A DNA stretch of 64,000 bases from contig NIVC01002719.1 of assembly GCA_002269645.1 (NCBI GenBank), positions 1 to 64,000 of the forward strand, given 5' to 3'. The DNA comes from Macrostomum lignano (Eukaryota). Shown in pieces: positions 1 to 64,000 of the stretch (positions are counted from its first letter, which is position 1; every line of letters begins with the position of its first letter). Made by a program: the position numbers and the translations under genes. The notes under the pieces are model-generated. The model did not search any database, was not told the DNA's origin, and saw nothing but the letters and a program-made list of their open reading frames with translations.

Positions 1-3000
1 AAGCTCTAAATCCGATGATCTCGTGGTCGGTTTTTAGATCGACCACCCGTCTCCAGTAGTCACCATTCTCAGCTATTTCTGCCTCGCCTTCCAGCGTTGT
101 CTCTTCCTCTGATTGAGTCGCCTGGATTGAAACCTCATTCAAATAGTAGTCCTTGTCAAAGCCGATGTGACCAACGCTATCAGGATTGAAGTCATCGATT
201 GGCTGGTGAAAGTCCGCTATATTAAGGGTTGATTAATTTCAAAGTCAAAATTAATATGAGCTGTTGTGATACTCGGCTCGGAAATAAAGAAACGCAAGAG
301 CTTACCACACAAAATATCGGAGGTCAGGCAGGACACCTGAGAAGTGAAATTGGAGCATTTAATCTGAGATGCAGCCGTGGACACGCAGGACCTGTCGAAG
401 CCCGCTAGCTCGCCAGGAGGCCACGGGGTGCACGGGCCGCCATCCAGCTGACTCATCGACCAACCGTAATCATAGTAGCCAAAGTCCCGGTAGCCCATCT
501 GGCATTTCGTGTGGTCTGAAATTTGCACAGATTTTGTAAGGTTTAGTCTTTTTCATAATTATTGTTCTAATTAGTTCATTCGCTACCTTCGTAGGCTTGA
601 GCGGCTCCTAGAAATGCTCGATTCGCTGGGCGCAACGGCAGCTCGCCAGTTGAGTCGATGGCGGCTAATGGGAGTAGAGGCTCCGAGCAGCCTGAGGAGG
701 AGCACGTTCGAAAATTTGACTCTCAGCCACCTTGGAACTTGCTTATACAAATTAAGCCAATCTGAAATGTTCTCACCTCGGCGAACTTTGGCAACTCTGT
801 ACTGCACCGAGTTCGCAGTGACAGACGCTGCATTCTCAGCTCCAGCCACTGCCGTCACGGTCAGCCCAGTATTCAGCTCGATTGCAGCAGCTGATGCTGC
901 AAATGAGTCGATGAAGAGGAGCTTGGCTGCCTCATCAAGAGCAGCGAGTCCGGTACCCAGACTGGCCATCTTCTCGGTCGTTGACTGAGCAGGTGCTGGC
1001 GCGGTGACCAGCACCTTTTGCTTAGTCCGGTACGGCGAAATGTACTTTGGCAGCTGGCACACGAACTCCAGCTTGATGGAGCAGCTGACCTCAACGAGAG
1101 CAGCAAACCTGACGCTCAGAGCCGCGCACCGCTTGGAGGGGCGGCCCATGAAGAACGCGCCCGGCTCCATGGGGGAACCGTCAGACCACTGCCACTGCTG
1201 AGTAGCCGGGTCTCTGACTGACCCAACAAGTAGCTGCTGGTCGTCCGAAGCTGGGAAGGAACTGCGGAGTATCAACTACGTGTGGTTAGCTCGCAGGGTG
1301 CTCGAGCTAGCTCGCAGCCAACAATGACCACCCGGTGAGACCGCTGAGCACTTATACTCAGCAACAGTCAAAAGTTCCAACCACCAAGCGAGATGAAAAT
1401 TTTTCCAAGCGAGAGCATTGCGACAACTTTTCACTCACAATTCAACCCTCCAGTTAGGCAGCTAAGACACCGCGAGGAAGGGAAAGTTGATTAAATCAAT
1501 AAACGTATTTCGCACAAAATTATAACAGTTTTTATGAAATATTCAGTTAGAATTGCGATGCTTAATAACGCGTGTGGGATCTCCTCGCACGCAAAAGTGC
1601 GGCGACTCTGCGGTGCATCCTCAAGATGAGGCGGCGCAGAAAGTCCTGGGGAAGCTGCTGCCAAGCGTTTTCAAAGGCATGAACAAGGACCACTAGAAGT
1701 TACTTATAGTGTAACTTCACTAGTGTAACTTCTAGAAGTTACTTCTAGTGGTCCTTGGGCATGATGCAGCTCTGCAACATTGTGTGGTGAATTTTCTTTT
1801 CGAGCGCAGCGTTTTAGGAAGTCCCAGACATGCTAGATGGGATTCATGTCTGGGGACCGGGAAGGCCAGCGCATAGTGCGCAGCTGTAGCTGTTCTTTCA
1901 GTTGACTAACAGCATCGGCTCAGTGTCACGGCGCGTTGTCATCTTGGACCATTACGAGCTATGCCACTCCCAAGTGGCAATAAGCTTCGCGCGTGCCGTA
2001 AGTTGCGTCACTCGCAATAAGTGAAAAAAATTCATCTCGTTTGGAGGATGAAACTTTTGACTGTTGCTGAGTATATAAGCATAAATCGCACAAAACCTAC
2101 TGGCTAGGATTTTCGATATTGATGAGGGATAGAACCCACGCACCAGATGGTAAGTGGTGAATCTACCATTTGCAAGATACCAAAGCTGCTTTTTATAAGT
2201 CTGGTCCGGAATGTTGCGGAGCACAAGCTGACAAAACTAATCGCATTTCACACAGACTACTATGTAGTACAGATAGACAGATATTCACCAGCTTGCCAGT
2301 GATTTATGAAATTGAATTTTAAATGAATGATTTCAACTGCTTAGTTATCCTGTATACTGAAATCCCCTTTAATTCTCAGCTTTAATAGTACTATTAAAGG
2401 TACCAATGATCTCACCCGAGTTGCACAATGTTCCTGTCAAAGGCCGATTTAGCAGCAAAGAGGCTGGCATTGATTCCGTTCCAACTAATAAGGCTGCAGA
2501 AGTCCCTGGCCTGATCCCAGGTGTAGCGAGCGTGCTGAATGGAGATGCAGGAGTTCAGGTGCTCGATCCAACCTACCGGGCAGTCTAAAAGAAAGTAATT
2601 GACTTGACAGATTGACAGGTCGCTGCTTATTGGACACGTGAGAGAGTTTAGAATCTACCTGTCAGCTCGCAACCCCTGATCTGGTCAACGGTAGTCACAA
2701 GAGTCTCAGTACTCAAGTGGATTCGTAGCTGACGAACTGGGAGCAGAAGAGGCATGACGAAAGTCTCCTGGTTGAATGTCTTCACGAACTGTGTGTTGGA
2801 ATTGAAGTTCTCGGATTTTGGTAAGGAAATTTTACGTGTACATGCCAAAACGTTGATTCATTGTAAATCGAGTACTGGTTTACCAAGAATGGGTCCAGGC
2901 CAGAGATATTACTGTTCCCACTGTGCTGCAGGATGCTGAGGTTCTTGAATCTACCAGCTGTATCAGCGAAAGACAGCCAAAAACTCGAATCGGCGTTGAG

Positions 3001-6000
3001 ACCCGCGAGCGCGAATGATGTCACGTGGTAGGTAGAGTTGCGATCGAAACTTATGGCAAGCACGCTGTTGCTGGTATGTCGTAGCAAGCTGGCCGAGTAT
3101 TTTTCGCTTGGAATGACGCCACAAGCTGGAGTTGGATATTTGGTTGGATAGGTAGTCATTTTCTAAAAAGCGTTTAGGTACAGCCGCAAAGCAAGGTCAA
3201 TACCGGTAGACGGATGGATCCTAACGTTTTGATCTTGACTAGTGGTCCGCCTAAAAGTACTTATCAATGCAAAGAAACTGTGTAAGAGATCTGGCCCCTC
3301 ACTTGTTAGGCAACCTTCTACCATCGAAGGTGTAAACTAAAAGCACGAAAAGCCCCAGACCACTTTTTGAGAGAGCGAACCAAAAATTGACGCGGCTGGA
3401 GAGAAAATCCAACTCAAGATTTTTGAGCAATCAGCCCTCAAGTGAGTGTCTCAATCTCAAAGTAAAAGTCGCACCTGTTGGATCAGGGTGGCCCATGAGA
3501 TCCATCTGCATCCGACGTGTGCCGCTCGATGTACCAAACTTCACTTGCAGCAGCTGAGCTCTTTGAGCAGCTGAAAACCGAACTGGAGCGAAGCCTTCGC
3601 TAGAGTAGATCGGCAGGTAAGTCGTCTGAATTTTTTTATTGTGGTGAAGTCATTTTAAGTGACGAAGAAACGCTGACTGGCTTTTGTGTCATGCAAATCG
3701 GTTGAGTTGTAAGTGTAAGCCAAAGAGACTGTCGGTTATTCTTTAATAATAAATTACTCTTGGAAAAGCAAGTTCATTGAGAGACAGTCGGTTCTAACAC
3801 TTTTTGCTACTCTGGAGTACCTCAGGTGCACTTAAAACACAGAAGCTCACAAAGACTGTAATTGGATCTTTGCGAGTTCTAACTCTTTGAGTTAAATTTT
3901 GGCCATCTATGAGTGAATATGATCATTAATAAGTAAAAATTATCAGTGAACGTAGATCTGTAGTCTGTAGAAGCGAAGTTCAGCTATTAGGAAGGTTAAC
4001 GTCGATATTTTTTCCAAAAAAAACAATTTAGGCGTCAAAATTCTTTTGAATGATACTCAGTTGAGTGCAAAATCAGGGGAAAATATTAGGTTCCTTAGTC
4101 TTATTTACTGTAAATGTACGAGCTAGATAATTCATGTTAAAAAAAGTTGCTGTAAGTAGCTCTACGCGTTCAGTTTTACCGAAACTTTCGGTGAGTCGCT
4201 AATCAGGCTGTTTCCGGGAAAAGCGGCGGCGGAGAAGCCGGTTGGCGCCGCCCCCACGTCGGGGAAGCCGCGCAACAGCAGGCCGGTCAAGTTGAAGCGG
4301 ATCGGCAGGAAGAAGCGCAGAGTGACGTCGGAGGTTAGCGACAATCTGGCGGGTGACAAGCTTCCCATAGGAAGTTGCAGCAGGTCGTCGGACGCGGAGA
4401 CTGGTTGCCATAGCAACGCTCCAGATGGGACGTTGCGACCGAATCCGGTGGCAGTTTTTTCGAGTCTCTCGAGCTGGATGCTTCCTGAAGTTTTCCGAAT
4501 CGATTTGGAGTGCATTTAATGCCCAAGGAAGGAAGGCATGTATCGAAACGAAGCCGCCTTGAAAATCGATAGCGGGATAAAAACTGATCTCCCCACCCCA
4601 CAGTTTGGGATCGATAAGAGCTCTGATGTACCAGCGGCCCAGGCTCGATTCCAAGTGCAATCACATTAATTTAGGGCTGAATTGGAATCTCGGCTTGGCT
4701 CTGATTGTGCCCCGTTGACAACGAGGGCTAATATTGTGGGGTTAGTTAACCAATAGCTTGAAGGTTGACTAACGTGTGAATTTAGGCGAATAAACGTTAA
4801 TTGACGTTACTTTACTCTATGGAGGGTAAATTTACGTTAATTTATGAGTTTATTAACCGAAATTAACGTACAAAGTGTTTGTGGTTAATTAACGTAAATC
4901 CACTTTTTCGAAAGTTAAACTGTGGTAAATTAACTAACCAGAAGTTACTTTTTGTTAATTTACTTTCAAGATTAACCCTCGTTTTCAACGAGGCAATTAA
5001 TGCCCTTGAGGCCCAACTTCCGAGGCACAGTGAAGCGTATATGCCTAATGAGAAATAAAGTTAGCCGATGTACACTCCTGTGTGAGTGTGTGCCTGTGCA
5101 TATAACGCCGTACGTATTGGCATTAATGCCTCTCATCGACTGTGTGACAATGTCGCTGAAAGCGCACCCTGCTTTTAATGAAATAAAATAAGTGGGCATA
5201 AAAATATCGCATTACATGTACTAATATTGAGTAGCGCAGATTATTGCGAAACTGCTGGTCGAAAAGGTTGCACAATAAAAGTTAAATATAAATTTGTATG
5301 AGTGCTGTCTTCTATGCTCATCGATTAAGACCTTTGTCAAGAAAGAGAACTGTTTCTAAGGCCTATTAATAGTTATTTTTGGACACACATTTACATGTAG
5401 AAGCTCACAGTGCGCATTCAGTTAGTGAACTAAAAAATCAGAAGCAGTTCACAGGAAAATTTCAAGTCTTTCATTTTTTAGGTTTTACTGGCTCAAATAA
5501 CTAGGTAAGGCTTTTTAGAGTCATGAATTTCCCTGCTAAATTTTTAGCTTCGAAAGTTGACTGATTTTTTCTGCTTATAAAGTTTCGAGCTTGTGAAAGT
5601 GATTAGGAAGACGATATCAAGCGATATGCCAAGCTTTCAAATTAGTTCGTCCTTCATTCAAAGAATGGATTACTCCCAATATACACTTCTGCTAATACCT
5701 AACGCGAATGGTGTCCACAAAAGGCCTAAGGTGGACCTCTTCACCATAGCCGATAGAAATTGTCGAACTAAGGTACCATGTATAGAGAAAAGTAATTCCC
5801 CTATTTTGCTGATAAGAATTCATGCCTTTCTCCGCCATGATTTTGCTTTATACATGTAGTTCAGAGTCCTTACAATTGTTCAATGAATAGGACACCGAAT
5901 ATCTGTAGAATTGTCACATGTGTGTTTTAGCCTTGGAACCGGAAATATATAATTATTTTGATAATAATTTTCTGGTTATTAATACAGAGTGAGCTTTTAA

Positions 6001-6370
6001 TAGTAGAAATTTTGGTATCTGGTTGCTGAACTCTAGATTAACTAACTAACTGATATTCTGTACTCGTACGGGCATCGGGAAGGTTGCACACTATTCTCTC
6101 CAATTCTTTTCGCTCTGTCTTGCCGTAAGCCTAAGCTTTCATGTACGTTGTAATGGTTTTATCAGCCCCTGCCGATGTGATCATTAAACAGGCTGCTGTT
6201 CGCAGGGTGAGATAAATATTAAATAATTTCCCATAGAAACCAAGGCTACAGCACGCTCGTAGCTTACCTACTGGAGGCGATATTTCTTGACCGCTCAATG
6301 TTGAGCAGGATATCAGCAGCAGCAGAAGAAGAATTAACGGCTTTTGAGGATACTTCCAAAGCAGATACAT
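1..6370 (-). CDS. Multi-exon secreted protein with a C-type lectin-like domain and probable discoidin/F5/8C-like domains; 3' end runs off the window
   Basis: First exon 6268-6370 encodes a signal-peptide-like MYLLWKYPQKPLILLLLLLISCSTLSG followed by a GTAAG donor. Exon 2416-~2586 (CPVGWIEHLNSCISIQHARYTWDQARDFC) splices in phase to exon 587-1261 (WQWSDGSP...CAAL...CSIKLEFVC), completing a CTLD. Further exons at 306-515, 1-~212, 3474-3625 and ~2660-3163 (VTSFAL...FWLSF...LRIH...IRGC, discoidin-like). Exon structure between 3.6 and 6.2 kb is not resolved. Confidence 0.7.
1353..2075. mobile_element. Non-autonomous TIR element (MITE) with TA target duplication, Tc1/mariner-like
   Basis: 53-bp inverted repeats at 1353-1405 and 2023-2075 (47/53 identical), TA at both outer ends; lies in the CTLD-splitting intron. 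Confidence 0.7.
1684..1757. mobile_element. 74-bp palindromic mini-element with near-perfect 8-bp TSD (hAT-like), nested in the MITE above
   Basis: Perfect 17-bp IR caaggaccactagaagt...acttctagtggtccttg; flanks ggcatgaa and ggcatgat. Confidence 0.6.
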
Positions 6371-7677
6371 TGATAAAATAGCCAATGTTTGAATGAGTCT
6401 CAACGGAACTGGAGAATTAGTGAGATTTTGATTCCTTTCCAAACAAATTTTCGTCCAAATAAATGCAAAATTGGCCTGTAAAAAAAGGCAAACCAATCCA
6501 TCAGGTGACAGGCACTCAACGGCAGCTTCTCGTAACTTCAGCGTATGCATTCGAAGGTCATCCATCTCAAGAGATATATTTTCTCGATTTTTTTTAACAA
6601 TGGATCTAGTTTTTATGACCTTACGCTTGCCCGTTCAAGAGCAATCTGCTTTGCCAATTTGCCAATTTTTCATGTTGTCCCTCGTCTAATTGTACAATTT
6701 TCTGCACAAGAAACTCCAGCTGTTACAAATAGAGCAGCAAGCAATTTTTCCTATATCGATTCGAGATTGTTTGCTCACTGAAGAGGTGTAAAAAGCAATC
6801 CAGATGCGTTAACAGCCACGCAAGTTTAAACTGTCAATCATTTGCTTCTAAGTCAGCAAAAATACTTGACAGGGGATATTCAGATGAGAAATTCATCAAT
6901 CGCCCATCTGTTGGGTGGAGACAGAAAAACTGCAGTTGAAAATGGGAGGCCTGGGGAAGAGCTGTTGACCTGCTGGGTCGATTCTAGAAACAACGGTTTC
7001 TTGTTTTGGCAGCTGATCATCGAAATGCATCACATTGATTCCCATTTGTCATTTTTAAGTCCAATTCAAAAATTTCCAATCTGCATAATTTTCTCAAGTT
7101 CATTTTTTGAGACAATACCGAATGATTAATATGTTCTTTTTGACTTGGAATCGCAGTCGCATGAGCGTATACTCAAAAGTCACTGGTTTTACTTCGTAAT
7201 AAGGGAGGGAATTCAAATTGGCTTATGTGGTCGGCCTTCAAGGAATCTGATCAGTCAAAGCTACGGCTGGAAAGTGCTTAGGCAGCCGTTAATATACCAA
7301 GTATTTATGTCGTAGACATACCAATTGGATAAATTAGTTTATTAGTGAATAAATTACCTCCCTCCCCGCCTAAAGTCTTAGGGATAGCTCCGAAAATTAA
7401 GTTCCTTGTTGTCCCTGGAAGCTGCATCCTTGAAACGCAACTTTTAAACACGAGAAAAGTTCTGCTTAGCGTTCTTCTGCATCATTTTTAAGAATTTTCA
7501 CCATGCTGCCGCTCGAGCGCTGTCTCAAAAGATCGTCATACATGCTGTTCGCTGTTTCACCTCTTCACCTCTGTATTTCCTATAGGCCAGTACGGAGTGA
7601 CTTGCCGATGGTGAGTGTAAATTAGCGATGTGAGAGCTGAGAATATAAGACAAAGTAAATGAAATATAAGTTTTAGG

Positions 7678-9216
7678 TATGAGGCAGCGTTAGCCAAAGA
7701 AACAAATACTGGTTGGCAGGATCTTCTGGAAACAGGCGCCGGAACTGGACGAGCCGGTCCTACAGCGCCAGCGGCACCCGGCGCAGCGGCTCGACCGTCG
7801 GCGTCGCATCCTGGCGCAGTTTCGGTCTATGGCAGAACTTCTTGGCCCTGCCAAAATGCCTGGGAACTCCTCGGCGATGTCCTCGACGCTGCTGATCTTG
7901 TTGACCCGGATCGAGAATCCGAGCTTGTCCATGCCGTCGATACCAAGGATGTTGGCACCTCGCCGCGTGATAAAGAGTCGGCAGACTGCAGCCTTGCCCT
8001 GGTACACGACGAGTCGGCGAGCTTTTTTGTGAGTCGGCGGAATGACGGGTTGCTTCGGCAGGCGCTTCATGGTCTTCTCGTTGATGATGTTGAACCTTGA
8101 GCCAGTGTCCAACAGGAGCTTTACGTCGATGACGGCGATGCTGCAGTCCACGAAGTTTAGAAGTGATGCTGCGCACTGAACTGCAGACACCTCGAATGGC
8201 CCATCGTCGTCGTCGTCGTCCTTGACGGTGCGAACTCTGCGTCGCTGTCGGCAACAGGACTTGAAATGACCGACCCAGTGGCAGTGCAGGCAGGTATTGT
8301 CTTTCGCTGGACACTCGGGGGCGTAGGCGGCGTGCCCAGCTCTTCCGCGATTGACGCATCGCTCGTCCGAGCTGGATTTCTGCGGCGTCGCGTGCTTGGG
8401 TCCCTTGTGTGGCGGGCGCTGGCTGACCTTCTGGATCCGAGACTCATGCTCCTTGTCGCTCTTGCCGTCGCGCAGCTTCTTGGCGTCGTTAATGGCGGAT
8501 TCGACCTGAATCGCTTGGGCTGTGGCTGTCTCCAGCTCGAGCACCTTCTCCATGAGCAGTCGCTCTCTGATGCGCGCCGAATGGGTCTTCTCAATGATCT
8601 GATCCCTGATAATCTGGTCTCGAAGAGCGCCGTATTCCAATCTGCTGCGAGTTCGCGAAGGGTGTCAACGAACTGGCTAATCGGCTCACCAGGCATCTGG
8701 GCGCGTGACTTGAATCTGTAGCGGTCGGTTGTTGATGGTGCTGTGAGACTGGCCGAAGATTGTCTTCAGCTCTTCCACCAGCTTGTCGAAGGTGTCGACC
8801 CGAGCCGTGGGCAGATTCCTCAGCGCGAAGATTCGCTGGCCCTCCTCGACAAGCAGATGAACAAGAATCGCTTTCTTTCGTGCTTCTGATGCTTCTTTTA
8901 GGTCCAAGGCTTCCAAGTAGATCTTGAATTCTTCGATCCAACGATTCCAAGGCGTTTTTGGCTGTCCGGGGGGTCGAGAAACACGCTTGGCTCGGAAATG
9001 CTAGATATGAGGCAGCATAGCCAAAGGAACAACGGAGAAATAAGTGAGAAGGTTGGGAAAACAACACATGAGGCTTTTAAAGGCCTGTGCGTACTAATAT
9101 ATTTAGCTAGTCAGTCACGTAAACAACAAAACCCCACCCCTGGCCTAGACCTAGCCAATCCAAAGGCGCCACGCGCACTATCACTCCAAGACGGTGTGCT
9201 AGCCGCATACACAACA
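7678..9216 (-). mobile_element. Degenerate Ty3/Gypsy LTR-retrotransposon fragment (gag, zinc knuckles, aspartic protease; pol deleted)
   Basis: Frameshifted gag (WNRWIEEFKIYLEAL...RDQIIRDQII...RERLL), Cys/His knuckles (CLHCHWVGHFKSCC) and protease LLDTGSRFNII. No RT, RNase H or integrase. TGTTGTG LTR-like start at 9216; ~27-bp direct repeat at 7678-7705 and 9006-9032. Confidence 0.85.
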
Positions 9217-11611
9217 ATAAGGTTATGGAATTCCAGGAAAATCACGGTCCACTGTGCGACACGAGCGCTTTGCACTCACCAAATGCACTGAATATCACCG
9301 TCATGTTTTTGTTATTATAGAGTTGTTGTTGATCTTAAGTAGTAGTTGATTAGTACAAGTAGAGTTTTACCAGATGAAAGGGGTCATACAAGATCAACGC
9401 CAAGAAATTTTTACACACAACTAATATAGGTGACTTTCGCGCTATCGTCGGCTTGTTATATCTATTGCCTATTCATGGACAGAACTGATTAGGTCAGGAC
9501 TGATCGATATACATACGGTATCTCATACAGTATTCTATCATCTACACCACGATTGAGCCTTTGCACAAATTTAATATTCAGCTACATGGGACTGAATGTC
9601 GCGAGACATACATGGCCACCAGATGCAACTTTTCGATTGCTCGGTCATCGTTGTGATGCCGGAGCGATCCTAATGACCTGGCTGTAGCACATGCTGAACG
9701 GCGTTTTAGTGGATGACGTAGCGGTATTGGTGCTAGTGAGTCCCAATCTCCATCGTTTTGCTTCGATTTCTCTTCATTTTTAATGAAATTGATTGCTTTA
9801 ACAAATTGGTCCGTCTTATTGCATAGTCTGTCCAGGTTCATACCTCAACTCGAAAGTGAAGACTGTGAATTTAGATAATTCGAAAAGATTAGAATTTTCG
9901 CAGGACTGTTCCTTCTCTCCACATCGCTATAAGAACAGCTTGAGTAGCATATTAGATTGATGTTACGTCATGCATTAAGCTGAGTTAAAACAGCGCTCGG
10001 TCCTACGGGTAATGCTTAAACCCCACACAGTTGTGTGTAGCGATGTGTTAGTTGCCATGCTGCGATTCCCAGCTGTCGTTGCCATGCGAAATGAAGCAGG
10101 GGAGGAACTCTACGAGTCTCACGAATAAACGTGCCTCGCATGGGTTGGTGGGCTCTTTCAGCTTCAAAGGAGATGTGAACTTAAAGAGTCAAAATGGAGC
10201 CCGAAGCATTGGGTCCCGATTTCTTTACGCCAATCTCTCTATTTGGAGCCAAAAAGCTACCGTTATGCCGAAAACCAGACTACTTTAGCATTTGGCGATC
10301 TTTATGGAGAGAAATGGGATAAATTCGGTTTTAATATGATTGGAAACCTTCCAAGTCATTTTATGATTTGAGTTATTTTGAGTTCTGTTATTTTGAGTTT
10401 AATATGTTTTCATTGGGTATTATCAGGACCCTCTAGAATATAGCCATTTATGAAAAATTGTACTAAAACTTGACAATAGTCACATGAGAATGATTGAGGG
10501 CATGCACGTTTAGGAGTTACTGAAGAATGGTGAACGCTTTAAGCTGTGGTTTTACGTATATCAAAGTCTCAAATGTTTTGAGGACTTCTTTCAGGGCATT
10601 TTTCGTCAAAAAGGTATACTAATCACGAGATAAGGTGTGACACAAACCCCTCTTGACGCTATTCATGTCTCCATCATTCTAGGCAGGAAAACACAATGAA
10701 AGCTGGGGTGTGGGGATAACATAAACATTATTAAGTGGTAATATAATGGGGGGCATAACATAGCATTACTATCGCTCCTATTCTTCATGCAAACATATAA
10801 AAAGCGTTTACCATGGTCAACTCGTCATTTTGCTCCAAATGAAGGATCCCTTGAACTCTGAATGTTAGAGAACGAAATTAAGTAGCTAAGGGTATGATGC
10901 GTTAGCAAATATTCTGAATTTTTTTTCATTTCCTTAATCCAATGGCAATGGTAATTTAGGAGCGTACATTTACAGTAGGTTCAAATTCTGTCCCCCTCAC
11001 TAAATGAAAGTAGTTCCGATTCGAGAAAGCTAGCCGGCCAGCGAAGTAAAAATTTGAACAAAATAACGAGCAACAACTATTGAGATCCCTGCGCTTGCTG
11101 TAGTGCTATAGAAATATTCTCTTCCCCACTGTGCACAGTGAGCACAATACGGGAGAGAAGGCAACCCATTATTCTCTACCCATGACCAGAGAGCATGCTA
11201 TAAACTGCAAAAATCAGCTGCAGACGGTTCCGAAGTGAGTCATTCGATCGTGTTTATTTAATTCAAGCTGCAAGTTCATTAAGAACTGCTACTTGCTTTT
11301 CAATGCATCCAATCAGCAGACCAGGAACGGTGCATCGAATTTACGGAGACGAATCTAGACTGCGAACTGTTGCTTGTGAGTATTAAATGCACAATCAAGT
11401 GGATAGCTCATAATTTCAAGCTAATATCTCTCATAGCATAAAAGCCGAGCTTAGGACTCTATCTAGCTAAAAAACAACCAAGGAGAGAATCCTGAATTTT
11501 ATTGGATATATCCTCTTGGTTGACCTTTATTGTCCTTAGCCGAATGCACTGCTGCAGCGAATGAAATTGATCCTTCACTGGATCGTCTTAATTACCAACT
11601 TGACTGATACA

Positions 11612-14600
11612 ATGAATCAAAGTGACCGTGAGCCAGAACCTGAAGTTAAAGCTAGAACTACCACAAAATCATAAACAAAAAATGGAGTTAGGCTACATGT
11701 GTCTAAAATTGAATCTGTAGTGAAGATTACTTGGCCCAGATCCGGTTCAGGATGTCCTTGCGCCTGACTAGAATCAGGGGTAGGCATTCAAAGTCCACTA
11801 ATACCTTCATTAAACACTTTTCTGCAGACACGCAGCTTAACTCGGACTCTGAGAACTTCGATTCGAATTCGAATTCCAACAATGAAGATAAATTTTACTC
11901 CGTCGAAGAAGCGGTGGAGAGGCTGGGCTTTGGAAAATTTCAAATCAAGCTCCTGTTTATCACGGGAGTCATGACGGTGAGTTCTTTAAATTGTAAGGAC
12001 TTTAAATTTGCCTAAGAAAATCTGTCGAATTTACCACATTATTGGCTGCCAACGTCACGCTCACGAATAAAGTGTTAAACAGATTCTGCAGCTAATGTAC
12101 TAACATGCAATTTTATTTGTGCTCCACATTTCCGATGCTATGTATGCAAATGAGCCAAATTTTCACTTTCCCTACCCATGCCAGGCAGCGGACGCAATGG
12201 AGATGCTGCTACTGTCAGTGCTGGGCCCCGCGCTCCGCTGCGACTGGCGCCTGACGTCAGCTCAGGTGGCCGGCATCACCACTGTGGTGTTCGCTGGAAT
12301 GCTGCTCGGAGCTCCTGTCTGGGGCGCCGTGTCGGACAAGCGGGGTCGCTGGAGCGTGTCCGCCATCTGCTTCATCCTCATGGCCTACTTCGGCCTGCTC
12401 TGCTCGTTCGCGCCGAACTACTTCTGGCTCGCCAGCCTTCGCGGTATCGTGGGCTTCAACATCGGCGGTGCCGCCACATCCTTCACCCTGCTGTCCGAGT
12501 ACCTGCCTCAGCGGCACCGCGCCAAAGTGCTCATCCTCTTCAACCTGTTCTGGGGTGTTGGATCCACCTTTGAGATCCTGCTGGCTTACCTGGTGCTGCC
12601 CACTTTGGGCTGGAGATACCTGGTGGCCTTCTCTTCACTGCCGCTGATCTTGACGCTGCCATCGCTTTGGGTTAGTGATTTTTTTAAACTAATTATTCTC
12701 AAGTTAGCTATCGATAGACTTGTAAGAGCTCATTCGATCTGCCCTCAACTTGAGCTTCAACATAAGCTTAAAGCTTCAACATAAAAGCTTTGGTGTTGAT
12801 AAATAAGATAAATATTATTTTATCGCGCTTTTAAAACTTTTCAGTGCCTTCCGGAGTCAGCAAGATTCTTGCTGGCTTCTGGAAAAGCGGATGAGGCAGT
12901 TAAGGTAATTGACCAAATTGCACGAGAGAATGGCCGACCGTTGATGAAGGGCCGACCGGCAGGTATCTCTGAGGTAAGTTGACAAATCCATACTTGCTCA
13001 TGTCGAAATCTTTTTACGAGCAGACAAAAAGCAGATCCAAACTTTGCAGACAGAAACTCGAGGCCACATCTGGTCGCTGTTTCACACGTCCTACCGCCGA
13101 ACAACGCTAATCCTCTTCTGTCTGTGGTTCGGCATCGCCTTCTCCTACTACGGCATCGTGCTGGTCAGCTCGGAGATGTCTCAGCTGCGTCGGCAGTGCG
13201 ACCGAGGTCCGGCGCTGCTGCCGGGGTCGGAGAGCGTCGCTAGCAACGCCTCGTTGGTGAAAGACAACTCCTGCTGCAGAGGCCTCGAAGCGGAGGATTA
13301 CAAAGCTATGTTTATCTCATCGTTTGGCGAATTTTTAATAATTCCATTTAATCTTCTCACCATTGACTGGTTGGGTAGACGGTGGACTCTGGCGATCAAC
13401 TACCTGCTCATGGGGGTGTTCTTCGGCCTGATCTGCCTCTGTGTCCCGAGCGGCGTATCGGCAGCTTTTCTTCTGCTGGCTAGAGCGCATGCTGGGGGCA
13501 TTTTCAAAATCGATTACATCTATACTACTGAGGTGAGTAGGCTCTATTTTATCTATTTAACTGTTATCTTAAAATATTCCCATAGACATGCTGGGGGATT
13601 CACGCGTTACAGGTATTAGGCTTGAAGCCAGCGAACGCCAGCAGAAAAAATATGCTAGCGCACGAGAGAGCCGAGAGCTCATTTTGAGTTTACAACTCGC
13701 AGTAATTGGTGTCTCACGACTTCAATCTAATTCATCAAAGAAGCGGAGAACACAACAATTTCTATACATATAGGGGTACATCTGTGAGTTGTTAATTAAT
13801 GCACATGCCATATCGATTTGTTCCCTAGATCTCTTTACCTCTTTTTGACCGATTAGGTTCGGTCAATCGCCATTGACCAATCCACTGACCCATTTCCATT
13901 GACTAGCACAAATTTATCCCGCATTTATCCCTCTGCACCTAAAGTGCAGTCGATAATAATTGAAAACTAAATTATGCATATGCAATTTTGAGCGAAACAA
14001 TGGCTGGTCGGTTCAAGCGAACTTTTGCACCGCTTTTTATCTGTAAAACTTTATTGCTCAGCGGTAACCGCCTCAGACTCTCGCGCCATTACCAATGGTC
14101 GGTTCCGCTCGCGGCCACCTTCACTTAGGGCTTGTGTGCACGAAAATTCACCTCGAGGCAGTGTCGTCCGGTTTACAACCAAGGGCCAAGCACCACGACA
14201 CAGAGAGTGCAACATGCCTGACGATTAGAAAGTCGGAGCCGCTGTACATCCTGTGTGAGCGTGTATGAGTGCCGTGCCTGCGTTCAGTATCCGAGAGCTT
14301 GTATGTGTTCAGGAGTCAGCGGAATGGACAGAAATATTGCCGTCAGCTATGGTTGTGGAAAGATTTCATTGAAGGTATTGCTTCAGGGTAACTTTACAGC
14401 CCTCAAAGACCCCTGCAGTCATTACCTTTACCTTTTGGTGTTTTCGATAGTTTCTTTTGTTAATCTGTAAGTGGAATAAACATTAAAGCGGTGCTCAATT
14501 CAATTCTAATTCATTGCAGGTGTACCCTACCGTAATTCGAAGCATCGGCCTCGGTATCTGCTCCGCCATGGCTCGATTCGGTTCCATGAGCGCCCCGTTT

Positions 14601-14849
14601 GTAGCTCAGGTCGTACTGCCCGACGTGAGCTTGTTTGCTGGCTTTGCCACGTTCGCTTTAGTGGGCATCGGGTGCGCCGGTCTGTCCCTGATGCTTCCTA
14701 TGGAGACCAGAGGCCGGGCCATGCCGCAGAGCTTGGACATGGATGAGATCGATCAGGGAGGGCAGCAGCAACAAGTGCTGAGCTATAGGCCCGATCCGGA
14801 TGGGTCTTCTGCTACTTTAGAAATAAAAATTCAAGGGAAGAATAAATGA
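11612..14849 (+). CDS. SVOP: SVOP-like (synaptic vesicle 2-related) MFS transporter
   Basis: Exons 11612-11627 (tentative), 11828-11976, 12185-12670, 12845-12973, 13050-13532 and 14520-14849, all GT-AG and in phase. Motifs: VEEAVERLGFGKFQ, ADAMEMLLLS, SDKRGR, LPESARFL, YRRTTLILF, DWLGRR, YTTEVYPTVIRSIGLG, LPMETRGR. Confidence 0.9.
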
Positions 14850-17425
14850 GACGCTGACTGCAGGTATTTTAAATGGCTCTCAGTACGTGTAAGGTAAGAT
14901 GGTGAATGCTAGGAAAATCTAGTAAGTTAATATTTCGGTTGATGCATACACACCTTGTACAATTCTTTGTAGTCACTTTCATCACCAGTTTTTGCGATTT
15001 GATGTTGCAGCGGAGTAAACGAGTCTTAAAACCTCCTTAACGAGTCTTAAAAACGAGCGAACGGTGCACTAACAGCAGTTTTTCATTTCAAACACAAAAT
15101 TTTTGCATCTGCAAGCATAAAAAGTATAGTGAAGAGAAAAAGTTTCTGTATATTTGACTAATATTGGATCGATATTGGACCGGACTTGCATTTCCTCGAG
15201 GTTTTAGAGTTTATTCAACTCGTACATGTATATCTGTACTCTGTAACCGGATCTGCTACTCTAATGCGTCTTGATTGGATGGTTCTTTCATGCGAAATTC
15301 ACCCATAGGAGCCCCGCATTATTTGAAAAAAATGGGCTTAGAGTTCTGCTGCGCAGTTATTATTGTAACGTTGCACAGGTGTGAAAATAATCGGCTTGTT
15401 TAATAACGACAATCGTGATCGTAAATTTGTAATTTTTCCTATTTCTGTGCCCTCTGATATCAGCGACTTTTCTAAGCCCCTGCCCACGCTGTCGCCCTAC
15501 AGCCTCGAAATCGCCGTAGCTGGTAGCTGCCAACTCATATTGTCTTCATTATTGGTCTCTGGGCTAAAACATATATTTATAATGTGAAACAAATATAGTG
15601 CTTCGTCAAAAGATTTAAAAAGTTTGTGCTAATCATTCAATTCGTCACTATAATCTTACAATTTTCTGTAGCCGGAAGTTGCTTAATTGGCAAACTTTCC
15701 ACCAAACTTAAGTTTTTTGTTTTAACACGCAAACTAGTAATAATAAGGCTACCGAGTATTTCTTGTCTACGAGCGTATTTGCTTGTTCTCTCAATACTGA
15801 CGAATCTCGAGAAGTACTATTTACTTATACTTGTAGCTTTGCGTTGCAATAATCAGTTGAGTAGTATAACAAAACTCTGACTGTTGTTGAATTGAATTGA
15901 ATTTAGACTGATGGATTTGATATCGAAAGGCAGGTATAACAATGATTTTTTACCATTTCCTATCAATATCATTGATCGTAGCATATAGCTTCTCACTGTG
16001 TACTTTTCATCTTTTAAAACTTGATATGGGAATATGGGAGTAGAGGAAGTGGCAGCCCGGAGAACGACACGATAGAGGCTCTAAAGCATCAAATTATAGC
16101 ATGCAAGATTGTAATGCACGCATATCCTATACACCCAAGACTGCTCCGCGCGCAATGAAGTCAGGCGTAAATGAATGAGGGAGATGATGAATGAATGGGC
16201 TGTATTATAGTTGCAGAGATGCTTCTCGTATTTTTAGACTAACATGGAAACATGGCAAAAAACTCATATAATAGAGGAGGCCTTCCGTCATAGAACATAA
16301 TACTAAGGATAAGTTTCACTCTTTGAGAGCACTTCATGTTCAATTTATTCTGAGTTTTGACAAATGAATAAATTTTAACTTCGCTATATCACAATACTCT
16401 CGTGATAAAATTTTATTAATTGCGTTATCGTGATGTAATTAGTAACTTTTGGACCGATATAATCTTTACTGACTTTAATGAATCTTAAAATTTTCTCACA
16501 CACTAATTTTTATGATCTAGGAGACATGAAAAAAGATTATGGCACAACAGAAATGAACAGACACAGGTCAGTCAAGCGTTACAATCGACAACAGTTTAGA
16601 GAAAGGACACAGTTTTACTAATAAAATAAAGTATTGAATCCATTATAAAACAAAGTAAACAAACAGACTTAAACAAAAATAGTTTTAATCATTAATAGCT
16701 TCATTCACTGACTAAACAAGTTCTGCTCAAGATTTAACAAAATTATAACAAAAACTAACGCTATTCGAAGAATACAGTTTAACGCTACCAAGACAGTAGG
16801 AGTTCGTCAAAAGAGCACATCGTCAAATTGTAAACGCCAACTGCTGAACTAAAACATTCTTAGAATAAATTAGAATAAAAGGACGATCCACAACATTCCC
16901 AAGAGGGACGAAATTTCACTAAACGAGAGGTCGGACAAAACCTGCGCAGTAACCAGCCAGACTGAGCTATCAGCTAGAGAAATTATTCGCAAGTTCCAGA
17001 GAATTGACTACTTTTTAAAAGACACATTGTATCAACGTAGACTTCAGAAAAAACGGCAAAAGGTACACCGAAGGTTTTCATAACGATAATCAGAACCAGT
17101 ATCATCCAAAAATGTTGCGTAGTTGTAGCAACATCTGTTATACGCTTTCATTTGGAATAATAGTTGACGCTATGTGGGATATTTAGATGCCTTCATGTAA
17201 GTCGTGATTTCAGAAAAATTCTAAATATGACGTTCAACTAATATTATATGGTTTAGTAGCTGTCATACTTCGCAAAAACGGTTCTGTTACAATTAAAATA
17301 ATCGACAATATGAAAAGTCTGGATCACTGTCATTCGAAAAAAACACAACAAACTAAATATCGCTGCTTTTTAATCCAAAAATATATTTAGCCCAAAGTCA
17401 TGCTGACAAAGGTAGCTCCAATAGT

Positions 17426-20400
17426 TCAATTCGCGGCTCCAGTTGCACTCGCAGTCAACGGGTGCCACATGGCGAGGGCCCGGCGAGGATTTGCAACCGT
17501 CTCCATCCAGTGTTGCCTGCCGGAGCGACAGTCGACGCTGTTCCCGAGACGCACGGAGCCTATGGTCGCGTCCTGGCCCAGCAGATCTTTGTCCAGCACC
17601 GCCACCTCAACGGACAGGCCATGCAGGAGGTCTGGCGTCACTCGAAACGTCATCGCTTCGTTCCACACAGGATTCAATGCGCGCTTCTTTGACGTGGTCT
17701 TCTTGCGCTTCTTGATGCCTTTCTCTTCATGTAGCAGAGTCACTCTGACGTAAGGATCTGAAGTAGTTGGTTCTTCTTTAGTAGGGCTTGTACTGCTCTT
17801 TAAAGTATAATAGTTACAGTTACAGCCTTAGAAATTTTGACCGTCGCAGGTGGGTAAGGACGTGACATTTAAACAAAACCAAACCATATCATTTTTATTA
17901 AAGGCGCCATAAATCAAGTACGCAATCAGATCGGCATGATTAATGATATTCAAACATCCACACCTCGCAGGCCATGCAAGCTGATCTAGGGTGTATCTTA
18001 TATCCATATACACTGAAAGGCAATCTTCATTTAATTTGATTTTCGAGCCAAGCCACTTTTAGCACGCGATGTGATCTCACCCATGGATTTTTCGCTGTTG
18101 ATCTGACGCAGGTTTCGCGCTTTCATCACGGCTATGGTGAGCTTCTCGGCTCCCGGCAGGAGGCTGAGTGAGAATAGCAGCTCGCCGTTGCTGTATTGGT
18201 TCTGTTTTTTGAAAAGGAATTTTTTTATTTGAACTTCTTGCTGATTAAATAGAATCAAGTTTCTCGTAATTGCTTTCAGGGAATTTTGAAGCCCTCTTTG
18301 AAGCAAACTCTTTTTTTCTAAATCATGCGGTGTTGTAGCGGTAGAAGATTTATGTTAAGCTGAAAACTGGCCTAGCTAGTTTCTATGATATTTGAATGTT
18401 CCTATAGAATTAATTACGTATAGTTCCAATAAAAACTAGGAAATTTTCCTTAAACCCTAATGTCAACGTGGGCGTGTTTAGGAATCAGTTTTCCCTGTGC
18501 TCAAGATTAAAGACCGCTTAACTACTCACCTCGTCAACTGATCTCAAGGAACCCACCACCTCTGGCTCAGATGTGACATCAATGCTGCCCAGATCCGCAC
18601 TGAATTCTCCCACCGGAGCATGCCGAGAAAACTTGTCAAAGTCCTGCACCAACAGTCGCAATCGGTGACCCTCGAGGCTGTCGAAATCAATTGGAAATTT
18701 GAAGGTCTGATCGAAAGTCGGACAGCTGGTCCTGCGCTGCAGCGAGGTCTGCCGCTCCTTACTGTCTATGGGCGGCTCCAGGCTCAGCGTGATGAACGGG
18801 TCAACAAAGTCTTTCTGGCGATCGCAGCTCACGAGATCGGTGGCTGTTAATGGGATGAAAATGTTGCGAGTGCTGTGATGGCGTCACTGTAACTACGGTA
18901 ATCTTTTTAACCTCATAGGGAATATACGCTAAAGTTTTGGCTAACTAAATCTCCTTTTAAGCGCACTTCCGCCATCCCATTAGAAACTGCATAATTAAGA
19001 CCGGTAGCATGACATTGAATTAAACTTTTCGGTACAGACAGTGACGCCCTCGATGCATTTAGATAAAAGAAGACGAAACTCACGAAAAGACCACTGATTT
19101 CCATTAAAGTTCTGATCGTTATTATTTTAAATATTCGTTGAGGAATTCTGCTAATTTTAAAGAGTTTGTGACCTATTATCAACTCCGAGAAAGTTCATGC
19201 AAAAGTTACCTCGAAGCACGTGAACCAACAGGTCTGACGTATTGAAATTGTAGCCCAGCCGAAATACAACTTGGCCCAGTTTCGTTTCTTCGGAGTTCTT
19301 CTGTCCGGTTGAGTGGCCGGAGCGTCTCTGACCGTTGCCCGACTCAGCAGGCATGATGAGCACGGTGCCCTCTTTCCGGGTGTACAGTGAGGGCTCGAGG
19401 CTGCCTGTGGAAATGTTATAATTACAAACTTTCTTTTCTGCATTCACAGCGCGTGTTTTACTGGACCTTAACCATTTGCCATGGACCCGGACCATGGAGA
19501 ATGGTTCTGACAACCAATTTATTTTAGATGCCTCTGATCTGTGACGCACGTAGAGGGGGCCATGGGGTGCCTCCTCCCACCAATCGCCGACACAAAATTT
19601 GGAGCTCTATAAAACAGAGCAATTAAACAAATAGAGGACCCTCCGGTTACCCTTGTAAAACACTTGGTTACGTAACTGTCTTTGGCCCCCAATCAACTTT
19701 CATATGCAAGCCAAAAGGGAGTAAATTAAACAGTGTAAAATTTTCTAATACTTCAATCTATTGATTTCCCGGCAACAAAAAAAGGATTCATTCTGCACGA
19801 TTCTCAGCCGTATAGCTCCGCCTCGTATTTTATTACACTTTTGTGACTCAAGCCAGCAAAGTGAATCGTGTTTGCTCTGGAGAGCGATTTTGGACCAACA
19901 GCTAGCTCTTATCAACCTGAGAGAGAACAGCCAGGCCCTGAAATACGAGGTTCACTGTTTGCCTACCCATCGCTTATAGTTTTGTAGAGGCAGATGAGAT
20001 GCCTCTCCAGAGTCCCTGCCTGAAAGAGAGCTGCTACGAGGGGAGCTGTAATCCAACTTGCCAGCATAAACCGATTAGGCTGCTAGGCTCCAAGGTAGCA
20101 AATGGATCCTATAGGGCGAATTTCGCTACAAAAATCACTCTCCTACTGCAGACTCTGTGCGCCATCATTTATCAAAAACAGTTTCAAAGAAAATTTGTCA
20201 GTTTTTGAGCTCCTTAGTAAAATCTTCATAAATGGCTCTCTTTGTTAGACCTTGATTGGATGTAGCAGCGGTACTTTGTCTCGAACAAAGTAATTTTTAA
20301 TTAAGATTTTGAAGTAGCCGATAATAATGCATAAGTTTTCGATCGTTAGAAATTAACTCAACACCCACACAATATTGGTACGTTAATGAAAACGCAACGT

Positions 20401-22459
20401 TTCATAGCTTGTAAAAAACCTTCAATCAACCCGCATAGATTACGAACTTGACGTCATGTATAACCTACCTTTACCCTGCAAAAATTCGAAGTCGACTTCA
20501 CTACAAATAACCTACAAACATTACGACCATGAGGTCACATACAACCTACACATTACCTACAAACATTACGGAAATGACGTCACATACACTGTACAACCTA
20601 CAAATACCCTACAAACATTACGAAATTTACGTCACATACAATCTAAAAATAACCTACAAAATTACGAAATTGACGTCATAAATAACCTTCAAATACCCTG
20701 CAACATTACGAAATTGACGTCACATAGAACCTTCAAATACCCTGCAAACATTATGAAATTGAAATCACATAAAACCTACAAATACCCTACAAACATTACG
20801 ACAATGGCATCACATACAACCTACAAATAACCTATAAACATTACGAAATTGACGTCATAAATAACCTTCAAATACCCTGCAAACATTACAATATAAAAAA
20901 TAGTTAGAGACTTGGCTTCAAATATTACAATCAACCAGCACTCGATTATTGGATGAGTGACGTCATAGACAATGCTGTAGACACTAAATACATATAGGAT
21001 GTGCCATTACTTAAAAACACTGCGAAAACAATTGTCTCTCAACTCACCAAGCTCTTTCCCGCTACCAACGCTGACCGTCTCCTCAGATCTGGAGTCGGCA
21101 GCTGTGGAGCCTCCGGGAGCGTCTCCACCTGTGGCAGATGAACGCCAAGACGAACCGCGACTGTTCCGACTGAACAGGCTTCCAGTCAGTGACGGCTCCG
21201 GGCTCTTGCTCTGCAGAATGCATAGGAGTGCAGAGAATGAAGTGTATTAAAACGGTGCACTTTTAGGTGTCTTTCAGGGGCAGAGAAGTCGCGAGAGCTC
21301 TCAAAGGCGGGTAATCAATCAAATATAAAAACTCTTTTCTCTTCCAGTCTTGCTCCAGACTCCAAGAGGACAAATATTTGCAGCTTCTAAGAGCACTTGA
21401 ACAATTTGCTGCGACAGACGCAAGGAAAGTAAGCCATGGTTTTCTACCCTGCATGCTGGCGTTCAGCTCAGACGAGAGATGAAGCAGCTCACTAGGGATC
21501 AAGGAACAGGGATCAGGCATCAGGGATCGGCGGAATTATACAATAGGATACCAAGCTTTAGCCGCGAACAAAATTGACAAAGCATGCACGCCGCTAAGAC
21601 AGACCGAGAGGCCCAAGCTTAAGCGAAAGCCAAAAAATAGAAGTGATAAAATCCCCAAAGTAATGAAGACTGGCAAAATTCTCAAAGCCTAAGAGCTCAG
21701 GCCGCCCTTTTCCCAGTTCCACTTTCTCCTTCGTCCGTCTGAAGCCACGCCTTGCACTTCTCCTCTGTGCAGATTCCGCTCTCTTTCCTCCCCCCTGTCT
21801 CTCTCTCTCGACTTCTCAAAAGCCGGGAATAAAGACTCAGAGGTGACAGAAAACTGGGAGAAGGAGAATTAGGAAGCAGGAAAATCCTCACCTGATCACG
21901 CAAGCGAGAATAATAAAAAATATGAAACACCCGGTAGCGGCATGATGGGCAGGCGAACTTCTCTCAGACTTTCACTATCAAAGATTAGCAAGATGTGCCC
22001 TCCCGAAAAACTTCCTAGAGCATAAAAATGACATGCCGTTAGCCGGAATCTGCGGAACTCGATACCCCCCTAATTTGCTGCTTTAATTCAGTTCCGTCTC
22101 CAGAGGCTGCCGGGATGCGACTCAACTTACTCTGTGCCATCTGGAATTTGACCGTCGAGTCGACTTTATCGATGCATTAATTAACCCCCCCCCCCAACCC
22201 TTCAATAATTAATGACCAAATTTAGAGACTTTCTGACCATGCTGGGCCGCTTGGAATGAACGGCAAGGGAAAAGTACAACCATGGAAGTGGGACGAATGA
22301 GGAGATGCGGAGGGTACCGACCGACAAACAGACTGACTGACCGACAGACAAACAGACAGATTTTAAGGCACTAAGACATTGCAACTGACAGAAATTACAA
22401 CTGGTGCAAATACAGAAAGACAGACAGAAACTTCAGGACGTTATGATACTAGGACGGGC

Positions 22460-22528
<69 letters not shown>

Positions 22529-22751
22529 GGCCGTCACTCACGGAGCCGGCAGCCACAACGCCCACTCCGTACTCAGGGAAGGCGCCGCCCTGCAGGAGGC
22601 GGCCCTCCCGTCCACCCCAGCGGCTGCCGCTGGCGGCCCGCTGCCACCGGACGGTGGCACGGCAGACGCAGAGCAGGAGGAGGACGAGCGCCGTCACCGC
22701 AGCGATGCAGCTGCAGACAATGGCCGCTGCCAGGGCCGGAGATGACAACAT
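17426..22751 (-). CDS. Synaptotagmin (N-terminal TM plus C2A and C2B), Syt12-like
   Basis: Exons 22542-22751 (TM, Cys-rich), 21048-21210, 19210-19404, 18530-18843, 18081-18201 and 17426-17757 join in phase. C2 motifs: LGQVVFRLGY, DPFITL, QDFDKFSRH, GELLFSLS, DPYVRV, KKTTSKKRALNPVWNEAMTF, ALAMWHPL. Confidence 0.92.
20470..20890. repeat. Degenerate intronic minisatellite (acctacaaacattacgaaattgacgtcacata-like units)
   Basis: Repeated ~30-bp modules visible directly. Confidence 0.8.
22459..22528. repeat. (CAGA)n microsatellite just downstream of the first synaptotagmin donor site
   Basis: About 17 perfect units. Confidence 0.98.
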
Positions 22752-23429
22752 GGTGACGGCAGCCGCGAGCTCAGCGATGTCGCTTCATCCACAGGCGACG
22801 GCCTCAAAATATCTTGAGAACAAGCGAATAACGAGCTGAGATTTTTGTCAACACTCCGGCCTCCTTCGAGCTGCGCAGAGTCGGCAAAGGGGAAGAGAGA
22901 AAGAGAGGCGAATCGGTTGCCGAGCTCTGTATTTACAGATAACGAGCGGCGCTGCAATTTGGGACCTCGCTGGCTCGCTCGCCGCCCACTCGTCTCGTAT
23001 TCGACTCGCCTATGGCGAAGAATATTGGGGGGCGGGGGCTGTTTTGAGCAGTGGGAGTCTCCACACGCGAAAATGGAACTCTGCAGGGGCAGAGAAGCGA
23101 CGTTTAACAGGGACCTAGTTCCTTCTCTCCTGTCTGCCCCTCTCCCTCCTATCTCGGCCAGGGCCAATCAGCTTGCTTCTGCAGGCCTGTCCCGTCCGGG
23201 GAAGAAGACCAAAGGCGGTTGATGTCGCCTCTGGGGTTGGAAACCGGACTGCATGAGCTGCAAATCAATTTGAATAGGCCTTAGCGTAGCTGAATAGCTA
23301 ATATTGCTGGCTAAACACTTCTCAAGGCTCACGCAGCGTGAGAGCTCGGCCCCTCTAGATAGCTTTCGTGTCTTTTCTGTGCTTGTTAGTTAATTATTTC
23401 TATTATACTCGTACCTTTGGATAATCTTC

Positions 23430-23860
23430 AGATTTTTTTGCCCTTCATCTCACTCTCTTCCCACCCTTCATCTCACCCTCCTTCTTCCCCTCATCTCACC
23501 CTTCTTCTAGCCTTCATCTCACCCTCCCTCTACCCATAATCGCACCACATTCTATCCTTAATCTAATATACATTTTACTTTTAATCACACCACACCTTCC
23601 TTCTATCCCTCATCTCCTTCTCCTTCCACCCTAATCTCAACCTCCTTCTGCTATCCAATAATCTCACCCTTCTTCTACCCTTTATCTCACCCTCCCTCTA
23701 ACCATAATCTCGCCCTCCTTCTACCCTTTATCTCACCCTCCCTCTAACCATAATCTCGCCCTCCTTCTACCCTTTATCTCACCCTCCCTCTAACCATAAT
23801 CTCGCCCTCCTTCTACCCTCCATCTCACCCTCCTACCCCTAATCTATATTAATCTCATCT
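23430..23860. repeat. CT-rich minisatellite, 46-bp unit
   Basis: ataatctcgccctccttctaccctttatctcaccctccctctaacc recurs with period 46 (23704, 23750), with degenerate flanking units. Confidence 0.9.
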
Positions 23861-24466
23861 TGGTATTTTTCTAATCTATCCTTTGAACAACAGTTTATCC
23901 CAGCAATTCACCTAATCTTAATCATAACAGTCGCAACCTTGGCTCGCATCGCAACAACTTCAACCTGCCTAAACCTGAAGCCCGGATGAAAAATGTCAGG
24001 TGAAAAAGAAGAGGCAGAAAGCACGAAACACCACAGATTCAGGAGAGAATCAGAGCAAGTGCGAAGTTCCCTACGCTGTGTTTCTGCTTTGTCATCAAAT
24101 AGCTCAACTCAAATCAACTCAAACAGCAACTACCGTAATTCAGCTTTTTCATATTTTTTCATATCTCTTCCGCATGGAGAATTCCTGCAATCCCCCAGCG
24201 AGCACGCAAAAATATGAAACTGCAGAGAAACACGGAATGAGACCTGCGAGCTCCATCTCAGCTGGGTCCTGTGGGAAATTATTGATGGAACATGCAATTT
24301 TGAGTTCATGAGCGATTGAGATTTACATTGTCTGAGTGGCAGCTGCTGCTAACTCAGATCTGCTTTAAGATTTCTTGGAAGGAATCCCTGCTGATCAAAT
24401 TCAATGAAGTAAGCAGCACAACCAGGATTTTTTAATTGGAAGGCGCGTCAACGCGGGGCGACAGCT

Positions 24467-25627
24467 AGGGGCGCCATCTTGGGGGCGCTATCTTGGAGGC
24501 GCTATCTTGGAGGCGCTATCTTCAGGCGCTATCTTGGAGGCGCTATCTTGGAGGCGCTATCTTCGGGCGCTATCTTGGAGGCGCTATCTTGGAGGCGCTA
24601 TCTTCGGGCGCTATCTTGGAGGCGCTATCTTTGGGCGCTATCTTAGAGGCGCTATCTTGGAGGCGCGATCTTGGAGGCACGATATTGGAGGCGCTATCCT
24701 CAGGGGCTATCTTGGAGGCGCTATCTTCAGGCGCTATCTTGGAGGCGCTATCTTCGGGCGCTATCTTGGAGGCACTATCTTCAGGCGCTATTTGGGAGGC
24801 GCTATCTTGGAGGCGCTATCTTGGAGACGCTATTTGGGAGGCGCTATCTTGGAGGCACTATCTTCAGGCGCTATTTGGGAGGCGCTATCTTGGAGACGCT
24901 ATTTGGGAGGCGCTATCTTGGAGGCGCTATCTTCGGGCGCTATCTTGGAAGCGCGATCTTGGAGGCGCTCTCCTCAGGCGCGATCTTGGAGGCGCTCTCC
25001 TCAGGCGCTATCTTGGAGGCGCTATCTTGGAGGCGCTATCTTGGAGGCGCTATCTTGGAGGCGCTATCTTCAGGCGCTATCTTGGAAGCGCGATCTTGGA
25101 GGCGCTCTCCTCAGGCGCGATCTTGGAGGCGCTCTCCTCAGGCGCTATCTTGGAGGCGCTATCTTGGAGGCGCTATCTTGGAGGCGCTATCTTGGAGGCG
25201 CTATCTTCGGGCGCTATCTTGGAGGCGCTATCTTCGGGCGCTATCTTGGAGGCGCTATCTTCAGGCGCTATCTTGGAAGCGCGATCTTGGAGGCGCTCTC
25301 CTCAGGCGCGATCTTGGAGGCGCTCTCCTCAGGCGCTATCTTGGAGGCGCTATCTTGGAGGCGCTATCTTGGAGGCGCTATCTTGGAGGCGCGATCTTGG
25401 AGGCGCTCTCCTCAGGCGCGATCTTGGAGGCGCTCTCCTCAGGCGCTATCTTGGAGGCGCTATCTTGGAGGCGCTATCTTGGAGGCGCTATCTTGGAGGC
25501 GCGATCTTGGAGGCGCTCTCCTCAGGCGCTATCTTGGAGGCGCGATCTTGGAGGCGCTCTCCTCAGGCGCTATCTTGGAGGCGCGATCTTGGAGGCGCTC
25601 TCCTCAGGCGCTATCTTGGAGGCGCGC
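24467..25627. repeat. GC-rich 13/14-bp satellite (ggcgctatcttgga and variants)
   Basis: About 80 units; the long three-frame ORFs here are repeat artefacts. Confidence 0.97.
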
Positions 25628-26569
25628 CAATACTGTACGCTCGCAAAGGATGTACAGCGGCCCTGTCTAATCCTTGCCTTGAGGGTTGGTCCTTGGCCCC
25701 GAATGAATGTGGCGACTCAAGGAATCGAACCAGGGCCCGGGTTTCATTCTGAGCGGATGTGTCCTTTAGTATTATTTGATCATACATGCCATACTACGAG
25801 CTAATTTAATATTTTAACTAACAGCACGAAAAAGCTCTGAAACAGCAGACTATTATATTGCTGTCAACTCACACTGAAAAAATAAGTATTTTTTCCGCTA
25901 CAACAGGAAAAAAGACAATGAAACAATAGAATTAGAATAACAATAGAAGCAGGCATTCTACCGGCATATCCTTTGTTACCAGCTTATTTGACTGACACGT
26001 GGGAACCGGAACAATAATAGGGAAAAGTTGCAGCACAATGCAAAGCAAAATTATAAAATTCACCGGAGCAAAAGCAGACTGTGACTAAATATGGAATAGA
26101 TTTTCATAGTGAAAGAGAATCTTAGTGCGTAGTTGATGCATGGCATTAAATCAGCGCTGATCGAACCTCTGTGTGAATTCTGTTAATCCAAATATGCGCA
26201 TTCCGCTAATCCTCAGCTAGCAAATCCCTCACTAACTGAATAATTGAATCCGCTGGCCGGACCGAGAGACTTGGGCCAAAAATAATTTCAACTTATTATT
26301 CTCAGATGACAGTCTGAGATGGGCTGGCGAAGCATGAGCGTGCAGCGGCACTGTTCTCAAAGGTTTCCTAAATTTGTCATCTATTAAAACAAATTTTTAA
26401 GACAACAGAATTCTTAATAAAAAAAATTATAGACAATAAGTCCTTTTAAATTAGAAACAGGTGGTGATGGAGGTATTGATAAATATAATTAATAAATATT
26501 TGCTCGCAATAGCTGATTTACTATTATTATTATAGAGAAACTTCCAAGCCTCCCAAAAATAAGGAGGGG

Positions 26570-27615
26570 ATTACCAAAGGATAAGGAAGGGATTCCCAAA
26601 GGACAAGGAAGGGATTCCCAGTAGATAAGGATAGGATTCCCAAAAGATGATGAGAGGATTCCCAGTAGATAAGGATAGGATTCCCAAAAGATGATGAGAG
26701 GATTCCCTAAGGATAAGAAGGGGATTACCAAAGGATAGGGAGAAGATTCCTAAAGGATAAGGAGGGGCTTCCCAAAAGACAAAGGACAAGGAGGGGATTC
26801 CCAAAGGACAAGGAGGGGATTCCCAAAGGACAAGGAGAGAATTTCCAAAGGATAAGGAGAGGATTCCCAAAGGATAAGGAGGGGATTCCAAATGGATAAG
26901 GAGGGGATTCCCAAAGGATAAGGAGGGGATTCCCAAAGGACAAGGAGAGAATTTCCAAAGGATAAGGAGAGGATTCCCAAAGGATAAGGAGGGGATTCCA
27001 AATGGATAAGGAGGGGATTCCCAAAGGATAAGGAGGGTATTCCCAAAGGATAAGGAGGGGGGGATTCCCAAAGGATAAGGGGATTCCCAAAGGATAAGGA
27101 GAGGATTCCCAAAAGAAAAGGAGGGGATTCCCAAAGGGCAAGGAGGGATTCCCAAAGGATATGGAGGGGATTCCCAAAGGATAAGGAGGGGATTCCCAAA
27201 GGATAAGGAGGGATTCCCAAAGGATAAGGAGGGGATTCCCAAATGATAAGGAGGGGATTCCCAAAGGATAAGGAGGGGATTCTCAAAGGATAAGGAGAGG
27301 ATTCCCAAAGGATAAGGAGGGGATTTCCAAAGGACAAGAAGGGGATTCCCAAAGGATAAGGAGGGGATTCTCAAAGGATAAGGAGGGGATTCCCAAAGGA
27401 TAAGGAAGGGATTCCCAAAGGACAAGGAGGGGGTTCCTAAAGGATAAGGAGGGGATTCCCAAAGGATAAGGAAGGGATTCCCAAAGGATAAGGAGGGGAT
27501 TCTCAAAGGATAAGGAGAGGATTCCCAAAGGATAAGGAGGGGATTTCCAAAGGACAAGAAGGGGATTCCCAAAGGACAAGGAGGGGGTTCCTAAAGGATA
27601 AGGAGGGGATTCCTA
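26570..27615. repeat. 22-bp purine-rich satellite (cccaaaggataaggaggggatt)
   Basis: Tandem units visible directly. Confidence 0.97.
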
Positions 27616-28469
27616 AGCCCATATATTCTGAAAATGAGCTATTAATACAAGTAATATAAGTACATATTTAGTCCAATCTACTTAGTCCTGCATAATAAGC
27701 AAACAAAATAAAAGTGCATCCAAAATTTGGTGACAAACAAACAGACATTTTGAACGCAGAATTGGCAAAATCTGCATCCGAGTCGCATGCAACTCGAGTC
27801 AGATTGAAATCCAGGGCTGCGTGGAGAGGAGCTGCAGCAAATTGCAGTATAAAACTGTCCCCAAACGGGAGAAACCCGATAAAACGAGTAACCTTGGCCC
27901 TGTATATCAGAGTGATGTAGCTTCTTTGCGCTTAAGATTCTGGGGGGATAAGCGATGGCGAAGGCTTTGGGAATCAAATATCCAATATCCGGAGGGCATA
28001 TGGCCTGGGGAGCCGAGCATTATTCAGCCTCTCAGCTTCTCTGCCACTCTTGAGAATATTTTCCATCCACTTGTGCCAAACTGCTCAGTGGGCGTTTCGT
28101 ATGCAAGCTGGTAATTTTGTATATTGACTGCATTATCAATATGAATGTGCGATGCAGCCCCCGCTTGCACCTCAGCTCAGATACACATCTACTGATAATC
28201 TGCATCCTCTCTATCTGACTGATAGTGTAGCGCTGGATACCAAAATATGAAGATGGTTGATTAAGTTGAGCGAAAGGTTAAATCTCGGCTGGGGGGCGAT
28301 CACGTCTATTTAATAAAAAAGTACAGTTTGTTTAGGGCTGAAACCGAAAGTTGGAATTTGGGCCATAGACAATTACCTATAAGCTTGTGCATGGGCACTC
28401 AAAAGAAAGTACTGTTATTAAACGCAGGGACAGTGGGAAACAAGGAACTACAGTATAGTCTCTCTCCTC

Positions 28470-28860
28470 TACTTCATCTCCCTGTCTCTCTACCTCATAT
28501 CTCAGCCTCTCTGCCTAATCTCCCAGTCTCTACCTTTTATCTCAGCTTCTCTGCCATGCACAGCTCTCAGCCTCTCTCAACTTCATCTCCCAGTCTCTCT
28601 ACCTCATATCTCAGCCTCCTAGCTGCCCATCTCTCAGTCTCTCTCTGCCCCATCTCTCAGCCTCTCTCTACCCCATCTCTCAGTCTCGATCTCTCCGCCC
28701 CATCTCTATCCTCCTCTACCACATCTCTCAGCCTATATGCCAGCCCCATCTTTCAGCCTCTCCGCCCCATCTCTCAGTCTCTCTACCTCATATCTCAGCC
28801 TCTGCCCCATCTCTCCCTCCGCCTCATCTTTCAGCCTCTCTCTACCCCATCTCACCTCTG
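28470..28860. repeat. Degenerate inverted copy of the 29.5-31.2 kb satellite family
   Basis: 28566-28603 is a close reverse complement of 29481-29519. Confidence 0.8.
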
Positions 28861-29479
28861 TGACCACAGACTCGGTGGGACATAATCAAATCCCAAGCAA
28901 TTGTTGATTAAGTATAGGACAGTTGCATTCTGGCAATTGTGTCTTTGATGAATTTTGCCAGTGTTTCCATGCACTATGTCTCAATCTTCTTGAGTCATTA
29001 GGTCAACCAGGTTAACCAACTTTAACCGGTATTTCCCATTCAATTTGATCACGGACGGCGCTATAAAAAGTTGCAACTACACGCTTAAACTGGCGTAAAA
29101 ATTAACCGCTTACTCAGCTCTTCACCCCTGTCTGCACTTTTATCATCGAAATAGTTTCAGCAATCGTTAATCTTTATAATCTGAGCTAATTAGAGGGGCC
29201 AAGGGAGATGCATTGTTTGCTTTCTCAGTGCGCCTGCGTGTGCGCACCGCTTCGCGAGTTTCGTTTGCTCTGGTGGAATAATTTTTATCGAGGTCAAAGC
29301 GATAAAAAAATTTAAGGGCGGTTTGGTCAGCTCTGGCCATCTTTCTGCATCAGCTGCGATTCATTTTTATTGTTTTCAATTAGCTTTATGTGTTTCGTTC
29401 TGCCCAGATGGAGTCAAGTTCACAGGCCAAACAGAAAGGTGAGTAGAGAGACTGAAAGACAAGATGGATAGTGAAAGAG

Positions 29480-31160
29480 GGGCAGAGAGACTGGGAGATG
29501 AAGGTAAAGAGAGGCTGAGAGATGGGGCAGAGAGGTTGAGATGGGGCAGAGAGACTGAGAGATAAGCAGAGAGACAGAGGGATGGGGTAGAGAGACAGAT
29601 GGGGCAGAGAGGCTGAGAGATGGGGTAGAAAGAGAGAGACTGAGAGATGGGGCATAGAGAATGAGAGATGGGGCAAAGAGATTGAGAGATGGGGCAGAGA
29701 GGTTGAGATGGGCAGAGAGGTTGAGAGATGGGGTAAAGAGGCTGAAAGATTGGACAGGCTGAGAGATGGGGTAAAGAGGCTGAAAGATTGGACAGACTGA
29801 GTGAGAGATGGGGTAAAGAGGCTGAAAGATTGGACAGACTGAGTGAGAGATAGGGTAAAGAGGCTGAAGGACTGGACAGACTGAGTGAGAGATGGGGTAA
29901 AGAGGCTGAAAGATTGGACAGGCTGAGAGATGGGGTAAAGAGGCTGAAAGATGGGACAGACTGAGTGAGAGATGGGGTAAAGAGGCTGAAGGACTGGACA
30001 GGCTGAGAGATGGGGTAAAGAGGCTGAGAGATTGGACAGGCTGAGAGATGGGGTAAAGAGGCTGAAGGATTGGACAGGCTGAGAGATGGGGTAAAGAGGC
30101 TGAAGGATTGGACAGGCTGAGAGATGGGGTAAAGAGGCTGAGAGATTGGACAGGCTGAGAGATGGGGTAAAGAGGCTGAAAGATTGGACAGGCTGAGAGA
30201 TGGGGTAAAGAGGCTGAAGGATTGGACAGGCTGAGAGATGGGGTAAAGAGGCTGAAGGATTGGACAGGCTGAGAGATGCGGTAAAGAGGCTGAAGGATTG
30301 GACAGGCTGAGAGATGCGGTAAAGAGGCTGAGAGATTGGACAGGCTGAGAGATGCGGTAAAGAGGCTGAAAGATTGGACAGACTGAGTGAGAGATGGGGT
30401 AAAGAGGCTGAGAGATTGGACAGGCTGAGAGATGGGGTAAAGAGGCTGAAGGATTGGACAGGCTGAGAGATGCGGTAAAGAGGCTGAGAGATTGGACAGG
30501 CTGAGAGATGCGGTAAAGAGGCTGAGAGATTGGACAGGCTGAGAGATGGGGTAAAGAGGCTGAGAGATTGGACAGGCTGAGAGATGGGGTAAAGAGGCTG
30601 AAGGATTGGACAGGCTGAGAGATGGGGTAAAGAGGCTGAGAGATTGGACAGGCTGAGAGATGGGGTAAAGAGGCTGAAAGATTGGACAGGCTGAGAGATG
30701 GGGTAAAGAGGCTAAAGGATTGGACAGACTGAGAGATGGGGTAAAGAGGCTGGAAGATTGGACAGACTGAGAGATGGGGTAAAGAGGCTGAAGGATTGGA
30801 CAGGCTGAGAGATGGGGTAAAGAGGCTGAAGGATTGGACAGGCTGAGAGATGGGGTAAAGAGGCTGAAGGATTGGACAGGCTGAGAGATGGGGTAAAGAG
30901 GCTGAAGGATTGGACAGGCTGAGAGATGGGGTAAAGAGGCTGAAGGATTGGACAGGCTGAGAGATGGGGTAAAGAGGCTGAAGGATTGGACAGGCTGAGA
31001 GATGGGGTAAAGAGGCTGAAGGATTGGACAGGCTGAGAGATGGGGTAAAGAGGCTGAAGGATTGGACAGGCTGAGAGATGGGGTAAAGAGGCTGAAAGAT
31101 TGGACAGGCTGAGAGATGGGGTAAAGAGGCTGAAAGATTGGACAGGCTGAGAGATGGGCT
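29480..31160. repeat. 38-bp satellite (gaggctgaaggattggacaggctgagagatggggtaaa)
   Basis: Homogeneous from ~29720, degenerate at the left edge. Confidence 0.97.
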
Positions 31161-31779
31161 GAGAGAGAATACGAGCTGCATACTAATGACATTTTCAGTT
31201 TATCGCAAAGAATGCAGTAGTATACAGTGCAGTGTTTTAACTTTCTCTTCAATTAAAAAAGTAAACCAAAACACAGAAAATTTTTAACAGGTACAAAAGT
31301 GATGTTTATTATTTTTGTAATCTTAGAAAATCCAGAATTACAACCTCATCTTTTGTCGCAAACCAAAACGAGCAACCAAAAGTTCGCATAAATAACAGCC
31401 TCTATATTCAATTGTAGCATGATTTAGACAGTCAAATTAATCTATTTAACTGAAGCTTAGGAATACCGATTATTATTAGTTAAATAATAATAACAAAATC
31501 TTCACAACATTGACCAAAATACTGCAATAAAAACATTAAGAAAACAACAATAAACAAAGTAAACAAGAAACGCATTAATAAATACAAGTAGGGCAAAATA
31601 TAAATTTGAATCTTTTTTGCTGAGATCAGATTATTTATTAAACGAGATAGTTGGATATTCAGCGATTTTAATCTTTGTTCTCGATTTTTCTTTAAATTGA
31701 AGCTTCTATCTAAGGAAACTGAGGCTGGAAATTGGGATTAAAATCCAGAAAAGGGATCTGAAAATATAATTGTGGGATT

Positions 31780-32945
31780 TGAAGCCTCCCATTGGGATCT
31801 GAAGCAGGAAATGGGGATATGAAGCTACAACTGGGATCTGAAGCTACAACCAGGGATCTGAAGCTACAAATGGGGATCTGAAGCTACAAATAGGGATCTG
31901 AAGCTACAAATGGGGATCTGAAGCTATAAAAGGGGATCTGAAGCTACAAATGGGGATCTGAAGCTACAAATGGGGATCTGAAGCTACAAATGGGGATCTG
32001 AAGCTACAATTGGGGATCTGAAGCTACAATTGGGGATCTGAAGCTACAATTGGGGATCTGAAGCTACAAATGGGGATCTGAAGCTACAAATGAGGATCTG
32101 AAGCTAAAAATGGGATCTGAAGCTACAAATGGGGATCTGAAGCCACAAATGGGGATCTGAAGCTACAAATGGGGATCTGAAGCCACAAATGGGGATCTGA
32201 AGCTACAAATGGGGATCTGAAGCTACAAATGGGATCTGAAGCTACAAATGGGGATCTGAAGCTATAAATGGGGATCTGAAGCTACAAATGGGGATCTGAA
32301 GCTACAGATGGGGATCTGAAGCTACAAATGAGGATCTGAAGCTACAAATGGGGATCTGAAGCTACAACTGGGGATCTGAAGCTACAAATGGGGATCTGAA
32401 GCTACAACTGGAGATCTGAAGCTACAAGTGGGAATCTGAAGCTACAATTGGGGATCTGAAGCTACAAATGGGATCTGAAGCTACTAGTGGGAATCTGAAG
32501 CTACAATTGGGGATCTGAAGCTACAAATGGGGATCTGAAGCTACAAATGGGATCTGAAGCTACAACCGGGGATCTGAAGCTACAACCGGGGATCTGAAGC
32601 TACAACCGGGGATCTGAAGCTACAAATGGGATCTGAAGCTACAAATAGGGATCTGAAGCTACAAATGGGGATCTGAAGCTACAAGTGGGAATCTGAAGCT
32701 ACAATTGGGGATCTGAAGCTACAAATGGGATCTGAAGCTACAACCGGGGATCTGAAGCTACAACCGGGGATCTGAAGCTACAACCGGGGATCTGAAGCTA
32801 CAAATGGGATCTGAAGCTACAAATAGGGATCTGAAGCTACAAATGGGGATCTGAAGCTACAAGTGGGAATCTGAAGCTACAATTGGGGATCTGAAGCTAC
32901 AAATAGGGATCTGAAGCTACAACCGGGGATCTGAAGCTACAAATA
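31780..32945. repeat. 20-bp satellite (gggatctgaagctacaaatg) with a higher-order repeat at the 3' end
   Basis: About 57 units; a 9-monomer, 178-bp block is duplicated (32563 and 32741). Confidence 0.97.
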
Positions 32946-33422
32946 GATATCTTCAAAACGGTCAGAATTACAAATCAGTGTATTTAGCACAGCACATAGA
33001 GTAGAATTTCCGCGAATGTGTGCATATTCGGAGAAAGCGACTGGCAGACAGGCAGGCAGACATCACAGACAAAAAGCTGTAACAGACGAACGCCAAGCAC
33101 AGCAGGTAAACATGTGGAAGCCGAAGGAAGAACTGATTGTAAAAATGCTGTTTAGTTTCTATAACAAGCAATCAGCTTAGCTCTTACACAATAACAATAA
33201 CGAAGAAAAACAAAAAGAGCTGTAATCAAAAAACGAAACTGGGATTAGCTATAATCAAATTAGGGCGCAATTTGAACGAAGTAATCTCATTTTTTTTCTC
33301 AAAAAATTTCAACAACAAACTCTTCTTTTCAAGTCTGCCTCGGAATTGTGTCAAAGTCAAGTGAACAGCAGAAAATATCAAGCCTTTTTTTACAAATTAC
33401 ATATTTTTCAAGTACAAAAACG

Positions 33423-33700
33423 AACTAACTAATTAGCTAGCTAACTAACTAATCAGCCAACTAACTAACTAATCAGCCAACTAACTAACTAATCAGCCAA
33501 CTAACTAACTAATCCGCCAACTAACTAACTAATCAGCCAACTAACTAACTAATCAGCCAACTAACTAACTAATCAGCCAACTAACTAACTAATCAGCCAA
33601 CTAACTAACTAATCAGCCAACTAACTAACTAATCAGCCAACTAACTAACTAATTAGCTAGCCAACTGACTAATTGACTGACTAACTAACTAATGAACTAA
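33423..33700. repeat. 20-bp minisatellite (aactaactaactaatcagcc) downstream of the PIP4K stop
   Basis: Direct tandem units. Confidence 0.95.
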
Positions 33701-33779
33701 CTCATAAAGAGCATCCGGTGCAACACACTAGTGAACTTTGAACCCTATTTAGGTCATCAATCGCCGAGCATTGAGTGAA

Positions 33780-36700
33780 TCACTGCATACAAGAGTCGGC
33801 AAAGCTCAGGAACCGCTTAGCATACTGCCCAGGCGGCACAGTGCTAAATGCGTTATCCACGCCTCCAGTGGCTGGGTACCGCATCCGCTTGCAGGCGCAC
33901 GCGGCCCGCTTTACTAGCCCGTAGTCTGTCAGGATATCGATCATCCCGATGCTGTAGAATCGAGTCGGTCGTCCAGCTGAACTGGGCGAAGGTTCGGCCA
34001 CATCGCTTGGCAGATGCTGCTTGATCAGGAAGCGATTGAACTGCTGCGCCTCGGCTGACGGCAGCTGGTCTGAGCCTTGGGGGCGAGATGGGTGAGATTT
34101 TTCATGAGGGATACTGTGTGCTTACTGTAGAATGCTGTATGCTTACTGTAAGATGCTGTATGCTTACTGTAAGATGCTGTATGCCTACTGTAGGATGCTG
34201 TATGCTTACTGTAGGATGCTGTATGCTTACTGTAGAATGCTGCGTTCTTAGTTTAGGATGCTGTACGCCTACTGTTGGATGCTGTATGCTTACTGTAGGA
34301 TGCTGTATGCTTACTGTAGGATGCTGTATGCTTGCTGTAGGATGCTGTATGCCTACTGTAGGATGCTGTATGCTTACTGTAGGATGCTGTATGTTACTGT
34401 AGGATGCTGTATGTTACTGTAGGATGCTGTATGCCTACTGTAGGATGCTGAAGAGTTACTGTGCGCATGGCTCTAAATACACGTACTGTCTTTAGAACTG
34501 TAAGGTTGCGCATTGAAATGGTTAGACAAAAGCAGAAATTTACAGTCAGTCTGGCGGTCCTCTTTAGAGACGTCCGCCCACTCGTGCACGCCAACCAACA
34601 GCGAGTAGTCCATGATGTTGTGCCGCTCCAGAAATGCCACATCCCGTCGAAGGCGTTCCATAATGGCGCTCTTGACTTCTGGACCGACGTTGAGGCAGTC
34701 GGCGGCCCTGATGAAGTCCAAGTCTTTCAGGGTTGGGACAGCGTGGCCCGCAGTGTCAGCTGTGGTCGCCCTTCGGGCCACTCGACTGCCTTTCAAGTCG
34801 TATTTTCTGATCAAAGGGTGGCCGCTGTTGAATACAGAGCTGTCGCAAGGGATAAGGGTTTAGGTTGCCATTGATTGACAAGTGAAATATAATAAAAGTT
34901 TGTGCGAGGGCCAGTGCTGTGCGTGTGCACTCTATAAACGGAGGTATGTAGTAAATGACATCACACATTTAACTCACAACAACTCACTTCTTCACTTATT
35001 AGCCAAGTCTGTTAATCAGTTTGCCCTTTAAACACACAGCCCTATGTGTTTGGGCTGTTGCCCTTTAAACTTTAAATACACACCAGCCCTATAAACACAA
35101 AGCCCGTTTAAACACAAAGCCCGTTTAAACACATCAGCCCTATAAACACAAAGCCCATATAAACACAACAGTCCTATAAACACATTTAAACACACCAGCC
35201 CTTTAAACAAGCAGCTTATTTTAACACACCAGCCCTATAAATACAAAGCCCGTTTAAACACACCAGCCCTATAAATACAAAGCCCGTTTAAACACACCAC
35301 CCTATAAATACAAAGCTCATTTTAACACAACAGTCCTATAAACACATTTAAACACACCAGCTCTATAAACACACAACCAAATTTAAACACAACAGTCCTA
35401 TAAACTCAAGAGCCCTTTAAACACAAAACCTTTAATAATCTTCTTTAAACACAAAACCTTTAAACACAAGACGGTAAAAACAAACCGTCTAAACCAGGGA
35501 AGACAATATCCGTCTAAAAGCACAGTCCATTTAAACATCCGCTTTTTTGCACAGATCAATACACAATCCCTTTAAAGACATCCCATTAAACGTACAAATC
35601 TTTAATAAACAGATCTAATACTCATGGCTAAGCAACATGGCGCACGCAAAATCAAACCCAAACTTCAGCCCGATGTATTTGCAGCAAATAATTACTTTCA
35701 ATACTGTTTTCATGTGCACCATGCTAGGAGATCATGCTCGATAATACGTGGCAAGTAGGCAGAAGTTTTAAATATTTTAAAGAATCTATCTATATAGAAA
35801 AAAGAGATTCTTATAGTATACAGTAAACTAAATTTTAGCTAAAACTAAAATTTTGTGAGATTTGTGCTATAAAATAGACTCAATAATTTGAGGCTTGATT
35901 CAAAAAGTAACGGAGAGTTTTGTCATAACTTTTGAATATGAATAATAATAATTGTAAATGTTTAGTTATGTCTATTGTTAAGTTCTATGCTTGGTCTACA
36001 TATAGTTTAGTACTCAAATTATTATAACCTTAAAGGATCGCTCATCTGAAAGCGAGTCTATGGAAAAGATTGTTTAAAAATTGGGATATCCCCCATGAAT
36101 TTCATTGGATGCTGGAATTTATTAATAGTCCCCCTAAGTTCTTAATGTACTTGTACTTGGGGGAAATGCTAATTTCTTTCCCTTAAGCCGTCGTGGCACA
36201 GAGGAAGAAAGCAGTTATAGATGTCTAACGTTAATCGTGACTTTGGAATTTCCCTCGCGTACAAGCTTCAGCCAATAAGAACTTAGGGGGACTATTATTG
36301 AATTCCAGCAGCCAATGAAATTCATGGGGGGAATCCTAATTTTTAGGAAGTCTTGGCCATAGACTCGCTTTCAGATGAGCGATCCTTTCTATTCCTTCAT
36401 TCATGATTGGTAGCTGCGGGCATTTGTCTATGGTAAGAGACCAACATTTTCAAGTCAATGAAAAAGTTTAAGAACTTTGAAGCTGTTGCACTCAGCTGCA
36501 CCTGACACTGACTTCTCTATCTGCTGTCTATGGGAAAAGTTGCCCAGGACTTTTTATTGATCGCTTTTAAGCTGTAAAGAGCCGGTAAAGTTTTTTTTGT
36601 TAACTATACCATTTTTATAATTAGAAAACTTTGGCGAATGCGACTTCCATTTTAAGCAACGCAAAAATTAACATTTATTGCCGAACGCTTATCACAAAAA

Positions 36701-39098
36701 TTTTGATTATTAATCTCGAGGTCTGGACTTACTTGCAAGATATCACTGACACACATGGTGGGCTGATAAAGTTGAAACTGAAGCTGTTATGCTGTCCATG
36801 GTAACAAAATTGCTAGGTCTCGTAAACATTTAAGAAGTATAACGAAATTCTCCGTGACTTTTGAAACACCCTAAGTCGATGCTGGGCTATAATATCTCGA
36901 ACGGATTATAGGTAGGGGAAAGTAAGGATTGCTATAAAAAATTGAAGTCAATTTGAATCTATGCCATCAGACTCACTTAGCATGGCCTCTGTAATTAATA
37001 AATATAAATTCAAAACAATTAAATAAAAAGGCAATATAATTTCGGACTCTTATCTAACAAATCCTTATACTAAACTAGCAGTGACCAGTAGTAAATTTCA
37101 TAAAACTGGACTCAAGCTTTGCTCCTGCTCTGTGGGGATTTAGAAATAAAATTGTATGCATACAAATGCTACATGTACGCTTATCATAGTGGTGATAGCT
37201 AACGAATACACGAATCTGGTGCACTATTACAAGTAATTCGACTCATTTTTTAATGATCAGCTCATCGATGATTAATAGCATAGGTGAATGACCACTAACT
37301 ATAAAGATTAAAAAAAAATAGCCCAAAACTGGGTTATAATTTGAACGAAAATGGAGTTTAATAACAATAGTTTAAATGCTGAACATGAACAAATAAGACC
37401 ACTCAAACAATTAATATTAATAAAAAATCCCTAACTTAGCACGAACTCACTGTAACACAAATAAGCACGAGTCACATGACCCTTCACTAACTACTAAGTA
37501 GGGTTCTTTATTTTTTAGTAATATGAATATCAAGCTTCACTGATCATAAAAAAACTGACCTGACCTAAAATGATCATGAATACTAAGCTATGACCCTTTA
37601 ATGACCATGACTGGTGGGATATGAACCTTTAATGACCTTGACTACTGAGCTATGACCCTTTAATGACTCTGACTGCTGAGCTATGGCCCTTTAATGACTA
37701 TGACTGGTGGGATATGACCCTTTAATGACCATGACTACTGAGCTATGACCCTTAAATGACTCTGACTGCAGAGCTATGACCCTTAAATGACTCTGACTGC
37801 TGAGCTATGACCCTTAAATGACTCTGACTGCAGAGCTATGACCCTTTAATGACCATGACTGCAGAGCTATGACCCTTCACCGAACCTTTACCACAATAAT
37901 AGAACTCACCGCATAAACAGGATGTAGAACTTTGACCCGCTCATTGTAATTCTATACAGAGCCATCAGCTGCGGCAACAAAGTGTCGGTCTGACAGTCGG
38001 TCACGTGATTCCAATAAGACGACAGCATCCGTTTCAGGGCGCCAGCTTCGCTTCGTTCAATAGTTTTAGCAAAGAAGGCGCCATCAGCCGAGCGCAGAAA
38101 CCTGCTAGACGAATGGCCGCGCGAGTCGCTGTCCCAGGCTGGCAGCTGCACAGTCCAGGCTGCTCGGAAATCTTCGCTGCAGCTGCCGCCGCCGTCTCTG
38201 CCATCAACTGAATAGACATTTGATGAGCCGAACTCCCGGCGCAGATGAGCAAACACCCGAGGGCAGTACTCTTTGAATTGGAAGCTGGCCGGCATGCCGC
38301 AGCTACTGTTTGGGGTGTGGAAATAAAATTGGGATATTTGTTGTACCGCCAGTGTATTTAAACTTCTCTCTTGCCCTTTATTCCCTTTTAGTCTTTTTTT
38401 ATCAAATCTCAAATAGTGATGACTCATCAACTTTTAGTTTTGGCATCCTGTTTCTTTCTGTGTGGCCCACAGAGGTACAGCGATAGTCCATACATGCGCA
38501 ACTTTGGGAATCACCCGGCCGTTTCTATTAGTAACACACACATGTAAGTCGCTAGTGGCTGAGAGCAGTCACGTGACTACTATTCCGTCCAATAGCGACT
38601 TACATGTGTGTGTTGCCAATAGAAACGGCCGAGTGAATCCCAAGGTTGCGCCCAAGCATGAGCGATACACATGTACATGGTAGGGTTATCTTGGCATCCT
38701 GAACTTCTTGAAGTTTTGATATATTTGCAAACATACTTCTGTCCACTGTAGTTCTGTCCACATCTTCATGAAATTTAACACCAAACACTTACAACCGAAC
38801 ACTTACACTCGAAAATGCTCCATAGATACAGTCACTTTGTGAACTCCAATAAAATCTTCTGCAACAAGAGCCTCTTCTTTTGCGCTGGAATCCAACTGGC
38901 TGAGCTAAAAAATTATATTGATTGTGCAAAGCTGAACAGACTATTGAAATTGAATTTCTACATTAAAGTACACACACTACTTACACTATAATTCACACTC
39001 CATGACATAACCAATTTGAGCTGTTTAGCTGTTACACAGAGTTCAGGATCTGAACAGGTGCACTGAGAGCCATTTCTCTTATCTGTGTGCTTGTCCAT
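33780..39098 (-). CDS. PIP4K2: Phosphatidylinositol 5-phosphate 4-kinase (type II PIP kinase)-like
   Basis: Exons 38985-39098, 38807-38904, 37910-38305, 34544-34839 and 33780-34075 join in phase. Motifs: SDP...WSVNYS, FQFKEYCPRVF, AKTI, TLLPQ, RKYDLKGS, PTLKDLDF, MDYSLLVGVH, IDILTDY, KRAACACK (Ala at the PIP4K/PIP5K specificity position), STVPPGQYAKRFLSF. Confidence 0.9.
34123..34449. repeat. 21-bp intronic minisatellite (gtaggatgctgtatgcttact)
   Basis: About 15 units filling most of the last PIP4K intron. Confidence 0.95.
35030..35460. repeat. Irregular intronic minisatellite (aaacacaccagccctata / aaagcccgttt modules)
   Basis: Interleaved 17-18-bp modules. Confidence 0.85.
36032..36388. 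mobile_element. MITE with ~105-bp terminal inverted repeats
   Basis: aaaggatcgctcatctgaaagcgagtctatgg...ccccctaagtt is mirrored at ~36280-36388; no clean TSD. Confidence 0.8.
37590..37878. repeat. 31-bp intronic minisatellite (atgacccttaaatgactctgactgcagagct)
   Basis: About 9 units. Confidence 0.92.
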
Positions 39099-40842
39099 CT
39101 AGTTTGGACACCATGAAAAACAGCTCGTGCTGGCAGAGCCGTCAGCTAAAATAGAGCCAAATTATTCAAAATATGAGTGTCAATGTCAATTATTACCTCT
39201 ATTTTAATAATGATAAGCCTAGGCTCAAAAATTAAGATAACCCTAGATTTCTTTATATATCTTAAGAGGATGAAAAGTACTAAAAATAGGGGTGTATTCA
39301 ATTAGTATTCTTACTTAATGCAAAACTTCAAGGTTTGGCTTAAATGCATGTCATCTTACTTTTAAAGTATAAAACAATAGTTAGTATTCATATTTAAAAC
39401 AAAGATAGTACAAAATAGACAGCAATAATTGGCTAACTGCACTGGTTCTAATTAGAATTTTTTAGAAATTGTTCTAACTAAATATAAGAAAGCTTGAAAT
39501 TGAAAATAATTTCTGATCCAACTATAATAAAATAAATTATATACCAAATAATATAGTAGAAAAGAGGAACCATAAAAAACAAATTGTAGAAGTTTATAGC
39601 TTTTTCAAAAAGAGACTTTTCTAGTAACATACATGATATTATTTGACCCTTAAAAACCAGATATATGTCAGTTATATAAATAATTTACTTGAGTCTTTCA
39701 AGTTTCTAAAGAATTCCTAAAGAGAAAGCTTTCAGCCATAGATATTAGTCCCTTTGTCAAAAGATTTAATTTACTGAATTTCTATATCTAACTTGTTCAT
39801 TTGCCAAAATAAGCTAAACAATTGATCAGTATTTATGTGTAGACCCCATATTTAAAGTATATCAATACTTTCTCTCTCATTTTCCCCTCTCTCTTTTTTT
39901 TCTCCTTTTTGTCTGAGTCTCCTTTGTCTCCTTTTTGATTTCAGAAAAATGACTCGGACAGAAAATTTTCAACTTTGAATCCCTTGTGATCACTATAATA
40001 AAAAATGGACTAATTCTGGTTCTAATAAAGATTACAACACCATATGAGGTTAGACTTTTATTTAAAGTCAGTATATTGGTTAGAAATTGTAAATCTAACT
40101 TAAATTGTATTATAGTGAGGAAAACAATGTAGAGTTTGGCAATCTTTCAGTTTATAATCACCTTTTATTTTTCCAGTTTTGGTTTAAGATCACTTTGTAT
40201 TTTGCTTACTACAGTGCAAAAATGGCATGTTCAAAACCAAGACATAAAAACTGATGATAGTTTTAAATGAAAAGAAATCAAAAGTTTGCTGATCAACTAA
40301 CTTTGTTAATTTGAAATTGAAAAGATGTGTACATCAGTTCACTAGTAGCTTATATATTTATCACCTTTGGTTTACAATCATCCAAAGCTGGCTCTAGGAA
40401 AGCATGTCAACCCTTAGTACACTTTCTTATTGCTAGCTTTGGTTTGTGATCATTTCAATGGGCAATGTACATTTAGTTGATTGTAAAGGTGAAATATAAG
40501 GTGCTATGACAATCTTACCATCTTTTGAAATAAACAAAGTCAGTTTGCCAACATTTGATTTTGTTTCATTGGAAACTATGGATTTTATATCTTACAACTT
40601 TTTCTGTGGTGATCATCACTGTTTAAGGTGATTAGTAATAAAAGTTTCAGAGCAAACTATTGAAGCATTGAGACATAGCGATAAATCAAACTTTTTGTTG
40701 ATCAAAAATCTTCAACCAAGATAAACCAAAACTTTCTGCTTACAATTTTTTAAAGCTAGCTAGAGTAAGGAATGTATCCCAAAACATGAATTCATTTTTT
40801 GTTTGAATTATCTGCCCGAAGAAAAAAATATCTGTCAGGGTG

Positions 40843-41148
40843 AATATCTGTCGGGGAACCCACACATGTCATTAATTCAATAAGAGCTATCTTAGATATA
40901 AATAGACTGAGCTGCTAATGTTGTGATCTATGATCAAATCTTGAAAGCATTAATTTAAAAAAATGATTTTATTATTGCAAAGAAAACTTAATAAGAATAT
41001 CTGTCGGGGAACCCACACATGTCATTAATTCAATAAGAGCTATCTTAGATATAAATAGACTGAGCTGCTAATGTTGTGATCTATGATCAAATCTTGAAAG
41101 CATTAATTTAAAAAAATGATTTTATTATTGCAAAGAAAACTTAATAAG
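40843..41148. repeat. Exact 153-bp tandem duplication
   Basis: 40843-40995 matches 40996-41148. Confidence 0.9.
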
Positions 41149-41300
41149 AGAAGCTTTAAGTCCAACATAAAATATTGTGTTAATTACATTTAACATGAGT
41201 CTTGTCAAACAAAAAAGCCTCAAGTCAAACATAAAATGTCATGTTAACTATTAAAAAGTATCATGTCAAACCTAAAAGAATTATAATGGCAAACATAAGT

Positions 41301-42125
41301 GGCATTCTTTCGTTTTAGAAGACCCTCTATGTATCAAATAGGAAGCTAGCAGTTTTGAAAAAGAAGACCCACCTAAAACATAGGAAGCTGCTCACATATT
41401 GTTGTCTATTATTTTGTTTGTTTATTCTTAATGGCTTTGTGTGTCTTTTATTACAGTTTATATTACTGTTTTGTTCTAGAAGACCGTCAAGCTACTATTT
41501 CATTGAAGGTCTTCCAAAATGAAGGTAGTAGGGGTGGCAGCAACAAAAGTTGCAGAAACGTTGGGTTTGTTTTCCTGTGTCGGCCTTGGGTACATTTTCT
41601 ATGAATGTCTGATATATATAGTTTCGTTTTAAAAGACCGACAATGTTAAACATCCATTAAAGGTCTTCCAAAATGAAAGTAGGGGATATGGAAACTTTTT
41701 TGAGAGGTCGAAGCTGCACCCAATGGACATCACGATGTTCATTGTTGGTTACCTGTTGGAAATTCTGCAGATGTAAGTTTAACATAAAGGTCTCTTACTT
41801 TTGTAATGCAAGACCTCTGTGTTGTAAATACTTAGGTGAAATGAGTTGGGTCTTCTTTTTCGAAGGTGAGGGGAGGTGCCAGGCTGGGTTAGTTTGACAG
41901 GCTGGGTATGAGATTGGTGGCATAAACCCTTGCGATTACATAATAACAACTTTGTATGAAATTAAGCACTGTCGATTAAAGCATCAACTTTGTGTGGAAT
42001 TAACTTTTGCTACGCTTTCATTTTGTTAGTGAATGCTTGTTTTTTGATTGATTTCTTCCCCTTTTCCATGGGTCTTCCATTACGAAAGTCACACATTTTT
42101 GGGTCTTCTATAACGAAAGAATGCC
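41301..42125. mobile_element. 825-bp non-autonomous TIR element, Merlin-like (GG termini, 8-bp TSD)
   Basis: 25-bp TIR ggcattctttcgttttagaagaccc (1 mismatch); perfect TSD acataagt at 41293-41300 and 42126-42133; internal copies of TIR-like motifs. Confidence 0.8.
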
Positions 42126-44279
42126 ACATAAGTTAGGCCCTTAACCAAAAAAGAATTGGTTTGTCAATTATAAAATACTCATAATGGACTTGCCAAGTTT
42201 TTAAGGCTCATGGCTTATAGAAGGAATCATAAAATTATTGGGGCTATAAAGGGAATTTCTAAAATGTTATAGCTCATGGTTCATGGCTAAAATTCTTTGA
42301 CTATAAATAGGACTAAGGTTAGAATTAAGGTGAAGGTTAATCAATAAAAGAATTGTTATATCAAAATAAAATATTAAATTAATTGGGGAATTAATTCAAT
42401 ACTAAGGCTTATGATAAAGCAAATTGGTTTTGTTTTAAGGCTAATAAGGAGAACTACTATGATGTAAAAACATAAGGGAAATTGTTAAGATGTAAAAGCG
42501 GCTATCCTGCATTTTCATTCGTTAAATTATTTCCGGAATTATTTCGCCCTCTATTCAAGTTCAAGGGTGGTGGGGGGTGGGTGTTGGAATTAAACGAACG
42601 AAAATGCAGGATAGCCATAAAAGCATATATGAAAATTTCTAAGATATATCAAGGCTTAAATAGAAATTTTTAGCATCAATAGGCCCCTTACTCATTTGGG
42701 GAAATCTAAATAAATAACAGAAAAAAATCTATGGCTATTAGGGCAATAGCTAAGATAGGCCTATCAAGGTTTATTTTGTAAAGTATTAAGTATCAAGGCT
42801 CATATAGTATAGGTAGATTTTATGAGATGCTAATACTCATAAGGGGATTACTGAGATGTTAGAAATTGTTAATAAGCTAAGCCAGAGGTAGATCAAAGGA
42901 ATAATTTATACAAGCTATGGCTTAAGATGTTAAGAATAAGTCTAGTACTATTAGTATTACATAGTCTATACTAGTGTGGCAGGTGGCTGCCCCTGTTAAT
43001 ATTGTTGCATTCATTTAATCATTATTCATTATCTTTTAAAATTATTACTCTTACGTGAATGTGTGGTAGTTGGGTACCACCGATTGATTATTTGCTCATT
43101 TGATTTTAATAACATTACAGTTTCTGGACGGGTTTAACTTTTTTATGACCGGTTTTTCAGTTCCAGCTCCTAAATCGTACTTCGAAATCCCGCCATAACG
43201 GAATTGTTGAAGCACGTAATAAAACAACCGTTTACTTAAATAAATCTCGAATGAAAACAGACTAAAAATTAAAATAAAAATGATAATATTTATATAGATT
43301 TGTGTATTTCAACTTTTGATTTTTCAAAAAAAATGTCGCGATAAATGTGGCGAAATTTTAAAGCAAACCGATTCAATCGAGCATATTTTAACAAATGTAG
43401 ACATTACACAGTTAAGTACCATTTGATAATGTGAAATTGAATAATTAAGTAAGAATTCGTAATGGCGTCTAAATAACTAAAGAACTAGCTAATAGGAGTC
43501 TATAAAAATAATTTTTCATTCTTTCAAAACTTGCTAAGGCAGTTTATTGTAAAGTTATTTAAATTATTATCTGAAATCTAAAATGGTCTTGAACTAATAA
43601 TAAATCGAAAAACGGGTTAAACGGCAATACAATTAATGGCTTATTTTATCCTTAAAAAAGTCGAAAAAGTAGAGGTCCTAATTAGTTGTGAATACGTTCT
43701 ATCTCAGTGAATGGTTTTACTTTGTCAGAAAGAATTATCATAAAGTATACCAATAACTGCATGGATACAAAATGATAAACTGACTGTGTGCACCTTGGAA
43801 AATTACAAAGCATAAAACCTGTACAGATCTAATTTGCCCAGTTTTAGTGTTATTATTAATTTTCATGTGATTATGCATATCATGTATAATTTGATAAAAA
43901 TAAAAATAACTTTGATTGTTTTAAAGCAATTTTTCTGTTGGAACACATAAAAGCGATATCAGTCTTGAGAATCTTTATTGGCACCACAAATACTCACCAA
44001 AAGTTTGTATAGTACTGTATCTTTTTAATCTCAAATGCAGCTGCGATTGGGAAAAAATGCGGATGGCATCACGGCTGTGGACGATGATATATAATGGTTA
44101 AGGCAACACGTGGAAAATTCATGCAGGCTACTTTGGGTAATGGGTCAATAACAGTGATATGCATAATCGCAGAAGATTTCACAGTGTCACGATTATTGGT
44201 GTTGAGGCTATGACCCTTAGAAGGGCCGTTTTACGAGAGTTGCCGTAAGTCGTAGTCCCAAAATGAATCGAGTCAAGTC

Positions 44280-45816
44280 TAGGGGGCGACCCAGTCCCGG
44301 GCCCGGGCCCGAAAAGTCGGGAATCCCGACCAAAATCGTGGCCCGACCCGGGCCCGGGCCCGACCCTAAAAAAGTCGGGAAATCGGGACAAGTCTTTTTT
44401 CCCTAAAGGCACTAACCGCGTGCGAAAAAGAATAAAATTATTTTTATTCACAGCACAGCACAACACTCAGTTAAGCATCGCATCAGCACTCAAGACTCAA
44501 GCACTGCACAACTGCAGTAATAGTAATAGATGATATGATGTGAAGTAGCAATATCATTGATTTGTAGTATGCTCTTAGCGTGAGCGTCTGTGACTGTGAC
44601 CGTGAGCGTCAGCCACAGCCAGTTTCCACTTTCCAGGAAGATCGGATTTTTTCCAGGAAGATAAAATTAAAACATAGTTTTGCAATACTTTTTTGCAATA
44701 TTGATTCCACTTTACACGCTGCAGGCTGCAGCCTAAAAGCAAAAATATGATTCTTAAAAAAGTTGATTTGTCAATTTTAAGCTTTTGTAAATAACATTTC
44801 CTATTTACATTCCAAGAAGTACCTATTAAGGGCCAAGGCTACCATTTTTCCAAGAAGTTTGCTATCTGTCAGAGTTTGTAATCGTGTTCATATTTGTATT
44901 GTATTCGTAGGTAGTTGTAGTCATAGACTCATAGTATCATATTCGTAATCATATTCGTTTAGGTAGGTAGGTGAGCAGGTAGGCAGGTATCAGCTAATTA
45001 CTTGTATTTCCATTGTCTGTTTGCCTGTTCTGTTGAGACAGTTGAGTGTTGTGTTGTGTTGTCACTTCACTTGTGTTCTGTTCTGTTGTCTTGTCTTGTT
45101 GTCTTATTGAATACTGACTGTGTACATGGCTCTTTACATTGAAGCTATGTAAAGGAACTAAAAATTCAAATAAAAGAATCAATCAATTGATTTGGTTCTT
45201 ACTTCCTTATTGCTTCCAATGCCAAGTGCCTTACACTTAATGCTTCAGCTTTTCTTCTTTTTGCTTACTGCCACTGCCAGTGCCAGCCGCACTACCGCAG
45301 TGCCTGCTTGCCTACCTCACTGCCTATTAGTGTCACTGTCACTGGCACACACACAGTACTTGTGCCACACAGTGACATTGAATTTGAACTATTGGGTATA
45401 TTGATATTTGAGTATTAAGTCTTTTAATGTAACTCTTATCTATTCTGAAGTCTTAACTAATGTATTAAATAAAAATAATATTTATTATATTATATATTTA
45501 ATATATATTTAATTTAATATATTATATTTATTATATTTATATATTATTATATATTCAATATATTTATATATTATAATATATTTAATGTTTATCATATATT
45601 TATTATACATTTAATATATTATATTAGATTTAATATATCTATATATTTATTATATATTTAATAGTAATCCGCATATGCTAAAAGTATTAAGATTTATTAT
45701 GATTTTTTTTCCAATTATTGAGCTGTCCTAAAGATCTTGTCCCGAATTCCCGAGGCCCGACCCGGGCCCGAGTCCTCATTCCCGGGCCCGACTTTGGCTG
45801 TCCCGGTCGCCCCCTA
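44280..45816. mobile_element. 1.5-kb non-autonomous hAT element nested in the MULE
   Basis: TIR tagggggcgacc / ggtcgcccccta, perfect 8-bp TSD gtcaagtc, and subterminal cccgggcccg repeats at both ends. Confidence 0.9.
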
Positions 45817-45997
45817 GTCAAGTCTTGAGAAGCGGATTGTGTAGCGGAGCACTTGGCATACAAGGCAGGTAACTGCCGTAGTTGTTTTATTGTTTAAATC
45901 AATATTCAAATTTGGTTAACGTTAATACAGAACTTATTGTACTTTTGGGACACTGGCGGCTGCAACAATGGTTTTGAATTGAAGGTGAATTAGAAAT

Positions 45998-46377
45998 TGT
46001 AGTCGAGTGGTAGGCGAGTGATGCAGGGCGATGCAACGTGGTGAGTAGCGGCGATGAGTACAGAAGAGGCAGATGCGTAGTGGTGAGATTGGCGTTAGCC
46101 GTGGCAGACAGTGGCAGTGTAAACAGGCTGGCCCAGACAGCGGAGCCGTGGCGAGAGATAAGGAGGCTCGAGGCAGCCAGACAAGAACGCAAAACCACAC
46201 ACAAGGCCAAGGACAGACAGGGAGTGAGGAGTGCCCGCCGCCAGGCGGGGGTTTAATAAAGGAGCGCAGAGGGGGGTAGCGCGAAGCACGAGTGGTTTTC
46301 ATTGGCTGACGAGAGAACTTAAAATTATCGATCGTGCCAATTTTATACGGTCGCGAGAGAGGATAGCAAAATATACA
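45998..46377. mobile_element. 380-bp TG...CA insertion (solo-LTR-like) flanked by a 13-15-bp direct repeat
   Basis: gtgaattagaaattg at 45985-45999 and 46378-46392; internal AATAAA and TATA-like motifs. Confidence 0.5.
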
Positions 46378-46722
46378 GTGAATTAGAAATTGCCACAAAA
46401 TCGTTGGGCACTACTACAAGTAAACGTCGCAATAAACAAATGGAAAAGTTTAGTTGAAACGGTGAAACTGAAGGGTTGAAACTATAGAGAAACAGCAGTC
46501 CGACGGCCCTTTTCGGGACCACCTTAAATTGACAACGTCACAACAGGATGACTTTTTTATCGTCCGAAACGTGAACAAATGTATTTTATTTTCATGGGTT
46601 TTCCTTGACTCTTGCATCTGAGCAGGCGCGGTGGTAGAAGAAAAATATTTGGGAGGGGTTCAAAACATGGTCAAACTCTGCTATTTTTGGACAGAGAAGC
46701 CGGTAACGAAGAGTAAAGATAA

Positions 46723-47372
46723 ATGTCATAATATAGTTATTTAATGTATTCGGGCTGCACGTCAGCTGCACGCAAACCCTTGGCTCTGGGTGCTGGCAAC
46801 GCAACAGAGGAAAGTACCTTAACAAACGCGGCTGCTTGGCGCGGTTGGTCGTCGGATAGTTACGGCGGCGGCTGCAGTCATGGGCGATCTCTTCTTGGAT
46901 TGGGGTGGGTGTTAGGGGAAGTTGCAGACGATGGGGAAGGAAAGAACAGTTATCGGGTGCTTATTTGGGAGATACTGAGGATCTAGGAGCAATCACAGTA
47001 TTTATAACAGGCTATTTATAGCCCTGAGATCACGTGTTAGGCGATCACGTGAGCGTGATGCGTGATACTGAAGGCCGTGACCTGTCCTTGACCTCCGTTA
47101 CCAAGCAACCCCAATGACGCCATCCGCCAGCCGCGCTGTGATTGGACAAGAAATTACGATGAGGCGCATCGGAGAAGAAGGATTTATGATAAGGATTACG
47201 TAACAGGTGGGGAAAAGCTTGGGAAGACAGAATTAAGGTCGTAAAGCTGTAACAAAAAATAAAGCTGTACGAAATACGATTGATTTCGTACAATAGAAAG
47301 GAGGTGGGGTTGGCGCGCGGAGTGTGGGGTGGGTGATAAGCATTAGCATGAGTCCTTTGGGGAAGCATGACA
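46723..47372 (-). mobile_element. Putative solo LTR
   Basis: TGTCAT...ATGACA inverted termini; TATAAATA at ~47015 followed by a poly(A)-like signal on the minus strand; no TSD found. Confidence 0.4.
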
Positions 47373-48554
47373 TGAGTCTTACCCAGTCAATTATACTGGA
47401 ATTCTAATTGGTTTGAGGAATCACAGGGGAGGAAGGGAGGGTGTGCCAAATTCGTGGGGGCCCAGGACGTGCCTAAATCATATTGATGTCATTGAAATAC
47501 TGGGAAGACAATACCACCCCCCCCTCAAAAAAATTATTGGATAGGCCATTTCCCACCCTGCCCCCAGTTCCGCCAAGCCTGCTTCTCAGAAGCCATGCAG
47601 GAATCGCCGGAGCAAAAACTTTTACATGAATTGATCAGATCATTCTTTGCGTCATCATGAACCCCAGAAAAATAGGAAAGAGTTACAAATCTGACCGAAA
47701 AGTCTCGGTCTTGACTTGACTAGGTCTGTCCTCGGGAATGCCGGATGCTCCTTCTAGACACACTGTGGCCTCCTACTCCTGGTCACGAAGCCCGCGCCCT
47801 GCCGGTAGCATACTCGTACATACATGTATTACACTGATGTGTTGCATGATTTTCATGCATGACTGATAAGAAATCGATACTTACAAGTAACTTCTTTAAT
47901 CAGCCGAGTAGCCTACTCACAATAATGTTAAGATATTCTGCTTCTAATCCTCACAAGTAAATAGACAATAGATATCCTACCCTAGCAATCCTACTGAAAG
48001 AGGGGCCATGTGAAGAGACTCACAGAGAACCCAAAGGCTAAAAAGTCAAGGAAGGGTCTCACCAACAATTAGAGTCCCTGAAATTCAGGTAATCCTGTGA
48101 CCGAATTCACCAGACGAACCATTCTGATGCTACTGATTGTCACAGGCAGTTGATAATCTGACACTTGCTGACTTGACTCACTTTACGATGCCGATGATGT
48201 CAATCGAGTGAATGTGAATACATCAGTTATTGACAATGAGATTTTTGGGCAGTTGTTTTTTTGACAGTAAAATTATTCATAGATCACGATCATTGGTTCT
48301 GAGGGTCCAAGGTTCTATACAGAGAATCCACTGGGCGGATGTGGTTCAACTCTATTATTTTTACGAGGTCCCGATTATTAGAATTTTTGGCATACCAAAA
48401 TTATTATACGTGGAAGATTCCAATTGACTATGAGAAAATCTCTGGATCCATCTCAACAGGGAATCCTCATCTGGATCCGGAGAAAGATTTTTTCTTATTA
48501 TTATTTTTTCTTCTGTTGAAGAAAACTTATTGCTACCATATTTGATCATTTCAG

Positions 48555-51386
48555 GCCCAACTCTTGAAACTACAGAGTTTGCTTGAAAAGCCTATTTTTC
48601 CAAGACCTGCTGGTCACTGGCGAGATGCACGAAGTTCGTGGGGTGCTACGTGTCACCTTCTCGGAGTTGCGAATCGCCTCGAGAATAGAAGAAAGATTCA
48701 GATAAAATATCTACAAATTATAAAACGCTATCCTGCAACTGCTAAATCGTCCGTTCAGACAATCGCAGAATCTTTGGAACCCTCGGCCGATGAGCAAGAA
48801 GAAGAAAGCGAACACCTAGCCGATGAGCAAGAAGAGGATAGTGAACACCCGGCCGATGAGCAAGAAGAAGAAAGCGAACACCTAGCCGATGAGCAAGAAG
48901 AGGATAGTGAACACCCGGCCGATGAGCAAGAAGAAGAAAGCGAACACCTAGCCGATAAGCAAGAAGAGGATAGTGAACAGCCGGCCGAAAGCAATGCTCA
49001 GGAACGTCAATTTCCGAGTGCCACGAACGATGATGAACAAATTTATTGTTTTCAAACAGAGCTTTGTGGTCAGCTGTGGAAAAAAATTCTTGATGAAGGT
49101 ATAAACCAACGGAAGTTAACTGAAGAAACAGCAAGAGAATGGAGAAAGACGATTAGACGAGCGATAGACGAGAAAGACGAGCGATTAGAGCAACACACAA
49201 CATGCATCATTGTTTTTAAGAAGCGAAAGATCTACGCAAATGTAAATACTGACAATTCTAGAGCAGAATCCGACGTGTGGCTCAAGCATGAAGTCGTTTC
49301 CAAGCACGAATCTTGCCATCGAGAATTCCAAATATGTATTCCTAAATCTGCACTGTTTACCTTGAATTCTGGAACGGTGATCATCACTGTTCGTGGCAAA
49401 CAATGTCACGAAAATGCTACTTTTCGAAGAGCGACAGAAGAGGAGACTGCTGCAGCAGTTGAAGAACTGCTCGAAAATGCAGGCGGAAAAATACCATTAC
49501 CTTCAACTGCTTGCATGTTTTACGACAAAGTCTGTTCTGCAGATGCCAATCTAATCATGTCTCACAACTACAGTCAAGCAGGCAGCATTCACAGACACAA
49601 GCGTGTTAGGCACATAGCTGCAACCAAAGACAAGGTCAGCAAGGATATTATTAAGCAGCTGTACTATCAGATGTCTGAATTTGAGAAGAAAACTTCTGAT
49701 AAAACTCTTAAGGGCTACATTTAGTCGATCGGCGTAAGCCCATTCCATGTATATATGGTCTGTGAAGACCAACTTAGATTACTTTTTAGAAAAATGGAAA
49801 GCCATGTGCTGCATCTGGACGCCACAGGAGGAATTGTTAAGAGTGTGAACTTTTGCAGCAAACCTATTTTCCTGTACTCTGTAACAATAGAGAGTCCAGT
49901 GGAGACCGTGCCTGTCAATATCGCCGATGCCTTGATGAACAGCCACAAAGTTGAAAACGTTGTAAGCTTTCTACTTCAATTCGCGCAATCCCTGAACCGC
50001 CTACACTCACGTATTCAGCCACCAATAGGAATGGTTGTTATTGACTTTTCGTGGGCCTTGTTGCACGGAGTTTGCATCGAAATAACTCAGCTTCGACTCA
50101 GCGATGTTCTAAGCCGATATTTTGAATTCTTTGAAAATTCGAGTTGTGGTAAAAGCGGCAGGCTCATAAATATGTCTGCCCCTCCATTCATATGCTCAAA
50201 TCATGCGATTGCTGCTGTTCGTCGCAGTTTTAAAAGGCCGCCACTTCACAATGTCTCACAACGAGTCATGCGACTGTTTATACATGGCTTCATACTACTG
50301 ATGTACTGCGAGACATATGAAGCCTTCGTTTTCAACGCAACGCTGCTCATCAAAATTCTTGGGTCAGCAAAAGCTGTCCCACGTGTCGTCTTTATGTTGA
50401 CTCAGAGAATATCTGACTGGAAGAAAGGAGTCAAAAGCTCAGATTCAAGCGAATCGATCGGAATTGAAGAAAGGCCACCAGAATTCGAAGTCGAGGACGA
50501 GACAACGTCATCTTTGCGAAGAAACTCGCCGTTTTATAAAAGGTTTTGTCAGCTGACGTCGTTTGAACAGCGCAAGGACGTGGATCCGGCCAATAACTTT
50601 TATTCTCCGGAGCTACTTGATTTTCTGATCGAACAATGGCTACCACTTTCTCCTTTGTGGGGTCATTTTGTTGTTCAAGCGTTTCCATCGCTTAATCTCA
50701 TTAAGTCGTGGTATTCTAATGTAACTGCCGAGAACCATTTCCGGCAAATTAAGAGCACAAAATTGGCCAATGTGACACAACAAGTTAGCGCTTCTACATT
50801 TGTCGACTTCTTGTTTGAGCGGACGCAGAAGCACATTTTGGTGTACGAACGCTGCTGCAATGGACTGCCACGATGTTACAAGAAAAGGAAATTGAATGAA
50901 GAGGATCAACAGGATGCAACTGAAACATGGCAAAAGAAAAAAAGAGCAAAGTTTGTCCAACCTCGCTACTTTAACTTCAAATTCGACAGCGAAAGCCAGC
51001 CCGAAGAAAGATGCAGCGATGCAACTGAGTTCAGCAGTGAAAAAACCACCGATCCGACCTGCGAAACAGAAGGCATAGGAGAACGTGTTGAACAGAGGAC
51101 CGGCTGTTTTCCAGAAGTCAGTAAGCAGACTTCCGAAAGTCGCACTAACCAACGTCGGCGACGTCAAACGCAACAACAACCTCGGCAACCTCGGCAACCT
51201 CGGCAACCTCGGCCTCGGCAACCTCGGAAATTTCGGCAAACTCGACAACGTAGAAAAAACCACCAAGTTGAGCATCCGGCAGTTGCTCGATGTCTGGATA
51301 CTTCTACTTGCATTATTGCTGGTATTCCAGATGGTTTGAGTTTTCCTATCTGTAACAAGGACACACTCGCTTTGTGGCCGAAATGA
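48555..51386 (+). pseudogene. MULE/NOF-FB-like DDE transposase interrupted by one in-frame TAG
   Basis: ORFs 48564-49724 and 49755-51386 are in the same frame (GYI*SIGVSPFHVYM). Catalytic motifs: LHLDATGG, VIDFSWAL, ICSNH (CxxH), TAENHFRQIK. Probable acceptor tttcag at 48554. Confidence 0.85.
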
Positions 51387-51848
51387 AATGGATATACAAG
51401 TCATTTATGCGTACATTCAAGCAATATTCGCTAAAACCGATGTTCAATGCGGCTTGCACAAATTGATTTTTGTGCCATTGTTGTTTATTGTACGTTTACT
51501 GGTGCTTTTTGCAGTACTGCTCAAAAATCAATTTTAATGTTTTCCCTGCTAAAAATACACGTACATGTCTATATTTTACACATATTATCTGTTTTTTTTC
51601 TGTTTTGCAAACGTTCGGCATTAGTCAAAAATTTTTAGATGTGCCATTCTAGCTAGCTATGAACAAGCAAATTTACGAAATTTCTTCATTCCCATGTATA
51701 ATCAAATGTGTTGTGTTTAATGTCACTATATACTCGTGCAAAAATGTATGCTGCAAAAAAACAAAGGGCTAGGTTCTGTCTGTTTTTGTGCTTTAATCGG
51801 TTCGATTTCAATAAAATATGATTTGTAACGAGTTTTTGACGTTGCGAC

Positions 51849-52138
51849 ATCACGCCATGCAAGATTCGAGACCTGCACTGAAGCAACAGTAAGGTGTGTG
51901 GAGCTGATTTTTTATATATACACAGATTTCAGATGGTAAATTGCAAAAATAAAATTGGTTAACAGTCGCTGTTTGGTATTTCGTAGTTCTAGGGGTAGAA
52001 TGATTTGGCCTGTATGCAAAATTCTGCAGTTACTGACGTTTCAACATCACGCTATGCAAGATTGGAGACCTGCACTGAAGCAACAGTAAGGTGTGTGGAG
52101 CTGATTTTTTATATATACACAGATTTCAGATGGTAAAT
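51849..52138. repeat. ~94-bp direct repeat (51849-51942 and 52045-52138) in the MULE right arm
   Basis: Near-identical sequence seen twice. Confidence 0.85.
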
Positions 52139-52602
52139 TTGAGTTTCGACAAAAAAATCGTTTTACATTTAGGTGTTTTCTGCTAAATTGATCTTTTTGT
52201 TATTTTTATCTTATCGGGAACTGGAACTGAAAAACCGGTCATGACTTTTTTAAGGCCCAACCCCGGCCAGATTTTTCGATTTAAAATTTCCCAAAGATAA
52301 ACAAAAAATAGCATGTAAGTTGTCCGATAGGACTGGAGCATACCTATCTGAATGTCTTATAAGCATAATTATTTGTCGTACTAATTATGTTTATTAAAAA
52401 GTAATAGTTAGTTACTTGTTATTACCGGTTCTAAGAAAAATGCATCTGCCTTTACCTTATGTGGCAGGTGGCTGCCCCTGGTTTTTTTTAATATTTATTT
52501 ATTAGCAGTTTAATAACTTTTGAAATTGATGTTTCACGCCAAGTGTACGTTTCCCAAGCCGTTATTTCGTTTTCCCTTGAAGGGACAGTTTTCCGTAATT
52601 TT

Positions 52603-53093
52603 TGTCACGCACCCCATCCCGCTATGGGATTTCTTTAATCCCCACCCCGTGTAAGTTGTCCCTCCGTTTGCCTTCTTGCGTATCCCGTTTAATTTTATGC
52701 TTTTCATTACTTTGCCGCCGCTGGACCAGACGCGTTAGTGTAAATCTCCTTATTCTGGTCCAGCAGCGAATTTTGCTCACTTTTGCTTATATAGGTGTGT
52801 GTTTATGTTCTGGGTTTTGTGCGTTTTTTTGTTTGTGGTTTTTTTGTTTTCCCTTGTTTCCTCTTTCCCTCTTCCCTCTCTCGCTCTCTCGTTTTGTTTG
52901 CTTAGTTCACCTTTGTCTTGCCTATCTTTAGTTTGGTTAAGTTTGTCAATTTTCACTTGTCTAGTTAAATAGTCGTCGCACCGCGGCACGCCGAATTCAT
53001 CGTCGTCAATAAGTAATTTATCAATTTATCCTGCTCAAGCTAATAAATAATAATAATATCCCGCCAATTTATTAATATTTTTATTCGTTGACA
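52603..53093 (+). mobile_element. Possible solo LTR
   Basis: TGTCA...TGACA termini, TATA-like cttatatagg at ~52786, AATAAA ~45 bp before the end; no TSD. Confidence 0.3.
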
Positions 53094-54496
53094 TTAAGCC
53101 ATAGCCTATCTTGAGTCTTTTGCCCGTGGGGCGTTAAATAACCAAGTTTTCTCAGCTCAAAGAAAGCCCAGAGACTTATTCGTTCCGTAATACGTAAATT
53201 ACGGTGGTGGCAGCTCTACCCTACTGAAAGTAACAAGCTCAGCAAATCGACACATAATTTACGGTGTCTGCATCTCCGGTGTTTTCATCGCTTTGAACGA
53301 CCGCGCCGTTACACGACCGCTCCGCTACGATTACGACTACCCTCCCCCGGACTTGAGAACCCGGCTGTCAGAGTAAAAGGAGAAGGATCACGTTGTGATT
53401 CGTCTGCGCGAATTTTCCGGCTTTACTCGTGCGAACTCAACGTCGGCGGCAATTCAAACGAGGAATCCGCCCCACCTCACTGGTGTCAGCAAATTTCAAA
53501 GTAAACCCAAGCGAAGGAAAATTCTTTCTCCATCCCCACCTCACTTATATAGGTTTTACATATTTTAAGTTTTACATTCAACCTCCCAATACTAAAAATG
53601 GTTTGTCGGTAGGTATCTATGCCTATTACTATTACATTAAGTATAAAGCAAAGTCTTACATGAGCTTTGGCATTACGCAAATATCATTTTTTCTTTCAAC
53701 TATATTATATATCCATCCAACATGTTACATATTAAGCTTTAGACTTTAACATTTATAAAAAAGTTATGCTTTGCATAGGCCTTTATTTACTTTCTTAGGC
53801 TAAGAGGGCTATTACTCTCCTGTACTTTATAGCTAGCTATATAAATTTATTTGTCAAATCTCAAAGCTCAAAATATTGCCACTAATAACAATTTGAATAA
53901 AATTATTTAATTATTTAATGTTCTTTTTAGCAAACCTAGTACTAAAATCTAAATAAATATGAATTGATTACCTTTTTATAAAACTATTCTTTCATTATTG
54001 CTTTCTTTCTAGACTTGAATGGCATATCACACCTATTTCAATAGGTTATTTGATAATAATATACATAATGAAATATAATGAAAGCCATGCATACAATTTT
54101 ATTAAACTTACTTTACCCTTTTCCTATATTTCCAAAAGTCTACCTTTTCTACGCTTAGGCCTATCATTGAATACTATAAGACAAAACTACTGTTAGATTA
54201 TAATTTTCATATTTTCAATAATATTAATACATAATCTAGTTAATAAGGTCCACAATTTATTTAGCCTTAGCTTTAGCTATTTTATTTGAATAAATTAATC
54301 TTTTGACATCCATATACTAAAAATTCTTAACTATCCTTCTTATATTGTTTAAACATTTCACATAACACGAGTTGTATTATGCGTGACCATCAGGTTGAAA
54401 GAGATGAACTTGTGAGTGATCCAAGAGTGAGGACACGGGAAGCACCTACCACGCCCCATTTTTCTTAGCCTTCTTTTCACGTAAACTGCTACTATT

Positions 54497-55130
54497 AGTA
54501 CTAAACATGAAAACACAATATTTTTGTGCTTTTATGTTTTTATATGTTTATAGGTCCATTCGAGTATGCCTTGTTTACCAGTATCAATAGCTTCTTTACT
54601 TTAAACTATCTATAAAGTACTAAACATGAAAACACAATATTTTCATGCTTTCATGTTTCCATGTGTTTACTATACTGTGCAGGTCCATTCTTACCTTAGC
54701 TGTTTGATTAGAATAAAACTAGCCCTAGACACCTTAAGTATGCCTTGTTTACCAGTATCAATACCTTCTTTACTTTAAACTATCTATATATAGTACTAAA
54801 CATGAAAACACAATATTTTCATGCTTTCATGTTTCCATGTGTTTACTATAATGTGCAGGTCCATTCTTACCTTAGCTGCTTGATTAGAATAAAACTAGCC
54901 CTAGACACCTTAAGTATGCCTTGTTTACCAGTATCAATACCTTCTTTACTTTAAACTATCTATAGATAGTACTAAATATGAAAACACAATATTTTCATGC
55001 TTTCATGTTTCCATATGTTTACTATAATGTGCAGGTCCATTCTGCAAACAGCTCTCCTTTAGCTGTTTAATTAGAATAAAACTAGCCCTAGACACCTTAA
55101 GTATGCCTTCTTTACCAGTATCAATAGTAT
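54497..55130. repeat. 176-bp tandem repeat (about 3 units plus a 119-bp partial unit)
   Basis: agtactaaa(c/t)atgaaaacac starts at 54497, 54616, 54792 and 54968. Confidence 0.9.
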
Positions 55131-55191
55131 CAATGTTTTTTTGTACTGAGTGAGTATCGTGCAGTAAAATTTGCTCTAAAATTGATTTCAG

Positions 55192-56407
55192 GCTTTCGTC
55201 AAAGATCCGTTCGTCATTTTCGAAGCTCAGGGGCCCTTGCCGCGCGATTGCCCTGATGTCGATCTAGTTGTTGGTTTAAATGTCAACGTTAGCAACGTAC
55301 GCGAAGCAGCTCGTTATCTGAGTGTTAATGTTTTAGAATCCAATATCCAATCTGCCAACAGTTCCTGGGAGTGACATCAAATATCTAAGTTGTGGAGGCC
55401 TTTCTTTGGCGTTAGTAGATGGCGTAGCTGTTTTTTTTGAAAAAAAGACATCGTCCGACGCGAGACAAGATTATTCGAACCGTCTTCGTGCTGTTGAGGC
55501 TGGCAGAGACTGGCTTGAAGGTCACCATTGGAAGCGCGTAGATGTAATTGAGCGTAACGATGATGGTATGGCTAACGGACTAATCATCAAGGCGTTAAAG
55601 AATTTAACGCGAGCAGAGTCGTTTGCTTCTCCTGCATTGGCAGGCCTCATTCGAGCTTCAATCGCCTGCACTAAGCAGATTCAAGCAGAGTGCGTTAAAG
55701 CAACGAAATTTAGTATAAATTCTGGTAATGTTTCCGAAATTGAGTTCGGCAAAAGCACGTACGACTGCGAGATCAATGAAAATGTTGAGTCTGCAGGTGA
55801 CGAAACCGCTTCTCTAGAGTTTCAAGATCATGATGACATTCAAGAGGCTTCGGAAGCTGCCGTAAGCGAGACTTCGGAAGCTGCGGTAAGAGAGGCTTCG
55901 GAAGCTGCCGTAAGAGAAGCTTCGGAAGCTGCCGTAAGAGAAGCTTCGGAAGCTGCCGTAAGAGAAGCTTCGGAAGCTGCCGTAAGAGAAGCTTCGGAAG
56001 CTGCCGTAAGAGAAGCTTCGGAAGCTGCCGTAAGAGAAGCTTCGGAAGCTGCCGTAAGAGAAGCTTCGGAAGCTGCCGTAAGAGAAGCTTCGGAAGCTGC
56101 CGTAAGAGAAGCTTCGGCAGCTGCCGTAAGAGAAGCTTCGGAAGCTGCTCGTCTTCCGTCTACGAAAATAAGAAACAGAGCATGCAAAACTAAATGGCAG
56201 AAAAGCAGCATCGTCGTCAGCAAATCAATGGCTAACACTGGATCGGGATCGAAGTCGAAGGCCACCGGCAGATCAGGATCGAAGTCGAAGGCCACCGGCA
56301 GATCAGGATCGAAGTCGAAGGCCACCGGCAGATCAGGATCGAAGTCGAAGGCCACCGGCGGATCAGGATCGAAGTCGAAGGCCACCGGCAGATCGGCATC
56401 AAAGTGA
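55192..56407 (+). pseudogene. Orphan gene with acidic (EASEAAVR)n and basic (SGSKSKATGR)n repeats; 5' part has one stop and one homopolymer frameshift
   Basis: After acceptor tttcag, the frame AFVKDPF...SSWE*HQISKLWRPFFGVSRWRSCFF shifts at a T8 run into ORF 55406-56407. Coding repeats of 24 bp (x~13) and 30 bp (x5). Confidence 0.5.
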
Positions 56408-56769
56408 AAGGCAGGTCGCAAGCACATAACTGTTGTAATGAAGCTAGCAATAATTGTTTTCAGTAATGTGCAACATTCGCAGTGTCAGTAATTGATTTTG
56501 ACAACAATAGGGCGCTATCATTTTTATATGCTATTGGTATGCTGAGTCCCTGTTTTTATTGCCTTTAAACTCAATTAAGGCAGTAAAATTCGTACGTGTA
56601 ATTTATGTTCTTTTTCTTAATCTCTCGTGTTATATGCAAACGTAGTTTTCAATTATTCAGCCTTCGTTATCGATGTATTTGTTATTACAAGTTAAGAAAA
56701 TATAGTCCTTGACGACAAAAGATTGCAATCAGTTGATGAAGATAAAATTACGTTAAACAGCAAATAAAA

Positions 56770-56965
56770 CCACAGAACTTACACAGAACTAACTTTAAGC
56801 CTTCGCCTCATAGGCACTCGCGAAAACCCCGATGTTTTGGCCATAGACTAACATATGGCTACTCATTCCTCTTCATCAACAAAGTAGTGTGAGCGCGTAT
56901 CTATTTCTACTCAGTTATATTCTAAAAAGAGAACGCTGATTGAGCATTTTGTGTAAGTTCTGTGG
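56770..56965. mobile_element. 196-bp MITE with 16-bp TIR and 6-bp flanking direct repeat
   Basis: ccacagaacttacaca / tgtgtaagttctgtgg; ataaaa on both sides. Confidence 0.55.
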
Positions 56966-57300
56966 ATAAAACATAAGAGGACTGGGCATGTCAGTAATAA
57001 ACGGTGAAAAACGACAATGTCGCAACTGAGTGGTCTCCAACAAAATGAATTTATTCTTGAATTAATGAAATTCAAGACAGTTTGTAACATAATTAATCGT
57101 GATGACTTTTTTTCGACATACTTATTTTTGTATCTAATGCTTGCGTAAAATTATCGGTTGAATAAAGACAAAAATGGAACGACTTCAGTGGATTTTATAG
57201 AGAAGTGTTGTACGAGCGTACTTATAAATTGCTGCAAGTAAATGCTGCAAGCTGATACTCGAAACAGACTAGTCAGATCATGATAATTACCATTCGTCAA

Positions 57301-58637
57301 TCAGTCTGTCTGCCTTTCGAGCCGGCAAGTGGGGCAGTGCCACACCCTTGACGGTGCTAGCTTTGCGATTCCAACGCAGAACTGGTGATGCCAGGCTTTA
57401 CAGGAATCACAGGCAATCTGTGATGAAGATAAAGGGGCATGGGGAAGGTAATTTTGACACGTGTACTGCTGCTGTGTGCAAATGTTTCTTACCCATTCAT
57501 CCGGCTTCCTGTGCCGCCGAGTCGAAAAAAACTTCCTCCTCGCCACAGGTGAAGCACAGGCCACTTGAGCCGATGGCGGCCTTCACCAAGGTATTCCAGA
57601 TGCGCAGTCTCTGGTAAGGGAGGTTGTGAACGACTTCTGGCAGGACGGTGTGCTTCGTATAAATGACGCTCTCCGCAAAGAGGCACACCAGGATGCCACA
57701 GCTGTAGCTGTCCTCCTGAACGAAGTGCCCTGGCATGCGTGCAGGCTTGTCCAGGGTCGGCCAGCCAGTAAGATGTTGCAGTTGGCTGCGTGCAGATTAG
57801 GTGGGTGTTTAGGGGTAAGTAGCAATGTGGGTGTTTCGCAAACTTTTGGACCTTCATGTCGAAATGGAGCAAGTTTACTGTTTCAACAGAACTTTAGCTT
57901 ACTTGACAGCGATAACGAATTTCTTAGTCAGCTCGTCGCTCTGCCTGACCTTCGGGTCAATGACAACGAGACTGCGCAGTCGTAAGTCTATGACGAGCAG
58001 GCAAAAGTGATGGCTAAGTAGCAGAGGGCCGACAAGAATGCGGGAGCCTGCCTTCCTATTAGCATTCACAAGCTTCGTCTGAAGTTCGTCTTGCAGGATG
58101 GCGTCCCCTAGTGTGTCCACCTCGTAGTTGTACAGATGCGTAATGCCACACTTAGCCTGACATGCCAGTACAGCTATGTAGGCGTTGGGGATCTGCAGCA
58201 GTGAACGAGGGGAATGCATGATGAGATTTTAATTTTAATCATCAACGAGTGATTCAGTTTCGACACGTACACTTGCTGAAATCCAGCGTGTGCCATGCAA
58301 GCTGTCACGCTCATAGGTCCAGATAGCGTAGTCCGATCTGTCAGTTCTGACGGTGAACAGCTTTCGCTCCGTATCCACCGATGCAGAACTTTGACGCCGT
58401 TTAGCTGGTCGGTTGGTTAGGTAAGTCAAAAACGTCTCCTCGTAACTTTGGCTGACTCGCTTACGGCTCGGCTGGCTAGCTGGCTGGCTGGTCGGCTGGC
58501 TGGCTGACTGGTCGGCTGGCTTGATTGCTGACTGGCTGGTCGGCTGTTCGGCAGGTCGGTTGGTTGGCTGGCTGGCTGACTGGTCGGCTGGCTTGCTTGC
58601 TGACTGGCTGGTCGGCTGGCAAGTCGTCGCGTCAAGT
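57301..58637 (-). pseudogene. Spliced Ulp1/SENP-like (C48) cysteine protease plus C-terminal PHD finger; 5' end missing
   Basis: Exons ~58637-58271, 58192-57903, 57785-57493 and 57417-57301 give WISAS|IPNAY...HHFCLLVID...VQEDSYSCG...CFTC...W|IACDSCKAWHHQFC...WHCPTC. The only internal lesion is one extra T in a T7 run at ~57525-57531. Confidence 0.8.
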
Positions 58638-61600
58638 CAAGGTCAAGTCGTCGCGCTGGCAGAATTTGCCCCAGAGCCTGCAGGGAAAAATAAATTTTTG
58701 TATATCGGGCTACTGTAAGTAGAAAAACACAGTCTCCCCGGGAAAAATATGTTTTTGTATATTGCGAATATCTGGCTACTAGCACAGTCTCCCCAACTTA
58801 CGAGTGTAGAAAAATCTTGGCAACAAAGCGCAGGCCAGGATTCTCTTCCACCTTGTCAAGCCGGACGCCTTCGCGCTCGAAAAAGCTGGCCATGTAGGCA
58901 GCCTTGGCGTCCTCAGTCATTCCCGGCGAACCGCTAGACTCGGCTTTGAGCTTTAAAAAAGTGTTTACATAGTCTGCAAACAAGCCCGTGCGAGTCTTGG
59001 TCCAATAGGCCAGGGCATGAACTGACTGCAGCTTGTAACCCAACTGCAGGGCTTTGTGGAGCTCTGGGGTCGACCACGTGCCGCGGAGCATTCTCTCAGC
59101 GTCAGAGTGTGTACACTCGCTGCTGCACTGTGTCTCCATGCAGACGCGGCAGAGGCCGAAAACCAGCTTCTTGCTAATCTTGGCGGGCAGTAGCGGAATG
59201 TGGAGATTGGTTGGCGCAGAATCGATACCTCGGCGATACCAAAATACCGGGCCAGCTGCTGCTCATCCAGTAGATGAGGCTCGGGGTGGTGAACCGGGTG
59301 CCCGACAGGGTACTTGTCAAACTTGTTGACAGTCGGGTAGAGCGACACCTAGGGGATAAGTAGGCTAAACTCAAACGCATGTCAACTGTGTGTGTGTGTG
59401 TGTGTACATGAGAAATTTTGAAAAGTGTACAAACTTACCACATCCCGATAGCGCAGCTTCAGTCTCAGTGGCCTCGGCGTGCGGGACAAAAGCCTCGGTG
59501 CGGCCGCCAAACAGGGCTTCCTCCAGGCGAATAGGCTACTGAACTGGTGCTCCCTCGCCCTGATAGTCGTGCTCCCACAAAACACGTACATCAGCGTACA
59601 TCAGTGAAGCGCTCAGTCTCTTCATAAATCGCCCGCATTGGCTGGTTCTTGAGCGGGTGCAGCACGTCACCGTTGGGGAAGCACTTTGGGCAACCATGGA
59701 AGAAACAGCCGTGAAACTGGAGCACTGTCCTAGTCTCCGAGTCAAAGCCATCCACCTTACGGCCCATGGCGAAAGCCTCGCCGCCAGAATCGGCTGTCCT
59801 CAACCGGCCGCCAAACTCGGTTGCATTCAAATGCGCAAGCCAGCACCGCGCCTTGTGCGACTGCACAACTGATCGGCGGGAAATCACCCCAAGAGTGTTG
59901 GGCTCCATAAACTTGGTGGTGAATACAGCCATAGCCAAGCCCGCAATGGCGTTGGATTGGACAAATGCGTCCAGTCCGCAAATGTCCTTAATCAGGCAGG
60001 CGTATTTAAGACAGCCTTCCCGCAAAATTAGAGTGTCCTGCAGGCAATAGTCCAGGTACTCCTCGTTGAAATTAAACACTCGACCCTCCTGCTTGGCCAG
60101 CCAGTCGGCGATGGAGTCGTGCTGCTTGTTCTTTTTCCCTCCGTACATATCAATCGAGCAGTAGGGCCCCACGTAACCCCAGTTTTGCGGCTGATTGAAC
60201 ACGTGCGGGAAATCTCCTTTGGTCAGTTGGGTGCCCAAACCAAGCGCCTTTGGGAATTGCGCCAGACCAATAGGGATAAAGTTGAGGCTGTCCTTGAACG
60301 TGATCTTGTCGCACTTCATGTACATTAGGCGGCTGTTCTGGAAGATCACTTGTGGCTTCTTCTTGGCCAGTCCGTTGAGTAGGGCGCCGAGCAGGAGGAA
60401 TGCGTCATACGCAGAGCCGTTGTGCGCAATAGCAATTGCCCTTTGCTTGAAGACACTAGTCAGCCAGCAGTAAAAGGCATCGATAGAGTGAGGCCCGACT
60501 GATACAAACTCTCGCATCCCACAGGCACAGTCATTGTGCGAGACACAGCTCGTAAAAACCAGCGCCAGATTGCGTCCCGCAATGCAATTGGCTGAGCTGT
60601 GTAGCCCCCCGCACGCGCCGCAGCGGGGCCTAGGGAAGAGTTTGGGACACGCCTCGCAGGAGGTGGCAGCCGTAACCAAGTGTACCCGGTGCTGCTTGCC
60701 AGAGTCTACGTACGTCTCGAAATCGTAGTAAACGTACGGCGCGCTAGACTCTTTAGCTTTGGGCGGGGTGACAAAGCACTCGTGGGTGGCCGTTTCGTCG
60801 TACTGCTTACAGACTGGACACTTGGCGTACCCGCACTGATGCTCGGGGGCCTGGCCTACTTTCAGTTCTTCTAGATAGCCACACGTGCCGCAAACGTGGA
60901 CTGAATCACAGCGCGATCTACCCGCCTTATTCTTGCGCTTGTGATTCTCTAGGCACTGAGCATTATAACAATTTAGCCCGCAATCATGGCATCTTACATA
61001 TGCGCGGTTAGCCTTGCAGTTGGAGCCCGGAGTCTTGCAGGTGCTACAAGCGTTAGCGCACTTGTGCTTCTCATAATTGCAGTCGTAGGCCATCTCGCAC
61101 TTGGCGCAGTAGCGGCGGGCCCCGAAAAACGCAGGCAGCTTGGTGACCACATTGAAGTGCTGCTCTACGAGGTGGAGGTGCAGAATCTCGGTGCGGCAGC
61201 TCATAGATGCACCTGTTGGCCTCCTCTGCCCGGTACACTCGTACACCAAAATCGTGGCTGGATGCAGACGGTTCAAGGCACGGATCGCCTCGGGCAGTAC
61301 ATCCACCCCGAAAGGGCCACCCTGCTGAAACTTGTCTAGCCCTCCCCAACGATTATCTGTTACAGCCCCTACCAATTTCTTATCAGCAACGTACCCTTCC
61401 GCCACCAGACCCCTGCAGCTGTCGCAGCAGCCCCAGTCTTTGTTGTTTACTCTGCTGCACCCCTCCAATTCCCTGCAGCTGTTAACCCTAGCAACTCTCT
61501 GTCTGTTTTTGCAGCAATTTCTTATCAGTACCCTGCTGCCGCACACCCCCCGCCTGTCTGGACACGCACAACACCCTACCCGAGGCAAAATCTTATCAGT

Positions 61601-62125
61601 CTTTGTTTACTCTGCTGCACCTCTCCCACAGACCCTGCAGCTGTTGCTGCTAACCCTGCTGAAACGTGTCTAGCCCTCCTCAACCACACCCCAGTAGTTT
61701 TTTGCTACAGACCCTGCCAATTTCTTATCTGCACCCCGACCGCGCTACCCTAGCAACTCCGGTCTAGACCCCTGCAGCTGTCGCAGCAGTCTCAGTCTTT
61801 GTTGTTTACTCTGCTGCCCCACAGACCCTACCGCAGCAACTCCCTCTTTTTTTGCAGCAATTTCTTATCTGCACCCCAGCTGCGGCCTGTCTGGGCAGCA
61901 CCCTCTCTGCACCAATTTCTAATCAGTCTGTCCCCGCACATCCTGCTGGAACTTGTCTAAACCCCTGCAGCTGTCGCAGCAGCTCACCCCTGCCAATTCT
62001 TATCAGTACCCTACCCTAGCAACTCTAGTCTAGACTAGACGGCCAGAAATTAATTAAAACTTACCATAAAGACGCTGCCTCTTATCAGCCAGGAAAGCAG
62101 TTGCTGCGGCGCTGCGTTTAGCCAT
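58638..62125 (-). pseudogene. polB: Maverick/Polinton (adintovirus-type) protein-primed family B DNA polymerase, intron-containing and 3'-truncated
   Basis: ExoI YYDFET, ExoII AHNGSAYD, KDSLNF, ExoIII YCLQDTLIL, Vsr-like insert VDGF...FHGCFFHGC, FGGRT, motif A YRDV|VSLYP and motif B KIFLHS|LWGKF. GT-AG introns at 59349-59438 and 58678-58801. Putative first exon 62065-62125 (MAKRSAAA..., GTAAG donor). Motif C is absent. Confidence 0.9.
61320..62040. repeat. Shuffled degenerate repeat modules between polB exon 1 and the polB body
   Basis: ctgctgaaac(t/g)tgtcta-type modules at ~61323, 61658 and 61944; recurring tttcttatc and ccctgcagctgtcgcagcag modules. Confidence 0.75.
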
Positions 62126-62169
62126 TTTGCAAACAGAGAGCGTGAGAGAGCGAGCGGAGAGAGAAGGAT

Positions 62170-62345
62170 TATCTCTCTACCCTGGCTCTGGGGGTCTGTA
62201 TATATACCAAAAAATCTGCTTAGCTCGCCTGCTATTGGTCAAATCGCCAAAAACCAACCAAAATCATCAAAAATTACCCCCAAAATCACCACCCACCCCA
62301 CCCTCCATCCGGGGGTATATAAGGCGCTGCACGGCTGTCAGAGAG
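62170..62345. promoter_or_regulatory. Compact bidirectional promoter between polB (minus) and the PC4-like gene (plus)
   Basis: TATATATA at 62199-62206 and TATATAA at 62316-62322, each followed outward by an ATG (62125 and 62363). Confidence 0.55.
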
Positions 62346-62362
62346 CTCTCTGCTGCTAAATC

Positions 62363-62806
62363 ATGTCTTCTATCTCTCTATACGAAAACGTTGTGGCGCG
62401 GAAGCCCACATTTGAAACTGAACACAACTTGATTGAAATTCGGCGGCTCTACACAGACGAGGCTGGAGTGTGGAAGGACGGCTTCCCTGCAATCTACTTG
62501 AGCGAGCGAGAGTGGAAGAAGCTCGAAGCTGCGCGCCCTGACCTGGAGGCTGCTGCCCGCCTTCACGTGGACAAGAGGGTCGTGTTGGGCAGTTTCAAGG
62601 CTATCGAAGCTTCACAGGGTAGGATTCGTTTGCGGCGCAATTGGCTCAATCGGGATCCAAAGTTTAATTGGCGCTAAACGATCGAATTCACGCCTGAACT
62701 GTGGCGCCGGATGTTTGCCTCCCGTTTGGACAAGCTCTTCAAGCCGGCACCCGAAGCCCCACCGCCTGCGAAGCGAGCCAAGACAGAGGACAATCTGCAG
62801 GACTGA
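62363..62806 (+). CDS. Tandem PC4/Sub1-like ssDNA-binding protein with one in-frame TAA at 62675-62677
   Basis: IEIRRLYTDEAGVWKDGFPAIYLSEREWKKL fits the PC4 fold pattern; the frame continues past the stop as *TIEFTPELWRRM...PPPAKRAK, completing a second PC4-like repeat and an NLS-like tail. Confidence 0.65.
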
Positions 62807-63324
62807 CTTGACAGCATCAAACCCTACCCTTGGGGAAATCTGTTTGAAGAGGGTTGCTAATTGAGGCGTGCCGCATCCGTACAACGCGAACCCGATTTTG
62901 GTAAGCTTAATTTCATATAAATTGCATATAAATTAGATATAATCTGTCTATATTGAACACTAAAATATTGTTCACTGTTAGGCTTTGGCGGGGCTTCGCA
63001 CTGTTTATTATTTGATTGCTTATTTCACTGGTGCTTGTACTTTTGTTCAGTCTGAGTGTACGTATCAAATTATTATTGTCATCGTGCTCTGATGTGCAGT
63101 GCGGTGAGTTTTAGTCCTGGGTTGGGGGGTTGTCGCGGGTTCGTGCTTTATCGTTGATAATAAATAGTTTCGCACGGAGCGTGGGCTCAGAGCTATCGTT
63201 TTCTCGTCTCATAGCAATTGCTCGCCTTAGCTTGTCATTTCCAACATTTACTTTGACAGATGTTTCGAGAGCGCTGATGAGGAGGAGACTGCCCTGGCTG
63301 AAGATCGCGCTCGAGTTTGACTGA

Positions 63325-64000
63325 TAAGGGAATTTCTCTTTGTACTCTATTACTCTCTGCCTGCACTGTACTTGGGCCTCGCAACACACTGGAGGATCCC
63401 TCAACTTGGAGAGCTACCCTCTGGGGATCCACTAAAATCCCTCATTGGGGGTTGGGAGCTGCGGTAAAGTTTGACTGGAATTCTCTTTGTATGCGGTTTG
63501 TTACTCTACCTCCACTCTACATTGGGGCGGGATCCCTTCATCATTTGACACCCAGGAGCGCACTGTACATTGGGGGCGGTCTCTATTACTCTCTGCCTGC
63601 ATGCACTGTACTTGGGATCCCCCACAGTCCCTTGAATATAACCCTATTTGAGGCTCCATGGGAGGAATTCTCTTTGTATGCGGTCTGTTACTCTGCCCGC
63701 ACTGTGCAATGTGAGGGGTCCCTTGAATAATAAACCCTATTTGGAAGCCCCTGGCAGGAAAAACAGCTCTCCGCCCACACTGTACTAGGTGAGGAGTCCT
63801 AAACTCCCATTTGACACCTCGCCCCAACTGTACATTCTGGCGAGATCCCTTCAAGTGATAAAACACTCATTTGACACCTCAACCCCGGAGCGCACTGTAC
63901 TTGGGATCCCCCCTGAATATAACCCTATTTGTATGCGGTTACTCTGCCGTCACCGTACTTGGTAAGGGGTCCTTGATAACCCCCATTGGGGAGGAAAATA
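63325..64000. repeat. Degenerate 150-190-bp tandem repeats, possibly subterminal repeats of the PolB element; continues off the window
   Basis: ggaattctctttgtatgcggt at ~63478 and ~63664; cactgtacttggg and accctattt recur. Confidence 0.75.

Follow-up and report, generated by a model that had tools for sequence, protein, structure and literature searches.

Polintons are described, in the parts of two sources that treat their gene content, as elements of 13-25 kb that carry a polymerase, an integrase and virion genes together (10.1101/2023.08.22.554363; PMC6431247), and intact vertebrate members, the Mavericks, are given as intronless in the available text of PMC8097293. Neither a bipartite Polinton nor a study of Polintons in Macrostomum was found in the literature searched (Repbase, subscription journals and supplements lay outside it), and the accessible sections of PMC12220804 and 10.64898/2026.10.13.758929 hold nothing on segmentation. 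The locus described here lies in a stretch of 64,000 nucleotides of Macrostomum lignano (contig NIVC01002719.1, positions 1 to 64,000, forward strand), called the window below, and is a broken remnant of a polymerase-only Polinton-type element. We infer, with a probability of roughly three in four, that this element is one part of a bipartite Polinton with mutual complementation in trans between its halves: neither half qualifies alone as a Polinton, and jointly they likely function like one.

The polymerase gene of the window copy (pPolB) is read on the minus strand. Its first coding exon, 61 nt with an ATG (62065..62125), was recognised from sequence and is joined to exon 2 in full copies. 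A remnant of intron 1 follows (61326..62064) with its donor kept; alignment to full elements shows a loss of about 1 kb or more, comprising this intron's acceptor, exons 2-3 and introns 2-3, and the start of the large exon is missing as well. What is left of that exon (59439..61325; PF03175 E=1.4e-12) is broken and contains, in order, a Cys/His-rich region, an exonuclease region (PF03175), a VSR-like motif and the first half of polymerase motif A. The third of these is labelled VSR-like from its FHGCFFHG motif and from the source name of a relative. Next come intron A (59349..59438; 90 nt, phase 0) in motif A, an exon of 547 nt (58802..59348; 548 nt in most copies), intron B (58678..58801; 124 nt, phase 2) in motif B, and the beginning of the exon after it (58640..58677). 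The element is cut off at 58640, where it abuts another repeat, and thereby lacks motif C, intron C, its last exon and the downstream terminal inverted repeat (TIR); frame-shifting differences occur near 59600, 59460 and 59215. Divergent from pPolB, on the plus strand, is ORF2 (62363..62677), which encodes a PC4-like putative ssDNA-binding protein and falls short of the 165-197 aa that it has elsewhere in the family. The inner part of the upstream TIR occupies 63360..64000; beyond the window it continues as far as roughly contig base 65,090 and terminates there in a subfamily-A-like end. A near-identical duplicate of this copy is present on another contig. A fusion of the polymerase to a downstream protease-like gene was considered and ruled out: the protease-like sequence belongs to a low-copy repeat of its own, which lies at the break.

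An earlier, sequence-only reading of this DNA had claimed two introns in motifs A and B, and its coordinates hold exactly, on the minus strand and with GT-AG ends. Intron A (GTAAGT...TAG) splits D-V/V-S-L-Y-P, and in-frame stops as well as a CA/TG microsatellite occur in it; intron B (GTAAGT...CAG) lies inside the Ser codon before LWGKF; both have 39% GC, versus 56% in the flanking exons. Two details of that reading stood in part: motif B does read 'HS' in the window copy, but the other copies shown have 'NS', and the probable third intron after the 61-nt ATG exon has a real donor and is spliced in full copies, although its acceptor is missing from the window. It had also proposed looking for the junctions in transcripts. 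Joints were read from assembled contigs of five runs (X1, X5, X6, X7 and X10) that are RNA by our guess, none being on record as RNA. These contigs skip exactly the 90 nt of intron A (X1, X5) and exactly the 124 nt of intron B (X5, X7). When a full-length copy is taken as reference, X5, X6 and X10 skip introns A, B and C as well as the 232-nt intron 3, and X5 and X6 the 761-nt intron 1; intron 2 (about 70 nt) gives an off-register joint in X5, X6 and X10, with GT and AG where they would be expected; from these joints, the pPolB gene has six introns. Single contigs span the B and C junctions in X5 and X6 and all of A, B and C in X10. One further run, X15, whose kind is unknown, has none of the intron joints and so would appear to behave as DNA. 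The motifs are already joined in public gene models that carry the label Macrostomum lignano and are 91-93% identical to the window.

The same arrangement recurs in the paralogues, whose comparison had likewise been suggested. There are at least 40 close paralogues of the stretch (the best 40 of 88 candidates scored), and the motif A and B junctions could be located in 28 of 30 fetched loci, all of them intron-bearing. The paralogues run on past 58640 and hold a further intron in motif C, phase 2 and again in a Ser codon, which the sequence-only reading lacked, as it did the element termini and the partner element described below. All three catalytic motifs (A, B and C) are split, by three of the six introns. 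A pattern for the split motif C had 87 matches in the genome and 0 in a reversed control, and a pattern for an uninterrupted motif B (NSLWGKF-coding) had none in the genome. Among 54 paralogous records in which two or more introns were recognised (re-fetched loci removed), intron A measures 53-128 nt and intron B 67-124 nt, with all three length classes modulo 3, and the A-to-B exon is 548 nt in 35 of 47; introns in these records were recognised by splice-site patterns, so tallies of GT and AG among them are partly circular.

The GT-AG ends, the free length and the removal in probable-RNA contigs bear out the claim that these introns are spliceosomal, and with it the claim that expression depends on host splicing. 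Lengths of 53-128 nt, which are too short for either, the presence of all length classes modulo 3 and the in-frame stops argue against self-splicing introns and inteins. Insertion after the gene had decayed is ruled out, the introns being present in all recognisable paralogues and spliced. That they were gained, as had been proposed, is supported by 61 full-length distant homologues and one diverged relative in the same genome, all uninterrupted at the motifs. Motifs A, B and C are all unbroken in the delta-like and alpha-like polymerases of the host, as is motif C of its zeta-like polymerase (the loci read do not include its A and B), and intron transfer from host paralogues is rejected on this ground. 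Introns A, B and C occupy the same positions in two subfamilies of the element; their sequences are unrelated both to one another and between the subfamilies (pairwise scores versus shuffles, all p>=0.06), and this rules out an introner origin. The introns are old, since they are common to two subfamilies between which synonymous changes have nearly saturated, and on sequence comparison they appear to have been gained before the two split.

Full polymerase-bearing copies are 8.5-10 kb long, with TIRs, ends that start ACTAC and 6-bp target duplications. They carry the six-intron pPolB, the divergent PC4-like ORF and an optional orphan third ORF. The polymerase is assigned to the protein-primed family B from its PF03175 match and 28-32% identity to full-length pPolBs. 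For ORF2 the Pfam PC4 match has E=0.011, and with a model of a paralogous ORF2 the top six PDB matches are all human PC4 (E 0.007-0.02, TM 0.8 over the PC4 domain). At least 87 polymerase copies are dispersed in the genome, in two subfamilies (A and B) that are 55-75% identical in the polymerase exons. TIRs are up to 100% identical and mostly 0.24-1.4 kb long, and the 6-bp duplications match in 30 of 32 end pairs, one of the misses being a microsatellite false pair; these values agree with the TIRs of 100-1500 bp and target duplications of 5-8 bp expected of a Polinton. Length and introns do not agree: the halves described here are 8.3-11 kb as a rule, below 13-25 kb, with a sum that falls within it, and the ORFs, intronless in intact vertebrate elements, have six introns in pPolB and one in ORF3. 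The 6-bp duplications imply an integrase, though the polymerase half has none; a mariner transposase in a 3.2-kb element was considered as the missing enzyme and rejected as a nested insertion. Derivatives that have these ends but hold no genes are frequent, as palindromic 7-9 kb and 3 kb forms.

The sequence-only reading had pictured a gene of long nuclear residence, unlikely to have been recently virus-borne, and this part of it finds no support. The gene sits on a recently mobile element, with TIRs up to full identity and intact 6-bp duplications, and its capsid- and integrase-bearing partner is under purifying selection. Nor do introns preclude a viral life: an intron of spliceosome type is found in the DNA polymerase of chlorella virus, according to the available text of PMC6247863.

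The end sequences of the polymerase copies were traced to a second element of about 10 kb with the same kind of ends. This partner has TIRs and 6-bp target duplications, and its genes are an integrase, a major capsid protein (MCP) of the double-jelly-roll type, an ATPase, a protease and accessory ORFs; the core genes read as single ORFs in the sequence. The integrase matches Pfam rve (E=2.5e-8) plus a chromo domain. The predicted structure of the major capsid protein (pLDDT 86) is a putative double jelly roll that matches the capsids of PBCV-1, mavirus and Sputnik at E of about 1e-15. The P-loop ATPase has a weak Pfam score, and so does the His-Asp-Cys protease (C48, E=0.06). Other partner ORFs are, going by position, presumably the minor capsid protein, PW, PZ and a cement protein. 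About 60 capsid sites are listed in the genome. What is known here of the virion side is the predicted capsid fold and the purifying selection on the capsid gene. Like the polymerase half, the partner falls into two subfamilies, one starting ACTACTA like polymerase subfamily A and the other ACTACGTA like subfamily B.

The two gene sets are kept apart. The integrase and the capsid, ATPase and protease genes, which in a Polinton share an element with the polymerase, are here on the partner: queries with them gave no match in any of 31 polymerase-bearing stretches (31/31), and the same queries detect five of the genes in a distant complete Polinton. Conversely, polymerase exons had no match in 25 of 25 partner copies (19/19 with 17-20 kb of context, 4/4 and 2/2), a set in which two pairs are one insertion counted twice. 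Between 91 polymerase sites and 62 capsid sites a contig is shared only twice, at distances of 47 kb and 166 kb. No joined copy was present among the 56 stretches, the site lists and four long end pairs (14-22 kb); the genome searches behind the lists scored the best candidates, so that a rare joined copy may still exist. Two of the four long pairs hold neither module, one holds the polymerase half with a retroelement-like insert, and one a nested Polinton. The last, a 21-kb pair with integrase and capsid, was examined as a candidate joined element and ruled out, being another Polinton family nested in a gene-less derivative.

What the halves have in common is their termini. Over the first 31 bp, polymerase and partner ends of the same subfamily are identical at 21.6 and 23.1 of 31 positions on average, compared with 21.7-23.8 within one half and 14.8-16.9 across subfamilies, and the within-subfamily match has a permutation p<1e-4 (21 and 17 elements, with related elements treated as independent; a false pair, C1300, was left out). 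Positions 8-26 of the end are hypervariable, in contrast to the 20 bases that follow, which scarcely vary within a class. The genome contains 268 ends of type A and 211 of type B, with 0 in controls. Identical 31-bp haplotypes occur on both halves in at least five cases for A and at least two for B, as judged by eye among the first 100 ends listed of each. The pairing is confined to the terminus: bases 32-50 are alike in polymerase-A and partner-B elements, so that the TIR beyond base 31 breaks it. Having the same end sequences, the halves likely depend on each other.

Both halves also look maintained. dN/dS, computed for pairs of real copies after removal of codons with gaps or stops, is 0.06-0.16 for polymerase exons in subfamily A, 0.03-0.27 in B and 0.07-0.14 between subfamilies, and exons 3' of every intron are as constrained as those 5' of it. 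For the partner, values between subfamilies are 0.03 (MCP), 0.06 (ATPase) and 0.08 (integrase). Values are higher inside partner subfamily B, at 0.35-0.69 for several genes, and broken copies are numerous there, which is consistent with decay after insertion or with frameshift noise. Polymerase exons are under strong purifying selection, and the partner genes are clearly so between subfamilies. In both halves the synonymous sites have nearly saturated between subfamilies, which is compatible with co-divergence of the halves and cannot date it. In a tree of 68 sequences the two polymerase subfamilies form one clade (support 1.0), separated by 0.65 substitutions per site versus 4.6-5.3 to the polymerases of complete Polintons in the same genome. 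The latter make up several families with uninterrupted polymerases, their own integrase and capsid, and different ends (AGTAGT-, AAAGTAG- or TGTAAG-like). IMG/VR yielded distant relatives only (9 loci).

If the halves complement each other, the host spliceosome would produce the polymerase mRNA, and the polymerase, with its PC4-like helper, could copy by protein priming any linear DNA bearing the 31-bp end. The integrase of the partner would then insert both halves, and its capsid could package either. During co-replication the displaced strands of the two halves might swap ends, and we propose that this exchange would pool the terminal haplotypes. The scheme draws on the general biology of Polintons, in part as given in the available text of PMC11161782.

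Three other accounts of the pair deserve weighing. The halves might be deletion derivatives of one full-length Polinton, of low copy number or absent from the assembly, that supplies all functions. This would suit the abundance of gene-less derivatives with the same ends and the fact that the halves, taken together, have the genes and the length usual for a Polinton (13-25 kb in the relevant part of 10.1101/2023.08.22.554363), and the genome searches, which cover the best candidates, leave it some room. Passive derivatives should not, however, hold their own genes at a dN/dS near 0.1, the same split is found in two deeply diverged subfamilies, and a joined copy turned up neither in the 56 stretches nor in the site lists nor in the four long end pairs; we regard a hidden master as improbable. 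Still less probable is that each half parasitises unrelated complete Polinton families of this genome and not the other half. Several such families, with integrase and capsid, are indeed present, but their ends differ, their polymerases are far off in the tree (4.6-5.3 versus 0.65), and the matched terminal haplotypes would be left unexplained.

The least probable account, hardly credible to us, is that a formerly viral polymerase settled in the nucleus, gained introns as host genes do and is no longer mobile or virus-borne. Old, canonical, spliced introns would be expected of such a gene; at least 87 dispersed copies with near-perfect TIRs and distinct target duplications would not, nor would a capsid-bearing partner under selection. 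Two halves complementing in trans remain the preferred reading.

The position of the introns is a question of its own. When conservation is profiled over the 61 full-length homologues, the sites of introns A, B and C rank in the top 4.2%, 0.1% and 4.8%, respectively. Conservation is poor where introns 2 and 3 lie, and intron 1 is situated beyond the alignable core. The enrichment at conserved sites has a Fisher p=0.007, with P(3 of 6 in top 4.8%)=0.002, and a figure of 2e-5 for motif windows is post hoc. The available text of PMC2814812 describes conserved sites as favoured by inteins, as well as by group I introns, but not by spliceosomal introns. Biased retention, to which we give a little under an even chance, may be why introns persist in A, B and C: we propose that they are retained there because only exact removal is tolerated. 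A second idea, on the unlikely side, is that the introns are repair scars at double-strand breaks made at conserved motifs by homing-type nucleases of competing elements, where a spliceable insert would both mend the polymerase gene and remove the cut site. The site preference just cited (PMC2814812) speaks for it, as do the homing endonuclease genes of Polinton-like viruses and the HNH domains of some pPolBs (in the relevant parts of 10.1101/2023.08.22.554363 and PMC12220804).

Two further observations bear on the nuclease idea. An unrelated metagenome contig (L218) has, in the Trp codon of motif B and 5 nt from the position of intron B, a GT-AG candidate intron, with motifs A and C intact; a motif-B insert is absent in four of the other seven loci, the ones covering motif B. 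Of 140 distant proteins, 61 are cut short; the end lies within motif B or directly behind it in 7, at motif A in 4 and at the VSR motif in 7. Against this, no nuclease with such a target has been identified, one early-ending relative was checked in DNA, the rest may reflect frameshifts or the ends of contigs, and alignments to a profile often stop at conserved columns. Placement by chance or other causes seems to us slightly less likely again than nuclease scars. Repeated intron gain at the catalytic motifs of other lineages is hinted at by these sequences, as a lead and not a result. A bolder synthesis, which we offer tentatively and at odds well short of even, would be a bipartite, integrating dsDNA polintovirus with an animal host. 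Its replication segment and its integration/virion segment would have diverged in step into two compatibility groups, each set by a pooled and hypervariable 31-bp code at the ends, and would still be packaged and transmitted together; the motif introns of its polymerase would be scars of nuclease conflict, which other Polinton lineages would have acquired independently.

Should the bipartite reading be right, the pair would connect Polintons with segmented bidna-like viruses and would give a model in a laboratory flatworm for the onset of genome segmentation and for segment matching via shared ends. Screens that demand polymerase and integrase in one stretch (as in the relevant part of 10.1101/2023.08.22.554363) would miss split Polintons, and 'defective' Polintons in other genomes, those without polymerase or without integrase, may be halves of such systems. 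Introns in each catalytic motif, with near-identical sites in other lineages, would make targeted gain versus biased retention testable.

Set beside known systems, the pair is closest to the Polintons or Mavericks (polintoviruses, adintoviruses; the pPolB class with a VSR-like domain), with which it shares the PF03175 pPolB, the rve plus chromo integrase, the double-jelly-roll capsid, the ATPase, the cysteine protease, TIRs and 6-bp target duplications. Unlike them, it has its gene set split over two separately integrating elements of about 10 kb, and unlike the vertebrate Mavericks, as far as the available text of PMC8097293 describes them, it has six polymerase introns. With bidnaviruses and the Drosophila Vesanto virus it shares segments, a Polinton-related PolB and matching termini (in the parts of PMC8502044 and PMC8363768 that treat them); those are ssDNA viruses of parvovirus-like kind, with NS1 and a single-jelly-roll capsid (PMC11071296, in part), whereas here the partner carries an integrase together with a double-jelly-roll capsid, and each of the halves integrates. 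Spliceosomal introns in integrated Polinton-like elements are also reported for the introner-bearing eupolintoviral elements of dinoflagellates (in the available text of PMC12166617), from which introns A, B and C differ in being mutually unrelated, old and situated in catalytic motifs. Their placement recalls the intervening sequences at conserved polymerase sites that are inteins and group I introns (PMC2814812, in part), and the chlorella virus polymerase offers a viral precedent for a spliceosome-type intron (PMC6247863, in part); unlike inteins and group I introns, those described here are short GT-AG introns of 53-128 nt without coding capacity. Since both the dinoflagellate introners (PMC12166617) and the chlorella virus polymerase (PMC6247863) are in print, in the parts of these sources that describe them, introns by themselves are unusual and not unique.

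The outermost 31 bp of all ACTAC-type ends, the termini shared by the polymerase half and its partner half (for example L097:50-80 in one fetched stretch), combine a hypervariable tract at positions 8-26 with neighbouring bases that are almost invariant. The variable tract has the appearance of a mosaic of short blocks, and over these 31 bp the left and right ends of the same element are unlike in 11 of 33 cases. Such ends, together with the 6-bp duplications, are also kept by derivatives of 7-18 kb that have no genes (L102-L105 and L243-L244), several of which are giant palindromes with arms of 3-4 kb. Derivatives with ACTAC-type ends have also been invaded: a 3.2-kb one carries an inserted mariner-type transposase (L106:1047-2189), and a gene-less one holds a nested Polinton of a different family (L245:6592 to L246:8711). 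The nested element encodes its own PC4-like ORF, showing that PC4-like genes also belong to other Polintons in this genome.

Partner subfamily A has a Fic-domain ORF near its left end (L157:2245-3021; Pfam E=6.7e-14), and none was found at the matching place in the one copy of subfamily B read there. The optional ORF3 of the polymerase half (L098:7222-8301) had no match in a Pfam search; it contains a 91-nt GT-AG intron that is skipped in the assembled contigs of two presumed RNA runs.

At the break of the window's polymerase copy lies a minus-strand gene (57342-58228) with two sequence patterns: His/Asp/Gln-Cys, which we take to be protease-like, and downstream Cys/His, presumably PHD-like. 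A Pfam search with this gene returned no match. Contigs of probable RNA runs skip both of its introns, which are 117 and 75 nt long. The gene is included in a low-copy repeat present at about seven loci; this repeat may be a Mutator-like element and may have cut the polymerase copy short. Elsewhere the window holds host-type gene pieces for a C-type lectin (586-1275), an MFS transporter (12104-12781) and a PIP5K domain (37909-38433), and long tandem repeats (24.4-33 kb).

A broken, AT-rich pPolB (L114:5214-7400, contig C234), adjoined by a divergent orphan ORF of 1008 aa, is 35-46% identical to the intron-split family and has uninterrupted motifs A, B and C. Three capsid proteins (P0160-P0162), on short contigs from other assemblies, are 78-80% identical to the partner-half capsid, and close relatives are thus present beyond this assembly.
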